In this document: one piece after another, positions 1 to 64,000 of the stretch
How the letters are laid out: every line of letters starts with the position of its first letter
How positions within the stretch are numbered: position 1 is the stretch's first letter
Assembly (NCBI GenBank): GCA_963770565.1
Contig: CAVYQE010000002.1
Location: forward strand, 704,001 to 768,000
DNA length: 64,000 nt
From: an uncultured Actinomycetota bacterium
GTDB lineage: Bacteria > Actinomycetota > Actinomycetes > JAFAQI01
Direction of reading: 5' to 3'
Position numbers and translations under genes: made by a program
Notes under the pieces: generated by a model
What the model saw: the letters and a program-made list of their open reading frames with translations, nothing else
What the model was told of the DNA's origin: nothing
Database searches by the model: none

Positions 1-261
1 TCCTACAGCTGCGTCTTCGTCGTGATCAAGGGCTCCGACTACGCGATCGGTCCGATCAAGAACATCAAGTCGACGAAGTCCGGCAAGGTCACCTGCAAGC
101 TGACGTTCCAGCCCTACAAGGCGTCTGACTTCGCCAACGGCAAGACCCACCACTGCCCGTTGACCGCGAAGGACAAGAAGGCGCACTGGAGGTGCGGGGT
201 CGCGGTCTCGACGATCGACAAGTCATCCGCGACGATCCAGTACTTCACGGCCAAGAAGTAA
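1..261 (+). CDS. C-terminal part of a hypothetical, probably secreted Cys-containing protein (5' end outside window)
   Basis: Open frame from base 1 to TAA at 259-261 with strong GC3 codon bias; four Cys including HCPLT...WRCGVAV. Confidence 0.7.
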   Translation, partial: SYSCVFVVIKGSDYAIGPIKNIKSTKSGKVTCKLTFQPYKASDFANGKTHHCPLTAKDKKAHWRCGVAVSTIDKSSATIQYFTAKK

Positions 262-282
262 GGACCGGCGATCCCGCCTCGA

Positions 283-825
283 TCACCCCGATCGAGGCGG
301 GATCCAATCTTCGGCCAGCAAACCCATGACGAGCTCGTCCACGAACGCGCCACTGACCCAGGCCGAGGCCCTCAGCGTGCCTTCCGGCACGAAACCTGAG
401 TTGCGCGCGGCTGCGATCATCGCCGCATTGTCGGCAAGTGTGTCGACCTGCAACCGGTGCAGCCCGCGAACCACGAACCCGTAGTGGCACATCACCGCGA
501 CGACGTCGGCGCCGTATCCCTTACCGCGGCAGGCCGACAGCAATGACACCCCGACGTGCGCACAGCGATTGAAGGTGTCGATCCCCCAGAGCAACGCGTC
601 ACCGGCGATCTCGTCGTCGGCCAGCGTCACGACCGTGAAGGTCGCGGTGTCGCCCGGCCGGGACTCCACGGCGTACGGCGACGCACCTGAGTCCACCGAG
701 ATCGGCCGCCAGGGCCGCGAGTCGGCGCGAGACCTGGTCACCACGTCGTCATAGAGGGCGGCATGCAGGATCGGGACGTCGGACGTTTGGCGGGCCCGCA
801 GCCCGACCAGCTCTCCGTGCAACAT
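283..825 (-). CDS. GNAT N-acetyltransferase, RimJ/RimL-like
   Basis: ATG at 825 (MLHGELVGLRAR); motifs RGKGYG, GLHRLQVDT, N..MI, GFVPEGTLR. Confidence 0.88.
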   Translation of the reverse strand: MLHGELVGLRARQTSDVPILHAALYDDVVTRSRADSRPWRPISVDSGASPYAVESRPGDTATFTVVTLADDEIAGDALLWGIDTFNRCAHVGVSLLSACRGKGYGADVVAVMCHYGFVVRGLHRLQVDTLADNAAMIAAARNSGFVPEGTLRASAWVSGAFVDELVMGLLAEDWIPPRSG

Positions 826-864
826 CGCTGTCGCTCCTGCCCTCGGGTGTGATGAGAATGCGGC

Positions 865-2895
865 GTGCATCTTCCCACTCGAAGGATCCTCGCCGCCCTC
901 GCGCTCGCCACCGCGGCCACCGTCGCCGCGGCGCCGGCCGGTGCCGCCCATCCCAGTACGGCGGCAAAACCCGCGCCCACGACGCTCACGGTCGGCTCGC
1001 TGTCGGTGCATCGGTGCAAGCTCGCGCTCGGTGTCCGCCTGACCTACTGCGGGTCGCTGAAGGTGCCACTCGACTACAACTCGGCCAAGGACGGCCTGAT
1101 CACGGTCGGCTTCGGCTGGATCCCGGCCGCGAATCCCGGCACCGGCGAGATGCCGCGCACGATCGTCGCCGAGGAAGGCGGCCCGGGCTACCCGTCGACC
1201 GGCACCGCGCCTGACTACGTCGCGATGATCGGCAACAAGCTGCTCGACCACAACAACCTGCTGCTCGTCGATGAGCGCGGCACCGGCCGCTCCACCCCGA
1301 TCGACTGCAAGGCGATGGAGCACCTTTACATCGTCACGACCACGCCCGCGTTCCTGCACACCGTTCACCAGTGCGGCGAGTCGCTCAACCACCGGTTCCC
1401 GCGCGCCGGCGGTGGGTTCGTCCACGCATCCGACCTGTTCACGACCGCGAACGGCGCGCGCGACTTGGTCGAGGTGCTGAAGGCGCTCAAGACCGGTCCG
1501 GTCGACCTGTACGGCGACTCCTACGGGACCTACTTCGCCCAGTCGTTCCTGTCCCGCTTCCCGACCATGTTGCGGTCGGTCACCCTCGACTCGGCGTACG
1601 AAGCGCGCGACCTGAGTCCCTGGTATCACTCGACCCTGACGACCGCGCGGCGCGCGTTCGACATTGCGTGCAACCGCAGCGCGGCCTGCCACAGCGCCGC
1701 ACCGGGCAAGTCATGGAAGCGGATCGCGAAGCTGGCAAGGCTCCTGCGCGCCCACCCCTTCAGCGGCACGGCACCCGGGGTGGACGCAACCGACGTACCG
1801 GTCACGATGACCATCACGTCGCTGGTCAACATCGTCAACGACGCCGGGTATGACTTCGACCCCTACCGCCAGCTCGACGCAGCGGTCCGTGCCTACCTCG
1901 ACCACCGCGACGGCACGCCGCTGCTGCGGCTCTACGCGCAGGACATCGGGTACGACTACAGCGACTACAACGCGACCGCGACCTACTACTCCGACGGCCA
2001 GTACTTCGCGGTCGGCTGCTCGGACTATCCGCAGCTGTTCGACATGCGCGCGACGCCCACCACGCGCAAGGCGCAGTTTGCAAAGGCTGAGAGCCACTAT
2101 CCGGCGCATGCCTTCGCGCCGTTCACGGTGAAGGAGTGGGTCGCGGTCAACCCGTTCACCGAGACCTACCACGCCTGCACGGCCTGGCCGAAGACGATCC
2201 ATCGCGCCGACCCGCCGGTGCCGGCCCACGTCTCGATGGACGCGACCCACGTGCCGGTGCTCATCCTCAACGGAGCGCTCGACTCGCTGACGCCGGCTGC
2301 CGGCGGCGCCCACATCCACCGCCAGATCGGCTCGGCGTCACGATCGATCGTGACCGCCAACACCGTTCACCTGGTCGCGCTCGATGATCGCTACGGCTGC
2401 GGCGCAAGCCTGTATCGCCGGTTCATCACCGCGCCGAGCACCCTGCACTCACTCAACGCCGCCTGTGCCAAACAGGTGCCGGCAGTTCAAACGGTCGGCA
2501 ACTTCCCGCTCACCGTCGCGGCAGCTGCGCCGGCCCACGGCCCGGGTGCTCGACTGATGCGGCAACGCGCCGCGGTTGCGCTCGAGGCGGCCGGCGACGC
2601 GGCGATTCGGTGGAACTACGTCGACGGAAACCGCGACGTGGGGCTTCGGGGCGGGAAGATCCGCTACCACGCCGCGCCCGGTACGTCGTACACGGCGGTG
2701 CTGGATCAGGTTCGCTGGACGGAGGACTCGACCGTGTCGGGTCACGTGACGTTCTCACCCAACGCGCTGTCTGCGAAGGGGACGGTCATCATCACCGGAC
2801 CCAGCGGTGAACCGCTGCGCTGCCGTCTGCAATGGCACGGCTCCACCGCAACCCTCATCGTCGGTGGCCGCATCCTGCACGCACCATCGCCCTAG
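865..2895 (+). CDS. Secreted alpha/beta hydrolase (TAP-like peptidase) with C-terminal extension
   Basis: Signal peptide; CGSLKVPLDY, EGGPG, DERGTGRS, nucleophile GDSYG, GALDSLTP and His motif. Confidence 0.88.
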   Translation: MHLPTRRILAALALATAATVAAAPAGAAHPSTAAKPAPTTLTVGSLSVHRCKLALGVRLTYCGSLKVPLDYNSAKDGLITVGFGWIPAANPGTGEMPRTIVAEEGGPGYPSTGTAPDYVAMIGNKLLDHNNLLLVDERGTGRSTPIDCKAMEHLYIVTTTPAFLHTVHQCGESLNHRFPRAGGGFVHASDLFTTANGARDLVEVLKALKTGPVDLYGDSYGTYFAQSFLSRFPTMLRSVTLDSAYEARDLSPWYHSTLTTARRAFDIACNRSAACHSAAPGKSWKRIAKLARLLRAHPFSGTAPGVDATDVPVTMTITSLVNIVNDAGYDFDPYRQLDAAVRAYLDHRDGTPLLRLYAQDIGYDYSDYNATATYYSDGQYFAVGCSDYPQLFDMRATPTTRKAQFAKAESHYPAHAFAPFTVKEWVAVNPFTETYHACTAWPKTIHRADPPVPAHVSMDATHVPVLILNGALDSLTPAAGGAHIHRQIGSASRSIVTANTVHLVALDDRYGCGASLYRRFITAPSTLHSLNAACAKQVPAVQTVGNFPLTVAAAAPAHGPGARLMRQRAAVALEAAGDAAIRWNYVDGNRDVGLRGGKIRYHAAPGTSYTAVLDQVRWTEDSTVSGHVTFSPNALSAKGTVIITGPSGEPLRCRLQWHGSTATLIVGGRILHAPSP

Positions 2896-2984
2896 GAGAC
2901 TGCTGAACAACGCCGTCCGTCGCGAGCGACGATCCGATCCGGGCGGCGCGCAGCAGGACAGCGCGTTGTTCGGCAGCCTCCTAG
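2892..2984. repeat. Palindromic MITE/REP-like element bounded by CTAG
   Basis: ctaggagactgctgaacaacgc ... gcgttgttcggcagcctcctag, an imperfect 22-bp terminal inverted repeat; the left CTAG supplies the hydrolase stop codon. Confidence 0.6.
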
Positions 2985-3032
2985 CGCTCAGCCTGCTACG
3001 ACGCCGCAACGTGGCCGAATCGTGACCGCAAC

Positions 3033-4079
3033 GTGCTGTCGCAAGCCTGCGTCGACGTTAGTTTCAGGCAACCGGATTCGTCGGAGGGTGTCGCGATCAG
3101 CCGCAGGCATCTCGTAGTCGTCGCTGGTATGGCGGCGGCCGTACTCTCGGCATGTGGTGGCTCCGGTTCCGCTGCTGTCTCACCGCAGCCCAGCGCCGCA
3201 ACCCCGAGTGCCAGCAGCACGTCGAGCCCGGCTTCGGCCAGCCGGTACATCGAGGCGACCGTTCACATCGGCGCTCAGCCGTGCGCGGTGGAAGGTGGCT
3301 ACGGCTCGATCTGGGTGAGCGTCTACGGCGCGAACAGAGAACTGCGGATCGACCCCGCCACTCACAAGCTGCTAGCAAGTTTTCATACCGGCAAGGCGCC
3401 GTGCGGCATCGCAGTGGGTGCCGGCTCGGTCTGGGTGGAGAACTACCTAGGAAACTCGGTGACCCGGATCGACCCGCGCACGAACAAGGTGTCAGCGACG
3501 ATCCGAACCGGGATTGCGCCATACGACGTGACCTATCTGGCCGGCGCCGCGTGGGTGACGAACTACTCCGATGACACGGTCACCCGCATCGATGCAGCCA
3601 GCAACCGGACCACCACCATCAGGGTCGGATCACAACCGACCGGAATCGCTCCAGCCGGCGGCGCAGTGTGGGTGACCAACAAGACGGACGGCACAATCTC
3701 GCGCATCACGCCGAGCACCTTGACGGTGCGAACGACGAAACTCGGTGAATCACCGAGTTGGACCGCCTGGGGCGGAGGTCGGCTGTGGGTGTCAGACGCC
3801 GGTTCGATCGATCAGGTCGACCTCGCCACCGGCAGGTTGTCCCACCAGACCGCGCTCGGCGGTCAGGCCAATGACGGAGACATTTCGGACGGCCACGTGT
3901 GGGTGAGCGACTCGTCCGGAACCTTGCATGAGGTGGACGCAGCCACTGGCAAGGTGCAGGGGTCGTGGCCACTCGGCCTGAACAACCCGTTCGTCCTCGC
4001 GGCTTACGCCGGCCGCTTATGGGTGGTCGACTTCAAGGGCACCGACCTCGAAGAGATCGACCCGGCCGGATTGACCTGA
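3033..4079 (+). CDS. YncE/Vgb-like beta-propeller lipoprotein (true start may be downstream, e.g. ATG 3129)
   Basis: Lipobox LSAC; repeated G.VWV.N....V.RIDP blades. Confidence 0.8.
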   Translation: MLSQACVDVSFRQPDSSEGVAISRRHLVVVAGMAAAVLSACGGSGSAAVSPQPSAATPSASSTSSPASASRYIEATVHIGAQPCAVEGGYGSIWVSVYGANRELRIDPATHKLLASFHTGKAPCGIAVGAGSVWVENYLGNSVTRIDPRTNKVSATIRTGIAPYDVTYLAGAAWVTNYSDDTVTRIDAASNRTTTIRVGSQPTGIAPAGGAVWVTNKTDGTISRITPSTLTVRTTKLGESPSWTAWGGGRLWVSDAGSIDQVDLATGRLSHQTALGGQANDGDISDGHVWVSDSSGTLHEVDAATGKVQGSWPLGLNNPFVLAAYAGRLWVVDFKGTDLEEIDPAGLT

Positions 4080-4177
4080 CCAGGACAACCACCACGGTCG
4101 GTGGCAACACCCTGCATGCGCCCGCGCCCTAATCGGGCAGCGAGGGCGATGCAGGGCGGGCCAGCAACGCAGAGTTG

Positions 4178-4303
4178 TTATCGGCTGCTACGGCGCGTAC
4201 GCCGGTAGCAACGGACGACCGCGTTGTCGCGGTCGCGCTTGGCCTGCTCGCGCAACTCATGCGTGCGTGCGGCAGCTGCCGCTGCCATCACACTTGCGTG
4301 CAT
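4178..4303 (-). CDS. Small 41-aa basic protein, not in ORF track
   Basis: Strong RBS AAGGAGGTG before ATG 4303; MHASVMAAAAAARTHELREQAKRDRDNAVVRCYRRTRRSSR then TAA; GC hairpin downstream (~4110-4157). Confidence 0.6.
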   Translation of the reverse strand: MHASVMAAAAAARTHELREQAKRDRDNAVVRCYRRTRRSSR

Positions 4304-4346
4304 CGTCTGTCACCTCCTTCACGTTTCTCGTCGGGCATCTCTAGTC

Positions 4347-5120
4347 CTACCGAACACCTACGACAGCCGCGTCGGTGTAGCCGCGCCACACCAGTCCGGC
4401 CTCGACGAACCCGGCTTCTCGCAGTGCCGCGACATGCCACGCCGAGGACATCGTCGACTCGGTGTGTCCCGAACCGCCGCGGTCGGCGAATCGGGCGTCA
4501 CGTGCGGCCACGGCATCGGCCAACGCCGGCTCGGTGCGCAACCGTACCCACCAGCCGTCCCAGTCGGTCGCCCCCGGCACCAATTGGGCCTGCTCCTGCC
4601 GCTTCTCAGTCAACGCTGAAAGGGCTCCGGATAATCCGGTCAGACCCTCGTCCGGCATATGGTCGGCGTTGGCGAAGATCCCGCCCTGGCGAAGCACCGA
4701 GGCGGCCTCGGCATACACCCCGGCCACCCGCTCCGGCGTCAGCCAGTGGAGCGCGGTCGCGGTAAGCACCGCGTCGAACTCCGCGTCGTCGCCGAGCGCC
4801 TGCCGCCAGTCCCGGGAGGCGAGATCAGCGGTCAGGACCTGCGCCCGCTCGTCGCCCTCAAAGGTGCCCGCGGCGATCGCCAACAGGGCAGCATCGACGT
4901 CGAGGACGACCGAAGTCGCCTTCGGGAACCGGTCCAGCGCCCGGATCGTGATCGAACCGGTGCCGCCGGCCAGGTCGAGGATCCGCGGCTCATTGCCCAC
5001 GGTCGCCTCGACCGCGTCGAGGATGGCGGCGAACCGCTCCTCGCGGTCGGGAAGATAGGTCATCTGCTGGCTGTCCCACTCCTGCTGGAGGGCGTTCCAG
5101 TCCACGTTTGACCTCCTCAT
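4347..5120 (-). CDS. Class I SAM-dependent methyltransferase
   Basis: ILDLAGGTGS motif I, VVLDVD, FDAVLTATALHWL. Confidence 0.88.
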   Translation of the reverse strand: MRRSNVDWNALQQEWDSQQMTYLPDREERFAAILDAVEATVGNEPRILDLAGGTGSITIRALDRFPKATSVVLDVDAALLAIAAGTFEGDERAQVLTADLASRDWRQALGDDAEFDAVLTATALHWLTPERVAGVYAEAASVLRQGGIFANADHMPDEGLTGLSGALSALTEKRQEQAQLVPGATDWDGWWVRLRTEPALADAVAARDARFADRGGSGHTESTMSSAWHVAALREAGFVEAGLVWRGYTDAAVVGVR

Positions 5121-5172
5121 ACAGTCATCTTCGGCACGAAGTCCGGTAATAGTTAGCGTTCCTTGTTAGCAC

Positions 5173-5195
5173 TTACTCTACCTGAGTGTGAGTAA
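5173..5195. promoter_or_regulatory. Candidate operator TTACTC-N11-GAGTAA in divergent promoter
   Basis: Inverted hexamers in the AT-rich gap between the methyltransferase and the CGNR regulator. Confidence 0.4.
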
Positions 5196-5204
5196 TATGT
5201 ACAC

Positions 5205-5726
5205 ATGGACTTTGGTCATTACGCCGAACGAGCGGCCGACCTGGCGAATGCCGACCTCAGCACGGTCGAGACCCTGCAGTCCTACCTGGACGACCGGGAC
5301 TGGCTCAGCCAGCGCGTGACCGACGCCGATCTGCGTCCGCTGCGCCGGTTCACCAGCGAGCTCAGCGTCGTGATCGACGACTCGGCCGCGGGCGACGAGG
5401 TCGCCGTGGTCGACCATCTGAACGCCCTGCTCGAGCAGCACCCAGTGCGGCCCCGGATCTCCGGGCACGACTCCGAGGACTGGCACCTACACGTGAACGA
5501 CCGCAACGACGCGGTCGCGGCGATCCTGATCGGCGAGGCGCTGCTCGGGATGACCCTGGCGGTCACCGAGGTGGGCGCCGACCGGTTCGGCCGTTGCGCC
5601 GATCCGACCTGCCGTGGCGCGTTCTTCGACGGCACGGCCAACCACTCCAAGCGCTTCTGCTCCTCGCGCTGCGCCACCCGCACCAACGTCGCGGCCTACC
5701 GGTCGCGGCGGGCCCCGTCGGCTTGA
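5205..5726 (+). CDS. CGNR zinc-finger (ABATE) regulator
   Basis: C-terminal RCADPTCRGAFFD...SKRFCSSRCATRTNVAAYRSR. Confidence 0.9.
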   Translation: MDFGHYAERAADLANADLSTVETLQSYLDDRDWLSQRVTDADLRPLRRFTSELSVVIDDSAAGDEVAVVDHLNALLEQHPVRPRISGHDSEDWHLHVNDRNDAVAAILIGEALLGMTLAVTEVGADRFGRCADPTCRGAFFDGTANHSKRFCSSRCATRTNVAAYRSRRAPSA

Positions 5727-5811
5727 CCGGACCGGCCGGCAGCTCGCCGGGCAAGTCGGGAATGTACGGCGTCCGAACCGTGTCGTTGCAAGGTGAAACG
5801 ATAGGGAGGAC

Positions 5812-8800
5812 GTGACCGTTCAACCCGCTCTCCCCGCAACCGCAGACGGCGACCGCAGCGCCGGCTGGCTGCGGCTGATCTGGAGCTTCGTCGGGCCGGC
5901 CAAGCGGCTGCTGCTGGTCAGCTTCGGCGCGGCGCTGCTCACCACCGCGATCATCACCGCGACGCCCCTAGTGTCCGCCATCATTGTCGACCGCGGTCTC
6001 GACCCGCACCACAAGAGCGTGACCGGCTGGCTGGCGGTTCTGTTCGCGCTCGGCGTGCTGCGGTTCTTCGCGACCCGGGCCCGGCGCTGGCGGGCCGGCC
6101 GGGTCAGCTACGACGTACAGTTCCGGCTCCGCACCCGGCTCTACGAGCACCTGGTCGCGCTCGACCCGAGCGCGCTCGACCGGCTGCGGACCGGGCAGAT
6201 GGTGTCGCGGGCGAGCGCCGACCTGACCCTCGTCCAGCAGTTCCTGGCATGGGGGCCGCAGGTCGTGGCCAACGCGCTACAGCTGGTCGCCAGCATCGTC
6301 GCGATGCTCTTCCTGTCCTGGCCGATCGGCCTGGTCGCGCTCGTCACGGTGCCGCTGACCACCTTCATCGGGATGAAGTCGCGGGCCGGTGTCTTCGCCG
6401 CCAGCTGGGACGCCCAGCAGCGCGAGGCCGAGCTCACCAACGGCGTCGAGGAGGCGGTCACCGGTGTCCGGGTGGTCAAGGGCTTCGGCCAGGAAGCCGC
6501 CGAGACCCAGCGGGTCATGGGCGCGGTCCGAAGCATGTACGCCGGCCGGATGCGGGCCGCCCGCCAGCGCGCGTCGTTCACCTCGACCCTGCAGAGTGTG
6601 CCCGCGCTCGGTCAGTTCGGGGTGCTGCTGATCGGCGGCTATCTCGCCCTGCACCACCGGCTCTCGCTCGGTGACTTCCTGGCCTGTACGACCTACCTCG
6701 TCCAGCTCGCCGCACCGGCCCGGATGATCGGCGCGGTCATGGCGCTCGGGCAGCAGGCCCGCGCCGCCGTCGAGCGGCTGGTCTCGGTGCTCGACACCTC
6801 CGCCACGCTGACCGAGTCGCCGACCGCCCGTTCCTTGCCGGCTGGACCGGGTGCGGTCAGCTTCGGCGACGTGTCGTTCCGCTACTCGGCGGACGGGCCG
6901 CTCGTCCTCGACGGTCTCGACTTCGAGCTCGCTCCGGGCGAGGTGGTCGCTGTGGTCGGGCCGTCTGGCTCGGGCAAGTCGAGCCTGGCCATGTTGCTCC
7001 CTCGCTTCTACGACGCGACTGCGGGAGCGGTGCGCATCGACGGCCTCGACGTCCGCGACGTGACCTTCGACTCCTTGCGCTCCCGGGTCGGGATGGCGTT
7101 CGAGGAGGCATTCCTCTTCTCCGACACGATCCGGGCCAACATCGCCTACGGCAGACCGGACGCCACCGAGGCCGATGTGCTCGCCGCGGCCGCGGCCGCA
7201 CAAGCAGCGGAGTTCATCACCGAGCTTCCGGACGGGTACGACACGATCGTCGGCGAGCGCGGGCTGACCCTTTCCGGCGGCCAGCGGCAGCGGATCGCGC
7301 TGGCCCGGCTGCTGCTCGCCGACCCGGAGATCGCCATCCTCGACGACGCGACGAGTGCGGTCGATGCGGCGGTCGAGGCCGACATCCACGCCGAGCTCCG
7401 CCGGTGGAACACCGACCGCACGATCTTGCTGATCGCACACCGCGAGTCGACCGCTCGGCTCGCCGACCGCGTGGTCCTGCTCGAAGCCGGCCGGATCACG
7501 GCGAGTGGCACCCACGACGAGCTGATCGCCGCCAGCCCGCGCTATCGCGAGCTGCTCGAAGCCGCTCCGGTCAGCAGCCCGCTGCTCAGCCCGGTCACCA
7601 GCCGGGCCGACACCCCGCGTCGGCGCGGCGTACAGGCATCTGCCCCGCGCGGCGGACGTCCCGGAGCGGTCGGCCGGTTCGGTGCGACCTCGGGCGCGGC
7701 GAACCGCTGGATCGGACTGATGGCGCCGAGCGCCAACCTGCAGGCCCAGCTCGACGCTTTGCCGCCAACCGTCGACGAGCTTCCGGACGGGCTGATCGAG
7801 GAGGCGGCTGAGGACCAGGCGCCCCTGACCCTGCGACGACTGCTTCATCGCCAGCGAGTAGTCCTCGCCGTCAGCCTCGCCCTGGTCGTCGCCGACGCGC
7901 TCGCGACCCTGGCCCAACCGGAGCTGATCCGGCTCGGCGTCGACAACGGCGTCGCGCGCAACTCGCTGCACGCGCTCTTGTTGGTGTCGTTGGGCTTCGC
8001 GGTGGTGTCGCTGTTCGACTGGTGGGTGATGTGGGCCGGCGCGATCACCACCGGCCAGGGCAGTGAGCGGCTGCTCGCGGCGCTTCGGGTCCGGGTCTTC
8101 GCCCAGCTGCAGCGGCTCGGGATGGACTTCTACGAGTCCGAGCTGACCGGCCGGATCCTGACCCGGGTCACCAGCGACGTCGACACCCTGTCGAGCCTGG
8201 TGCAGAACGGCCTGCTCAACGCGGTCGTATCGATGGCAACCCTGGTCGGGATCGCCGTCCTTCTGCTGGCCACCGACCTGCGGCTCGGGCTGGCCGCGAT
8301 GTCGGTCCTGCCGGTGATGGTGGTCCTGACGATCTGGTACCAGAAGCGCTCGACCGTCGCCTACGACCGGCAACGGGACACGATCGCGACCGTCAACGCG
8401 TCGTTCGCAGAGTCCCTCGCCGGCGTCCGGGTCACTCAGGTGCACAACCGTGAGCGCGTCGACATCGCCAACTACACCGAGCTCGGCCAGGCGAACTGTG
8501 ACGCGGGCCTGCGCGCCCTTTCGATCCAGATCTGGTACGTCGCATCGACCGAGCTCATGCAGCAGTTCGCGACCGCGCTGGTGCTGACGTTGGGGATCGG
8601 GCGGCTGCGCAACGATCCGGGTTTCGCCGGCGTACTGATCGCGTTCGTGCTCTACCTCACGCTGTTCTTCGCGCCGATCCAGCAGCTCTCGCAGGTCTTC
8701 GACTCCTACCAGCAGGCCAGGGCGGGGATGCGAAAGCTCCGGACCCTGCTCAACGAGCCGATCGCGACCCCGACCGCTGCCGAGCCGGTCGACGTCGGTG

Positions 8801-9549
8801 ACCTCGACGGCGAGCTGCGGTTCGAGAACGTGCACTACCGCTATCGCCGGGCCAGCACCGAGGCGCTGCGCGGCGTCGACCTCGTGATCCCGGCCGGCGA
8901 GCGGGTTGCGCTCGTCGGCCGCACCGGCGCCGGCAAGAGCACGCTGATGAAGCTCGCCGCGCGCTTCCACGACCCGACCGAAGGGCGGGTGCTGGTCGAC
9001 GGCCACGACCTGCGTGACCTCGACCCGACGGCGTACCGGCAGCAGCTGGGCTACGTGCCGCAGGAGCCGTTCCTCTTCACCGGGACGATCCGCGACAACG
9101 TCGGCTACGGCCGGCCGGACGCGACCGATGCCGAGGTCGAGCAGGTCTGCCGCGAGGTCGGGCTCGCGACCTGGGTCGACACGCTGCCCGACCGCTACGA
9201 CACCGAGCTCACCGAGCGCGGCCGCTCGTTGTCGGCCGGCCAGCGCCAACTGGTCTGCCTGGCCCGCGCGTTGCTCGTCGACCCGGCGATCCTGCTGCTC
9301 GACGAGGCAACCGCGACCCTCGACCTGTCCGCAGAGGCGGTCGTCACCCGCGCCATCGATGTAGTGGCCCGGGGCCGTACGACGATGGTGATCGCGCACC
9401 GGTTGCAGACCGCGCGGACCGCGGATCGGATCCTCGTGGTGGACGCCGGACTGGTCGTCGAGGACGGCACTCACGACGAGCTGATCGCGGCTGGCGGCTT
9501 CTACGGCAGAATGTGGAACGCCTTCACCGCCGCGTCGCGCGTGGCCTGA
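5812..9549 (+). CDS. Fused double ABC exporter (TMD-NBD-TMD-NBD), Rv0194-like
   Basis: Two Walker A motifs (GPSGSGKS, GRTGAGKS), signatures LSGGQ and LSAGQ, two transmembrane regions. Confidence 0.93.
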   Translation: MTVQPALPATADGDRSAGWLRLIWSFVGPAKRLLLVSFGAALLTTAIITATPLVSAIIVDRGLDPHHKSVTGWLAVLFALGVLRFFATRARRWRAGRVSYDVQFRLRTRLYEHLVALDPSALDRLRTGQMVSRASADLTLVQQFLAWGPQVVANALQLVASIVAMLFLSWPIGLVALVTVPLTTFIGMKSRAGVFAASWDAQQREAELTNGVEEAVTGVRVVKGFGQEAAETQRVMGAVRSMYAGRMRAARQRASFTSTLQSVPALGQFGVLLIGGYLALHHRLSLGDFLACTTYLVQLAAPARMIGAVMALGQQARAAVERLVSVLDTSATLTESPTARSLPAGPGAVSFGDVSFRYSADGPLVLDGLDFELAPGEVVAVVGPSGSGKSSLAMLLPRFYDATAGAVRIDGLDVRDVTFDSLRSRVGMAFEEAFLFSDTIRANIAYGRPDATEADVLAAAAAAQAAEFITELPDGYDTIVGERGLTLSGGQRQRIALARLLLADPEIAILDDATSAVDAAVEADIHAELRRWNTDRTILLIAHRESTARLADRVVLLEAGRITASGTHDELIAASPRYRELLEAAPVSSPLLSPVTSRADTPRRRGVQASAPRGGRPGAVGRFGATSGAANRWIGLMAPSANLQAQLDALPPTVDELPDGLIEEAAEDQAPLTLRRLLHRQRVVLAVSLALVVADALATLAQPELIRLGVDNGVARNSLHALLLVSLGFAVVSLFDWWVMWAGAITTGQGSERLLAALRVRVFAQLQRLGMDFYESELTGRILTRVTSDVDTLSSLVQNGLLNAVVSMATLVGIAVLLLATDLRLGLAAMSVLPVMVVLTIWYQKRSTVAYDRQRDTIATVNASFAESLAGVRVTQVHNRERVDIANYTELGQANCDAGLRALSIQIWYVASTELMQQFATALVLTLGIGRLRNDPGFAGVLIAFVLYLTLFFAPIQQLSQVFDSYQQARAGMRKLRTLLNEPIATPTAAEPVDVGDLDGELRFENVHYRYRRASTEALRGVDLVIPAGERVALVGRTGAGKSTLMKLAARFHDPTEGRVLVDGHDLRDLDPTAYRQQLGYVPQEPFLFTGTIRDNVGYGRPDATDAEVEQVCREVGLATWVDTLPDRYDTELTERGRSLSAGQRQLVCLARALLVDPAILLLDEATATLDLSAEAVVTRAIDVVARGRTTMVIAHRLQTARTADRILVVDAGLVVEDGTHDELIAAGGFYGRMWNAFTAASRVA

Positions 9550-9588
9550 GGGATCGCCGTTGCATCTTCCGTCCTGGAAAGGCAGACC

Positions 9589-10530
9589 ATGCCGCTCGAC
9601 CCGCAGATCGCCGGAATCCTCGCCCTGCTCGAGCAGATGGGCGCGCCATCGGTAGCGAGCGGCACGCCGGAGCAGGCCCGCGCGCTCTTCCGGGCCTCGA
9701 CGGTCGGCTTGCGCGACCCCGCGTCGAACGCGGTCGTTCGCTCGGTCGAGGACTCCACCATCCCTGGGCCGGTCGGCGACATCCCGATTCGGACCTACCG
9801 CCCCGAGGTCGACGGTCCGACCCCGACGATCGCCTTCTTCCACGGCGGCGGGTTCGTGATCGGCGACATCGAGACCCACGACGACCAGGCCCGTTTGCTC
9901 TGCCGCGATGTCGGCATCGTCGTGGTCAGTGTCGACTACCGACTGGCGCCGGAGAACAAGTTCCCGGCCGGGTTTGAGGACTGCCTGGCCGCGACGCGTT
10001 GGGTGAGTGACCACGTCGGTGAGCTCGGCGGCGACCCCGCCCGGATCGTGGTGGGCGGCGACAGCGCGGGCGGCAACCTCGCGGCCGCGGTTGCGCTCGC
10101 GGTCAGGGACACCGGCCCACGGCTGGCCGCCCAGTTCCTGATCTATCCCGGCGTGGACTTCGTCGAGGACGCCGACTATCCGTCGCGGGTGGAGAACGCC
10201 GAGGGTTACTACCTGACCGCGGAGGAGATGACGTGGTTCGGCAACCACTACATCGACCCGTCAACCGACCTCAACGACCCGCGTGCCTCGCCGATCCGCG
10301 CCGCCGACTTGTCCGGGGTCGCGCCCGCAGTGATCGGTACGGCGGAGTACGACCCGCTTCGCGACGAGGGCGAGGCCTACGCCAAAGCGCTCGCCGATGC
10401 CGGCGTCGACGTCAGGTTGCAGCGCTACGACGGCATGATCCACGGCTTCTACGGCCTCGGCGTACACAGCGCGGCCGCAGCTGCCGCGGTCACAGACCTG
10501 AACCGCACCCTGCGTGACCTCCTGAGCTAA
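9589..10530 (+). CDS. HSL-family esterase/lipase
   Basis: HGGG oxyanion motif, GDSAGG, EYDPLRDEG, HGF. Confidence 0.93.
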   Translation: MPLDPQIAGILALLEQMGAPSVASGTPEQARALFRASTVGLRDPASNAVVRSVEDSTIPGPVGDIPIRTYRPEVDGPTPTIAFFHGGGFVIGDIETHDDQARLLCRDVGIVVVSVDYRLAPENKFPAGFEDCLAATRWVSDHVGELGGDPARIVVGGDSAGGNLAAAVALAVRDTGPRLAAQFLIYPGVDFVEDADYPSRVENAEGYYLTAEEMTWFGNHYIDPSTDLNDPRASPIRAADLSGVAPAVIGTAEYDPLRDEGEAYAKALADAGVDVRLQRYDGMIHGFYGLGVHSAAAAAAVTDLNRTLRDLLS

Positions 10531-10532
10531 CC

Positions 10533-11618
10533 GTGGACACTGAGCAACCTTTTGGCGATCACGCCGAGCGAGCCGCTCGCACCTTCGGTGCCGCAGCCGA
10601 CCACTACACGCTGGCGACGCTGGGGTTCTGGGACCGGTTCGGGTCCGCGACCGTGTCGCGGCTGCCGCTGGCCCCAGGGATGGCCGTGCTCGATCTCTGC
10701 TGCGGCGCCGGAGCATCGGCAATACCCGCTGCGCATGCAGTGGGACCAGGAGGGCGGGTGCTCGGTGTCGATCTCGCGGCGCCGCTCCTGGATCTCGCCC
10801 AGGCCAGAGCCGCTCGCGAAGGGCTGTCCAATCTCGAGTTCCGGTGTGGCGATGCCACCCGGACCGGACTGCCGGACGGCAGCTTCGATGCCGTGGTGTG
10901 CGTCTTCGGCGTGTTCTTCGCGCCGGACATGACGGGGTTCGTCCAGCAGATGTGGCGGCTGGTGCGGCCCGGCGGCGTTCTCGCGGTCACCACCTGGGGT
11001 CCTGGCTTGTTCGAGCCCGCCAACAGCTGCTTCTGGAGTTGCGTCGGTGCGCTCGAGCCCAGGTTGTACAAGACGTTCAACCCGTGGGACCAGATCACCA
11101 CCCCTGCGGCGCTGGCCGACCTGCTCGCTCGAGCCGGCGTGCCCACACCTGCCGTAACGGCCGAAGCGGGCCGCCACGAGTTGGATCACCCGGACCACTT
11201 CTGGGACATCGTGCTCGGGTCCGGCTTCCGGGCCACCGTCGATGCCCTCAGCGCGGATCAGCGCGACCAGGTCCGGGCGAACCTGCTCGCCGAGCTTCGT
11301 TCACGTGAGGTCACTGTCGTACGAACCGATGTCGTCTTCGGCACCGCCACCCGCTCACCACGCCGGAACGCACCCTCCGCGGCCCCCGCAAGGCCGGTCG
11401 GTGAAGCTAAGCGCTACATCGCGCTGCGCCGGCGCAGCTTGTCCAGGCGCACCCGCATCGCGTCCAGCGGGCGCTTCGCCCAGGCGTACTCGGTCGCGAG
11501 GACGGCAAGACCGCCGACGATCACCAGCAGCCCAGGACCGGGCAGCACCAGCATCGCGGCGCCGACGAGCAGCAGCGAGACGCCGACCACGGTAATAGCA
11601 GTACGACGAAGGACCTGA
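10533..11618 (+). CDS. UbiE-like class I SAM methyltransferase (domain ends ~11350; frame reads into terC)
   Basis: VLDLCCGAG, VLGVDL, FDAVVCVFGVFF, LVRPGG. Confidence 0.82.
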   Translation: MDTEQPFGDHAERAARTFGAAADHYTLATLGFWDRFGSATVSRLPLAPGMAVLDLCCGAGASAIPAAHAVGPGGRVLGVDLAAPLLDLAQARAAREGLSNLEFRCGDATRTGLPDGSFDAVVCVFGVFFAPDMTGFVQQMWRLVRPGGVLAVTTWGPGLFEPANSCFWSCVGALEPRLYKTFNPWDQITTPAALADLLARAGVPTPAVTAEAGRHELDHPDHFWDIVLGSGFRATVDALSADQRDQVRANLLAELRSREVTVVRTDVVFGTATRSPRRNAPSAAPARPVGEAKRYIALRRRSLSRRTRIASSGRFAQAYSVARTARPPTITSSPGPGSTSIAAPTSSSETPTTVIAVRRRT

Positions 11619-12382
11619 CGCATCGTGATTCCTCTCTCGTCGATCAGCGACGCGCCGATCGAGCCAGCCAGGCAGGCCGCGACCGCGGCCGGCGAGACCC
11701 ACGACGGAACGTGGGTGAAGTGCTCCACGGCAAGGTCGGCGCCGATCGCGACGAGCAGAATGCCGATCCCGGCCCGCAGGTAGCGGAACCGCGCCATCGC
11801 GCCGGCGAGGACGACGTACAGCGATCGCAGGCCGAGCACCGCGAAGACGTTGGCCGCGATGATCGGGAACGGTCTCGTCGTGATCGCGAACGCGGCCAGG
11901 ATCGAGTCGGCGGCGAACGCGAGGTCGACGATGACGATCGTGAGCAGGGTCGCGGCCAGAACGTTTCGGCGCAGCCGCTCCGGCATCCACCGTGACGGCC
12001 CGGTCGTGCCGGGCTCCCTCTCCGCTCGCATCATCTGCACGCCGCTCGCGACCAGTACGACGGCGAACCCGAGCAGCACCGCGTGGACCGCGCCCACCAG
12101 CGCAAGGCCTGCGGTGATGAAGACGATCCGCAGCACCAACGCGCCGAGCAGCCCGCCGGTCAGTGCCTTTCGTTCGGCCCGGATCGGCAACGCCGCGGCG
12201 CCGAGAACCGCGGCGAACATCGCCACGTTGTCGAGCGACAGCGCCTTCTCGAGCGCGAGGACCGAGAGGTAGGAGGTCGCGTCCGATCCGCCGCTGACCG
12301 CCCAGACGACCGGCGCGAAGGCCAGCCCGAGCAGCGTCCAGCCGAGGGAGGCCGCGAGTGCCCTGCGGGTAGTGGGTGGCAA
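11414..12382 (-). CDS. TerC/Alx-family Mn exporter fused to a C-terminal PGPGW domain
   Basis: LEKALSLDN, DLAFAADSI, NVFAVLGLRSLY; C-terminal LVLPGPGLL...LATEYAWA; probable TTG start at 12382 after GGAGGG. Confidence 0.85.
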   Translation of the reverse strand: MPPTTRRALAASLGWTLLGLAFAPVVWAVSGGSDATSYLSVLALEKALSLDNVAMFAAVLGAAALPIRAERKALTGGLLGALVLRIVFITAGLALVGAVHAVLLGFAVVLVASGVQMMRAEREPGTTGPSRWMPERLRRNVLAATLLTIVIVDLAFAADSILAAFAITTRPFPIIAANVFAVLGLRSLYVVLAGAMARFRYLRAGIGILLVAIGADLAVEHFTHVPSWVSPAAVAACLAGSIGASLIDERGITMRQVLRRTAITVVGVSLLLVGAAMLVLPGPGLLVIVGGLAVLATEYAWAKRPLDAMRVRLDKLRRRSAM

Positions 12383-12419
12383 GAGGACCGTTTCCCTCCG
12401 GTGCTGCACCAGGCAGCTT

Positions 12420-12516
12420 CCGAAGGTCTCTTCCGCTCAGCCGAACTGAGCCGGTACGCCGGGCCCGGACACCGAGCCGTACTGACGACGCAACCGCGGA
12501 GGAATACTCCCCTTCA
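12420..12516 (-). ncRNA. yybP-ykoY (Mn2+) riboswitch
   Basis: Minus strand reads GAAGGGGAGTA...CGTCAGTAC...CCGGCG...GAGACCTTC, directly upstream of a TerC gene, the classic context. Confidence 0.88.
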
Positions 12517-12586
12517 CGCTCGAGGCTAGCCGGCTCACCTGAGTGTCACCTGTGTGCGCCTTCAGCTCTGCGGCCGGCTCGCGCAA

Positions 12587-12642
12587 CCCCACCGATGGGC
12601 CATCGGTGGGGCTATTGCCCCACCAATGGGCCATGCGTGTGG
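12587..12642. repeat. 56-bp palindromic REP-like repeat, copy 1
   Basis: 50/56 identical to the reverse complement of 20662-20717; core GTGGGGCTATTGCCCCAC. Confidence 0.8.
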
Positions 12643-12673
12643 CACCGATGTCGGCCAGTTCTCGGTGGGACGC

Positions 12674-13558
12674 TCACCCGGCAAGGAACCCGCGGGCGCG
12701 GTCGGCGATGTGCTCGGCGAGGTCCTCGAGCGGGTCGAGCCGCTCGACGGCGGTCGCCCAGGCCACCCGACCATGGGCCGCCGACCAGCAGTCGAGCGTC
12801 AACGGGCGGGCCCTGATCGCGTCGGGCAATCGTTCGAGCTCGGCGGGCGTGAGGTCGACATGCCGCCGGTAGTACTCCAGGACCGCATCGACGAGCGCGA
12901 GGTTATGGGCACCGGCGGCGTAGAGCAGGAAACCAATAGACCACAGTCGCGGTCCGCGCCCGGAACCGACCCAGTCGACGATGGTCAGGCCACCCTCGGG
13001 AGATCGGATCGCGTTGACGGGAACGAAGTCCGGATGGACGAAACCGTACGGAAGGTCGCCGTAGTCGTCCAAGGCCCGAAGCTCGTCGCCGAGCGTCTGC
13101 CGGGCAGCAGGGTCGCCGTCGGCGTTCTCGACCATCGACAACGCGGCCGCGATCTCGTCGCGAACGGTGCCCTGCGGGACGAGGTGGTGCCAGCCGCCGC
13201 CCGGCGGCATCGTCGTGGCTGCGCGCGCGTTCAACGCCCCGAGCAGGCCGCCCAACCCGGCGAACACCCGCCGAGTCGGTGGTGCGTGCGCACCCGGCAC
13301 GAACTCGGTGACCAGGACCGGGTGATCGTCGAAGACGCTGACCGGCTCATCGTGGGCAAGGCGTTCCGCCGGGAACGGAGTGGCCGCTAGCCGGCGGAGC
13401 GTCTCGGCCGTGCTCGACACAGCCTCGACCGCTTCCGGCGGGAATCGCCGCGCAACCCATGACGGGCCATCGACCCGGAACACCTCGTGATCAAGCTCGA
13501 CGAGACGCTCGACGGGTACGCCGTACCGATCGGCGAGATGAGCCGCCAACCCGTCCAC
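12674..13558 (-). CDS. Aminoglycoside phosphotransferase-like (APH/RdoA) kinase
   Basis: Probable GTG start at 13558; Brenner-like motif VHPDFVPVN and IVDW. Confidence 0.8.
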   Translation of the reverse strand: MDGLAAHLADRYGVPVERLVELDHEVFRVDGPSWVARRFPPEAVEAVSSTAETLRRLAATPFPAERLAHDEPVSVFDDHPVLVTEFVPGAHAPPTRRVFAGLGGLLGALNARAATTMPPGGGWHHLVPQGTVRDEIAAALSMVENADGDPAARQTLGDELRALDDYGDLPYGFVHPDFVPVNAIRSPEGGLTIVDWVGSGRGPRLWSIGFLLYAAGAHNLALVDAVLEYYRRHVDLTPAELERLPDAIRARPLTLDCWSAAHGRVAWATAVERLDPLEDLAEHIADRARGFLAG

Positions 13559-13747
13559 GCTGAAAGTGTCGCAGTCGGCAGGCGGAACAATCGGTCGTGT
13601 ACCTCGGAAGGTCAGCTCTGCCGATCCGAACCTGGATGACCGGAACCCTGGCCTACCGTCACACATTCTGGGACCACGACGTGGCCGGCTTGCGCGACCG
13701 TCAGTGACCCAATCACGGTGGTGGCTGAGCCGCCGTAGGCTTCGCTC

Positions 13748-14209
13748 GTGTTCGCGTTCCCGGCGTTCGGAGCCTTCTTCGTCTTCTTCGGGCTGATCTG
13801 GCTCGCGGGAGTCGGTGGGTTCATCCTCGGCATCTGCGCGCTGATCAGTGTCGGGCGCACCCCGACCGAATGGTTCGGGCCGTGGTGGGACAACACCAAG
13901 CAGATCTGGATGATCGGGATCGCGGTCGGCTTCGTCATACCGTTCGGCACCTTGGTCGCCGGCTACCTGTGGTTCCACTCCGGCCGGGCCCCGCTGCGGG
14001 CGGGCTACGGCGTCGCGGCTCGGCCGTTCTGGGCCGGCCCGCCGAGGCCGGTGCCCCCACCACCGCCACCGGGGTGGCCCGGCTACAACCCGGGGCCGTA
14101 CGCCCAACCGCCGCAGCAACCGCCGCCGCCGGCGCCGGCCCAGTCTCCGGGCCCGCCCCAGCCGCCGGCACCACCCGACCCGATCGCCCCCACCCCACCT
14201 CCGGTCTGA
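13748..14209 (+). CDS. Membrane protein with Pro-rich C-terminal tail
   Basis: Two hydrophobic segments followed by a Pro/Gln-rich tail; GC3-biased frame. Confidence 0.7.
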   Translation: MFAFPAFGAFFVFFGLIWLAGVGGFILGICALISVGRTPTEWFGPWWDNTKQIWMIGIAVGFVIPFGTLVAGYLWFHSGRAPLRAGYGVAARPFWAGPPRPVPPPPPPGWPGYNPGPYAQPPQQPPPPAPAQSPGPPQPPAPPDPIAPTPPPV

Positions 14210-14243
14210 AGCCGGGTCGTCTCAGAGCGACGCGGTCGCTACG

Positions 14244-15233
14244 GTGGCCAGCATGTACGCCGTCGAGTGTCAGGGACACGGCGACGTCGACGTCCTGCGC
14301 TGGGAGGCCGTCGACGACCCGAGCCCCGCTCCCGGCGAGGTGCTGGTCGACGTCGTCGCGAGCGCGGTCAACCGGGCCGACCTGTCGCAGCGGATGGGCT
14401 TCTACCCGCCACCGACCGGGATCACCGAGGTGCTCGGGCTCGAGTGCAGCGGCCGGGTCAGCGCGCTCGGCAACGGCGTCATCGGATGGTCATTGGGTGA
14501 CGAGGTCTGCGCGCTGCTGGCGGGCGGCGGACAGGCGGAGAAGGCGGTCGCGCCGGCCGGGCAGTGCATGCCGCTTCCAGCCGGCGTCGACCTGGCGACC
14601 GCCGGTGCGCTGCCCGAGGTCGCCTGCACGGTCTGGTCGAACCTGGTCCTGATCGCCGAACTCCGCGCCGGCGAGGTGCTGCTCGTCCACGGCGGCGCCA
14701 GCGGCATCGGCACGTTCGCGATCCAGGTCGGCAAGGCGCTCGGCGCCACCGTGATCGTCACTGCCGGCAGCCCTGAGAAGCTCGAGCGTTGCCGGGCGCT
14801 CGGTGCCGACCGCGCGATCAACTACCACGACGAGGACTTCGTCGCGGCGGTCCAGGACGAGACCGCCGGCCATGGCGCCGATGTCGTGCTCGACATCATG
14901 GGAGCGGCCTACCTCGAGCGAAACCTGAAGGTGCTCGCGTCGGGCGGCCGGCTGGTCTGCATCGGCATGCAGGGCGGCACCCGGGCCGAGCTCGACCTCG
15001 GCGCCCTGATGCGCAAGCGCGGCACGGTCCACGCCACCTCGCTGCGCACCCGCCCGTTGGCCGAGAAGGCCTCGATCTGCCGAGCGGTGGTCGAGGGCCT
15101 GTGGCCGCTGATCGCCGACGGGCAGGTGGTGCCCGTCATCGGCGCGTCGTACCCGATGGATCGGATCGCTGAGGCGCACACCCTGGTCGCCGAAAGCGGA
15201 CATATCGGAAAAGTACTGCTGACCGTCCCATGA
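14244..15233 (+). CDS. NAD(P)H-quinone oxidoreductase, PIG3 family (MDR)
   Basis: VNRAD, LGLECSG, LPEVACTVWSN, HGGASGIG, HIGKVLL. Confidence 0.92.
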   Translation: MASMYAVECQGHGDVDVLRWEAVDDPSPAPGEVLVDVVASAVNRADLSQRMGFYPPPTGITEVLGLECSGRVSALGNGVIGWSLGDEVCALLAGGGQAEKAVAPAGQCMPLPAGVDLATAGALPEVACTVWSNLVLIAELRAGEVLLVHGGASGIGTFAIQVGKALGATVIVTAGSPEKLERCRALGADRAINYHDEDFVAAVQDETAGHGADVVLDIMGAAYLERNLKVLASGGRLVCIGMQGGTRAELDLGALMRKRGTVHATSLRTRPLAEKASICRAVVEGLWPLIADGQVVPVIGASYPMDRIAEAHTLVAESGHIGKVLLTVP

Positions 15234-15778
15234 ATGAGGACCAACCATCGGACGAGGTGGTCCGTCTTAGCAGCGTGGATGTTGCGGTGCTCGGTGCCTG
15301 GGAGGCTGCGGAAGTGGATGCGGCGCAGCCTGCTGACGCCCTGTTCCGCCTCCACTACGCCCCGCTCGCCGGCTGGTGCCGACGGATGGTCGGCGACGAG
15401 GAGGCCGCCCATGACATCGCGGCCGAGGCATTCGTCCGCCTCCTCGGCCGTTGGACGACCGTTACCGACCCGCGCGCCTATCTCTATACGACCGCGCTGA
15501 ACCTGGTCCGCGACCGCTGGCGCCGCAGTGAGCGGGAGCGAGTGGCGCTGCGCAAGACCGTCATGACGATGACGACGGCTGCCGCGCCCGCGCCCGAGTT
15601 GCGGATGGTGGTCGCGAGCCTGCCGAAGCGGCTACAGCAGGTCGTGGTGCTTCACTACTTCGCCGACATGTCCGTTGACGCGGTCGCGCACGCCCTCGGG
15701 GTCGCGCCGGGCACCGTCAAGCGCGACCTGTACGACGCTCGCGCCAAGCTCCACGTCCTGCTGGAGGGGACGCAGTGA
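15230..15778 (+). CDS. ECF RNA polymerase sigma factor
   Basis: Region 2 (AHDIAAEAFVR...AYLYTTALN) and region 4 (LHYFADMSVDAVAHALGVAPGTVK). Confidence 0.9.
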   Translation: MNEDQPSDEVVRLSSVDVAVLGAWEAAEVDAAQPADALFRLHYAPLAGWCRRMVGDEEAAHDIAAEAFVRLLGRWTTVTDPRAYLYTTALNLVRDRWRRSERERVALRKTVMTMTTAAAPAPELRMVVASLPKRLQQVVVLHYFADMSVDAVAHALGVAPGTVKRDLYDARAKLHVLLEGTQ

Positions 15779-17088
15779 GCACGCCCCGCGACGAGTTCGA
15801 CATCGACGCGCTGCTGAGGCAGGCGACCGAGCGCCTCGCGCCGCCCGATGGCAGCTGGGAGTTGATCAGCCGTCGGGCCCGGCGCCGTAAGTGGGCGAAG
15901 GCCAGCGTCGCCGTCACGGCCGGCGTGATCGTGCTGGCGGGCGCCGTGCCTGCGGTCATTGCGGTGCGCCACAACGGCGGGGAGCAGAGCGTCGCCATCG
16001 GCAAGAGCCCGACCCCGCCGACCCAACAGCGCCACCATCACGCGAGCACCCAGCCGGTGCCGACCGTCAGCACACCGTCGACGTCGCCAAGCGCGACTGC
16101 TCCGACCTCGCTCGCCGGCTTCGTCCCGGACTCGTTGACCTTCGTCTCAAAGACGGACGGATATCTTTGGGGCACGCTGCCCGGGTCGCACGCCGGCGTC
16201 GTCGCGCACACTGAGGACGGCGGCCAAACCTGGACCGGCATGCAGGCCCCGCCCGTAATGGACTCCGCAAGCGCCGACGGCATCGCCGGCGACGATCAGA
16301 TCCGGTTCGGCAACGGCGAGGTCGGCTTCGTCTACGGCGCCGTCTACTACGTCACGACCGATGGCGGGCAGAGTTGGCACCAGTACGCCGCGCCCGGCTA
16401 CATCGACGACCTCGAGACGGTCCACCAGCAGGTATGGGCCCTGGTAAGGCCGTCTCAACTGTCGCGGACTGTGGAGTTGTACTCAGCGACGACGGCAGAC
16501 CCGACCCTTCGGCGGGTCACCTCGGTCACGCTTGCGCCCAGCACGCCGGGCGCTGACTCGATCGCGATCAATGGCGGACTCGGCACCGAGGTCAGCGTCA
16601 GCGTCATCGCCGGCAAGTCGTCGTTCTGGTTCTCGCCCAACGGCGCCACCTGGAAACGGCGCACGGATCCTTGCCCGGTAGACCCGCAGAGCGCCGTGCT
16701 CTCCACTCTGGATCTGCATACCGTTCTCGCCGCCTGCGGCTGGGGGGTCGGCGGAAGCAGCGAGCACAAGCAGACTTTCGTCTCGACCAACTCCGGTCAG
16801 TCGTGGACTGCGACCGGACCGGCCCGAAGCACGCTCGGGACGCTGCAGACCTTTGCGGCCGGGACGTCCAACGACCTGATCGTTGGCACGACTCGGGGCG
16901 CCCAGCTGACCACGGACGGCGGCACGAACTGGCTACCCGCGAAGGCCAACGGGATCACCCTGGGCTTTGTCGGCTTCATCAGCCTGCACCACATCGTGGC
17001 GATCTCGGACCGGGCCGACCTCACGACCGGGGCGTTCGCGACCAGCACCGACTCCGGGCAGCATTGGCAGGTTTACAAGTTCTCGTAA
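15775..17088 (+). CDS. Putative anti-sigma factor: single TM plus extracellular BNR/Asp-box beta-propeller
   Basis: GTGA overlap with the sigma gene; RRARRRK then TM helix; repeated T.DGG.(T/S)W Asp boxes. Confidence 0.78.
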   Translation: MSTPRDEFDIDALLRQATERLAPPDGSWELISRRARRRKWAKASVAVTAGVIVLAGAVPAVIAVRHNGGEQSVAIGKSPTPPTQQRHHHASTQPVPTVSTPSTSPSATAPTSLAGFVPDSLTFVSKTDGYLWGTLPGSHAGVVAHTEDGGQTWTGMQAPPVMDSASADGIAGDDQIRFGNGEVGFVYGAVYYVTTDGGQSWHQYAAPGYIDDLETVHQQVWALVRPSQLSRTVELYSATTADPTLRRVTSVTLAPSTPGADSIAINGGLGTEVSVSVIAGKSSFWFSPNGATWKRRTDPCPVDPQSAVLSTLDLHTVLAACGWGVGGSSEHKQTFVSTNSGQSWTATGPARSTLGTLQTFAAGTSNDLIVGTTRGAQLTTDGGTNWLPAKANGITLGFVGFISLHHIVAISDRADLTTGAFATSTDSGQHWQVYKFS

Positions 17089-17106
17089 GATCCACATTGC
17101 AAGACC

Positions 17107-17152
17107 CTGACGTAGGTGGCGTTCAACCCCCTCCGAACGCCACCTACGTCAG
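17107..17152. repeat. Perfect 18-bp hairpin (terminator or REP-like)
   Basis: ctgacgtaggtggcgttc-N10-gaacgccacctacgtcag, immediately after the anti-sigma stop codon. Confidence 0.65.
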
Positions 17153-17304
17153 CCCACCGCGATTGCGGTCTCCGTGGCATCCGGCATCGTCGGCCGCTGA
17201 CCCGACGCGCACATCCCACTCGCACGCCCGAACCCGTCGTACCAGCGGAGTTTGCGGATTTGCTACTGGCGGGTAACAATCCAGGAACGACACGAGGAGC
17301 CGCC

Positions 17305-19182
17305 GTGAGCCAGGTCAGCGCGAAACAAGCCCGCCAGGTCGCCGAGGCGGCCCGAGAGACCGAGTGGACGCAGCCGAGCTTCGGCAAGGAGCTGTTCCTC
17401 GGCAACTTCCGGCTCGACCTGATCCACCCGCAGCCGATGCAGCCGGCCGAGACGGTGGAGCGTGGCGAGGCCTTCCTCGCCGAGCTGCGGGCGTTCCTGG
17501 AGAACAAGGTCGACCCGCTGGAGATCGAGCGCGACGCCCGGATTCCTGACGACGTGATCGACGGACTGAAGGAGATGGGCGCGCTCGGGATGAAGATCCC
17601 GACCGAGTACGGCGGTCTCGGCCTCAGCCAGGTCTACTACAACAAGGCCCTATCGCTGGCCGGCGTCTGGCACAGCGCGCTGTCCACGATGCTGTCCGCG
17701 CACCAGTCGATCGGGCTGCCGCAGCCGCTCATGCTGTTCGGGTCGGAGGAGCAGAAGGCCGAGTGGCTGCCGAGGCTGGCCCGCACGCACATCAGCGCGT
17801 TCCTGCTCACCGAGCCGGACGTCGGCTCTGACCCGGCCCGGTTGTCGGTCACGGCGACGCCGAGCGAGGACGGCGCGACGTACACGATCAACGGCACGAA
17901 GCTCTGGGCCACCAACGGTGCATTCGCCGACGTGGTCGTCGTGATGGCGATGGTGCCGAAGCGCGAGGGGCACCGCGGCGGCATCACCGCGTTCATCGTG
18001 CCGTGCGACACGCCCGGCGTGACGGTCGACCACCGCAACGCGTTCATGGGCCTGCGCGGCATCGAGAACTCGGTCACCACGTTCGACAACGTGACGATCC
18101 CGGCCGCTAACGTCGTCGGCTCCGAGGGGATCGGCCTGAAGATCGCGCTGACCACGTTGAACACCGGCCGGCTGTCGCTGCCGGCGATCTGCGCGAGCGT
18201 GACGAAGTACTGCTTGAAGATCGTCCGCGAGTGGGGTGCGCAGCGGGTGCAGTGGGGCGTTCCGGTCGGAGAGCACGACGCGGTCGCGCAGAAGATCGCG
18301 TCGATCGCCGGTACATCGTTCGGGCTCGAGGCGATGCTCGACGTGTCCAGCCGGTTGGCGGACGAGCATCGCAACGACATCCGGATCGAGGCCGCGCTGG
18401 TCAAGCTCTACGGCTCGGAAATGGCCTGGCAGGCGGTCGACGACATGATGCAGGTCCGCGGCGGCCGTGGCTACGAGACCGCGGCGTCGCTGAAGGCACG
18501 CGGTGAGAAGGCGGTGCCGGCCGAGCAGCTGATGCGCGACATGCGGATCAACCGGATCTTCGAGGGCTCGACCGAGATCATGCATCTGCTGATCGCCCGC
18601 GAGGCGGTTGACCAGCACCTACAGATCGCCGGCGACATCATCGAGCCGGACATCCCGCTCGGTGACAAGGCCCGCACCGCGGTGAAGGCCGGCGGCTTCT
18701 ATGCGACCTGGCTGCCGAAGCTCGCGGCCGGCAAGGGCAGCAACCCGACGTCGTACGCGGAGTTCGGGGAGCTCGCCGAGCACCTGCGGTTCGCCGAGCG
18801 CAACTGCCGCAAGCTGGCCCGATCCACGTTCTACGGGATGAGCCGCTGGCAGGGCCGGCTGGAGAAGAAGCAGGCCTTCCTCGGCCGGATCGTCGACATC
18901 GGCGCCGAGCTCTACGGCATCGCCAGCGCGTGTGTCTACTCACAGACGCTCGGCGCCGAAGACCCGGCGAACACCGAGCAGTACGTCGAGCTCGCCGACC
19001 TGTTCTGCCACCAGGCCCGGCGGCGGGTGGACCGGCTGCTGCACGACCTGTGGTTCAACGACGACGCGGACAACTACGACGCGGCGATGAAGGTGCTCGA
19101 CGGCCGCTACACGATGTGGGAGAAGGACATCATCGACCCGGCTGGCGAGGGCCCGATGCTGCCGGCTCACGGCAGCGCGTAA
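17305..19182 (+). CDS. Acyl-CoA dehydrogenase (long, FadE10/VLCAD-like)
   Basis: GTG at 17305 after GAGGAG; AFLLTEPDVGSD, NGTKLWATNG, GGRGYE, RDMRINRIFEGS. Confidence 0.93.
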   Translation: MSQVSAKQARQVAEAARETEWTQPSFGKELFLGNFRLDLIHPQPMQPAETVERGEAFLAELRAFLENKVDPLEIERDARIPDDVIDGLKEMGALGMKIPTEYGGLGLSQVYYNKALSLAGVWHSALSTMLSAHQSIGLPQPLMLFGSEEQKAEWLPRLARTHISAFLLTEPDVGSDPARLSVTATPSEDGATYTINGTKLWATNGAFADVVVVMAMVPKREGHRGGITAFIVPCDTPGVTVDHRNAFMGLRGIENSVTTFDNVTIPAANVVGSEGIGLKIALTTLNTGRLSLPAICASVTKYCLKIVREWGAQRVQWGVPVGEHDAVAQKIASIAGTSFGLEAMLDVSSRLADEHRNDIRIEAALVKLYGSEMAWQAVDDMMQVRGGRGYETAASLKARGEKAVPAEQLMRDMRINRIFEGSTEIMHLLIAREAVDQHLQIAGDIIEPDIPLGDKARTAVKAGGFYATWLPKLAAGKGSNPTSYAEFGELAEHLRFAERNCRKLARSTFYGMSRWQGRLEKKQAFLGRIVDIGAELYGIASACVYSQTLGAEDPANTEQYVELADLFCHQARRRVDRLLHDLWFNDDADNYDAAMKVLDGRYTMWEKDIIDPAGEGPMLPAHGSA

Positions 19183-20069
19183 CGCAACCCTTCGTGCTGG
19201 ACGGTCATGCCGACCGACTGGTAGAGCCTGGTCGCTCCGGTCAGGCTGTCGGCATCCACGCCCAGGCCGACCTTGGGCAGGCCACGGCGATAGAACTCGG
19301 CAAACGCGTTGAGTAGCAACGCTTTTGCCAGCCCGCGGCCGCGATACTCCCGCAGCGTCCCGAGCACGTCGACGTAACCGGACTCCGGCAGCTCGTTGCC
19401 ATAGAGCCCTGCACCTGGAACACCGTCGACCGTGGCGAACCACCACAGCGACAGGTCCCGACACGACCCGTCGGCGGAGAGCGCCAGCCAGCGCTCGTAC
19501 GGCTCACGGATCGGATCGAAGTGGTCAAGGAACGCGATGTCGATCAACTCGTGCATCGTGCGCAGATCCGCCTCGGTGCGCTCGACCTGGCGAATCTCGA
19601 TGCCAGCCGGCAACTCGGGGACGACCGGTGGCTGGTCGAGGACGATGGCCATCCGGTAGAAACGGCGTACGACGGTGCCGCCGGCTCCTTCATACGTTCC
19701 GCGCTTCACTGTGTTCTTCGAGTTCGCGAAGACATGGGTCGGCAACCCGGGTCCGACCTCGGCTGACGTGCGGCGCAGCCAGTCGAACAAGACCTCGACG
19801 ACGGAGTCGTGGCTGCCAGGTCGCAGGATGATGTCGCCGAACACATTCGCGTGACCGGGAATCATCTCGACCCAGGAGTAGCCGAGCAGGTCTCCGGAGC
19901 CGTCCTCGACCACGGCAGCCACCAACTGGTCGTTGGCCAGATCGACGTTGATCTCGTCGATCGTCGTGTGCGGCTCGCCGACCTCGGCCAGATCGCTGAG
20001 CACCGCGAGGTCGAGGACCGCCTCGGCGTCGTCCGCCGTGGCCGCTCGCAGGTTGCCTACTGTGTTCAT
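19167..20069 (-). CDS. Tandem-GNAT N-acetyltransferase
   Basis: ATG at 20069; YRGRGLAKALL, VGLGVDADSLTGATRLYQSVGM. Confidence 0.85.
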   Translation of the reverse strand: MNTVGNLRAATADDAEAVLDLAVLSDLAEVGEPHTTIDEINVDLANDQLVAAVVEDGSGDLLGYSWVEMIPGHANVFGDIILRPGSHDSVVEVLFDWLRRTSAEVGPGLPTHVFANSKNTVKRGTYEGAGGTVVRRFYRMAIVLDQPPVVPELPAGIEIRQVERTEADLRTMHELIDIAFLDHFDPIREPYERWLALSADGSCRDLSLWWFATVDGVPGAGLYGNELPESGYVDVLGTLREYRGRGLAKALLLNAFAEFYRRGLPKVGLGVDADSLTGATRLYQSVGMTVQHEGLRYALP

Positions 20070-20130
20070 GTGACCAGGTTGGCGCACCCCTGCCGTGCGA
20101 CGCCAATGGATTCTCGGAGACGATAGAGAC

Positions 20131-20661
20131 ATGACTGCGCCCAGCGACCGCCCCGAACCCTTCCGCGTCGTGACCGTCGGGCCCGACGGAGCCCCGGTCG
20201 AGGACGCCCACCAGGCACCGGTCGACGAGGAGGAACAGGCCGAGGCAGTCAGCGAGATGGTCGAGCAACCCGCGAAGGTGATGCGGATCGGCTCGATGAT
20301 CAAGCAGTTGCTCGACGAAGTGCGCGCCGCACCGCTCGACGACGCGAGCCGGATCCGATTGAAGGAGATCCACGAGAACTCGATCAAGGAGCTTTCCACC
20401 GGCTTGGCACCGGAGCTCCGGGACGAGCTGGCCCGGTTGAGCCTGCCGTTCACCGGCGACGAAGTCCCGTCGGACGCCGAGCTGCGGATCGCGCAGGCGC
20501 AGCTCGTCGGCTGGCTCGAGGGCCTGTTCCACGGCATCCAGGCGACCCTGTTCGCCCAGCAGATGGCGGCCCGGGCGCAGCTCGAAGAGATGCGGCAGCG
20601 CGCGCTGCCGCCCGGTGCCGGCGGGCAACAGCAGCCGAACCAGCCCGGCCTGTACCTGTAA
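20131..20661 (+). CDS. bpa: Bacterial proteasome activator Bpa/PafE
   Basis: EQPAKVMRIGSMIKQLLDEVR, ELRIAQAQLVGWLEGLFHGIQ, C-terminal HbYX motif GLYL. Confidence 0.95.
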   Translation: MTAPSDRPEPFRVVTVGPDGAPVEDAHQAPVDEEEQAEAVSEMVEQPAKVMRIGSMIKQLLDEVRAAPLDDASRIRLKEIHENSIKELSTGLAPELRDELARLSLPFTGDEVPSDAELRIAQAQLVGWLEGLFHGIQATLFAQQMAARAQLEEMRQRALPPGAGGQQQPNQPGLYL

Positions 20662-20717
20662 CCACACGCGTGGCCCATTGGTGGGGCTATAGCCCCACGC
20701 ATGGGCCATTGGTGGGG
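20662..20717. repeat. 56-bp palindromic REP-like repeat, copy 2
   Basis: Inverted copy of 12587-12642, between the convergent bpa and HAD genes. Confidence 0.8.
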
Positions 20718-20723
20718 CGGCGG

Positions 20724-21524
20724 CTAGCGGCGGGCAAAGAGCCGTTCCAGGACCACGGCAACACCGTCGTCGTTGTTGCTCGCGGTGATCTCGTCGGCGA
20801 CCGCGAGCACGTCGGCGTGGGCGTTGGCCACCGCGACGCCGAGGCCGGCCCACGACAGGAGCTCGATGTCGTTGGGCATGTCGCCGAATGCCACCACGTC
20901 AGCAGCGCCGAGGCCACGGTCGTCGAGCAACCCGGCCAGCGTGCTCGCCTTTGTGACCCCGAGCGCGCTGATCTCGAGCAGCCCGTCAATCGAGGAGTGC
21001 GTCAGCGTCGCGACCGACTCACCGACGACTGCGCGCGCCAGGGCGAGCAACTCGTCCGCGCCCATGCCCTCGCGCCGGCCGAGCAGCTTCGACACCGGCT
21101 GGGTCATGAGTCCTTGGAGCTCACCGACCTCCGCCGGGGGTCGGGGATCCCAGCGCGGGCGGTAGCCGGGCTCGTGCGCAAAGCTGCCGTCGACCCGCTC
21201 GATCCCGAACTCGATGTCCGGTACGGCGGCCCGCAGCTGCGCCGCGATGCCGAGCGCAACGTCGACGTCCAGGGGTCGCGAGGCGATGATCTGCTCGGTC
21301 TCCAGGTCGAGGACCAAGGCGCCGTTCGCACAGATCACCAGCCCGCGGTGGCCGGTCGCGTCGGCGACGCCGGGCAGCCACCGCGGCGGGCGACCGGTCG
21401 CGATCACGATCAGCGCACCCGCATCGCTCGCGGCGGCAAGAGCATCCCTTGTGCGGGGGGAGATCGTGCCGTCGCTGCGCACGAGGGTGCCGTCAAGATC
21501 GGTCGCGACGACCGCAGGCGTCAT
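20724..21524 (-). CDS. Cof-type HAD-IIB hydrolase
   Basis: DLDGTL, ATGR, ICANGA, K motif, GDMPND; ATGA overlap with serS. Confidence 0.93.
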
Positions 21525-22783
21525 ACCGGCTCGAGGGTCGTGCGACCCCCGAGATGCGGCTGCAACGCGGCCGGCACCCGCACCGACCCGTCGGCGCGCT
21601 GGTGGTACTCGAGCAGGCAGGCGATCGTTCGCGCGATCGCGCACAGCGTGCCGTTGAGGGTCGCCACCGGCGCCGGCCCATCGTCGGCGCGATACCGGAC
21701 GCCGAGCCGGCGCGCCTGGAACGTCGTGCAGTTCGACGTCGACGTCAGCTCGCGATAACGCCCCTGCGACGGGAACCACGCCTCGCAGTCGAACTTGCGG
21801 GCCGCGCTCGCACCGAGGTCGCCGGCCGCGACGTCGATCACCCGGTAGGGCAGCTCGAGCTTGGCCAGGAACTCCTTCTCCCAGGCCAGCAGCCGCTGGT
21901 GCTCGGCCTGCGCGTCCTCGGGCCGCACGAAGGAGAACATCTCGACCTTGTCGAACCAGTGCACCCGGATGATGCCCTTGGTGTCCTTGCCATACGAGCC
22001 GGCCTCGCGCCGAAAGCAGGACGAGAAGCCCGAATAGCGCCGCGGCAGATCAGCCGCGTCGAGCACCTCGTCGGAGTGCATGGCGGCGAGGGCGACCTCG
22101 CTCGTGCCGACCAGGTAGAGGTCGTCGTCCCGCAGCCGGTAGACCTCGGGCTCGTGCGCGCCGAGGAAGCCGGTGCCCTCCATCGCCTCGGGGCGGACCA
22201 GGGCCGGCGCGATCATCGGGATGAATCCGGCGGCGACCGCCTGCTCCATCGCCAGGTTGACCAGCGCCAGCTCGAGCAGTGCGCCGACTCCGGTCAGGAA
22301 GTAGAACCGCGCCCCGCTGACCTTCGCGCCGCGCTCGAAGTCGATCGCGCCGAGCGCGGTCCCGATCTCGACGTGGTCCCGAACCTCGAAGTCGTACGAC
22401 GGCACCTCGCCGACCGTCTCGATCACGACTGAGTCGTCCTCGCCCCCGACCGGCGCCTCGGCCTCGACCAGATTTGCGATCAGGTAGGCAGCCGCGCGCA
22501 GTGCAGCGTCGGCGGCGGTCTGCTCGGCCTCCGCCGCCTTGACCTCGTCCTTGAGCTGCTTGGCGCGCTCGATCATGGCCGGCCGCTCGTCAGCCGTCGC
22601 GGTCTGGATCGCCTTGCTGGCGAGGTTCGCCTCGGCGCGCAGCGAGTCAGCGCGCGTGACCGCCGCGCGCCGGCGCTCGTCGGCGGCAAGGGCGTTGTCG
22701 ACAGCGGCCGGATCCTCGCCGCGCGCGGTCTGGCTGCGCCGGAAGTCCTCCGGTGCCTCGCGCAGTGCTCGCAGGTCAATCAC
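21521..22783 (-). CDS. serS: Serine--tRNA ligase
   Basis: N-terminal coiled coil; [38 protein letters not shown]. Confidence 0.97.
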
Positions 22784-22806
22784 GGGAAGCCAGGTTAGTG
22801 GGACCG

Positions 22807-23742
22807 TCAGCCGGCTTCGCCGCGGCGCAGTTGATCGACCCAGGCCGCGGCATCGGTGAAGTCGACGTCGGCGGTGCCCCGGCGCTCGGTCGGCGCGCTG
22901 CCGTCGGCGGTCGGATACGAGCCGAGGAACCGTACGTCGGCGCACAGCCGGCGAAGCGCGGCAAGGGCCTCGGCCACCCGGGCCTGGGCGATGTGACCCT
23001 CGGCGTCCATCGAGAAGCAGTAGCGGCCGAGCCCAACGCCGGTCGGGCGCGACTCGATCCGGGTCAAGTTGACCCCGCGCACGGCGAGTTCGGTCAACAC
23101 CTCGAGCAGCGCGCCCGGATGATCATCGGCGATGTAGGCCACCAGGCTGGTCCGGTCGGCACCAGTCTGCGGTGGCGGCGGGCCGGGCGGTGCCACCAGG
23201 ACGAATCGGGTGACCGCGCCAGGAGTGTCCGCGATGTCGTCGGCCAGGGTCTCCAGGGCGTAGTGCTCGGCGGCGAGCGGCGCAGCGACCGCCGCGTCGG
23301 CCTCACCGGCGGCCACCGCTCGGGCGCCGTCCGCCGTACTCGACGCTGCGATGAACCGCGCGGACGGCAAGGTACGGCGCAGCCAACCGCGGACCTGGGC
23401 CTCGGCGTGCGGGATGGTCGTCACGGTCGTGACGCCGGCGAGCGTCGTGCCGGGGCGGACCATCAGGGCGAACGAGACGCTGACCTGAACCTCGCGGACG
23501 ATCTGCAGCGGTGAGCCGGCCGCCAGCTCGTCGAGGGTCTCGGCGACCGAGCCCTCGACCGAGTTCTCCAGCGGCACCAACGCGGCCGACACCTCGCCAC
23601 GGCGAACCGCGTCCAAGGCGTCCGCCACCGAGACGTACGGGAGCCGGTCCACGCCCTGCGCAGCCGGTAGCGAGCGCAACGCGGCCTCGGAGAAGGTGCC
23701 TTCGGGGCCGAGATAGCCGTACCGCGCGGGAGGCGTGCCCAT
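22807..23742 (-). CDS. pheA: Prephenate dehydratase
   Basis: [21 protein letters not shown], and ACT domain with NLTRIESRP and FLGSYP. Confidence 0.96.
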
Positions 23743-23745
23743 CGG

Positions 23746-24246
23746 TCAGGCCTTGACCTTGCGACCGAGCGCGAGCGCGATCGCCTGGGTCTCCTCAGGC
23801 GAGAGCACCTGGTCGCTATGACCTTCCTTGACACCCTTTGCGTAGGCGCGGGCCTCGGTGCGGCCGTTGATCGACGTGATCACGAGTCCGTCGCCGGAGT
23901 CGTCGAGCAATGCCGCCGTGAACGACATCCGCCCGCCCATGTCGCCGAACGCGTCGTATCGCACCACCGCGACATGGCGTAACGCATCGGCGAGCTGGCC
24001 GCGAGCGATGTCGAGCTCGCTCTTCGCCCGCGCCAGCTCGGACCGCAGTGCCTGGGTCTCCGCCACCCCGCGAGTCATCGCATCGAGCACGCCCTCCTGC
24101 CCGTTCGGCCCGTCGAGAACGGACAATCCGCGCCGGAGTCGCCGGATCCGGAGGTTGGCCATGAAGCCGCTGATCAGGCCGAGAACCGCCACCCCCGACG
24201 CCGCCAGAGTGATCTCGTCAAGCAGCGGACGATGCAGGGGCAGCAC
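23746..24246 (-). CDS. DUF4446-family membrane protein (start approximate)
   Basis: N-terminal TM, coiled coil, VVRYDAFGDMGGRMSF...R.YAK...LSPEE. Confidence 0.82.
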   Translation of the reverse strand: MLPLHRPLLDEITLAASGVAVLGLISGFMANLRIRRLRRGLSVLDGPNGQEGVLDAMTRGVAETQALRSELARAKSELDIARGQLADALRHVAVVRYDAFGDMGGRMSFTAALLDDSGDGLVITSINGRTEARAYAKGVKEGHSDQVLSPEETQAIALALGRKVKA

Positions 24247-24343
24247 AGCAGGGCAGCCTAATGCCTCAACCTCGGGCTCTTGACCCGATCCACGAACAGG
24301 GCGCATCACCGGCAATCCAGCCGCCGGGATTAGGGTCGCTGCC

Positions 24344-25111
24344 GTGGACGCCGAGGAGCTACGGAGCCTGCTCGACGGCGTCGCTGCCGGCACGACGACA
24401 GCCGAAGCGGCCGCCCGGGAGCTCGCAGCCGCGCCATTCGCCGGCTTCACCGACCTCGGCTTCGCCAAGCTCGATCACCACCGGGGGATGCGCACCGGCG
24501 ACCCCGAGGTGATCTACGCCGCCGGCAAGACCGACGACCAGGTCATCGCCCTGCTGACCGTACTGCAGCAGGCTCCCGGCGACCGGCCGGCGATGGCCAC
24601 CCGCCTCACGCCCTCGATGCTCGCGCGGGTACGGGAGGCGTTCCCGGACGCGACCGTCGACGAGACGGCCGGCTGCGTCGTACTGGGCCCGATGCCGGAG
24701 CCGAGTGGCGAGGTCGTCGTCGTGTCCGCGGGAACCAGCGACGAGCCGGTCGCGGGCGAAGCCGCGCTGGTCGCGCGCGCCTTCGGGGCGGACGTCCGCC
24801 GGGTCTGCGACGTCGGCGTGGCCGGCCTGCACCGCCTGCTCGCTGAGCGCGACACGCTCGCCGGTGCCGACTGCTTGGTCGTCGTCGCGGGCATGGAAGG
24901 AGCACTGCCCAGCGTTGTCGGCGGGCTGGTGGGCACCCCGATCGTCGCGGTGCCGACCAGCGTCGGGTACGGCGCCTCCTTCGGAGGAATCGCGGCGCTG
25001 CTCGCGATGCTCAACTCCTGCGCTCCCGGCGTCACAGTTGTGAACATCGACAACGGGTTCGGGGCCGGCGTCTTCGCCGCCAGGGTGGCGCGCCGGAGCA
25101 GCGCCCGATGA
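24344..25111 (+). CDS. larB: Nickel-pincer cofactor biosynthesis protein LarB
   Basis: DHHR..RTG.PEVI, AGTSD, DVGVAGLHRL, AGMEGALPSVVGG, PTSVGYG, LNSCAPG, VVNIDNGFGA. Confidence 0.94.
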   Translation: MDAEELRSLLDGVAAGTTTAEAAARELAAAPFAGFTDLGFAKLDHHRGMRTGDPEVIYAAGKTDDQVIALLTVLQQAPGDRPAMATRLTPSMLARVREAFPDATVDETAGCVVLGPMPEPSGEVVVVSAGTSDEPVAGEAALVARAFGADVRRVCDVGVAGLHRLLAERDTLAGADCLVVVAGMEGALPSVVGGLVGTPIVAVPTSVGYGASFGGIAALLAMLNSCAPGVTVVNIDNGFGAGVFAARVARRSSAR

Positions 25112-26292
25112 GCCGAGCCGGCTGGCTGGACTGCTCAAGCGGCGTCAGCGGCGACATGCTCCTCGGCGCGTTGCACGGCCTCGGCACCCTCGCCGAACTG
25201 CCCGCGCTAGTCGCCTCACTCGCGGATCTCGACGTCTCATGCACTCCGGTCGAGACCACGCGGCACGGCCTCGCCGCGATCTCCGTCGAGGTGGCGTCGA
25301 GCCCGGACCAGCCGACGCGAGGTCTCGACGACGTACTCGGGATCGTCGGTCGCGCCGCCCTACCGGACCCCGCCCGGCTTCGTGCCGCCGCGGTCTTCCG
25401 GCGACTGGCGGCAGTCGAGGGCGCGATCCACGGGGTGGCGCCCGAAGCGGTGCACTTCCACGAGGTCGGCGCGGTCGACTCGATCGTCGATGTCCTGGCC
25501 GGCTGCCTCGGTCTGCATCAGCTCGGGCTCGACGAGCTGGTCGTGTCACCGATCGCGCTGGGTGGCGGGACCGTCGCCGCCGCACACGGACGACTGCCGG
25601 TGCCGACGCCGGCCGCCCTCGGCCTGCTGGCCGGCAGCCACCTGGTCGGTCACGGCGGCCCTGTCAACGTCGAGCTCGCGACCCCGACCGGGATCGCGCT
25701 GCTCGCCGAGTGGTCGACCGCGAGCGGTGCCATGCCGGCCTTGGCGGTCGACGCGATCGGCGTCGGAGCAGGCTCCCGCGATCTCGACGACCGCGCCAAC
25801 GTCGTACGGCTCGTCGTCGGCACCCGCGCGGCCGAACCGACCGGCGAGGGCGGGTGGGAGGTCGTCGCCGCCAACGTGGACGATCTCGACCCCAGGTTGT
25901 GGCCGGGCGTGATCGACCGCTTGCTGAGCGCCGGAGCCGCGGACGCCTGGCTCACCCCGATCCTGATGAAGAAGGGCCGACCGGCGCACACGATCAGCGC
26001 GCTCGTCGCCACCGAAGCCGCGGAGGCAATCCGTACGGTGCTCACGACCGAGACCTCGACGATCGGCGTGCGGACCGGGACGGTCACGAAGCACGCCCTC
26101 GACCGCAGCTGGATGACCGTCGACGTCGACGGCCAGCAGATCCGGGTGAAGCTCGCGCATCGGGACGGGCAGCGGACCAACGTCACGCCCGAGTTCGAGG
26201 ACGTCGCGGCGGCCGCGCTTGCCCTCGGGGTGCCGGCCAAAGACCTGCTGGCGCGGGCGACCTCGGCCGCCCTACGCGCACTCGACGGCTAG
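25108..26292 (+). CDS. larC: Nickel-pincer cofactor nickel insertase LarC
   Basis: DCSSGVSGDMLLGAL, HFHEVGAVDSIVD, HGRLPVPTPA, TPTG, MKKGRP, PEFED. Confidence 0.94.
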   Translation: MSRAGWLDCSSGVSGDMLLGALHGLGTLAELPALVASLADLDVSCTPVETTRHGLAAISVEVASSPDQPTRGLDDVLGIVGRAALPDPARLRAAAVFRRLAAVEGAIHGVAPEAVHFHEVGAVDSIVDVLAGCLGLHQLGLDELVVSPIALGGGTVAAAHGRLPVPTPAALGLLAGSHLVGHGGPVNVELATPTGIALLAEWSTASGAMPALAVDAIGVGAGSRDLDDRANVVRLVVGTRAAEPTGEGGWEVVAANVDDLDPRLWPGVIDRLLSAGAADAWLTPILMKKGRPAHTISALVATEAAEAIRTVLTTETSTIGVRTGTVTKHALDRSWMTVDVDGQQIRVKLAHRDGQRTNVTPEFEDVAAAALALGVPAKDLLARATSAALRALDG

Positions 26293-26295
26293 CCG

Positions 26296-26901
26296 ATGAG
26301 CCTTTCCGTCATCGCGACCGTGTTCGCGCTGATCGTTCCTGCGGAGCTGCCGGACAAGACCTTCATCGCGTCGCTGGTGCTGGCGACCCGATTCCGCGCC
26401 GGCCCGGTCTTCATCGGCGCCGGGCTCGGCTTCGCGGTCCAGTGCGCGATCGCGGTTGCCGCCGGCAGTGCAGTGTCGCTGCTGCCGGCCACTCCAGTGC
26501 ACGCGGTCAGCGCCGCGATCTTCGCGTTAGGTGCGGTCGTGATGCTGCGGGAGAACTCCGACCCGCGCGAGGAGGAGAGCAGCGTCGAGGCGGAGATCGC
26601 CGAGGTCAGTGCGGAGCCCAGCGCCCGGCGGGTGATGCTGACCAGCTTCGTCGTACTGTTCGTCGCCGAGTGGGGCGACCTCACCCAGCTGCTAACTGCA
26701 TCGCTGAGTGCGAAATACCACGACCCTGCTTCGGTTTTCACCGGCTCGCTGGCCGGGCTGCTGCTCGTTGCCGCCGTCGCGGTCGTGGGTGGCAAGGCGA
26801 TGCTGCGGGTGATTCCCCTGGTCTGGGTACGCCGGATCGCTGCGCTTGCCTTTGCCGTCGTCGCGATCATCACCGCGCTCGAGGCGGCGAAGGTCCTGTA
26901 G
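26296..26901 (+). CDS. TMEM165/GDT1 (UPF0016) cation exporter
   Basis: Two E.(G/P)D.T motifs: AELPDKT and AEWGDLTQ. Confidence 0.9.
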   Translation: MSLSVIATVFALIVPAELPDKTFIASLVLATRFRAGPVFIGAGLGFAVQCAIAVAAGSAVSLLPATPVHAVSAAIFALGAVVMLRENSDPREEESSVEAEIAEVSAEPSARRVMLTSFVVLFVAEWGDLTQLLTASLSAKYHDPASVFTGSLAGLLLVAAVAVVGGKAMLRVIPLVWVRRIAALAFAVVAIITALEAAKVL

Positions 26902-26920
26902 CGACCGGCGACGAGTCGGC

Positions 26921-27433
26921 CTAGCGCCCCGAGATCCGGGCCAGGAAGGTGATCGAGCCGAGGATCTTGCCCGCGGCGTCGCGGATCGAAGCCGACGATG
27001 AATCGAGCGTCACGATCGCGCCGTCCGCGTGCCGCACCCGCATGAGGCTCCGTGCCAACCCGGGTGAGTTGAGGACGACCAGCGGCGTGATCCGGGAGGC
27101 GTACTCAGGGTGCGCCGTACCGGTCTCGAGGTCGACCAGGTTGACGACATCGAGGATGCTCCGGCCGATCACGGTCTCGTCGCCGCAACCCAGCAGCTCG
27201 ACGCCGGCGACCGACACACTGATCACGGCGCCATTCGCGTCAAGGGCGAAGCAGGCGTCGTGTGCCGCAGCGACCGCGGCGCTCCATCGGCTCAGCGACG
27301 TCGAGTTGTTCGCGCGCTCGGTCGCCGGCGGCTGGGCCGATTCGACATCGGGCATCGTGAGCACGGCGGGCTGCTCCGCGGGAGCGGTCGTCGCCGGCTC
27401 GAGGTGCTCGAGCCGCAGGATCAAGCTGGGCAA
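26921..27433 (-). CDS. Stand-alone PAS-domain protein
   Basis: ACFALDANGAVISVS...ELLG....VIGRSI...RHADG...IRDAAGKILG, a PAS/PAC pattern. Confidence 0.75.
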   Translation of the reverse strand: MPSLILRLEHLEPATTAPAEQPAVLTMPDVESAQPPATERANNSTSLSRWSAAVAAAHDACFALDANGAVISVSVAGVELLGCGDETVIGRSILDVVNLVDLETGTAHPEYASRITPLVVLNSPGLARSLMRVRHADGAIVTLDSSSASIRDAAGKILGSITFLARISGR

Positions 27434-27569
27434 TGCCGATGTCCCCCGCTCGTGACGTCGTGGTGGGTTTCACGACGACTGACTGCGTGGTCAGTTCTCG
27501 ACCTCAGTATGAATGGGTTTTGGTGACCCGGTTACGCCGGTTGGTGCAACCGGAACTACCGCATAAGGG

Positions 27570-28469
27570 TCAGTCACCACGCCCGGTCATGGAGAATCGC
27601 AGCTTTGCCATCATATTCTCCGCACCGGGCTCGATCCCCGACTCGTCGAACAACCGTTGCGCCGCCTCGACGAACTGGCCGGGATCCCAGCGCTGACCGC
27701 CGTTCTGGATGACCGCCACCGAGGTGTGCGGGCGATAGATCTCGACCGAGTCCCCCTGCACGCCGAACACCTTGCCGGAGATGTGCGCGGACGCATCGCT
27801 GCACAGATAGGTGACAAACGGAGCGACGTTGTCCGGGTGCCAGAAGTCGAAGTCGGCGTCGTCGCGCTGAATCTCGCCGTACGCGCCTTCGGTCATCCGG
27901 GTGCGCGCGGCCGGCGCAATCGCGTTGCAGGTCACGTTGTGGCGCTTCATCTCCTGGGCCACGATCGTCGAGAAGGCCGCGATCCCGGCCTTGGCCGCCC
28001 CGTAGTTCGTCTGCCCGAAGTTGCCCAGCAACCCGGAGGTCGACGCCGTGCAGACCACGTGTCCCGGCCGGGCCTCGGTCTTCCAGTAGTCGCACGCCGC
28101 GTGGGTCAACCCGTAATGTCCGCGCAGATGCACCTTGATGACGGCGTCCCACTCCTCGGGCGTCATCTTCACCAAGGTCCGGTCGCGCAGGATGCCGGCG
28201 TTGTTGACCACCGCATCGAGGTGGCCGAACTCATCGATCGCCTGCTGCACAAGGCCACTGGCGACCTCGATCTCGCTGCAGTCACCGAGTCCGACGACCG
28301 CCGAGCCACCGGCCGCCCGGATCTCCGCGACCACGTCGGCGGCGGCCGCCTCGTCGACCTCGCCGACCACCACGGCCGCGCCCTGCCGAGCGAGCTCGAT
28401 CGCCTCGCCCCGGCCGATCCCGCGGCCGGCGCCCGTGACGATCGCCACCTTGTCCTGCATCAACGTCAT
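27570..28469 (-). CDS. SDR-family oxidoreductase
   Basis: TGAGRGIG, NNAGILRD, YGAAK. Confidence 0.93.
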   Translation of the reverse strand: MTLMQDKVAIVTGAGRGIGRGEAIELARQGAAVVVGEVDEAAAADVVAEIRAAGGSAVVGLGDCSEIEVASGLVQQAIDEFGHLDAVVNNAGILRDRTLVKMTPEEWDAVIKVHLRGHYGLTHAACDYWKTEARPGHVVCTASTSGLLGNFGQTNYGAAKAGIAAFSTIVAQEMKRHNVTCNAIAPAARTRMTEGAYGEIQRDDADFDFWHPDNVAPFVTYLCSDASAHISGKVFGVQGDSVEIYRPHTSVAVIQNGGQRWDPGQFVEAAQRLFDESGIEPGAENMMAKLRFSMTGRGD

Positions 28470-28533
28470 GGGCAGACATTCAACCGGATCGACCGAGCGG
28501 GCCCGTGGCCGCACCACAGGACCACGAGAACGG

Positions 28534-28699
28534 CCTAGTGTCCCGTCTTCGAAGTCCCTTGCCACGATGCGGCGTCCAGGTGTGCGCTCGCAAGGCGGAG
28601 GAGGAGTGCAATGGCAGCGTCATTGCCGACGACGACAACGCAGCGAGCGTGCATCTGGGCGCCGCAGGAGGCAAAAGGACTTCGGAGACGGGGCACTAG
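28534..28699. mobile_element. ~165-bp MITE/REPIN-like fold-back element with CTAG ends
   Basis: cctagtgtcccgtcttcgaagtcccttgcc pairs with ggcaaaaggacttcggagacgggcactagg; internal arms also pair; no ORF. Confidence 0.68.
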
Positions 28700-28708
28700 G
28701 CTGCCGAC

Positions 28709-29914
28709 GTGGCCGAGCCCAACCCGTCGTACGGCGCGAACAGCGAAGTCGGCCGGTTGCGAACCGTCATGCTGCACCGTCCGGGGCCAGAGCTCGCCCG
28801 CCTGACGCCGCGGAACTCGGCCGATCTGCTCTTCGACGGAATCCCGTGGGTGGGGCGGGCGCAGCAAGAGCACGACGAGTTCGCGGGTGCGCTCCGCGAG
28901 CACGGCGTCGAAGTCCTGATCCTCCGCGACCTGTTGATCGAGGCCCTGAAGGTCGACGCCGCGCGCGAGACGCTGATCGCGCACACCTTGGCCGACCAGC
29001 GACTCGGCGACGACCTGCGGCGGATCATCGCCGACCGGCTGGCCGGATCGAGCCCGACCGAGCTTGCCGACGTCTCGATGGCCGGCCTGACCAAGGACGA
29101 GCTCCGGGCCGACTCGGGCATCGTCAGCCGCTTGATGGATCCGCACGACTTCGTGCTTCCACCGCTGCCGAACCTGCTCTTCACCCGCGACTCATCGGTC
29201 TGGCTCGGCGGCGAGGTCGCGGTGACCAGCCCGAGCATGCCGGCCCGGCGGCGTGAGACCTGGCTGACCGATGCGATCTACCGGCACCACCCGCGGTTCG
29301 CCGGAGTGCCGCTGCTCTACACCCATCACGACGAATGGCTCGAGGGCGGCGACGTCCTGCTGCTTGCCCCGGGCGTCATCGCGATCGGCGTCGGGCAGCG
29401 CACCAGGGCAGCCGGCGCCGAAACACTGGCCAACCGCGCCTTCGCCCGGGGCTTCGCGCACACGGTCCTCGTCGTAGCGATTGCCCAAGAGCGCGCCACC
29501 ATGCACCTCGACACGATCGTGACCATGGTCGATCTCGACGCGGTCGTGATGTATCCGGCGGTCGCCGACTCGCTGACCGCGCTCGTGCTCACCAAGCAGG
29601 ACGACGGCCCACCGCTCGTCAGCGAGCCGCGACCCTTCCTGCGCGCGGCCGCTGACGCGATGAAGATCGACGTCCTGCGGGTGATCGACACCGGCCTCGA
29701 CCCGGTCACCGCCGAACGCGAGCAATGGGACGACGGCAACAACACGCTCGCGATCGGACCGCGGGTGGCGGTCGCCTACGAGCGCAATGTCGAGACCAAC
29801 GCCCGGCTCGAAGCCGCCGGCATCGAAGTCGTTGCCATCGCCGGCAGCGAGCTCGGGAGCGGCCGCGGCGGGCCGCGCTGCATGTCCTGCCCGGTCCGGC
29901 GGGACTCGGTCTAG
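28709..29914 (+). CDS. arcA: Arginine deiminase
   Basis: SEVGRLR.V.LHRPG, PNLLFTRD, EGGD, MHLDT, EQWDDGNN, GRGGPRCMSCP. Confidence 0.96.
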   Translation: MAEPNPSYGANSEVGRLRTVMLHRPGPELARLTPRNSADLLFDGIPWVGRAQQEHDEFAGALREHGVEVLILRDLLIEALKVDAARETLIAHTLADQRLGDDLRRIIADRLAGSSPTELADVSMAGLTKDELRADSGIVSRLMDPHDFVLPPLPNLLFTRDSSVWLGGEVAVTSPSMPARRRETWLTDAIYRHHPRFAGVPLLYTHHDEWLEGGDVLLLAPGVIAIGVGQRTRAAGAETLANRAFARGFAHTVLVVAIAQERATMHLDTIVTMVDLDAVVMYPAVADSLTALVLTKQDDGPPLVSEPRPFLRAAADAMKIDVLRVIDTGLDPVTAEREQWDDGNNTLAIGPRVAVAYERNVETNARLEAAGIEVVAIAGSELGSGRGGPRCMSCPVRRDSV

Positions 29915-29916
29915 GT

Positions 29917-30750
29917 CTAGGTCGCGGTGCGGGCTTGCGGAGACTCGGCGAGGTGCGCAAGGACGGCGGCCGGCTGGTTCGTGATGAGGACGTCGACTCC
30001 CAGGCGGACCATCGCGTCGACGTCGTCCGGCTCGTCGACGGTCCACACGTGCACCTGGTGACCGCGCGCGTGCGCGCGCTCGACGTACGACGGGAAGGCC
30101 TTCACGCCTTCCAATGACGGCCCGGCGATCGTCGCGCTCGCCGAGATCGCGCCCTCGCGCAAACGCAGCGGGATCCGCTTCATCAGATGGACGGTGGGCA
30201 GGTCCGGGGCGAGCGCCTTGATCCGACGTAGCCCGGTCGGCGCGAAGCTCATCACCTGCACGCGCACCGAGGCATTGTCGGAACCGCCCGCGAGGCCGAA
30301 CCGTTGCAGCGTCTCGACCAGGGTCAGCTCGACCAACCCGGCGTACCGGGTCGGGTGCTTGGTTTCGATCGCCAGCCGGAGCGGACGGTCGACCGCAGTG
30401 ACGACCTCGAGCAGTCGCTCCAGGGTGAGGACGCTGGTGCGGTCGAGGTCGGGGGCCTCCCAGCTCGCGGTCAGAAGCGGGTCGGGCGCGTCTTCACTTG
30501 ACCCGTTGCGCCACGAGCCGAAGTCCAGCTCGCTGAGGTCGGCCAGCTCCAGGGTGGACACCACGCCGCGGCCGCTCGAGGTGCGGTCAACCCGGCGATC
30601 GTGCACGCAAACCAGGACGCCGTCCCGCGTCAGCCGGACATCGCACTCCACCCCGTCGGCGCCGTCGTCGAGTGCGCGCCGGTAGGCAGCGAGAGTGTGT
30701 TCGGCTTCGACCGCCGACGCCCCGCGATGAGCGACCACTTCGGGGCGCAT
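29917..30750 (-). CDS. Glycerophosphodiester phosphodiesterase
   Basis: VAHRGAS, ECDVRLTRD, HD, IETK, HVWTVD, ITNQP. Confidence 0.93.
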   Translation of the reverse strand: MRPEVVAHRGASAVEAEHTLAAYRRALDDGADGVECDVRLTRDGVLVCVHDRRVDRTSSGRGVVSTLELADLSELDFGSWRNGSSEDAPDPLLTASWEAPDLDRTSVLTLERLLEVVTAVDRPLRLAIETKHPTRYAGLVELTLVETLQRFGLAGGSDNASVRVQVMSFAPTGLRRIKALAPDLPTVHLMKRIPLRLREGAISASATIAGPSLEGVKAFPSYVERAHARGHQVHVWTVDEPDDVDAMVRLGVDVLITNQPAAVLAHLAESPQARTAT

Positions 30751-30860
30751 TCGCACAGCTCACTGTGACACGGGCGCTGCGCCACAACCTGGCAAAGAGG
30801 TGAACCTAGAGTGAAGGTGTCGCCGCGCCGTGCGGGCGTGCCGACCCGGAAAGGGCGACG

Positions 30861-31406
30861 ATGACGACCCGCGACGAGACGCTCGCGCCGGCTGACCGCC
30901 GCTTGTTCTGGCGGTGGGTGGTCGACATCGCCCGGCCCTACCTCGGCTGGGCGCTGCTGGTGCTGGGCGCGATCGCCATCTTCCTCGGTTGGTACGGCGT
31001 CTCCGGCCAGGCGCTGACCGCGAAGCAGCTGCCCTATCTCATTTCGGGCGGGGTCAGCGGGATCGCGCTCGTCCTGGTCGGCGCCGTCGTCCTGGCCACC
31101 GGCACGCTTCGGCGCGAAATGAGCCGGCTCGACGGGGTCGAACGCAAGGTCGATGACCTCTACGCGCTGCTCGTCGCCGAGCCCGTGGCGCCTGATGCGG
31201 CGGAAGACGCGGAGGCAGCCCAGCCGGCTGACTCCGCGCCGGAGTCATTGGTGGCGTTGCCGGACGGGAGGACGTACCACCGGTCGAGTTGCGCCCTCGT
31301 CGCGGGCAAGTCCGACCAGGTGGTCGTCGACCAAAGCGAGATAGCCGCTCGCTCCCTGCGCCCCTGCCCCGTCTGCGATCCGGGTCCGTCCACCGCGAAG
31401 GACTGA
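30861..31406 (+). CDS. Membrane protein with C-terminal Ada-like metal-binding motif
   Basis: Two TM helices, coiled coil, YHRSSC...LRPCPVC. Confidence 0.75.
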   Translation: MTTRDETLAPADRRLFWRWVVDIARPYLGWALLVLGAIAIFLGWYGVSGQALTAKQLPYLISGGVSGIALVLVGAVVLATGTLRREMSRLDGVERKVDDLYALLVAEPVAPDAAEDAEAAQPADSAPESLVALPDGRTYHRSSCALVAGKSDQVVVDQSEIAARSLRPCPVCDPGPSTAKD

Positions 31407-31407
31407 C

Positions 31408-33384
31408 GTGCTCGCCCTCAACTACGCGTTCGCGGGGCTGGCGCTCGGGGCGATCGCCTCGCTCTCGGGCGTCGGCCTGATCATCACCTACCGCGCGACC
31501 GGGGTGTTCAACATCGCCCAGGGCGCGATCGCGATGATCGCGGCGTACCTGTTCTGGGAGGCGGTTGACGACTGGCACGTGCCGGTGGTCGTCGCGGCGA
31601 TCCTGGTGTTGCTGGTGTTCGCGCCCGCGCTCGGCGTACTGGTGGAGCGGATCGTGTTCCGGCCGCTGCAGCGACGTGACGCATCGCCGGCCGAGTCGCT
31701 GGTCGCCACGATCGGCCTGACCGTGCTGCTGATCGGGATCGCGTACAAGGTGTGGGGGCCGCAGGCGCAGTCCGCACCATCCCTGCTGCCGCAGCGGGTC
31801 TGGCAGATCGGCTCGATCACGATCCACGCCGACGCGATGAGCGACCTGGCGATCGTCGTCCTCGGCACCGTCGTGCTCGGGGTGATCACCCGGCGCACGC
31901 TGCTCGGCACCTCGATCCGGGCCGTCGTGGACCGGCGCGACCTGGCTCAGCTGGCCGGCATCGATGCCGACCGGGTCGCTGCGATCGGCTGGGCTACCGG
32001 CGCGTTCATCGCGGCGCTGACCGGCATCCTGATCGCGCCGCAGATCCAGTTCACGCCGTTCGAGCTGACGCTCGTCGTGCTCGAGACTTTCGCGGTGCCG
32101 GTCATCGCGGGCCTAACCAACGTGCCGGTCGCGATCCTCGCCGGTCTAGCGCTCGGAATCGGGTCGAGCGAGATGTCGCTGTTCTCGCCGACCGGCCAGG
32201 CGCTTCAGATCTGGGACGCACTCCAGGCCAACCTGCCGGTCGTAGCCTTGCTGGCCGCGCTGCTGGTGCGAAACCGCTTCGCCGGCACCGGTGTCGACGC
32301 CGGCACCACGGCGTCGTTTGCCAGGCGGCGGGCCACCGAGTTCAGCCCGCGGTGGCGGGTCGGGATGTATACGGTCGCATCGGTGGCGCTGCTCTGCCCA
32401 TTGCTGTTCAGCGACAGCAATCTGCGCCAGGCCCAACAGATCCCGGCCCTCGCAGTGATCTTCACCTCGATCGTCGCCGTTACCGGCTACAGCGGGCAGA
32501 TCTCGCTCGGTCAAGCCGGGTACGCCGGGCTCGGTGCCTTGCTGTTCGGGCGGTTCAGCACCAGCACGCCCGAGCTGATCGCGTTGCTCTGCGCGGCGCT
32601 CGCAGCGGGCGCGGTCGGGTTCCTGACCGGCTACCCGGCGATCCGCCGCCGCGGATTGTTCCTCGCTTTGACGACCTTCGCGGTCGGCACCTTCGTCAGC
32701 CGGTTCGTGTTCCAGCAGCCGTACTTCACCAACGGGCTCCAGGTGCAGCGGCCATCGTTGTTCGGGCTGTCGCTGTCCGGCGACCGGGTTTTCTACGGCT
32801 TCGAACTCGTGGTGCTCGGCCTCGTCTTCCTGATCATGACCAACCTGCGGTCAGGACCGATCGGGCGGGCCCTGATTGCGATCCGCGACAGCGAGCCCGG
32901 TGCCGGATCGGTCGGCGTCGATATCCGCGCGCTGAAGGTGTTCATCTTCACGGTGTCGGCGGTCATCGCCGGAATCGGCGGCGGCTTGCTCGTGCAGCAA
33001 GGCGGTGCGTTCTCCGCCGACGCGTTCGACCCGCTCGCCTCGAGCATTCCGTGGTTTGCCGTCGTGGTGGTGTTCGGCGCCGACAGCGCCGCGGGCGCGG
33101 TTCTCGGCGCGGCCCTCGTCGTACTGATCAACTCGCTGACCTCGAACCCGGACGCCTACCAGATCGTGATCGGCGCGTTCGCGACCTTCATCGGCTTGCT
33201 TCCCGGCGGCGTCTCCGACGCCGCGCGCCGGCTGGTGGTCTGGCTGCTGCATCCGGCCGCGCTCGTGCGCCGGTACGAAGCAACGGTGCCGGCCGGCCGG
33301 CCTCCGCCGGTGCTGAGCGCACGGGGCTTGCACGCCCGCGAGCGGATCCAGGCGGGCAACGCCGCACGGGCGGCGAGCCGATGA
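31408..33384 (+). CDS. Fused LivH-LivM branched-chain amino acid ABC permease
   Basis: TGVFNIAQG, G.SIRAV, GYSGQISLGQ, GRALIAIRDSE. Confidence 0.9.
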   Translation: MLALNYAFAGLALGAIASLSGVGLIITYRATGVFNIAQGAIAMIAAYLFWEAVDDWHVPVVVAAILVLLVFAPALGVLVERIVFRPLQRRDASPAESLVATIGLTVLLIGIAYKVWGPQAQSAPSLLPQRVWQIGSITIHADAMSDLAIVVLGTVVLGVITRRTLLGTSIRAVVDRRDLAQLAGIDADRVAAIGWATGAFIAALTGILIAPQIQFTPFELTLVVLETFAVPVIAGLTNVPVAILAGLALGIGSSEMSLFSPTGQALQIWDALQANLPVVALLAALLVRNRFAGTGVDAGTTASFARRRATEFSPRWRVGMYTVASVALLCPLLFSDSNLRQAQQIPALAVIFTSIVAVTGYSGQISLGQAGYAGLGALLFGRFSTSTPELIALLCAALAAGAVGFLTGYPAIRRRGLFLALTTFAVGTFVSRFVFQQPYFTNGLQVQRPSLFGLSLSGDRVFYGFELVVLGLVFLIMTNLRSGPIGRALIAIRDSEPGAGSVGVDIRALKVFIFTVSAVIAGIGGGLLVQQGGAFSADAFDPLASSIPWFAVVVVFGADSAAGAVLGAALVVLINSLTSNPDAYQIVIGAFATFIGLLPGGVSDAARRLVVWLLHPAALVRRYEATVPAGRPPPVLSARGLHARERIQAGNAARAASR

Positions 33385-34184
33385 CCGCCGCGACCACCGG
33401 CCACCTCGAAGGCCTGGGCATCGTCAAGCGCTTCGGCGGGCTCACTGCGCTCGACGATGTCTCGGTCGAGACCGAGGCCGGCACGATCACAGCCTTGATC
33501 GGCCCGAACGGAGCCGGCAAGACCACGCTGTTCCAATGCCTCACCGGCGTCGAGCAACCCGACGACGGCCGGGTCAAGCTCAACGGCGTCGACATCACCG
33601 GTCGCAGTCCGGACGCACGGGCCCGGCTCGGGATCGGTCGCACCTTCCAGCGACTCGCCATCTTCGAGACGATGACGGTGGCCGACAACCTGCTGGTCGG
33701 CGCCGAGAACCGTACGACGGCAGGGGTTCTGCACCGGGTCGGGGGCATGCTCGCCGGCCTGATCGGCGTCACGATCGGCGACCAGCGGTCGCACGTCCGC
33801 CGGGTCGACGAGGTCATTGGCCTGCTCGGTCTCGATTCGGTACGCAACTCCGCGGCCGGCACGCTGTCAACCGGTACGTTGCGGCTGGTCGAACTCGGTC
33901 GCGCCCTGTGTCACGACCCCCAGGTGCTATTGCTCGACGAACCGGCGAGTGGCCTGGACAGCAGCGAGATCGCGAACCTGCAGCGCACGTTGCGCGCGGT
34001 GGCCGCGCGCGGGGTGGCCGTCCTCCTCGTCGAGCACGATGTCGCGCTGGTGTTCGACCTGGCCGACCGCGTCTACGCGATCGCCGCCGGGCAGCTGATC
34101 GCGACCGGCGGGCCGGCCGCGGTTCGCGCCGATCCAGCCGTGCGAGAGGCCTACCTCGACGTCGAGTCGGCGAGCGGCGGATGA
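33381..34184 (+). CDS. LivG-like ABC ATP-binding protein
   Basis: ATG at 33381; KRFGGLTALDDVS, GPNGAGKTT, RTFQ, LLLDEPASG, VREAYL. Confidence 0.92.
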   Translation: MTAATTGHLEGLGIVKRFGGLTALDDVSVETEAGTITALIGPNGAGKTTLFQCLTGVEQPDDGRVKLNGVDITGRSPDARARLGIGRTFQRLAIFETMTVADNLLVGAENRTTAGVLHRVGGMLAGLIGVTIGDQRSHVRRVDEVIGLLGLDSVRNSAAGTLSTGTLRLVELGRALCHDPQVLLLDEPASGLDSSEIANLQRTLRAVAARGVAVLLVEHDVALVFDLADRVYAIAAGQLIATGGPAAVRADPAVREAYLDVESASGG

Positions 34185-34855
34185 GCGTCGAGCTCTCGCT
34201 TCGCGAAGTCCGCGCCGGCTACGGACCGGTCGAGGTTGTGCACGGCATCAGCCTTGACGTCCCGCACGGCGCGCTGACCGCGATCCTCGGCGCCAATGGC
34301 GCCGGCAAGACGACCCTGCTGTCGGTGATTGCCGGACTGTTGCCGATCCGCTCCGGCTCGATCCGGTGGAACGCTGCCTCCATCGCGGGTCTGGCCCCGC
34401 ACGAGCGGGCCGAGGCCGGCATGCTGCTCATCCCGGAGCGGCGCGGGGTGTTCCCTGCGCTCTCCGTTCGCGACAACCTCGAGGTGTTCTCACACTCCCG
34501 GCAAGGCTGGGATGGTGCATTCGCCGCGTTTCCGGTGTTGCGCGACCGGCTCGACCAGCCAGCCGGCCTGCTCTCGGGGGGCGAGCAGCAGATGCTGGCG
34601 ATGTCCCGCGCGCTGCTCCGGTCGCCGAAGTTGCTGCTCCTCGACGAGATCTCGCACGGACTCGCGCCGCGAGTGACCCGCCAGCTCTTCGATGTCGTTG
34701 CCGACCTCGCCCGCCGGGGCACCACCGTCGTACTGGTCGAGCAGCATCTGTCCGACGCGTTGCGGATGGCTGACGTGGTCTTCCTGCTGAGCCGCGGCGA
34801 GGTCGCGTTCGCCGGCGAGCCCGGGGAGCTGTCCGGGTCGTCGCTGACCGGCTAG
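34181..34855 (+). CDS. LivF-like ABC ATP-binding protein
   Basis: ATG at 34181; GANGAGKTT, LSGGEQQMLA, LLLDE, VEQ. Confidence 0.92.
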   Translation: MSVELSLREVRAGYGPVEVVHGISLDVPHGALTAILGANGAGKTTLLSVIAGLLPIRSGSIRWNAASIAGLAPHERAEAGMLLIPERRGVFPALSVRDNLEVFSHSRQGWDGAFAAFPVLRDRLDQPAGLLSGGEQQMLAMSRALLRSPKLLLLDEISHGLAPRVTRQLFDVVADLARRGTTVVLVEQHLSDALRMADVVFLLSRGEVAFAGEPGELSGSSLTG

Positions 34856-34864
34856 CCGAAGAGT

Positions 34865-36235
34865 TCAGTTGGCCGGGTAGCTGAAGTTCGGCACCCGGAA
34901 GCAGTTCGTGTCCATGTTGGGCACCTGGGTGACCCAGGCGTCCTTGGAGCTGACCCACCGCGCGACGTTGATGCAGTCGCGGACGGTCTTGGGCTCGACG
35001 GTGTCATCGGTGAACTTGCGCGGCGTGAGCAGGCCGTCACCGTCGTACGGCTGGCTTCGGGTCATGAACTGCTCGAGGCAGGTCCTGGTCAGGGCGCCCC
35101 CACAGCTGTCGGCCGCATCGGCGAACCAGAGTCCGCCGGCCCATCCCTCAAGCGCCCACTCCGAGAGCTGCTTCGAGCCACCGTCGCCGTCCGCGGACAT
35201 CTGCTGGCGGAAAAGGGCGACTTGGTGATACTTCGTGTCCTCGAAGCTGCGGGTGTTGCCGGTGACCCACAACTCGTTGCGGCACTTGGGCGACGAGGCG
35301 TAGTTGGCGTTCACCGACTGGTTCCAGGCCTGCGTGGTGAGCACCTTCGCGGTCAGCGTCACGTCGTTGTCATCGAGGGCATTGCAGAGCCGCTGGTTGC
35401 CGCCGTTGTCCAGCGCGTCGTACACGTACTGCACGCCGGCGTGCTTGAACGCGATCGCGATGCTGTTGTAGTCGGGCAGCGCGAAGTTCACCACCTTCAC
35501 CACGACGGTGTAGCCCTCGAGGCGTAGGCCTTGCGCGATGCTGTTGCCGAAACGCTCGGAGTCCGACTGGTTGTATTCGACGACACCCGCCTTGAGTGGC
35601 ACCTGCGGGAACTTCACCTTGAAGTAGTGGTAGACCTCGGTGCCGCCGAAGAGCTGGCCGTGCAAGCCGGGCTGGCCGTTGCGCGGGTATGACTCGCCGT
35701 AGATGTCGAAGAGGTTCCGGTAGGTGTTGTAAGCGTTGTCGATCGGCTGACCGCCGACGTCGGGCACATTCTGGGCGTTGACGAACGAGGCACCGGCATA
35801 GTCGATTGCTGCGTTCGAGACGAGGGCGAAGACGTGGTCTTTTTGGATCAGCGTGTGCACGCAGACGTTGTTCTCGATCGAGGAGCCCTGGTCGTCGCAG
35901 GTGCGCAGCACGAGCTGCCGGCCGTGCACCCCTCCGTTCGCGTTGGTGTAGCGGACGAACGCCTGCAACCCCAACGTCGGACCGACGAAGGACTGCGGGT
36001 CGAACGGGTTGGTAACGCTGGCGATCTGGCCGATTGTGATCGTCGTCGGGGTGACCCCGACGTCGGATGCGGTGTTGCCGGTCGTCGGAGTCGGGCTGGC
36101 GCTCGTGCCGGTTGTCGGCGATCCGCTCGGGTGTTGCTGGCCGGTGAACGCACTGTCGGGCAGCCGGGTGCCGCAGGCCGCGAGGGCAGACAGCGCCGCT
36201 GCCAGCGCCACCGCCGAACGCACGCGCCGCATCAC
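34865..36235 (-). CDS. Liv-type ABC substrate-binding lipoprotein
   Basis: Lipobox LAAC; DVGVTPTTITIG, NANGGVHGRQL...CDD. Confidence 0.88.
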   Translation of the reverse strand: MMRRVRSAVALAAALSALAACGTRLPDSAFTGQQHPSGSPTTGTSASPTPTTGNTASDVGVTPTTITIGQIASVTNPFDPQSFVGPTLGLQAFVRYTNANGGVHGRQLVLRTCDDQGSSIENNVCVHTLIQKDHVFALVSNAAIDYAGASFVNAQNVPDVGGQPIDNAYNTYRNLFDIYGESYPRNGQPGLHGQLFGGTEVYHYFKVKFPQVPLKAGVVEYNQSDSERFGNSIAQGLRLEGYTVVVKVVNFALPDYNSIAIAFKHAGVQYVYDALDNGGNQRLCNALDDNDVTLTAKVLTTQAWNQSVNANYASSPKCRNELWVTGNTRSFEDTKYHQVALFRQQMSADGDGGSKQLSEWALEGWAGGLWFADAADSCGGALTRTCLEQFMTRSQPYDGDGLLTPRKFTDDTVEPKTVRDCINVARWVSSKDAWVTQVPNMDTNCFRVPNFSYPAN

Positions 36236-36693
36236 GGCGCCTTCGGCGTGATCTCGATCCGGTCAAGCAGGTCGTGCAGCCGCTCCATTCCCAACCCGAC
36301 CGCGAACCACACCGGCGCGTACGCCGGGCGGACCAGTCCTCGCCAATGAGCCGGCTCGGCCTTTCGTCCTCGCGGCCGCGAGTAGTCCCACGGCACCTCG
36401 CCGGTGACCACGCGCAGAACCTCGCCACTCGCCGCCTCAACCGCGTAGATGCCCGTCGTCCACGCCAGCCCGCGTTGCCACCACGGCCGGCCGCCTCGGC
36501 GGGCCGCGTCGTACGCCGGTTCGAACAACACGGCGGCAGAGGCGTAGACCGGCAGCATCCAGGCGTACGTCGTACCGGTCAGCCGCCAGTCGCCGTCGCG
36601 ACCCGGGCTCCGGATCGCGGTCGTGACCACCTCGCTGCACCAGCCGGCCAAGCCGTAGGCCAAGGCCCGCTGTCCTCGAGTAAGCCGGCTCAT
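36232..36693 (-). CDS. Small membrane protein, DUF1113/CmpB-like
   Basis: ATG at 36693; YGLAGWCSEV, G.TYAWMLPVY, E..SG, PWDYS, YAPVWF. Confidence 0.75.
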   Translation of the reverse strand: MSRLTRGQRALAYGLAGWCSEVVTTAIRSPGRDGDWRLTGTTYAWMLPVYASAAVLFEPAYDAARRGGRPWWQRGLAWTTGIYAVEAASGEVLRVVTGEVPWDYSRPRGRKAEPAHWRGLVRPAYAPVWFAVGLGMERLHDLLDRIEITPKAP

Positions 36694-38072
36694 CCGCCCA
36701 TCATCGCCGCTGGCGCCATCCGGCGGCGGCGCGCCACGACGATCGGGGCGGTTGCGAGCGCGGCAGCCGCGAACGAGAGCAGCGACGCGCTCATCCACGA
36801 CTGGACACTCAGGTGCAGCCAGCCGTCGACATCGGTCCACATCCGGGCCCACCAGCCACCGGCGCTCGGCTCGATCAGCTGGTAGACGACGAAGCCGAGC
36901 AGCCAGGGCGCAACAGTGCCGAGGCGCGCAGGCGCGGCCAGGCTCACGTCCCAGGTGTGGAGTCGGCGGGTCGCGTAGTAGTCGACCAGGAAAACGGCGG
37001 TCAGTGGGACGAGAACCGAGGCAAGCAGCAGCAGGAAGTTGATGTAGTTGTTGATGTTCAACGCCAGCGCGCCGACCGTCGCGAACCCGCAGACGGCTGC
37101 TGTGAACAGCCGCCGGTCGATTCGCGGCCAAACGTTCTGCAACGACACCACTGCCGAATAGCCGTCGGCGAAGGACTCGTCGAGCTCACGCAGGACGAGC
37201 ACGCCGAAAGCCAGCCAGCCGACCGGCACCGCGATGAATGCGCCGAACATGTCGTGCTGGAGGTTGCCGTCGCTGGCGCGCACGACGGTCGCGAGCGCCA
37301 CCAGGCCGAGTGCGTATCCGGCGACCTGGGTGACGGTGTAGCCGATCATCGCGCCGCCGAAGGCACTGCGCGGCGAGCGGCTGTGCCGGGTGTAGTCGCT
37401 CGCCAGCGGCGCCCACGACACCGCGACCGCGATCGCGACGTCCGCGCCGGCCCAGAAGCCGGTCCACGAGCCGTGGGTGAGTGACGGCATCGGGTGGCGC
37501 AGCAGCTGGACGAACAGATACGTCGTCGTGACCACCACCGCGCCGAGGGCATAGCGCCGCAGGATGCGGACCGCACCGAGCGGCCGGATCGTCATGGCCG
37601 CGGTGAGCAAGCCGGCGATGACGACGTACGGCCAGCGGTGAGCATGCCAGGGCAGCAGCTGCTGGGCCGCCGAGGCAATGACGACGATCTCGAAGACGGT
37701 CCAGCCGAGTAGCTGCAGGACGTTGACCGTGGTCGGCAGATAGGACAGCCGCCGGCCGAACAATCCGCGCATCAAGACCATCGACGGCGCGCCGGTCTGC
37801 GCGCCCGGCACGGCCGCTGCGGCGATCAGCAGCGAGCCGAAGACCGTGCCGACCACGACTGCGAGCCCGGCCGCAAGGAACGACAAGCGCGGGCCGCCGA
37901 CCTCGGGCGCCAGCACGCTGACCGCGCCGACCGGCGCGAGGATGGTGACCCCGAGGTTGCCCCACAACCCGAGTTGGTCGAGCCACCCGAGCACCTTCGG
38001 CGCCGGCTCGGCGAGGGTGAGTGGCACCTCGCCGCGGGTTGCACGCGGTCCACCCTCGACAGTCGCGGTCAT
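36690..38072 (-). CDS. NCS1-family permease, CytX-like (thiamine precursor uptake)
   Basis: About 12 TM helices; W.NLG, GAPSMV, SWAPLASDYTR; TPP riboswitch upstream. Confidence 0.88.
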   Translation of the reverse strand: MTATVEGGPRATRGEVPLTLAEPAPKVLGWLDQLGLWGNLGVTILAPVGAVSVLAPEVGGPRLSFLAAGLAVVVGTVFGSLLIAAAAVPGAQTGAPSMVLMRGLFGRRLSYLPTTVNVLQLLGWTVFEIVVIASAAQQLLPWHAHRWPYVVIAGLLTAAMTIRPLGAVRILRRYALGAVVVTTTYLFVQLLRHPMPSLTHGSWTGFWAGADVAIAVAVSWAPLASDYTRHSRSPRSAFGGAMIGYTVTQVAGYALGLVALATVVRASDGNLQHDMFGAFIAVPVGWLAFGVLVLRELDESFADGYSAVVSLQNVWPRIDRRLFTAAVCGFATVGALALNINNYINFLLLLASVLVPLTAVFLVDYYATRRLHTWDVSLAAPARLGTVAPWLLGFVVYQLIEPSAGGWWARMWTDVDGWLHLSVQSWMSASLLSFAAAALATAPIVVARRRRMAPAAMMGG

Positions 38073-38076
38073 CGGC

Positions 38077-38170
38077 CCACTTCCTACGCCGGCATGATCC
38101 GGTTCAGGTACGGCGGTCGGCGACCGGTAGTCGCCCTCTCAGCCCAGTCGCCCGGACTCCCGCGTGTCAG
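38077..38170 (-). ncRNA. TPP riboswitch
   Basis: Minus strand GCGGGAG...GGGCTGAGAG...GACCGCCGTACCTGAACCGGATCATGCCGGCGTAGGAAG. Confidence 0.95.
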
Positions 38171-38216
38171 GCCCGACTGTACGCCGCCCCGCCTGCCTCC
38201 TTTCCAAGCGATGCGG

Positions 38217-38549
38217 TCAGTCGACGTCGGGCGGCTGCCCGTTCTCACTCACCAACGGGCGGCCGGCGGCCGCCCACGCGGGCATACCGCCGACCAGCTT
38301 TCGGCCGGCGTACCCGTGCTCGTTCAGCAAGGCGGTCGAGCGGGTCGATCGACCGCCGCCGTGGCAGACGACGACCACGTCCCGGTCGTTCGGGACCTCG
38401 GCCAGCCGGTCGGCGAGCTGATCCGCGGGCACGTGCAGCGCGCCCGGCGCGTGGCCGGCGGCCCATTCCTCGGGTCCGCGCACGTCGAGCAGCACCACAT
38501 CCTCGGGCAGGTCGCCCGCGGCAATCAGCGGAACATCGTCTGGCTGCAT
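38217..38549 (-). CDS. Rhodanese-like domain protein
   Basis: LLDVR...EWAAGHAPGA, VVCHGGGRS, GGMPAW. Confidence 0.92.
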   Translation of the reverse strand: MQPDDVPLIAAGDLPEDVVLLDVRGPEEWAAGHAPGALHVPADQLADRLAEVPNDRDVVVVCHGGGRSTRSTALLNEHGYAGRKLVGGMPAWAAAGRPLVSENGQPPDVD

Positions 38550-38580
38550 GCCCAGAGTCTGGCCCAGCCCGCCCTAAGCG

Positions 38581-38651
38581 ATGTCACATTGCCCCGCACT
38601 TCGTGGGGGGAATGTGACTTCACCCCGCGGTTTCCCGGGGCAATGTGACAT
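38581..38651. repeat. Palindromic REP-like repeat
   Basis: Perfect 16-bp inverted repeat atgtcacattgccccg/cggggcaatgtgacat with a related internal half-site. Confidence 0.7.
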
Positions 38652-38672
38652 TGCTTTGGGCGGGTCAGCCGA

Positions 38673-40136
38673 TCACCTGGCCGTGAAGGCGAGCTCGGGG
38701 ACGAAGCGGGCGGCATCGACCGTGCCCACACCTGACGCGAGGTCGTAACCCCGGCCGGCGCTGAAGCCCGGCACCGTGTAGAGCGTCGAGTTCTGGGTGA
38801 AGGACACAGTGTTGTTGCCCGTGGTCACGTCGACCAGGCCCGACGCACGGTGCGCGGACAGCGCGTACAACGCCGGGTTGATCAGGCCGAGCGAGTGGTG
38901 GGCCACCTGGTCCGCCATCGCCACGATCCCCGCGAACATCGGCGTCGCCTCGCTGGTACCGCAGTACACATACCAGCCGGGACCGCCCGAGCCCGCGAAA
39001 CTCTGGTAGGCGTCGACCATCCCAGAGCACGCACCGCTCATCGAGATGTCCGGCACCCCGCGATGCCGCCCGGTCACCCGGGCAACGCCGTTCTGGTACC
39101 AGGGCCGCGGGAAGATCACTGACTTCCCTCCGCCGCCAGCGAGCGCGTTCGGGCCATCGTCGCCGAAGAAGACCTCGTTCAGCGAGGTGTTGTAGGTGTC
39201 GTTCCAGACCTGGTCCGGCGCGGTGCGGTTCCCGTTCGCGTCGAGCTGCAGTTGAGTGCCTCCGACGCCCGTGACGAGCGGGTCGCTCGGCGGCCAGGAC
39301 GTCACGGGATGGGTGAAGAAGTTTGTGGCCGACGGGTCCGTGTAGTCGGTGGACCCCGCATCACCGGACGCCGCTAGCACGGTCACGTGGTGGAAGAAGG
39401 CGTTGAAGTATGCGCCGCGGAGCGCCAGTAGAGACTGCGCGTTCGGGAAACTCTCCTCGGTCGCGCCGAAGCTCTGGCTGATGACATCGCCGAGGTGATG
39501 GTTGATCACGTAGTTCTCTGCCTGGACGATCTCCGGGAAGCCTGCGGTGCCCTCGGTCTCCGAGACCGGGGTCTCGACCAGCAGGATGTTCGCGCCGGGC
39601 GCGATCGCGTGCGACCACTCGACGTCCAAGGTGGTCTCGCCCGCCCAGTCGACGTCCCCGTTGGCGTCCGTCGGGTCGTACGGCGGAATCGGACCGGCCG
39701 GCGTAATGATCTTGAACGACGGCGGCGCGGGCAGGCCCAGCTCCGAATCGAAGGTGGCCAGGTCGGCCGTGATCGTGGGCGACCCGAACGAATCGACGAT
39801 CACGATGGTCTTGCCACGGCCGTTGATCCCATGGGCAAACAGCGGCTGCTCGTCGTACGCCGTTTGAATCTGGGCGGCGTCGTAACAGGGGACGGTGAAC
39901 GCAGCGACACAGTCGGCCGAGGTCGGCGGCTGCGCGACCGTGGCTCGGCGACTGATCAGCATCGGCCGGATGGCGATCTTGGCCACCCCGGCATGGGCGG
40001 AGCCGAGCCCGACGCTCCTGGCGCCGACCACCCCTGGCGCAGCACCGGATCCCGCGACCGCCATCACCCCGACGACCGAGAGCGCTCCGACGCCCACCAT
40101 CGCGACTCTGCTCCTGGTCCACGTCCAGGCCTTCAT
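38673..40136 (-). CDS. Secreted S53 (sedolisin/kumamolisin-like) peptidase
   Basis: ETTLDVEW (Glu/Asp), ASGDAG, RGVPDIS, GTSEATP (Ser), GYDLASGVGT. Confidence 0.9.
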   Translation of the reverse strand: MKAWTWTRSRVAMVGVGALSVVGVMAVAGSGAAPGVVGARSVGLGSAHAGVAKIAIRPMLISRRATVAQPPTSADCVAAFTVPCYDAAQIQTAYDEQPLFAHGINGRGKTIVIVDSFGSPTITADLATFDSELGLPAPPSFKIITPAGPIPPYDPTDANGDVDWAGETTLDVEWSHAIAPGANILLVETPVSETEGTAGFPEIVQAENYVINHHLGDVISQSFGATEESFPNAQSLLALRGAYFNAFFHHVTVLAASGDAGSTDYTDPSATNFFTHPVTSWPPSDPLVTGVGGTQLQLDANGNRTAPDQVWNDTYNTSLNEVFFGDDGPNALAGGGGKSVIFPRPWYQNGVARVTGRHRGVPDISMSGACSGMVDAYQSFAGSGGPGWYVYCGTSEATPMFAGIVAMADQVAHHSLGLINPALYALSAHRASGLVDVTTGNNTVSFTQNSTLYTVPGFSAGRGYDLASGVGTVDAARFVPELAFTAR

Positions 40137-40229
40137 CCGGTCTCCTCTCCACACCCCCGTGCAAACCTTCCTCACGGGTAGCGCAGTTGACAAGAGGTTC
40201 CAGGCAAGATGCCAGGTGCCGTGAGAGCG

Positions 40230-41090
40230 CTACTTGAGCAGGCGCGACAGCCGGCGATCCGCGAGCGGCTTGCCGCCGGTCTGGCAGGTCGGGCAGTAGT
40301 CGAGCGACGACGTGGCGAACGACACCTCACGAACGGTGTCGCCGCAGACCGGGCAGGGCTGCCCGGCCCGGCCGTGCACCCGCATACCGAGCTTCTTCTC
40401 CGCCTTCAGATCGGCGGCTTTGAGCCCGCTCGCGCGTTCGAGGGCGGTGCTCATCGTCTCGCGCAGCGCGTCGTACAAGACCGCTACCTCGCCCTCGTCG
40501 AGCGTCGAGGCGAGCCGGAACGGCGACATCTTGGCCACGTGGAGGATCTCGTCCGAGTAGGCGTTCCCGATCCCGGCGATGACCGACTGGTCGCGCAGAA
40601 CGCCCTTGAGTTGCGAGCGGTTGCCGGCCAGCAACGCGGCGAAGCGCTCCAGGGTGAAGTCCGAGGCCAGTGCGTCGGGGCCGAGCCGGGCGATGCCTTC
40701 GACATCGAGCGGATTGCGGACGACGTACACCGCAAGCCGCTTCTTCGTACCGGCCTCGGTGAGATCGAAGCCCGAGCCGTCGTCGAGGTGGACCCGCAGT
40801 GCGATCGGGCCCTTGCCCGGCTTCGGCGGAACGGGCGGCAAGGACTCCCGCCAATGCAGCCACCCGGCCCGCGACAGGTGCGCGATGAGGTGGAGCCCGT
40901 CGACGTCGAGGTCCAGAAACTTGCCGTGCCGTGCGGCGCCCGTGACCTGGAGCCCGGCGAGACCAGAGATTGGTGGGTCGAAGGTCTTCACGACGGCAAT
41001 CGACGCGACGTCGATCCGCGCCACGACGTGTCCCACCACGCGATCGGCCAAGAACTCGACCAGCGCCGCCACCTCGGGCATCTCAGGCAC
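40230..41090 (-). CDS. Fpg/Nei-family DNA glycosylase
   Basis: N-terminal PEMPEV, RHGKF, GIGNAYSDEILH, C-terminal CPVC...CPTCQ zinc finger. Confidence 0.93.
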   Translation of the reverse strand: MPEMPEVAALVEFLADRVVGHVVARIDVASIAVVKTFDPPISGLAGLQVTGAARHGKFLDLDVDGLHLIAHLSRAGWLHWRESLPPVPPKPGKGPIALRVHLDDGSGFDLTEAGTKKRLAVYVVRNPLDVEGIARLGPDALASDFTLERFAALLAGNRSQLKGVLRDQSVIAGIGNAYSDEILHVAKMSPFRLASTLDEGEVAVLYDALRETMSTALERASGLKAADLKAEKKLGMRVHGRAGQPCPVCGDTVREVSFATSSLDYCPTCQTGGKPLADRRLSRLLK

Positions 41091-41151
41091 GCGATCAAGT
41101 CTGCCCTGCTGCGGGCATAAGGTGGTCGCCGCTACCACAGAGACGGACGTC

Positions 41152-41952
41152 ATGTCGCAGGAGCAGTCGCCGGCGGCCGGGCCGGACGCCCGGGCCGGTG
41201 CGCACAACTATCGCGCCTGGGTCGGACCGGCCGGGCGCTTCGACACCATCTCGGCGCAGCAGTTCGGTCTGCTCACCCTCGGCGGGCTCCGCGAGCATCA
41301 CACCTTGCTCGACATCGGGTGCGGGTCGCTTCGGGCCGGCCGGCTGTTCATCACCTACCTGCTGCCCGGCAACTACTACGGCATCGAGCCGGAGAAATGG
41401 GTGCTCGAGGAGGGCATCCGGGAGATGCTCGGCGAGCAGTTCATCGCGCTGCGCCGGCCGACCTTCAGCGACGACGCCAACTTCACCTTGACCTGTTTCG
41501 ACCGGCCGTTCGACTACCTGCTCGCCCAGTCGATCTTCTCCCACACCAGCCTCGAGCAGGTTCGTCGTTGCTTCGCCCAAGCGCGCGAGGTCGTCACGCC
41601 GACGTCGAAGTTCTTCGCGACGTACGTTCCCGGTGACTCCGACTACGAGGGAAGCGAGTGGGTCTATCCGGGGATCGTGCACTTCCGTACGTCGACCATG
41701 CGCAGCATCGCGGCGGAGTACGGCTTCACCATGAAGGCGCTCGAGTGGCCACACCCGTCACAGCAATGGGCGCTGTTCCGCCCCGCCGAGGCCGGCGACA
41801 AGCCGCTGCCACCTGCGCTGCGCGCCAACCGGAAGCGGATCGCCGAGCTCGAGAAGAAGCTCGCCGCGCGCGACGCCGAGTTGGCCGCCGTACGAACGCC
41901 GCTCAGCGTGCGCATCGCCCGACGGTGCCTTCGGCCATTCGTGCGCCGTTAG
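41152..41952 (+). CDS. Class I SAM-dependent methyltransferase
   Basis: LLDIGCGSLRAG, YYGIEP, FDYLLAQSIFSH. Confidence 0.86.
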   Translation: MSQEQSPAAGPDARAGAHNYRAWVGPAGRFDTISAQQFGLLTLGGLREHHTLLDIGCGSLRAGRLFITYLLPGNYYGIEPEKWVLEEGIREMLGEQFIALRRPTFSDDANFTLTCFDRPFDYLLAQSIFSHTSLEQVRRCFAQAREVVTPTSKFFATYVPGDSDYEGSEWVYPGIVHFRTSTMRSIAAEYGFTMKALEWPHPSQQWALFRPAEAGDKPLPPALRANRKRIAELEKKLAARDAELAAVRTPLSVRIARRCLRPFVRR

Positions 41953-41984
41953 CAGTGCCCCACTCGTAACGGCTCACAAATCGG

Positions 41985-43226
41985 TCAGGGCAGGCCCATC
42001 GTGGCGGCATGGGTTCCGACCAGCGAGTACGGCGGCAACAGATCGACGCCGTCCGGGGTGTGGAGGTAGCCAGGGCCGGTGCCCGGGTGGCCACGATGTC
42101 CGTACTGCCAGACGATCTTGTTGGTCCGCGGATCGATCACCAGCACACGGTCGTCGTAGTCGTCGTTGAGCAAGATGTCGCCGTTGGGGAGCGGCATGGC
42201 CAGCGACGGATGGTTCAAGGCGGCACCCGGATTCAGCGGCCGATACCGCCACAGCGCTTTGCCCTGCCGGTTGAACTCGACGATCTTGCCCGGGTTCGTG
42301 TAGCCGACGGTCAGGAATCGATTGGGGCCGATCTGGTTGCTGTCGGACGGATAGACGATGCCGGGTGGATGGACGGACCACTGCACCGTGCCGTTGAGTG
42401 AGAGGGCATCCACCCAGTCGTTGTTGATCTCGGTGACCAAGTAGTCGCCGTTTGTCATCGGGAAGGCGCCGTTCGGGCTGCCGAAGTCGTGCGGCGGACG
42501 GTGCACGCAGACGCCGGTCTTGCCGTACGTGCGCGACGGGTGGTCGGTGCCGGGTGGCACCACTAGCACCCGGCAGTTGCGGATGTCCGCCGACAGCAGG
42601 TCACCGTTCGGCAGGAGCATCGCGTCGTCCGGGTTGTGGACGAAGCCGGCGGCCCGACCAGGTACGCCGGGATGTCCATAGCGCCGGATGATCCGGTGCG
42701 TGACGGTGTCGATCACAGAGATCACCGAGTAGTCCTCCTCGGTCGCGACGATGTCGCGCCCGTTCGGACTGAAGAAGGCGTCGTCGGGCACCTTGAACTG
42801 CTGGTGCGGCGCAAGGTCGCCAGGCCGCGGGAACTGCCATCTCACCCGGCCCTGTGGATCGATCACCAGCAATCGGTTGTTTGCGCGGTCTGCGACGAGG
42901 ATCGGTCCCGGAAGTACCGCCGGATTCGACCCAGGCGCCAAGTGGCCCGGCCCGTGGGGTGGCGGCAGCGCGGCCGGGAGGAATTGAGGCGAAACCGACG
43001 GCACCCGGTCGGGCGCAGTCGCGACCGAGTGCCCCGCCGGGCCGTGCGTCGAGGCAGCACCCGGGGCGGTGCCGGCGCGATCCGGCGGCGCAGCTGCGCT
43101 TCCGACGTGGGTGACGACAACCACCACCGTGGTGATGGTCAGTCCGGTAATCGTGGCGGTGCTCGCCAGTCGACGACGACGCTTGATCGCGGCCGGGCGA
43201 CGACTCGGCTTGGGTGGGCTAGCCAC
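41985..43226 (-). CDS. Membrane-anchored beta-propeller (PQQ-like/arylsulfotransferase-like); start approximate
   Basis: Basic N-terminus then TM; repeats such as ADRANNRLLVIDP.G...WQ, PDDA..LPNG, DDYDDRVLVIDP...IVWQYG. Confidence 0.78.
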   Translation of the reverse strand: MASPPKPSRRPAAIKRRRRLASTATITGLTITTVVVVVTHVGSAAAPPDRAGTAPGAASTHGPAGHSVATAPDRVPSVSPQFLPAALPPPHGPGHLAPGSNPAVLPGPILVADRANNRLLVIDPQGRVRWQFPRPGDLAPHQQFKVPDDAFFSPNGRDIVATEEDYSVISVIDTVTHRIIRRYGHPGVPGRAAGFVHNPDDAMLLPNGDLLSADIRNCRVLVVPPGTDHPSRTYGKTGVCVHRPPHDFGSPNGAFPMTNGDYLVTEINNDWVDALSLNGTVQWSVHPPGIVYPSDSNQIGPNRFLTVGYTNPGKIVEFNRQGKALWRYRPLNPGAALNHPSLAMPLPNGDILLNDDYDDRVLVIDPRTNKIVWQYGHRGHPGTGPGYLHTPDGVDLLPPYSLVGTHAATMGLP

Positions 43227-44229
43227 CCTGACCACCGGAATCTCGCACCGCGACGGTCTGGACGGTGGCGAGCGCGTGCTGAGTCTCGCCGCCAATGACG
43301 TATGCGGTGTTTCCGGCCACGATGCTCGCCGCATCCGCCACCGGAGCGGGGAGCTTCGCCACCACTCGAACCCTGGATCGGGACGGGTTGAGCTCATCGA
43401 CCTCGCCGAGCACCTGCCCTCGGGGACCTCGGCCCCCGACGACGAACACTCGGCCGTCGATAACGACCGCGACCGCTTCCGACCGTGCGGCGGGGAGCCG
43501 CCCGACCACTTTGGCGGTCCCGGTCGTCGGATCGATTCGCTGGATGACCCTGGTCGGACGGGTGCCGTGCTCGCCCCCGAACACCCAGATCGATGACCCG
43601 AGCGCGGCAACGGCGGCGTACCGGACCGTGACCGGCAGCGTCGCGATCTTGGTGAACGTCGTCCCGTCGGTCGTCCGCAGAACGTCGGCGAGCGGGGTGA
43701 TACCGGTGTATCCGCCGAGCAAATAGACCGCGCCACCGAGCGTCACCGCGGACAGGTCGGATCGCGGCTGCGGAAGGTGTCCGACCACCGCTCCACGGTG
43801 GCTGCCGGCCCTGGCAATCGCCTGGACCGAGCTGGTGCTGGCCGCCGAGCCGCCGCCGAAGATCATCACCCGGCCCGAGATCACCGCTCCCGCGGCGTCG
43901 TGAAATGCCTGGGGGACAGTGCCGATCCTGCTGATCCGGCCGGTCGAGAGGTCGAGCCGGGACACCGCGTTCGTTGATGTGTCCGCGGGCGTCAGGCCGC
44001 CGGCAAGGATGGCGCCTGCCCCGTCTGGCACCACGATCAGCCGGGACAGCGGCGACGGCAGCCGCCAGGGCGCCCGCGCCGTCTGTACGACGAGCCGGTG
44101 GCTTGCCTTCGGGCTCGGTGGAGGCGACGAGGATGGCGGTACCGATGGCTTCGCGCCCGCCGACGAGCAGGCCACCGCCGCAACGAGGCAGGTCAGAACG
44201 ACAACCGGCCCACCGCGGCGGTCAGCCAT
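43219..44229 (-). CDS. Kelch-repeat lipoprotein
   Basis: ATG at 44229, lipobox AVAC; repeated LP..R...A...G...GG kelch blades. Confidence 0.82.
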   Translation of the reverse strand: MADRRGGPVVVLTCLVAAVACSSAGAKPSVPPSSSPPPSPKASHRLVVQTARAPWRLPSPLSRLIVVPDGAGAILAGGLTPADTSTNAVSRLDLSTGRISRIGTVPQAFHDAAGAVISGRVMIFGGGSAASTSSVQAIARAGSHRGAVVGHLPQPRSDLSAVTLGGAVYLLGGYTGITPLADVLRTTDGTTFTKIATLPVTVRYAAVAALGSSIWVFGGEHGTRPTRVIQRIDPTTGTAKVVGRLPAARSEAVAVVIDGRVFVVGGRGPRGQVLGEVDELNPSRSRVRVVAKLPAPVADAASIVAGNTAYVIGGETQHALATVQTVAVRDSGGQGG

Positions 44230-45055
44230 CGGGCGTGAACCCGAAGTGGTGATGGTGGAAACGCTCGACCACGTGATTGGTCCAGCCGCCCGAGAAGTGC
44301 AGGACGAGCACACTCGTCAGTACGCCGAGCGCGAGCGTGACCGCGAGGGCAACGCCCCGCGCCGACGCTCCTGGCACATGTGCACCGTCCGACCCTTTGG
44401 CCAGCGCGACCTTGACGGCGGGGACCGTGCGGGCAAGGACGTGCAGCCCCATCACGACCAGCCACGCCGCGAACGACGCCTGGTGAATGGTCAACGCGTT
44501 GATCTGGAAGCCGGCGATCGAGACGATCGTCGTGAAGGTCGACTTGCCGAGGGCGATCAGCGCCAGACCACTGCCGAGGACGGCCAACCCGGTGAGGATG
44601 ACCAGCGGACCGAGCAACCGCAACGCGGTCGGGGGCGGCCCGGCCTGCCGGTAGTCGGAGGTGCCGAGGTAGTAACGCGCGATCCGCCAGCCGGTCGTGG
44701 CCGTCTTCAGGATGACCAGCGGGATCAGGAAGGCCCCGAGCAGGATGTGCGCGGTGATGAAGTGACCCACCGAGACCAACGTGAACGTCTCGGCCAAGAA
44801 CAGCGCGAGGAGGAGCAGGCCGGTCCAGGCGGTCAGGCGGGCATTGCCGGCCGGGCCACCGGTGGTCGCGAGGATCGGATCGTCGCGATGCGCGTTGCCG
44901 GCTGCCGTCGCGAGCAGCTCATTGAGGCTCGCAACCGCGCCACCATGGGCGGGCTGGCCGCCGGTCGACTCAGCCAACTCGGTTCGCTTCGTCCGCTTGG
45001 CGGGACGGGATCGCGCGCAGTGGCTCTTCCCTTTCCGCGATCCGTCGACGGGCAT
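44222..45055 (-). CDS. Conserved multi-TM protein with His residues in helices (cytochrome b-like?); start uncertain
   Basis: GGPAGNARLTAWTG, HILLG, RYY..YR.AGPP, HQASF, HVL, C-terminal HHHH. Confidence 0.7.
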   Translation of the reverse strand: MPVDGSRKGKSHCARSRPAKRTKRTELAESTGGQPAHGGAVASLNELLATAAGNAHRDDPILATTGGPAGNARLTAWTGLLLLALFLAETFTLVSVGHFITAHILLGAFLIPLVILKTATTGWRIARYYLGTSDYRQAGPPPTALRLLGPLVILTGLAVLGSGLALIALGKSTFTTIVSIAGFQINALTIHQASFAAWLVVMGLHVLARTVPAVKVALAKGSDGAHVPGASARGVALAVTLALGVLTSVLVLHFSGGWTNHVVERFHHHHFGFTPDG

Positions 45056-45230
45056 CGGGCTACCCCGGCGACCGCCCTGATCACGGCCGCTTCCTCATCA
45101 GTGTCTGGGGACAACTTCTGAATCTGCGCTGAACGGAAGGGGCCCGCGAACTTATTGCGACCAGGACCGCCCCGCGACCTGTGGAGTTATCCACGGCGTT
45201 CGGGGGACAGCTTCTTGTCGTCGTTCCACC

Positions 45231-45818
45231 TCAAAGCATGGCCGAGATATAGAAACCTTGTGGCTCGCCGGAACCTCCGCTCGACCAAGTCTGGACGAGC
45301 ACGCTGTTCTTGTCAGACGTGAGGCAGGCGACTTCGCCGAGAGCAGCCTTGCGGCCGCACACTGCGACGGAGACAAGGCCCAGCGACTGACCCGCCTCGG
45401 CAACGTCATTGTGAAGGGTCGCCTCGATTGCCGCGTCGGCGACGCTCACCGGAAACGCCAACTGGTACTCACCGGTCGCCGCCTCAACCACCCGAATCCC
45501 GCCGGACTGGCTCACGATGGAGCCGCTCAGGTCCACCTGCGCCCACATCACCCGACCCTGAAACTGGCCTGGTGACTTACCACCGAAGTGCGTGGCGTTC
45601 GTTGCCCTTGGCACCGCGCCGAGGGTCGATTCCTTCACCTGTTTGCCGGTCACGGCGTTGAGCTTGAGGCGATTACCCGGGATCGAGTGGACGGCGATGG
45701 ACTTGCCGTTGATCAACGTCCTTGCTTCATGCGCGGCGGCAGGAATTGCCAGTCCGACGACGAGGCCGCCCGCTGCGACAAGCAGCAGCGCCGGTGCGGC
45801 CAGGCGATTGGTGCTCAT
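45231..45818 (-). CDS. Hypothetical secreted protein
   Basis: GGAGG RBS, signal peptide ending AAA, collagen-adjacent-type INGKSI...VTGKQVKESTL segment. Confidence 0.7.
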   Translation of the reverse strand: MSTNRLAAPALLLVAAGGLVVGLAIPAAAHEARTLINGKSIAVHSIPGNRLKLNAVTGKQVKESTLGAVPRATNATHFGGKSPGQFQGRVMWAQVDLSGSIVSQSGGIRVVEAATGEYQLAFPVSVADAAIEATLHNDVAEAGQSLGLVSVAVCGRKAALGEVACLTSDKNSVLVQTWSSGGSGEPQGFYISAML

Positions 45819-46141
45819 GAGACCTCCCGGGATCCCCCGGATGCGTTGACCGTACCGCCAGAACGCATCGGGAAACCCATGGTCGATGACAGCTTGTTTT
45901 CGTGCGGCGCGATAAGCCCTGCGTGTACGAACCGTCTGTACCAGCGCGGGCCTTGCGCACTACGATGCCCGCCGTTCAGCCTGACATGAATGCGGAGGAG
46001 GGCGGTACGTCGATCCAGGTCTCGAAGGTCGGACATCACGTGCGTCGAGTCCGCGATCTTGCAGGGCCCAAGTCGTAGCCGTCCCGCCAGCCGAGCACCC
46101 CGTCTGGAGGTTCAGATGCCTGATACCGAGGGCAACCGGCG

Positions 46142-46906
46142 ATGCGGCTGATCGGCCTCGTGCGCTACCCGGTCAAATCGCTGCAGGGCGAGGTCCTGTC
46201 CAGCGCGGAGATCGAGACCGACGGGCTACGCGGCGACCGGGGCTGGGGAATCCGCGACGAGACCACCGGAAAGATCCTCACCGCGCGCCGGGCGCCGCAA
46301 CTGCTATTTGCGGCGGCGACCCTTGCCGCCGACGGCGCGCCGGTGATCACCCTGCCGACCGGCGAAATGTGGCAAGGGCCTGGTGTCGAGACCGACGCGG
46401 CGCTGTCGGAGTGGCTCGGAAAGCCGGTCCGCCTCGTCAACTCGGTGGGCGCTTCGGCCGCGCAGGCCGAGTACTTTGCGGACGCGACCGACGACGCAAG
46501 CCAGGCCGTCGAATGGACGATGCCCGCAGGCCGCTTCGTCGACGCGCAGTCACTGCTCGTCCTGACCACGGCAAGCCTGCGCACCGCGACCGCCCTCTAC
46601 CCGGACGGCGACTGGCAGGTCCGCCGGTTCCGTCCGAACCTCCTGGTGGGCGTCGCGAGCGACGGGTGGCTCGAGGACACGTGGTGCGGCCGCTCCACCC
46701 TCCGGATCGGCGCTGTGGAGTTGTACGCCGAACAGCCGTGCATGCGCTGCACGATGGTCACCCGACCTCAGCCGGACCTCAACGAAGACCGGGAGATCTT
46801 CCGTACGCTCGCCCGCCACCACGGCGGGCAGTTGGGCGCCTGGACGGCGGTCGGCAGGGGCGGGACGGTCCGCGTCGGCGACGAGGTCCACGTTGTGCCG
46901 GGATAG
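46142..46906 (+). CDS. MOSC-domain protein
   Basis: RYPVKSLQGE, GDR, RRFRPN, PCMRCTMVT. Confidence 0.92.
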   Translation: MRLIGLVRYPVKSLQGEVLSSAEIETDGLRGDRGWGIRDETTGKILTARRAPQLLFAAATLAADGAPVITLPTGEMWQGPGVETDAALSEWLGKPVRLVNSVGASAAQAEYFADATDDASQAVEWTMPAGRFVDAQSLLVLTTASLRTATALYPDGDWQVRRFRPNLLVGVASDGWLEDTWCGRSTLRIGAVELYAEQPCMRCTMVTRPQPDLNEDREIFRTLARHHGGQLGAWTAVGRGGTVRVGDEVHVVPG

Positions 46907-47026
46907 TTCCGTGAGATCAACTGTCTGGGCGACCGCGACCGTCAAGCTGTACAGTCCCAAGCCCAGGGTCCGGTGTTGCGCCGCATCTGGTTGCAGCGTC
47001 CGCGGTCCGGCAGGGACGATACGAGC

Positions 47027-48580
47027 GTGAGCGATCCGCCGCGGATCCGGCTGGCCGAACTGGTGGCCGCGCTTTCTCTCGGAGTGGACCTTGGCTTCGG
47101 CCAGCCGATGGAGCACGTCCTGCGACAGTGCCTGATCGCGTTGCGGCTCGCCGAGTTGATCGGACTCGGCGAGGACCAGCGGTCGGTCGTTTACTACTCG
47201 GCCTTGCTGGTCAACGTGGGCTGCCACTCCGACGCGCACGAGCAGGCCAAGTGGTTCGGCGACGACATCGCGCTCAAGGCCGGAAAGTACGACCACGAGC
47301 TCGGCTCGGTGAGCGGTGCCCTGGCGATGTTGCGAATGCTCGGCGGTGGCAACCCGCCGCTGCATCGCTTCCGGGTCGGGATGGAGTTCGTGCTGTCGGG
47401 GCATCGCGAACTCGACGGCATGATCACCGCTCACGCCGCGCTGGCGAAGCAGCTCGCCGTCGAACTCGGCTTGCCTGAATCGGTGCAGCGAGCAGTCGCT
47501 GGGTCGTATGAGCAGTGGAACGGCAAGGGCTGGCCGGGTGAGCTGAGCGGCGACGCGATTCCCATCGCCTCGCGGGTCAGCCAGCTCGCCGAGTTCGTCG
47601 AGGTGGCGCACCGGGTGGGCGGCGTCGGCGCTGCCACCGAGCTAGCGACCAAGCGGGCCGGCACCCAGTTCGATCCCGAGCTTTCGCGCACCTTCGGTGA
47701 GCACGCCGAAGGCATCCTGGCCGACCTCGATGCCCACACCTGGGACACCGTGATCGGCGCCGAACCAGCGCTACTGGTCTGCCTCGACGCCGAGCAGTTC
47801 GAGACCGCTCTCGGCGCCATCGCAGACTTCGTCGACTTGAAGTCGCCGTACACACTTGGGCACGCCCGAGCCGTGGCCGCCCTTGCTGGTGAAGCAGCGA
47901 CGATCGCTGGCTTCAACTCGGACACTCGTGCGCTCGTCCGTCGCGCCGGCCTGGTGTGTGGTCTTGGCCGACTCGGGGTGTCGAACGCGATCTGGGACAA
48001 GCCTGGACAACTCGGCGCAGGCGAATGGGAGCGGGTCCGCATGCATCCGTACATCACGGAGCGGATGCTGCATCAGTCTGCGGCCCTCGCACCACTCGCC
48101 GAGGTCGCGGTCCAGTATCACGAGCGACTCGACGGCTCGGGCTACCCGCGTGGGCTGTCCGGTGGCGCCATCAGCCGACCGGCGCGGCTGCTCGCCGCCG
48201 CCGATGCCTATCAAGCGATGCGCGAACCTCGACCACACCGTCCCGCCATTTCAGGAGACGTTGCCGCCGCCGAGTTGCGGGCCGAGGTCAGGGCGGGCCG
48301 GATGGACAGTGATCTGGTCGAGTCGGTCCTTGCAGCCGCCGGTCATCGGGTACCGCGCCGCCGCGAGGGACCGGCCGGGCTCACTGCCCGCGAGCTCGAC
48401 GTCCTTCGGCTGTTGTCCCGCGGCTCGACCAGCAAGGAGATCGCGGCGCAGCTCGTCCTCGCGCCGAAGACGGTGCGCAATCACATCGAGCACATCTACG
48501 TGAAGATCGGCGCGACCAGTCGAGCGGCGGCCAGCTTGTTCGCGGTCCAGCACGGGTTGCTCGATTCAGAGTCAGCCTGA
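47027..48580 (+). CDS. Tandem HD-GYP domains plus LuxR HTH regulator
   Basis: YEQWNGKGWP, HERLDGSGYP, AADAYQAM, LTARELDVL...KEIA..L.LAPKTVRNH. Confidence 0.9.
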   Translation: MSDPPRIRLAELVAALSLGVDLGFGQPMEHVLRQCLIALRLAELIGLGEDQRSVVYYSALLVNVGCHSDAHEQAKWFGDDIALKAGKYDHELGSVSGALAMLRMLGGGNPPLHRFRVGMEFVLSGHRELDGMITAHAALAKQLAVELGLPESVQRAVAGSYEQWNGKGWPGELSGDAIPIASRVSQLAEFVEVAHRVGGVGAATELATKRAGTQFDPELSRTFGEHAEGILADLDAHTWDTVIGAEPALLVCLDAEQFETALGAIADFVDLKSPYTLGHARAVAALAGEAATIAGFNSDTRALVRRAGLVCGLGRLGVSNAIWDKPGQLGAGEWERVRMHPYITERMLHQSAALAPLAEVAVQYHERLDGSGYPRGLSGGAISRPARLLAAADAYQAMREPRPHRPAISGDVAAAELRAEVRAGRMDSDLVESVLAAAGHRVPRRREGPAGLTARELDVLRLLSRGSTSKEIAAQLVLAPKTVRNHIEHIYVKIGATSRAAASLFAVQHGLLDSESA

Positions 48581-48665
48581 CCGATTCCGGTCGCCTCATT
48601 CGGGGGCCGATTCCTGCCGTCGGCACCCAAGTGATCGCGGCAGACCCGCGAGAAAGCCGGTAAAG

Positions 48666-48682
48666 ATGGGGCAATCGCCCCA
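48666..48682. promoter_or_regulatory. Candidate operator aTGGGGC-N4-GCCCCA
   Basis: Palindrome between the regulator stop and the RBS of the downstream methyltransferase. Confidence 0.5.
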
Positions 48683-48746
48683 GGACACGGCTCCTCGACC
48701 GTCCGTAACGTCCCGGCAACAACCGACGAAACGGAGGGTACAGACC

Positions 48747-49373
48747 ATGGCGATCAGCCGGAAGTTCTTCGCCGCGACCTACGACAGGCAGACCAAAGGG
48801 CTCGAGCGTCACGGCCTCGCCGCCCTGCGGGAAGAGCTCATCAGCAAAGCACATGGCGACGTGCTCGAGGTAGGAGGCGGCACCGGAGCGAACCTGCCCT
48901 ACTACCAGGCGGCCAACATCCGCTCTCTGACGCTGACCGAGCCGGACCCGTCGATGTTGCGGCGGCTCGAGCGGCGGGCCGCCGCGGGAAACATCGATGC
49001 CATGGTGCTGCGCGCTCCCGCCGAAGACCTGCCGTTCGAGGACGACAGCTTCGACACTGTGGTCTCGACGCTCGTGTTGTGTGGAGTGGACGACCAGCCG
49101 CGAGCCGCGCGGGAGATTCGCAGAGTGCTCCGCGCCAACGGCCAGCTGATCCTCGTCGAGCACGTCCGCTCGCCCGACCCTGACCGCGCCCGTGGCCAAG
49201 ACCGGATGAACTGGCTCAACCGCATCGTCGTCCACTGCGACTGCAATCGGCCAACGCTCGAAACGCTGACCCGCTCCGGCTTTGACGTCGCCACAGTTCG
49301 TGACTGGCAACTTCCCAAGGTCCCGAAGTTCGTCCAGCCGGGCATCATCGGCGTTGCGACCCCGCGGTCCTAG
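48747..49373 (+). CDS. Class I SAM-dependent methyltransferase (METTL7-like)
   Basis: GGAGG RBS, ATG at 48747; VLEVGGGTG, EPD..M, AEDLPF, FDTVVSTLVLC, EHV. Confidence 0.9.
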   Translation: MAISRKFFAATYDRQTKGLERHGLAALREELISKAHGDVLEVGGGTGANLPYYQAANIRSLTLTEPDPSMLRRLERRAAAGNIDAMVLRAPAEDLPFEDDSFDTVVSTLVLCGVDDQPRAAREIRRVLRANGQLILVEHVRSPDPDRARGQDRMNWLNRIVVHCDCNRPTLETLTRSGFDVATVRDWQLPKVPKFVQPGIIGVATPRS

Positions 49374-49424
49374 CGCCTCACCGAGACAGCCACCTCCACA
49401 CCATCGACACTGAGGAGCACAGCC

Positions 49425-49810
49425 ATGCCCAAGACCTCCAAGGACAGCGCCCCGGAACGCCGTGAGTCCGGACCGGCCATCGACCGCTTCGCCCACCTCG
49501 ACGACTACACGGTCAACTTCACGACGATCCTCGAGAACAGCTCGCTCGCACCTCTGCTCAAAGGTCTGCCCGACGACGCGTGCCAGTGCCCGCACTGGGG
49601 CTACGTACTCACCGGTGAAATGACGGTGACGTACACCGACGGCCGCGAAGAGACCTACGCCGCCGGTGACGCCTTCTACATGCCGCGGGGCACGCGCCGA
49701 GTGCCATCGCCGGCACCGACTTCGTCATGTACAGCCCCAAGGAGCAGCTGGCGATCACCGATGCGGCCATCTCCGCGAACATCCAGAAGATGACGGATGC
49801 GGCAACGTGA
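49425..49810 (+). pseudogene. Cupin-domain protein with a 1-nt frameshift (~49688)
   Basis: CQCPHWGYV...GDAFYMP; restoring one base continues GHAPSAIAGTDFVMYSP to TGA at 49808. Could be a sequencing error. Confidence 0.75.
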
Positions 49811-49965
49811 CCGGGCCTTGACGGAGTCGAGCGCCGCTGAGATCGCGCGCCTGGCTGCTCACGAGCCGCGCCCCGATCGACGCGAGCCGCCTGTTTACAC
49901 CCGGCCCGAACCGTCGTCATCATCGCAATGAATCGGCGAGGTGCCGGGACAAGTAGGAGGAGACG

Positions 49966-51612
49966 ATGGCTGCACCACGGACCGCCGGGTTGGTGTGGGC
50001 CGTCGCCCTGGTGTGCGGTATGCCAACGGCGACCGCCGTACCGGGGCATGGAATGTCCACATCCGCGACTGACCTTCGCCAGTTTCGGCTGCATGCTCCT
50101 GGCGTTGTTGCCAACGACCGGTACGGCGGAGCCGTCGCCGCGTCCGGGCGCACGCTCGTGGTCGGCGCGCCCGGTCAGGGAAGTGGAGCCGTCTACGTCT
50201 TCACCCGTCCATTGCACGGCTGGCGCGCTGGCGTGCATCCGGTCAAGCTGACCCCGCCACCGACGTCCGCCGCCGGCGCACGATTCGGGCAGTCGGTCGC
50301 GATCAAAGGCGCGACGATCTTGGTCGGCGCGTCCGGCCAGACGGTGGGCAGCAATACCGACCAGGGCGCGACGTACGTGTTCACCGAGCCGCACGGCGGC
50401 TGGCACGCGACCTCCCACCCGACCGCGACCCTGACCGCCAAGGGCGGCGCGACCTTCGACGACCTCGGGGGCGCCGTCGCCCTGTCAGGCTCGACGATCG
50501 TCGCCGCGGCGTCAGGACGAACCATCAAGGGCAACGAGCTCGAGGGCGCCGCATACGTCTTCACCGAGTCGAAGACGGGCTGGAAGTCCGGAACGCAGGC
50601 CGCCACGCTCACCGACTCATCCGGCGGCGTCGATGACGGATTCGGCTGCAGCGTCGCAGTCAGCGGCGACACGGTCGTCATCGGCGCCTTCGCCCACCCC
50701 GGAGCAGGTGTCGCCGATGTGTTCGTGAAGCCCACGCACGGCTGGAAGTCCCTGACACAAACCCGAACCCTGCAGGGAGACGACACCGCCCCGGTTGACG
50801 AGTTCGGGTTCTCGGTCTCAGAGGAAGGACGCACGGTTGTGGTCGGAGCGCCCGACCACGAGGTCCGCGGCAACGAGAACGAGGGGGTTGCGGATGTCTT
50901 CACCGAGCCCCGTCATGGCTGGGGACCGAAGAGCTCGAAGGTGGTACATCAGGTCGCGGAGCTCGCATCGAACGACGGCACCAGCGAGGACGGGCTCGGT
51001 AGCAGCGTTTCCTTGTCAGGCTCGACCATCGTGCTCGGTGCCATAGGTCACACGATCGGTGCCAATAGCCGCCAGGGCGCGGCGTACGGTTACAGAGAGC
51101 CGGGCAACGGATGGCGGGATGCCACCGAGTCCTTCGAGTTGAGCGCCACGGACGGGGAGGCGAACGACTCGTTCGGCAGCGCCACCGCCGTCCAACCCGG
51201 GGTGGTGGTGGTCGGTGCGCCGGACACCCCATCGGACACCGGCGCCGCGTATGTCTTCGCTCAGCCGGGTCCGGTGCTGTCCAAGGTGAGGCAGTCGCAC
51301 CGCTCCTGGTCGCTGGGCGCCCACAACCCCGAGACCAATCCAAGGCACAAACCGGCCGGCGGGACGGTGTTCTCCTTCTCGGTCAACGAGTCCACGGCCG
51401 TGTCACTGAGCTTCAGCGAGCGCAAGCACGGGCACTACCGCCAGATCCACATCATCAGGCTGCACGTAGCGCGGGGCAGGACCAAGGAGTACATCGACGG
51501 CAAGCTGGGCGCCGGCACCGCCCTTGAGCCCGGTCACGACCGGGTGGTCGTCTCAGCAACGAATTCAAGCGGTACGACGAAGTCGGTGACGCTGAAGTTC
51601 ACGACCCACTGA
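49966..51612 (+). CDS. Secreted FG-GAP (integrin-like) repeat protein
   Basis: AGGAGG RBS; repeated FG.SVA.SG.T.VVGA...GA.YVF blades. Confidence 0.9.
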   Translation: MAAPRTAGLVWAVALVCGMPTATAVPGHGMSTSATDLRQFRLHAPGVVANDRYGGAVAASGRTLVVGAPGQGSGAVYVFTRPLHGWRAGVHPVKLTPPPTSAAGARFGQSVAIKGATILVGASGQTVGSNTDQGATYVFTEPHGGWHATSHPTATLTAKGGATFDDLGGAVALSGSTIVAAASGRTIKGNELEGAAYVFTESKTGWKSGTQAATLTDSSGGVDDGFGCSVAVSGDTVVIGAFAHPGAGVADVFVKPTHGWKSLTQTRTLQGDDTAPVDEFGFSVSEEGRTVVVGAPDHEVRGNENEGVADVFTEPRHGWGPKSSKVVHQVAELASNDGTSEDGLGSSVSLSGSTIVLGAIGHTIGANSRQGAAYGYREPGNGWRDATESFELSATDGEANDSFGSATAVQPGVVVVGAPDTPSDTGAAYVFAQPGPVLSKVRQSHRSWSLGAHNPETNPRHKPAGGTVFSFSVNESTAVSLSFSERKHGHYRQIHIIRLHVARGRTKEYIDGKLGAGTALEPGHDRVVVSATNSSGTTKSVTLKFTTH

Positions 51613-51621
51613 CGTGCCGCC

Positions 51622-52722
51622 TCAGGCGGGCGAACGCTTCCAGTGCCCACCCGACCGGATATCGATCAGCGGCATGAACTGACCGCCGGACAGGTCGGAC
51701 CCAACCGCGACCGCAAGCTTCGACGAGACCCCGACGCCGTGCAGTTGCGCGTCGTGACCGCGGCTGTCGGTGCGCTCGGCGCGCCATTTTCCCTTGCTGA
51801 AACGCACGGCCACGGGGCCCGACTTACCGTTGCCGGCAGCGACTGCCGTCGTGCCGCCCGTTGCGACGTCGAGGAGCTCGGTCGCGGCGCTCGGCACCGC
51901 CACCGCTGACCACCGCTTGCCATTCCAGTGTGAGGAGAATGATTTCGTTGGCGAGGTTTGCGTGAAACCGACCACCCACGTGCTGCCCGAACCTGCAGTT
52001 GCGATCGCGATCGCATCCCCGGTCTTCGGCATTGCCGTCAGGGTCGACTTAGACCACTTCTTGCCGTTCCAATGCAGCAGAGCCGCCTGACCGTTGGCAG
52101 GCCCCGGGGCGAGGATCCAGGTGTTGGTCGGGCCCGACGTCGTCACGGACTCGAGTTGGTACTCCGCCGGCAGGTGCGGTAAGGCCGCGGTGGTCCATTT
52201 CCCGCGGACCAGGCGGTAAGCCACCGGGACCAGGCCGTTCGCGGTGTCGTTGCCCACTGCCCACGCGTTGGTTGCCGACGAGGCGGCAACATCGACGAGC
52301 GTCGTACCCACCGCCGTGCCGGGAAGCGACGCGGGACCGAACGCCCCACCCGTCGAGTGCAGGACTAGCGCCGACGTCGAGGTCGCGCCCTGCACGTCAC
52401 CAACCGCCCAGACCGCGTGCGCACTTGCGGCTGCGACGCCGTTGAGGTGGACCTGGCCGGTCGCTGACGTATAGGCGACGGGTTTCCAGCGGCCGGCCTT
52501 CAAGTGCAGGATGCTGCCGCTCACGCCGTCACTGATCGAGTTCCCGACCGCCCACGCCGACGTGCTCGCCGGAGCGACCGAAACTGAGTTCAGCGCCAGA
52601 TCGCCGAGTGGCGATGGGTTGTGCTGCACCGGACTCGCATTGACGGCTGACATTGTCGCAAACACTGCGACGCAAAGCAGGCCAACGACCAGCGAGAGTT
52701 GGTAGGAACGAATCCGGTCCAT
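51622..52722 (-). CDS. Secreted beta-propeller repeat protein
   Basis: Signal peptide; repeats of L..V.A.S...AWAVG and HWNGK.W. Confidence 0.82.
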   Translation of the reverse strand: MDRIRSYQLSLVVGLLCVAVFATMSAVNASPVQHNPSPLGDLALNSVSVAPASTSAWAVGNSISDGVSGSILHLKAGRWKPVAYTSATGQVHLNGVAAASAHAVWAVGDVQGATSTSALVLHSTGGAFGPASLPGTAVGTTLVDVAASSATNAWAVGNDTANGLVPVAYRLVRGKWTTAALPHLPAEYQLESVTTSGPTNTWILAPGPANGQAALLHWNGKKWSKSTLTAMPKTGDAIAIATAGSGSTWVVGFTQTSPTKSFSSHWNGKRWSAVAVPSAATELLDVATGGTTAVAAGNGKSGPVAVRFSKGKWRAERTDSRGHDAQLHGVGVSSKLAVAVGSDLSGGQFMPLIDIRSGGHWKRSPA

Positions 52723-52789
52723 TGCGCCCCCCGGCGTTGTGCCTAGCGTGCTCGATGTACATCGGGACGTGCCGCGAAGGTGCGTTGAG

Positions 52790-52814
52790 ATGGTGGGCGA
52801 GGGGGGAGTTGAAC
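52790..52814. repeat. att core repeat (tRNA-distal end)
   Basis: atggtgggcgaggggggagttgaac, identical to 63289-63313 at the tRNA 3' end. Confidence 0.95.
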
Positions 52815-52858
52815 TCCGAACCAAGGGTGCTGCCCGTGTCCGCTCCAGGTGCGCACAC

Positions 52859-52953
52859 GCGCTCTGACCTGCGGTTTTGTTTTCGATCTTGCTAAGGCGT
52901 GGTGATCAACATTGAGCCGCTTCTACCGGTCCGGTAGAAGTTCCGGTAGAAGT
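52859..52953. repeat. Left-end arm-type repeats
   Basis: gcgctctgacctgcg (also at 63269-63283); ccggtagaag twice direct and once inverted. Confidence 0.75.
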
Positions 52954-53090
52954 CCGCGGCGATCCGCAGTCGCAACCGTGGCGTCGCAGATCAGCCACAG
53001 AACGGCCGTTACAGAGCGCCCGGCACACGCAAAGGCAACGCTCGGGATCCGGCGCTACAGGACAGCGTCGGCGGGTTCTACGCTGGCGAG

Positions 53091-53642
53091 ATGGCCCGAC
53101 TCATCTTGCTGAACGGGCCGCCAGGTGTGGGAAAGTCAAGCGTCGCTCGCCGCTACATCGACGACCATCCGCTGGCTTTCTGTCTCGAGGTGGATGGCAT
53201 CCGCCGACTCATCGGGCATTGGCAGGACAGATCGACGGAGTCAGGCCTTTTCGCCCGGAAGATGGCGCTGGCGATGGTCGATGTGCACCTGCACGAGGGC
53301 CATGATGTAGTTGTGCCGCAATATCTCGGCCGTCCGGAGTTCCTTGACGCGTTGGAAGCCGCAGCCGACGAGGCGGCGGCCTGTTTCTGCGAAATCGTCC
53401 TCATGGACACTCGTGAGAACGCTCTGGCCCGCTTCCACTCCCGTGCCTCAGACGCCGAACTTGCCACCCATCACCGCGAGGCGTCCGAGATGATCCGTGG
53501 CAATGCCGAGCTAATGGAAATGTATGACCGACTTGATCTCCTTCTGAAAACAAGGCCACGCGCGCGGATCATCAGAACAACGCACGGAGATATCGCGGGT
53601 GCTTACGAGTCGGTACTGGCAGCAGTCGCACATTGCTCCTAA
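53091..53642 (+). CDS. P-loop small-molecule kinase-like (AAA_33) protein
   Basis: N-terminal LILLNGPPGVGKS Walker A; ~180-aa NMP-kinase-like layout. Confidence 0.82.
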   Translation: MARLILLNGPPGVGKSSVARRYIDDHPLAFCLEVDGIRRLIGHWQDRSTESGLFARKMALAMVDVHLHEGHDVVVPQYLGRPEFLDALEAAADEAAACFCEIVLMDTRENALARFHSRASDAELATHHREASEMIRGNAELMEMYDRLDLLLKTRPRARIIRTTHGDIAGAYESVLAAVAHCS

Positions 53643-53684
53643 GTACCGCTCGCGCGTCGTCTCCGGCAAGACCGACTCGTGGTC

Positions 53685-54098
53685 TCACGCAGTCGGTCCT
53701 TCCCAAAACAGTTCGAGCTGGATGTTGTCTGGATCCCGAAACGTGATCATCCGATTCGCGGTGTAGGAGGGAGACTTCACACCTGAGTGACCGACGTCCA
53801 GGCCGTCGAGCCAACTCGCCCAACTGTCCAACTCATCCTCCGATGAAACGAAGAACTCAACGTGATCAAGGCCCGTCCGGGCCTCGTTGAAGGGGTGACT
53901 GCTGTTCTGGCCGTGGCTTAGCAGACAGAGCGTGAAGCCGGAGTGGCCGTTCTGAAGGCAGATCTGCTCGACTCGACCCTCGACGTCCATCTGCCGTCCG
54001 GTCACTTCGAAGCCGAAGACGTTCTGGTACCAGGTGGCACTCACCGTCGGATCACGGACGGTGAGAATCAGGCCAAGCCGACCAGTAATCGCGGGCAT
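53685..54098 (-). CDS. VOC/glyoxalase-bleomycin-resistance family protein
   Basis: LTVRD...S..WY..VFGF, GLDHVEF, FRDPDNIQLELF; ATG at 54098. Confidence 0.88.
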   Translation of the reverse strand: MPAITGRLGLILTVRDPTVSATWYQNVFGFEVTGRQMDVEGRVEQICLQNGHSGFTLCLLSHGQNSSHPFNEARTGLDHVEFFVSSEDELDSWASWLDGLDVGHSGVKSPSYTANRMITFRDPDNIQLELFWEGPTA

Positions 54099-54285
54099 GG
54101 TCGAAGTCTGCCGCAGGCGTCTTCTTAGGTCACCCGCACGACGAACAAATGTGCCGTTCCCCCGCACTACCCGGCGTTCTGCTGGACAGGATGCACCCTT
54201 CGTCGAGACGGCTGCGAAGTCCTTTGATTGACGGCCGCCGCGACCGGCGTCCAACCTCTCACCGTGCTGCGTCGTCTTTTCGATT

Positions 54286-54861
54286 GTGAGGCGATTGGGT
54301 TGGCGTGGAGCAGGCACCGCGGTGCTGCTGAGCCTCGTCGCGCTGTGGTTGCCAGCGTCCGCGTCCGCGGCGGCACCGCACCCGAAGCCGACCGTTTCAG
54401 TCAACCCTTCTAGTGGCCTTCGCGACGGGGAGCAGGTCACTGTCCGGGTTCGTGGGTTTCCGAGCGGAGAGAAGGTCTTCCTTTCTGAGTGTGCTCGACG
54501 AAGTGAGGCGAACGGCGACGGGTGCGGAAGCGAGCTCGCCGCTCAAACCATCGGCTTCACCAATGCCGCAGGACGCGCAACAGTGAAGTTCACAATCAAC
54601 TCGCATGCGGCGATCGGACCACTAACACTAACGCGCGCTGGTCGACCGCCTCGGCGGCCGTGCGTTGCTTGCGTGCTGGTCGCGACCGCTGGCGTGGATG
54701 CGGATCACCCGCACCCTGGTCTCTTTGGGGTCGCTGCTCTGTCGTTCGGTTCTGTCACGCTCCCGTTTACTGGCCTGCCGACTGAGGCGCTGGCGGTCGT
54801 GGGTGCACTAACGCTCGGTATTGGCATCATCGTCACCGCGACGGCTCGTCACCGCCGTTAG
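54286..54861 (+). CDS. Neocarzinostatin-apoprotein-like domain protein with LPxTG sortase signal
   Basis: Signal peptide; PTVSVNPSSGLRDGEQVTV..RGF...ECA...C; LPFTG followed by TM and RHRR tail. Confidence 0.78.
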   Translation: MRRLGWRGAGTAVLLSLVALWLPASASAAAPHPKPTVSVNPSSGLRDGEQVTVRVRGFPSGEKVFLSECARRSEANGDGCGSELAAQTIGFTNAAGRATVKFTINSHAAIGPLTLTRAGRPPRRPCVACVLVATAGVDADHPHPGLFGVAALSFGSVTLPFTGLPTEALAVVGALTLGIGIIVTATARHRR

Positions 54862-54932
54862 GCGAGGAGAAGTGCCTACCTGTTATTTTTCTTTTGCGAC
54901 AAGGACGTTGACCGAGCAGAACGAAGCACTTC

Positions 54933-55202
54933 ATGCGCGATCATTGGGGCGTGAGAGCCGCGAATCGACTTGCCCGAGCCGTGCTCGCCATGATGACGCT
55001 CGGGATACTGCTCTTGATAATCAACGGAATCGTTGGTGCTGGGCTGACCTTTGGCAGTCCTGCGGATCGACGCGTTCTGAGCGTGCTGGCCATCGTCGGC
55101 ATCGCCGTCGGAATGGCGCTGTTGCTTGTCGCGAACTACCTGTGGCAGAGGGCACGCATGCGGGACCCCCTTCACCCTCGGTATCCCTGGGTTGCTCGGT
55201 AA
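54933..55202 (+). CDS. Small two-TM hypothetical protein
   Basis: Two hydrophobic helices in an 89-aa ORF. Confidence 0.5.
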   Translation: MRDHWGVRAANRLARAVLAMMTLGILLLIINGIVGAGLTFGSPADRRVLSVLAIVGIAVGMALLLVANYLWQRARMRDPLHPRYPWVAR

Positions 55203-55340
55203 CCGCGGTGAGGGTCGGAGCGCTCGACCTACCTGGCAAACTCAGTTCGTTCTTCTTCGCCGGGTTCAGCGGGTCCACGCGGCAGGCCAACTCATCACTC
55301 ATGCTGGCGCACGCTGATCACTCGCACCAACGTTCCTGCC

Positions 55341-55748
55341 TTATCCGGACGGCGTCGAAGTCGAGGCACATAGTGCGAGCAGGCCCTTGGGCGCCTTGCT
55401 CAGATCTGAGCTGTACAGAACCTTCTTGTGTCCACGTTTGAGCCTGGTCGAGTAGGTAAGGAGTCGCGCGGCGTAGTTTTGCACCGATCGACTGACCGTT
55501 GGATCCGTCCACTGAAGTTGATCGAGTTCAACCGCGTCACGGCGAAGGTGCTCGGCAACGACACTCGTCGACACGAAGCCCTGGCCGTGGGCTCGGAAGT
55601 CCACGCCGATGGAGCTAATAACAACATTCATCGCTGTACACGCAGCGAGGTTGGGGCGGCTAGGCGGATCGCCCACAACGCTCCCGCCACCACACGCCGA
55701 GAGACAAGTACCCGTCAACAGCAGGCAGGCGACCCAGCGACCGCTCAT
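55341..55748 (-). CDS. Hypothetical lipoprotein
   Basis: Lipobox LSAC-GG; helical mature region with paired Cys. Confidence 0.55.
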   Translation of the reverse strand: MSGRWVACLLLTGTCLSACGGGSVVGDPPSRPNLAACTAMNVVISSIGVDFRAHGQGFVSTSVVAEHLRRDAVELDQLQWTDPTVSRSVQNYAARLLTYSTRLKRGHKKVLYSSDLSKAPKGLLALCASTSTPSG

Positions 55749-55889
55749 ACCCGACTCGTCGACCGACTAGCGGCCGGGCTTGAGGGCACGCGCGGCCACG
55801 GCGTCCCAGAGTCCATAAAGATTCAGCCGCCGACCAGAACACCGGCTCGGCAGGGTTTGCTCGGGTCGATCTTCCGAACCGAGTGGATC

Positions 55890-57635
55890 TTATTGTTCGC
55901 GGTCGTGTGTCCTGATCCATGCCGGTGGCAGTTCCCCGTGAACGAGAAGTCCGTCGCCAACCCGTAGGCGGCGTAGTAGGTCGGCCGGCGCGTACGGCAC
56001 TGAGGTCGCGACCCGCTGCGCTTCCTGGCCGCCGCCCGGATCAAGCAGCTGGCGACGGGTCAGGTCCGCGCGGACGTGTTCGTTGCCAACGAGAACGCTC
56101 AGGTAGTCGGTGGTCGTCGTGTCGGTCAACCCGCTGGGGTAGAACAGTTTGCTCCGGTGGTTGGTGAGGACGCTGTCGGCGTCGCGGCCGTAGGTGGTGT
56201 CGAGCTGTGCCCGTGACTGCCACACGGTGACGAGTTGGATACCGGCTCCGCTGACGGTGGCTGCCCATTGCGGCAGCTTTGGTAGCGGTGTGTTGGCTGC
56301 TTCGTCGCAGACCACGAGCAGCCGAGGGTCGAGCGGCACGCCACGACGGTTGTATGCGGTGAACGCGTCGCTGATCAGGTCATGCAGGACCGCAGCGAAC
56401 ACCAGGCCGATGCGGGTGTCGTCACCGAGAGGTGCGACGAGGTAGAGCGTGTTGTTGCCGCCGAGTAGCCAGTCGAGGGTGAGCTGGCAGTCGTTCGCGC
56501 TGTCCGCGATTGCGGGGTCGGCCCAGGGCCAGACGGCGTTGCGGGCGGTGGCGTAGACGCTGCTGGTGGTGCGCGGGTCGCTGCTCCACTGGCCGTGAAG
56601 CCAGCCTTGGACTTGGGTGGCGGCGAGTGCGACCTGTGGGTCGTCGTGATCGGTGAGCAGCCGGACGAGTGGTGCGAGGGTGCCGCCGTTGCCGTCGCCG
56701 GGTCGGTCGAGGTCGAGCACCCACCGGACGACGTGTCGCATCGTGTGGCCGTCGGTGTTGGCGGCGGTGTAGAGCATGCCGGCGAGGAGTTGTTCGGCTT
56801 GACCGCGCCAGAACTTCTCGCCGGGTGTGTGGTCGTCGGCGCCGGTGCGGGCGAGGATCGCGGCGGCGTTGACAGCACCGGACAGGGTGCGGGCGGCGCG
56901 CAGCGGGCTCCAGGTGCTGCTGGGCAGGCCGGTGACGCCGAGCGGGTCGAACACTCGGACCTCACCGCGTTGGCGGCGGGCGTCGATGGTGGCGCGGAGC
57001 AGGTCGGCTTTGACGCTGGACACGATCGCCGGTCCGGTCCAGGCGCTGACGCCGGTGATCAGGCCGGTGGTCTTGCCGGACTGGCTGGGCCCGAAGACGG
57101 CGACGGCGCCGGCGACGCCGCGCCGGCCACGGTCGCCCATCGCTTCTGTAGACAGGTAGCCCCGGCCGGTGCGGGCGAGGACGAACCGGTTGACTGTTGG
57201 TTTGCGGGTGTAGAGCGGCGTGAGATCGCGGCGGGTCGCCAGTCGCGGTTGGGTGGCCACCCCCAGGCGGCGTCGCTTGTCGATCGGTACCTGACGGTGC
57301 CGACTGGCGAAGGACAAGGCGGCCAGCGCCACAGCGATGAGCGCGGCGATGACGAGCGCGGTGGCGGTCCAGTACGGGATGGGGCCGGGCAGGTTTCCGC
57401 GTACCCGTGCAGGCCAGGCGAGAGCGGGATCGCCGAGGTGATGGGTCATCGCGGGCAGCGAGCTGACCGCCTCGATCAGGCTGGCGTGCAGCAATCTGGC
57501 GCGGCCGAGCAGTGCGGCGAGGTTACCGATCAGCCACTGCGCAAGGCCGATGGCGAGGACGGCGCTGAGCAGGAGCGCGATGATCAGGTCGATGCCATCG
57601 ACCCCAGTGGACCGGTTGGCCGTGGGGCGGGTCAT
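55890..57635 (-). CDS. Type IV coupling protein (VirD4/TraG/TraD family)
   Basis: Two N-terminal TMs; Walker A GPSQSGKT, FDP, W.PL, FW, Walker B VVCDEAAN, QSRAQL..YG. Confidence 0.92.
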   Translation of the reverse strand: MTRPTANRSTGVDGIDLIIALLLSAVLAIGLAQWLIGNLAALLGRARLLHASLIEAVSSLPAMTHHLGDPALAWPARVRGNLPGPIPYWTATALVIAALIAVALAALSFASRHRQVPIDKRRRLGVATQPRLATRRDLTPLYTRKPTVNRFVLARTGRGYLSTEAMGDRGRRGVAGAVAVFGPSQSGKTTGLITGVSAWTGPAIVSSVKADLLRATIDARRQRGEVRVFDPLGVTGLPSSTWSPLRAARTLSGAVNAAAILARTGADDHTPGEKFWRGQAEQLLAGMLYTAANTDGHTMRHVVRWVLDLDRPGDGNGGTLAPLVRLLTDHDDPQVALAATQVQGWLHGQWSSDPRTTSSVYATARNAVWPWADPAIADSANDCQLTLDWLLGGNNTLYLVAPLGDDTRIGLVFAAVLHDLISDAFTAYNRRGVPLDPRLLVVCDEAANTPLPKLPQWAATVSGAGIQLVTVWQSRAQLDTTYGRDADSVLTNHRSKLFYPSGLTDTTTTDYLSVLVGNEHVRADLTRRQLLDPGGGQEAQRVATSVPYAPADLLRRLRVGDGLLVHGELPPAWIRTHDREQ

Positions 57636-60024
57636 GCGATCTCGGGTGCGTCGAGAATGTCGATGGCGGCGGTCTTGGCCCGGCTGACCTCGAGCGCAGC
57701 GATGACGTGGGCCAGGTCGTGGGTGCCGTCCTCACCGACGTCGAGACTGCTGGCGACCGCGTAGAGGTGGTTGTGGGTCCGGCCGCGGGTGAGCCCGGTG
57801 TAGCCGAGTTCGGCGTAGAGGCTGTCGTCGCCGAGCAGCAGCGCGACGTCGCAGGTCAGTCCTTGGGTCTTATGGACGGTGCGGGCGTAGGCGTGAGACA
57901 GGTCGTCGGTGACGTAGTCCATCGGCACCTCGACCTCACGGTCACCGATGCGCAGCCGGATCGCGGGGTCCTCAGCGACGATGCCGGTGATGACGCCGAG
58001 GTCGCCGTTGATCAGGCCGAGGTCGTAGCGGTTGCGCCCGGCGAGCACCTGATCGCCGATGCAGAACCGTCGGTCGTCGACGAGTGCGACGAGCGGGCCG
58101 AGCTGCCCGGTGGCTTCGAGCCGGTTGTGCGCGCGGATGTTGAGGTCTGCCGCGTCGGCGCGCCGGACAGCGCCCATGACGGCGTCGGCGCCGTTCTCGC
58201 GGTGGGTGAGCCAGTCATTGACCATCTCCTCGCGCAGCGCGTCGCTGTTGGTCGCGACGGTGACGCGGCCGCCGCGATCGAGGTGCCGGACGGCGAACCG
58301 GGCGTGGCCGTGGCGCAGCGCGGTGACGGCGAGACGTTCTTCCGGGTCGTGCTGGCGGCGGTTCTCGACGAGCTCGACGCGCGGCAAGCGGTTCGACAGT
58401 GCGGTGAACAGACCACCGGCCTCGACCGCGGGGAGTTGTTTCGGGTCGCCGGCCAGGATCAGCTTGGCCTCGGCGCGTGCCGCCTCGGTGGCGAGGCTGG
58501 CGAGTAGCCGGGTGCCGAGCATCCCTGCCTCATCCACGACGAGCACGTCGCCGGGTCGCAAGCTGGACGCTGACCGGTGGCGAGGCCTCGTTGCAGGGCG
58601 TGTCCGGTGGTGGCGGGGATGCCCGATCCGGCGGTCAGTTCCCGGGCGGCGCGGGCGGCGAGCGCCGTGCCGATCACCCGGTGCCCGGATGCTTCGAACG
58701 CGTCGCGGACGGCGTCGAGTGAGAACGTCTTGCCGGTGCCGGCGTGCCCGACGACAACATCGATACGTCGACCGCTGCTGCACAGCTGGCTCGACCATGT
58801 GTCGCTGCTCGGTGGACAGTGACGGGCGATCCGCAACGGCCGCCATGACTGCCTGCGGGTCTGCGGTCAGCCGCGGGTCGGGCGGCTGCTGCGGCGAGCG
58901 CGACCACGCGGGCTTCCAGCTCGAGGATCTCCGGTGTCGTCCAGCGGTCGTCGCCGAGCGGGATCGCCAGGTCACCGGCGAGGTAGGCGTCGGTTCGGGT
59001 GAGGATGTCGGTGACGGTCGCGCCTTGGCGGGCGGCGCGGGCGACGGCGCGGATCACGTCACCGCGGTCGTAGCTGGCGTGCTCGCTCGTCACGGCGACG
59101 GCGATCTCCTCGTCACTGACCCGCAGGATCGGGGTGCGGGGGACGCGGACCACCTGGGACAGGTCGAACCGGGCGTCGAGCGCCCGGGTCCGCCACTGTT
59201 CCCGCAGTTGTGCCTCGGATACTCCCTTGGGCTTCGGTTTGCGGGTGGTGAGGGTGGCGATCCGGGCTGCGCGGCCGGTGTGCGCGCCGAGGCGGTCCAT
59301 CTCGGCGACGATCTCGACCCGGCGACGGGAGAACGCGCGGCGCATCGCCGGGGAGATACCGGCGACCTCGGCGACGCCGTGCCGGTCGATCTCGTCGAAC
59401 ACGACCCCGAGCCGCACGGTCAGCTCGCGGCGCAACGCGGCCTGGAAGATCGCCTCGGCGGTGTACCGCTCGTCATAGAGCAGCCGCGCGTCCAACGCGG
59501 TCCGCCGCCCATCCGGGCCTTCGGTGACGTTGAACACGACCCAGTGCAGGTGGATGCCCGGATCACCAAGCCGGCTGGTCCGGTGCCGGAACACCACCCC
59601 GAGGAAGCCGCTGCCGGGTTCGGTGCTGCGCGCCGGCGTGCCCTCGGCGGACCGCGCAGGCGGTCTGCTCGAGGTAGGTCTCGACCTGCGCGCGGGCGGC
59701 GTACAGAGCGGCTTCGACCTCGGCGGCATCATGCTCGCTGCCGAGCGCCCACAGCAGCGACACCGATTTCGACGGGGACAGGGTCAGATCGAACCCGGTG
59801 ACCGTCGTGCCATGTTCGGTCAATCGACCGCCGGCCGGGTGCTGGCCGGCGAACGCGGCGGCGAGCGCCTCCCGCTCGGCCGGTCCGGTCAACCCGTCAG
59901 CGGCGGCCAGAGTTCCGACCCAGGCGCCGGGTGCGGTCCCGGCTTCGGACAGGTAGTCCTCGCGGCCGTCGATGACCTCGCGCTCGTAGTAACCGAGGTT
60001 TTGGCATTTTCCGATCGAGAGCAT
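57632..60024 (-). pseudogene. MOBF (TrwC/TraA-like) relaxase-helicase split by four frameshifts
   Basis: MLSI...GYY...DYL, GFDLTLSPSKSVS, HRTSR.GDP..HLH, FSRRR, GHAGTGKT, VVDEAGM, GDPKQL, HAYARTVHKTQG, found in successive frames. Confidence 0.88.
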
Positions 60025-60046
60025 GACGGCGGCGTCCTCACCTTCA

Positions 60047-60062
60047 GGTGCATTGGTGTGGA
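60047..60062 (+). other. Candidate oriT nic site
   Basis: GGTGCATTGGTGT-GG just upstream of the relaxase start; resembles MOBF nic sites of F and R388. Confidence 0.4.
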
Positions 60063-60131
60063 GGTTGCTGATCTGTCCGGCGATCGAGGCGCGGGAGGGA
60101 TCGAGTGCCGCGGTCGGGCGGCGGCGAGTGG

Positions 60132-60368
60132 TCAGGTGGCGGGCTGCGCTTCGGTCGCGGGGCGGCCGGTCAGGACGCGTTCGATGAACGCGGCCAGCGC
60201 CGCGCGCGGGATGCGTTTCTGGCAGCCGAACCACACGAAGGGCAGCCCGGACTCACCGCCGGACCGGTCGTATTCCACGGTGAGCTCGTAGACCTTCGAC
60301 CGGCCCAGCTGCAGGGCGGTCGCGGTCTGCGCGACCGTGAGGAATGGGGGGAGATCGTCTAGCATCAT
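60132..60368 (-). CDS. Excisionase-like HTH_17 protein
   Basis: LPPFLTVAQTATALQLGRSKVYEL...KRIPRAAL; GAGGTG RBS. Confidence 0.88.
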   Translation of the reverse strand: MMLDDLPPFLTVAQTATALQLGRSKVYELTVEYDRSGGESGLPFVWFGCQKRIPRAALAAFIERVLTGRPATEAQPAT

Positions 60369-60378
60369 GTCACCTCGC

Positions 60379-60435
60379 TGTACATCACAACCGTGTGGCA
60401 TTGTCGCTACCATAACAACACGGTTGTCAAGTACA
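60379..60435. promoter_or_regulatory. Divergent-promoter operator
   Basis: tgtac-N3-acaaccgtgt-N21-acacggttgt-N3-gtaca, overlapping a minus-strand TTGACA. Confidence 0.62.
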
Positions 60436-60456
60436 ACGTGAACGAGTGGAGGTTCT

Positions 60457-61152
60457 GTGGCGCGACGACGCGCAACGAAGACGGCCCTATCGTTTCGGTC
60501 GTCCGGCGGCCTGGATGTGAATGCGGTGGTCTCCTACAACCTGCGCACCATCCGGCAACGGCAAGGCTGGACCCAGGAAGGCGTCGCGCAGCGGCTGGCG
60601 CAGCTGACCGGGCACGAACTGCCGCAAGCATCCATCTCGGCGATGGAACGCGGATTCGAAGGCGGCCGGCGTCGCCGCTTCGACGCCCACGAGCTGTATC
60701 TGCTCTCCGTCGTGTTCGGCGTACCGATCGTCTACTTCTTCATCCCGCCGCCGACAGACGAGCGCGAGGACCGCTACCTGGCCGACACCGAACGACCGGT
60801 CCGCGAGTTGTACGCCGCGGTGCTCGGCAGCGAAGGAGAACTCAACGAACTCGACGAGCGGCTCGCCGCCATCGGGCTGACCAGTCCGGAGGAGGCCGAG
60901 CAGACACTCGCCGCGATCTGGGGCCCCGGCGGCACCGCCAATAACTGGTACCCACACTTCCGCACCTGGCGCAAACGCCGACTGCTCGCCCTCGCCCGCG
61001 ACTACGGCGACCGCCTCGACGAGATCGCCGAGTTCCTCGCCGCCTTCGGCACCGAACTCAAAAACGTCGGACCCCAGGCATACCTACAGATGAAGGCTCA
61101 CCGCGCCGGCGAAGACGTCCTCCCGGCAGCCACCAAACCCGAGGAGAAGTAA
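60457..61152 (+). CDS. XRE-family HTH regulator with C-terminal extension
   Basis: NLRTIRQRQGWTQEGVAQRL...ISAMERG; GGAGG RBS. Confidence 0.86.
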   Translation: MARRRATKTALSFRSSGGLDVNAVVSYNLRTIRQRQGWTQEGVAQRLAQLTGHELPQASISAMERGFEGGRRRRFDAHELYLLSVVFGVPIVYFFIPPPTDEREDRYLADTERPVRELYAAVLGSEGELNELDERLAAIGLTSPEEAEQTLAAIWGPGGTANNWYPHFRTWRKRRLLALARDYGDRLDEIAEFLAAFGTELKNVGPQAYLQMKAHRAGEDVLPAATKPEEK

Positions 61153-62493
61153 ATGCGCGGGTCGATCGTGAAAAAAGGCAGCCGGTACTACGTCAAGCTC
61201 GAACTCGACCCCGACCCCGCGACCGGCCACCGGCGCCAGCGGTGGCACTCCGGGTACACGACGAAACGCGAAGCCGAACGGGCCCGGGTCGATCTGCTCT
61301 CCAAACTCGACCGCGGCGAATACGTCGTCCCGACCCAACAGACCCTCGGCGAGTTCCTGACCGAATGGCTGATAACGATGCGGCGTCAGGTACGCCCGTC
61401 CACCCACGACTCCTACCAGCGCAACATGCGCCTGCACGTCATCGACCACATCGGCCGCACCAAGATCACCCGCGTCGACGCCGGCACCCTGAACGCGCTG
61501 TACGCAGAGCTGTTGATCTCCGGCCGTCGACCGTCCTCCCGAGCAGGCGCCGGCTACTCGTCAGCTGTCGTCGACCGCGCCCTGGCGCTACGGGCGGCTG
61601 GGATGAGCCTGAGCACGACCGCCAAGCGGCTGCGCGCCGAAATCCCTGAGGCATCCGCGATCACCAAGGACACGCTCGCAACCTTGCTACGGCGTCGCCC
61701 GGCGACCGGGCCTAGCGATGACCTGCCGACGATCGGCCTGTCGCCGCGGACGGTTGCTTACGTCCACACGATCCTGCACCGGGCGTTCAAGGACGCCGTG
61801 CGCTGGGGCAGGCTGGCCCGCAACCCAGCCGACGTGGCCGATCCGCCCCGCGGCTCCCACGCCGCCGAAATCCAAGCCTGGGACGCCGCGACCCTCCGCG
61901 GGTTCCTCACCCTCAGCAAAGACGAGGGCGGCGGCTACCACGCGCTGTGGGTGCTGCTCGCAACGACCGGCTTGCGCCGCGGGGAGGCGCTCGGTCTGCG
62001 GTGGAGCGACGTCGATCTCGAAACCGGCCGCGTTCGCATCGTTCAGACGGTGATCCAGATCCGAGGCAACGTCACAATCGGGGAGCCCAAGACCGACCGC
62101 GGACGGCGAGCGATCACCCTCGATGACGGCACCGTCGCGGCACTGCGCGCACACCGGCGCGAGATGAACGAGCAGCGACTTCTTGTCGGCGCCGACTTCA
62201 CCGATCGCGACCTGCTGTTCCGGCTGCCGAGCGGGGAGCCGCTGCACCCGGACGCGGTCAGCGCGACTTTCGAGCGACAGGTCCGACGGTACGGGCTACC
62301 GCGGCTAACCGTGCACGGCTTGCGCCACACCTGGGCGACGCTGGCGTTGGAGAGCGGCGTTCACCCGCGGGTCGTTCAGGAGCGCCTCGGTCACTCCACC
62401 ATCGCGATCACGCTCGGAATCTACAGCCACGTCTCGCCGACGCTCGACAGCGACGCTGCACGCACGATCGCCGCGTTGGTACTGCCGCAATAG
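61153..62493 (+). CDS. Tyrosine integrase
   Basis: N-terminal arm-binding domain (MRGSIVKKG...TKREAE); catalytic GLRRGE, PKT, HGLRH, LGH, IYSH. Confidence 0.95.
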   Translation: MRGSIVKKGSRYYVKLELDPDPATGHRRQRWHSGYTTKREAERARVDLLSKLDRGEYVVPTQQTLGEFLTEWLITMRRQVRPSTHDSYQRNMRLHVIDHIGRTKITRVDAGTLNALYAELLISGRRPSSRAGAGYSSAVVDRALALRAAGMSLSTTAKRLRAEIPEASAITKDTLATLLRRRPATGPSDDLPTIGLSPRTVAYVHTILHRAFKDAVRWGRLARNPADVADPPRGSHAAEIQAWDAATLRGFLTLSKDEGGGYHALWVLLATTGLRRGEALGLRWSDVDLETGRVRIVQTVIQIRGNVTIGEPKTDRGRRAITLDDGTVAALRAHRREMNEQRLLVGADFTDRDLLFRLPSGEPLHPDAVSATFERQVRRYGLPRLTVHGLRHTWATLALESGVHPRVVQERLGHSTIAITLGIYSHVSPTLDSDAARTIAALVLPQ

Positions 62494-62588
62494 GACTCGC
62501 GCTCCGGCGGCGGCGCAGACAATCGCCTGAGGACGGCGTTCCGGCGTTACATTGGTGTGAGAGTTGATCAGCCAGGGAGACCGCGAAG

Positions 62589-62768
62589 ATGTTCGAGCAG
62601 CACGCCGCGCCTAACGACTTGGAAGTCGCCAAGGCCTCCTATTGGCAATCACCTGTGCTCAGCGTCCTCATGGCCGACGTCGAGCCCTGGGGCGAGGACG
62701 AGTCCTTCTCGATTGCCGACCTCACTGACGAGGAGTGGGAAGCCTTCGTCGACGCTCTTCGAGAGTGA
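62589..62768 (+). CDS. Putative antitoxin, 59 aa, acidic C-terminus (not in ORF track)
   Basis: GGGAGA RBS; MFEQHAAPND...LTDEEWEAFVDALRE; its TGA overlaps the toxin GTG. Confidence 0.65.
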   Translation: MFEQHAAPNDLEVAKASYWQSPVLSVLMADVEPWGEDESFSIADLTDEEWEAFVDALRE

Positions 62769-63184
62769 GCGACGGCACAGTCCTGCTGGACACCAACATA
62801 TTCAGCGCCCAACTCAACCCCCGGTCCCGGCTACCGGCGCTTTACCGGAAACACTTGGTGCGAGCCCGGCTTGCCGTCCCCTTCCAGGTCGTCGGCGAGG
62901 TGCGGTTCGGCGCTCTCCAAGCGGGTTGGCAGCAGAAGCGCCTCGATGAGCTCGAGCGATTGGTCCGCCGGGTCGGCGTGCTCCCCGTGGATGACGCCAC
63001 GGTTTGGGCTTACGCCGAGCTACGACTCGAATGTCTGCGGACAGGACATCCGCTCCATCAGAAGAACCACAATGGCGACCTGTGGATCGCCGCCACATCC
63101 GTTCGTTGGGAGATTCCGCTCGTCGCACACGACGGCGTCTTCAAGAACTGCCCTGGGCTCGACCTGAGAACTGAGCTGACGTAG
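62765..63184 (+). CDS. PIN-domain (VapC-like) toxin
   Basis: VLLDTNIFS, VGEV, NGDLWIAA, LVAHD. Confidence 0.9.
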   Translation: MSDGTVLLDTNIFSAQLNPRSRLPALYRKHLVRARLAVPFQVVGEVRFGALQAGWQQKRLDELERLVRRVGVLPVDDATVWAYAELRLECLRTGHPLHQKNHNGDLWIAATSVRWEIPLVAHDGVFKNCPGLDLRTELT

Positions 63185-63223
63185 GGCGCGACCGGCGCGA
63201 GCCGGCAAGTCACGCCACGACTT

Positions 63224-63283
63224 CCGGTAGAAGTTCGGTAGAAGTCGGCCTATTTTCGAGCCGCCATAGCGCTCTGACCTGCG
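63224..63283. repeat. Right-end arm-type repeats
   Basis: ccggtagaagt and tcggtagaagt, plus gcgctctgacctgcg, matching the left end. Confidence 0.75.
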
Positions 63284-63289
63284 AAGATA

Positions 63290-63375
63290 TGGTGGGCGAG
63301 GGGGGAGTTGAACCCCCACGTCCTTACGGACACACGGACCTGAACCGTGCGCGTCTGCCATTCCGCCACTCGCCC
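63290..63375 (-). tRNA. tRNA-Leu(CAG)
   Basis: GGGCGAG acceptor stem, CACGG-TTCAGGT-CCGTG anticodon arm, long variable arm, GGTTCAACT T-loop, encoded CCA. Confidence 0.96.
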
Positions 63376-63458
63376 GATGGGGACGCTCACGCTAGCACGC
63401 AGGGTCACCCCGGCCGGCCCCGATACGATCGGGTTCAGAGTGCGGGAAAGGACGCTTC

Positions 63459-64000
63459 GTGGGAGTCCTGCAAGCCTTCGAACGACGCCTCGGCGGCCTC
63501 GTCGAAGGCGCGTTCGCCAAGGTCTTCAAGGGCGAAGTCCAGCCGGTCGAGATCGCCGGTGCCCTGCAACGCGAGGCCGACGATCGGCGGTCGGTAGTCG
63601 GGCCGGATCGAATCCTGGCCCCCAACGAGTACGTGGTCGAGCTCGGCGACCACGACTACCACCGGATCGAGGAGTGGACCGAGCCGCTCGGTGCCGAGCT
63701 TGCCGCGATGGTGCGCGAGCACGCCGCCGAGGCGGGCTACTCGTTCGTCGGCCCCGTGCAAGTCGGCTTCGAGCACCACACCGAAATCGGCACCGGAGTG
63801 TTCCGAGTACGCAGCTCGAGCGCGGCCGGGCCGGTCGACCCTCCGGTGCAGCCGCCGGTCGAGCGCCCGGTCGCCCGGGCACCGCGGCCCGCGCCGGACG
63901 GCGCACTCCCCCAGCGACCGCGCCTCATCATCGGTGTCGGCCGCGAGGAGATGGCCTACTTCATGACCCACCCGGTCACCGTGATCGGGCGAGCCGCTGA
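63459..64000 (+). CDS. fhaA: FhaA (DUF3662 + FHA) protein, truncated by window end
   Basis: GTG at 63459: MGVLQAFERRLGGLVEGAFAKVFKGEVQPVEIA...APNEY, then VTVIGR at the FHA start; tRNA-Leu adjacency is conserved in actinobacteria. Confidence 0.9.
   Translation, partial: MGVLQAFERRLGGLVEGAFAKVFKGEVQPVEIAGALQREADDRRSVVGPDRILAPNEYVVELGDHDYHRIEEWTEPLGAELAAMVREHAAEAGYSFVGPVQVGFEHHTEIGTGVFRVRSSSAAGPVDPPVQPPVERPVARAPRPAPDGALPQRPRLIIGVGREEMAYFMTHPVTVIGRAA

What the first reader, a model, noticed from the sequence alone, without database searches (positions are those of the whole stretch)
61525..61734. Tyrosine integrase with an extra HTH inserted in its core-binding domain
Seen: 70 aa lie between LNALYAELLISG and GLSPRTVAYVHTILH, including YSSAVVDRALALRAAGMSLSTTAKRLRAEIPEASAITKDTLATLLRR, and all catalytic residues are intact. 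From my knowledge of this family the linker is normally only a few residues. The insert pattern (R..G.S....A..L ... T...LL) resembles the HTH of serine-recombinase DNA-binding domains. Inference: a chimeric integrase with an additional DNA-binding module that could alter specificity or directionality, or replace an accessory factor.
Basis: partly seen in the sequence, partly recalled or inferred. Interest (0 to 1): 0.72.

Follow-up and report, generated by a model that had tools for sequence, protein, structure and literature searches.

The report
Integrase with built-in extra HTH module
A tyrosine integrase of a small mobile element carries a conserved, well-folded three-helix DNA-binding-type module spliced into its core-binding domain; this is the hallmark of a large undescribed integrase clade in uncultured actinobacteria, and what the module does is still untested.

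Summary
The integrase (61153-62493, 446 aa) has 70 residues (125-194, nt 61525-61734) between core-binding helix 3 and the GLSPRT helix 4. Relatives have only 12-36 residues across the wider segment 118-200.

The insert is not peculiar to this gene. All 120 closest listed protein clusters (66-92% identity) carry it, as do three deeper lineages. The next relatives (about 385 aa, 40-54% identity) lack it.

It has three parts:
- a conserved basic Gly-rich arm (124-136);
- three helices (137-181, pLDDT about 95);
- a variable linker (182-194).

Arm and helices are as conserved as the catalytic domain. Fold search gives only three-helix HTH-type domains (small-terminase DNA-binding domain, Myb/homeodomain-like, Tc3, Tn3 resolvase) at Z 5-7.1. 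Sequence links to resolvase HTH_7 or PF07508 stay below threshold.

The insert sits directly before the helix that in Tn1549 integrase makes the key DNA contacts. I therefore infer an extra DNA contact beside the core site; this is not shown.

A Xis-like gene is still present, so the insert does not replace it. The host element is a 10.5-kb integrative mobilizable element in tRNA-Leu(CAG). I rate it a new variant of a known kind, of moderate interest.

The parts
61153..62493 (+). Tyrosine integrase gene, 446 aa (P0001)
   Evidence: ORF; Pfam PF14657, PF14659 and PF00589; best solved-structure match is Tn1549 Int, E 2e-13, TMt 0.77-0.79
61183..61311 (+). Arm-binding (AB) domain, residues 11-53
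   Evidence: PF14657 E 3.8e-6; model has three strands and a helix
61342..61521 (+). Core-binding domain helices 1-3, residues 64-123
   Evidence: PF14659; helices 65-76, 82-100 and 110-123
61522..61560 (+). Conserved basic Gly/Ser-rich arm of the insert (GRRPSSRxGxGYS, residues 124-136)
   Evidence: G124 and R125 invariant; R126, S129, R130, G132, G134, Y135 and S136 in at least 46 of 53 rows; pLDDT about 77
61561..61695 (+). Three-helix HTH-like module (helices 137-148, 153-163, 172-181)
   Evidence: pLDDT 95-97 in the full-length model and 87-93 folded alone; fold matches to HTH DNA-binding domains at Z 5-7.1; helix 3 nearly invariant, R180 and R181 in 53 of 53
61696..61734 (+). Variable, low-confidence linker back into the CB domain (residues 182-194)
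   Evidence: Majority-residue fraction 0.32-0.33; pLDDT about 59
61735..61803 (+). CB helix 4 (GLSPRTVAYVHT..., residues 195-217)
   Evidence: Aligns with the Tn1549 Int helix that holds N150, R153 and Y160, its DNA-contact residues (PMC5871717 passages)
61942..62436 (+). Catalytic domain, residues 264-428 (R275, K313, H388, R391, H414, Y424)
   Evidence: PF00589 E 1.4e-25; alignment to Tn1549 Int
63289..63313 (.). attR core, 25 bp identical to attL; covers the 3' end of tRNA-Leu(CAG)
   Evidence: blastn 25/25; whole-genome pattern search finds only these two copies
52790..52814 (.). attL core
63290..63375 (-). tRNA-Leu(CAG), the integration target
   Evidence: ARAGORN; the same tRNA lies downstream in 11 of 60 related loci scanned
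63225..63245 (+). Two direct arm-type repeats CGGTAGAAGT on the int-proximal arm
   Evidence: 5 copies in the window, all in the att arms; 1 of 100 shuffles reach 5; conserved in 11 of 11 related loci
52919..52953 (.). One inverted and two direct arm-type repeats on the far arm
   Evidence: same layout in three other elements
63269..63283 (+). 15-bp repeat GCGCTCTGACCTGCG, 5 bp from the attR core
   Evidence: 0 of 300 shuffles reach the match
52859..52873 (+). Second exact copy of the 15-bp repeat, 44 bp inside attL
60132..60413 (-). Xis-like HTH_17 gene, divergent from xre-int
   Evidence: PF12728 E 7.5e-6, 26.6 bits against a cut-off of 27; homologue found in 51 of 80 loci
60457..61152 (+). 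XRE-type HTH_3 protein (231 aa); its stop abuts the int start codon
   Evidence: PF01381; homologue in 51 of 80 loci; alignment A5

Best explanation
This is the integrase of a 10.5-kb integrative mobilizable element inserted in the 3' end of tRNA-Leu(CAG). It belongs to a large actinobacterial clade, mostly Acidimicrobiia, of Tn916/Tn1549-type tyrosine integrases.

In this clade an autonomous module of about 58 folded residues has been spliced into the loop between helices 3 and 4 of the core-binding domain. The module is a basic Gly-rich arm followed by a three-helix HTH. It is tethered by a variable linker of about 13 residues.

Most likely the module is a third DNA-binding element, besides the arm-binding and core-binding surfaces. 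It would contact DNA next to the core-type site and so lengthen or tighten recognition of attP and/or the tRNA gene.

Shown: the insertion, its clade distribution, its conservation, its confident three-helix fold and its position in the domain. Inferred: DNA binding, the DNA target, and any effect on specificity or directionality.
For: - Insertion relative to the nearest relatives.
- Clade-wide presence: all 120 listed clusters at 66-92% identity are 441-471 aa with 98-100% coverage, and 265 tblastn-confirmed stretches occur in species-representative genomes.
- Conservation of arm and helices (0.81 and 0.75) equals that of the CB and catalytic domains (0.78, 0.80), against 0.33 for the linker.
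- Helix 3 is almost invariant, including positions that are not in the hydrophobic pattern: K172, D173, T174, S177, R180, R181.
- Net charge of residues 124-182 has a median of +4, range 0 to +8.
- AF2 gives three helices at pLDDT 95-97.
- Nearly all of the 50 listed fold matches are three-helix HTH, Myb, SANT or homeodomain-like domains; the best is Z 7.1.
- The insert ends one residue before the helix that aligns with the Tn1549 Int helix bearing N150 (base contacts), R153 (base flipping) and Y160. The module is therefore anchored at the DNA surface.
- In this small sample, arm-repeat variants go with changes in the N-terminal AB domain, not in HTH helix 3. The HTH probably does not read the arm-type repeats.
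Against: - No DNA-binding test of any kind was possible, and no model with DNA.
- Fold-search scores (Z 5-7.1; Foldseek E above 2) lie in the range the tool itself calls common for small helical models.
- All sequence matches to HTH families are below threshold.
- SANT-type three-helix domains bind proteins rather than DNA.
- Insert-less relatives also integrate next to tRNA-Leu genes (L053, L070), so the module is not needed for that kind of target.
- No covariation between helix 3 and any DNA motif was found. The main clade has an almost invariant helix 3 and an invariant target, which is uninformative.
Confidence: 0.55

Rival explanations
1. The module is a protein-docking surface rather than a DNA reader. 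It would recruit or sense a partner: the co-transcribed XRE-type protein, the Xis-like protein, a host factor, or a neighbouring integrase protomer in the synapse. That would couple recombination to regulation or set directionality.
For: - Some of the three-helix fold matches are SANT or Myb-like protein-binding domains.
- The conserved surface of helix 3 would suit any invariant ligand.
- By my count from the table, an XRE homologue lies directly upstream of int in 43 of 51 insert-bearing loci with at least 1.9 kb of upstream DNA, and in 0 of 10 insert-less loci. The int start codon abuts the xre stop codon.
Against: - The co-occurrence is confounded by descent, since most insert-bearing loci form one clade.
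- It rests on tblastn at E <= 1e-5 with one query, so divergent XRE genes may be missed.
- The basic arm, the positive charge and the anchoring at the DNA-contact helix fit DNA better.
- Eight insert-bearing loci have no XRE hit.
Confidence: 0.25
2. The module is a second arm-type or accessory-site reader. It would bind the pair of direct repeats (GCGCTCTGACCTGCG here, CTGACCWG-like elsewhere) that lie between core and arm-type repeats on both attP arms. This would do the architectural job that IHF-like bending proteins do for lambda integrase.
For: - Two exact 15-bp copies occur only in the two att arms; 0 of 300 shuffles reach the match.
- In 2 of 3 other elements the best arm-to-arm 12-mer falls at the same positions: 9-12 bp before the core block and 45-47 bp after it.
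- The int-side copy lies 5 bp outside the 25-bp identity block, and the insert's flanking linkers of about 13 residues each might span that distance; this is my estimate, not measured.
Against: - Scores in the other elements are not significant on their own (21 of 300, 191 of 300, and in one element the best match is elsewhere).
- The far-arm copy is 44 bp from the core, too far for a core-bound protomer unless the DNA is bent.
- In several elements the int-side sequence looks like a terminator hairpin for the tRNA.
- Xis or a host protein could bind these repeats instead.
Confidence: 0.12
3. The module is a tolerated decoration in an insertion-prone loop, kept for folding or stability, with no specific ligand.
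For: - The same loop varies from 12 to 36 residues in relatives. P0177 has a Lys-rich extension there and P0138 another.
- The tree needs at least 2-3 gains or losses.
Against: - Conservation equals that of the catalytic domain over sequences down to 41-51% overall identity.
- Helix 3 is almost invariant, while the adjacent linker drifts freely.
Confidence: 0.08

Closest known systems
Tn916/Tn1549-type integrases (IntTn916 subgroup of arm-binding tyrosine recombinases; solved Tn1549 Int 6EMZ, 6EN2)
   Same: AB (Arm-DNA-bind_4), SAM-like CB and catalytic domains; best structural match (E 2e-13, TMt 0.77-0.79); catalytic residues align.
   Different: Tn1549 Int has a short loop where this protein has 70 residues. 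Tn1549 inserts with low site specificity (paper passage), whereas this clade targets the 3' end of tRNA-Leu(CAG).
Insert-less sister integrases of Actinomycetota (P0125, P0126, P0128 and others, about 385 aa)
   Same: 50-54% identity over AB, CB and catalytic domains, with the same LL..G...GLSPRT frame. Some also sit beside tRNA-Leu genes, and L078 and L053 have the same Xis-like gene.
   Different: 12-36 residues across segment 118-200 instead of 79-83. No XRE homologue found upstream in 0 of 10 loci.
C-terminal DNA-binding domain of small serine recombinases (Hin, gamma-delta and Tn3 resolvase; Pfam HTH_7)
   Same: A basic Gly/Arg arm followed by a three-helix HTH. That these arms lie in the minor groove is recalled knowledge, not from a call. 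Tn3 resolvase 5cy1 aligns at Z 5.0 over 46 residues with 20% identity.
   Different: No significant sequence match (E 0.065-0.086, below cut-off). The helix 2 to helix 3 connection is about 8 residues long in the model. The module is internal to a tyrosine recombinase rather than C-terminal to a serine catalytic domain.
Tyrosine recombinase relatives with extra DNA-binding modules: RitA (two CB domains) and TnsF/Tsy (zinc fingers plus tandem CB-like domains)
   Same: Lineage-specific addition of DNA-binding capacity to the CB-CAT core (passages of PMC8138268, and PMC10293859).
   Different: Those are duplications or N-terminal fusions. Here an unrelated HTH fold is inserted inside the CB domain.
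N-terminal HTH DNA-binding domain of phage small terminase (G20c, 4XVN)
   Same: Best fold match of the isolated insert: Z 7.1, 54 residues, rmsd 2.8, 20% identity. Also the top Foldseek rows.
   Different: No significant sequence relation. The score lies in the range the tool flags as possibly a common arrangement.

Membership tests
Tyrosine recombinase / phage integrase (PF00589) | Catalytic R-K-H-R-H/W set plus the Tyr nucleophile in the conserved fold | tested here: met
   PF00589 at 90.4 bits against a cut-off of 27.1. R275, K313, H388, R391, H414 and Y424 align with Tn1549 Int and are invariant or nearly so. Fold match.
IntTn916 subgroup (arm-binding tyrosine recombinases) | N-terminal AB domain of three beta-strands and one helix | tested here: met
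   PF14657 at 26.8 bits against a cut-off of 22.3. The model has strands 3-8, 11-18 and 28-35 and helix 38-54. The feature is as described in PMC8138268.
IntTn916 subgroup (arm-binding tyrosine recombinases) | Beta-stranded insertion between strands 2 and 3 of the catalytic domain | tested here: inconclusive
   The model has strands 293-295, 299-303, 306-310 and 320-322. I could not map them onto the published topology without coordinates.
Resolvase HTH (Pfam HTH_7, PF02796) | Score at or above the gathering cut-off of 23.8 bits | tested here: not met
   13.4-13.8 bits, E 0.065-0.086; 1 of 16 inserts. A whole-genome scan with PF02796 did not report the int locus at E <= 0.001.
Large serine recombinase 'Recombinase' domain (PF07508) | Significant profile match | tested here: not met
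   2 of 16 inserts, best E 0.1.
Three-helix HTH / homeodomain-like / Myb-like fold | Three-helix bundle superposable on solved HTH DNA-binding domains | tested here: inconclusive
   Z 7.1 to 5.0 for the 50 listed rows, nearly all HTH, Myb or SANT-type. Foldseek TMq about 0.6 but E above 2. The tool warns that Z under 8 may be a common arrangement.
Integrative mobilizable element | Integrase with att repeats, plus relaxase and coupling protein, without a full mating-pair apparatus | tested here: met
   25-bp att repeat 10.5 kb apart. TrwC relaxase/helicase, T4SS coupling protein and Xis-like gene. No other transfer genes among the ORFs scanned. The relaxase reads in three frames, so it may be broken.

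The most novel reading that the evidence does not exclude
The integrase carries its own architectural or site-selecting factor. The inserted arm-plus-HTH module would read a third class of attP site, the paired CTGACCWG-type repeats between core and arm-type sites, or else tRNA-gene DNA beyond the core. This would make the recombinase independent of IHF-like host bending proteins, and the co-transcribed XRE protein would tune it. That would be a three-way heterobivalent tyrosine integrase, a design not described for this family.
Probability: 0.12. Interest if true: 0.7.

Novelty: new variant of a known kind. Interest (0 to 1): 0.48.

Why it matters
Tyrosine integrases are thought to gain site specificity and directionality from two DNA-reading parts (arm-binding and core-binding domains) plus separate accessory proteins.

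A widespread natural clade with a third, tethered HTH placed at the DNA-contact helix would show another route to extended or self-sufficient site recognition. It would be a natural example for engineering integrases by domain insertion. It also gives a simple sequence marker for a family of tRNA-Leu(CAG)-targeting mobilizable elements that is abundant in uncultured Acidimicrobiia and other Actinomycetota.

If the module turns out to be only a docking or structural element, the finding is a modest annotation point.

Tried and rejected
- Sequence searches for the origin of the module led nowhere:
  - Pfam and NCBIfam on the insert gave nothing above threshold.
  - A profile search of PDB sequences gave only E >= 0.028 hits to designed repeats and unrelated proteins.
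  - A region-restricted search found only integrases, 16 of 16.
  - A stand-alone search with the insert profile (35-118 aa candidates) found 4 proteins, all integrase fragments.
  - tblastn against 50,697 phage and 72,556 plasmid records gave no match at E <= 1.
  - The ESM Atlas gave no usable hit.
- Complex prediction of the XRE protein (A5) with the insert (A1 residues 122-198) scored 0.03 against a mark of 0.32. The verdict was 'no answer', so it counts neither for nor against binding.
- Rfam at gathering threshold returned 0 matches for the whole window, not even the tRNA that ARAGORN finds.
- The look-up of sequencing runs found only partial holders (at most 0.40 of the words, all Logan contigs). 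They were never laid, so no habitat or activity claim is made.
- Literature: four searches and passages of PMC8138268, PMC10293859 and PMC5871717 showed no description of an HTH inserted in a CB domain. I read passages only, not whole papers. Supplements are closed, and Appendix Figs S1, S3 and S6 of PMC8138268 could show such an insertion.
- I considered that the HTH reads the arm-type repeats and think it unlikely, from the small covariation sample.
- I considered that the insert replaces Xis and rejected it.

Full report
**1. The observation**

The + strand ORF 61153-62493 encodes a 446-aa protein. Pfam finds an arm-binding domain (PF14657, residues 11-53), a SAM-like core-binding (CB) domain (PF14659, 64-116) and a phage-integrase catalytic domain (PF00589, 264-428, 90.4 bits). 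LNALYAELLISG ends at G124 and GLSPRTV starts at G195. The catalytic residues are in place: R275 aligns with R225 of Tn1549 Int, K313, H388, R391 and H414 are present, and Y424 lies in the IYSHV motif. They are invariant or nearly so in the family.

**2. It is a true insertion, and a clade character**

The word-indexed search gave 3553 proteins at E <= 0.001 among the 8000 candidates scored. The 120 listed have 66-92% identity, 98-100% coverage and lengths of 441-471 aa. In a 26-sequence sample every row carries the segment.

In the exhaustive search of 50%-identity representatives, only P0122 (63%), P0124 (51%), P0158 (43%) and some fragments match as one stretch across the region. Almost all other listed hits are 370-410 aa and match in two stretches, the second starting at query residue about 195. 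The alignment shows the pattern LL..G(R)...G-GLSPRT in these relatives.

In a 120-row alignment of 52 close relatives plus 67 representatives, chosen by me, segment 118-200 is 79-83 aa in 53 rows and 12-36 aa in 67 rows.

I built a quick maximum-likelihood tree with the insert columns removed. It used 84 of the 120 rows; 36 close relatives were thinned out. The main insert-bearing group comes out as one clade (15 of 15, support 99). P0124 sits beside it. P0158 pairs with the insert-less P0146 (support 95). At least 2-3 gains or losses are therefore needed, although stars on a quick tree deserve caution.

**3. What the insert looks like**

AlphaFold2 on the 120-row alignment gives mean pLDDT 91.2 and pTM 0.82. 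The insert forms three helices (137-148, 153-163, 172-181) at pLDDT 95-97. They are preceded by a less confident segment (124-136, about 77) and followed by a poor one (182-197, about 59). Folded alone on a 16-row alignment, the same three helices appear, with a short extra turn at 165-169 (pLDDT 87-93).

Conservation across the 53 insert-bearing rows, as majority-residue fraction, compares as follows:

| Segment | All 53 rows | 51 rows of the main group |
|---|---|---|
| Basic arm 124-136 | 0.79 | 0.81 |
| Helices 137-181 | 0.73 | 0.75 |
| Linker 182-194 | 0.32 | 0.33 |
| CB helices 1-3 | 0.77 | 0.78 |
| Catalytic domain | 0.79 | 0.80 |

The arm GRRPSSRxGxGYS and helix 3 (I-T-K-D-T-L-A-S-L-L-R-R) are almost invariant, and R180 and R181 are present in 53 of 53 rows. 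The distant P0124 and P0158 keep the pattern (G at the turn, hydrophobic core, terminal RR) with different surface residues.

**4. What fold, and related to what**

- Sequence methods give nothing above threshold. HTH_7 reaches E 0.065-0.086. Across 16 inserts the weak hits scatter over HTH_23 (3), PF07508 (2), HTH_38, HTH_7, HTH_3, MerR and others. The PDB profile search is empty of meaning.
- Foldseek finds no match at E <= 0.001. Its top rows are HTH DNA-binding domains: G20c small terminase, GcrA, Pax5 and Tc3, with TMq about 0.6.
- The exhaustive structural search gives Z 7.1 for the small-terminase N-terminal domain. A long run of Myb, SANT, TRF and homeodomain-like domains follows at Z 5-6.4, then Tc3 transposase (5.2) and Tn3 resolvase (5.0).
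- The tool warns that Z under 8 can be a common arrangement. I therefore read this as 'three-helix HTH-type fold', not as kinship with any one family.

**5. Where it sits**

The closest solved structure of the whole model is Tn1549 Int bound to DNA (E 2e-13, TMt 0.77-0.79). In the sequence alignment the helix that begins right after the insert (GLSPRTVAYVHT...) matches the Tn1549 helix GLSYKTINNDKR.... That helix holds N150 (the only base-specific contact), R153 (flips the first crossover base) and Y160, according to passages of PMC5871717. The module is thus anchored one residue from the main DNA-contact helix of the CB domain, on a linker of about 13 residues. This is the main reason, together with the basic arm and the positive net charge (median +4 for residues 124-182), to favour a DNA-contact role. 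I had no access to coordinates and no tool that folds protein with DNA, so this step is inference.

**6. The element**

A 25-bp sequence at 63289-63313, covering the 3' end of tRNA-Leu(CAG) (63290-63375, minus strand), is repeated at 52790-52814. These are the only two copies in the 4.4-Mb genome. Between them lie:

- an AAA_33 protein;
- a glyoxalase-family protein and a neocarzinostatin-family ORF;
- a T4SS coupling protein;
- a TrwC relaxase/helicase that reads in three frames;
- an HTH_17 Xis-like gene (minus strand);
- an XRE-type HTH_3 gene whose stop abuts the int start;
- int itself;
- a PIN-domain gene.

Arm-type repeats CGGTAGAAGT occur five times in the window, all in the two att arms. 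Of 60 related loci scanned, 11 have tRNA-Leu(CAG) downstream in the same orientation, all of them insert-bearing loci of at least 58% identity. More distant insert-bearing loci sit near tRNA-Leu(GAG) or (AAG). Insert-less ones sit near tRNA-Leu(GAG) or tRNA-Pro. All 11 show two direct arm-type repeats about 45 bp from the core. Three further elements recovered with both ends have the same far-arm layout.

**7. What the HTH might read**

Two arm-repeat variants (CGGTTGCAAA in L024 and L051; CGGTAGAGA in L031 and L035) go with changes in the N-terminal arm-binding strands. HTH helix 3 is unchanged or shows only an I-to-L change that is also seen with standard repeats. This small sample argues against the HTH reading the arm-type repeats.

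A third repeat exists. GCGCTCTGACCTGCG occurs exactly twice in the window: 5 bp from the attR core and 44 bp inside attL (0 of 300 shuffles). In two of three other elements the best arm-to-arm 12-mer, of the CTGACCAG type, falls at equivalent positions, but with scores that are not significant alone. It is a candidate site for the HTH, for Xis or for a host factor. I could not tell which.

**8. Accessory genes**

The Xis-like gene is found in 51 of 80 loci, including the insert-less L078 and L053, so the insert does not stand in for it. By my count from the table, the XRE gene is found upstream of int in 43 of 51 insert-bearing loci with at least 1.9 kb of upstream DNA, and in 0 of 10 insert-less ones. 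I excluded 18 loci with short flanks and the ambiguous L058. This is suggestive but confounded by descent.

**9. Verdict**

It is the signature of a large, undescribed clade rather than a single chimera. Its homology to serine-recombinase HTH domains is unproven, and its function is inferred. I found no description in four literature searches and in the passages read. I rate it a new variant of a known kind, with moderate interest.

Noticed in passing
window 52859-52873 and 63269-63283: An exact 15-bp direct repeat (GCGCTCTGACCTGCG) sits in both att arms, distinct from the arm-type repeats. Similar CTGACCWG-like pairs lie at equivalent positions in two of three other elements. It may be a third class of protein site in attP.
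   Followed up: partly
window 57632-60234 (minus strand): The TrwC relaxase/helicase reads as three overlapping ORFs in three frames (59563-60234, 58674-59732, 57632-58975). That means two frameshifts, a decayed gene or assembly errors.
   Followed up: no
window 60457-61152 and loci L001-L080: An XRE-type protein (HTH_3 plus a conserved C-terminal helical region of about 130 aa with no family) has its stop abutting the int start. It co-occurs with insert-bearing integrases (43 of 51 loci) and was not found beside insert-less ones (0 of 10).
   Followed up: partly
proteins P0166, P0177, P0138 (alignment A2): Related integrases carry other lineage-specific additions. P0166 and P0177 have a CxxC...CxxC zinc-ribbon-like insert in the arm-binding domain. 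P0177 has a Lys-rich extension and P0138 a 36-aa one at the same CB loop. This loop seems to be an insertion hot spot.
   Followed up: no
G000:C6:191766-193091 (locus L084): The same genome has a second insert-bearing integrase (69% identity) near a contig end. No tRNA lies in the 7.4 kb fetched, and the tRNA-Leu(CAG) core sequence occurs nowhere else in the genome.
   Followed up: partly
window 53685-54861: The cargo includes a glyoxalase/bleomycin-resistance-family ORF (minus strand) that overlaps by about 155 bp a plus-strand ORF with a neocarzinostatin-family match (E 6.5e-9). At most one of the overlapping parts can be real as called.
   Followed up: no
window 62590-63184: A PIN-domain gene (62735-63184) and a small upstream ORF lie between int and attR. 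This is probably a toxin-antitoxin pair that stabilises the element.
   Followed up: no
window 61184-61268 (minus strand) and whole window: ARAGORN calls a tRNA-Ala(GGC) inside the int coding sequence, probably a false positive. Rfam at gathering threshold reported no RNA at all in the window, not even the tRNA-Leu.
   Followed up: no
loci L009, L010, L013: Insert-bearing integrases of 66-68% identity lie on contigs binned as Burkholderiales, Gemmatimonas and Chloroflexota MAGs. This could be horizontal spread or mis-binning.
   Followed up: no
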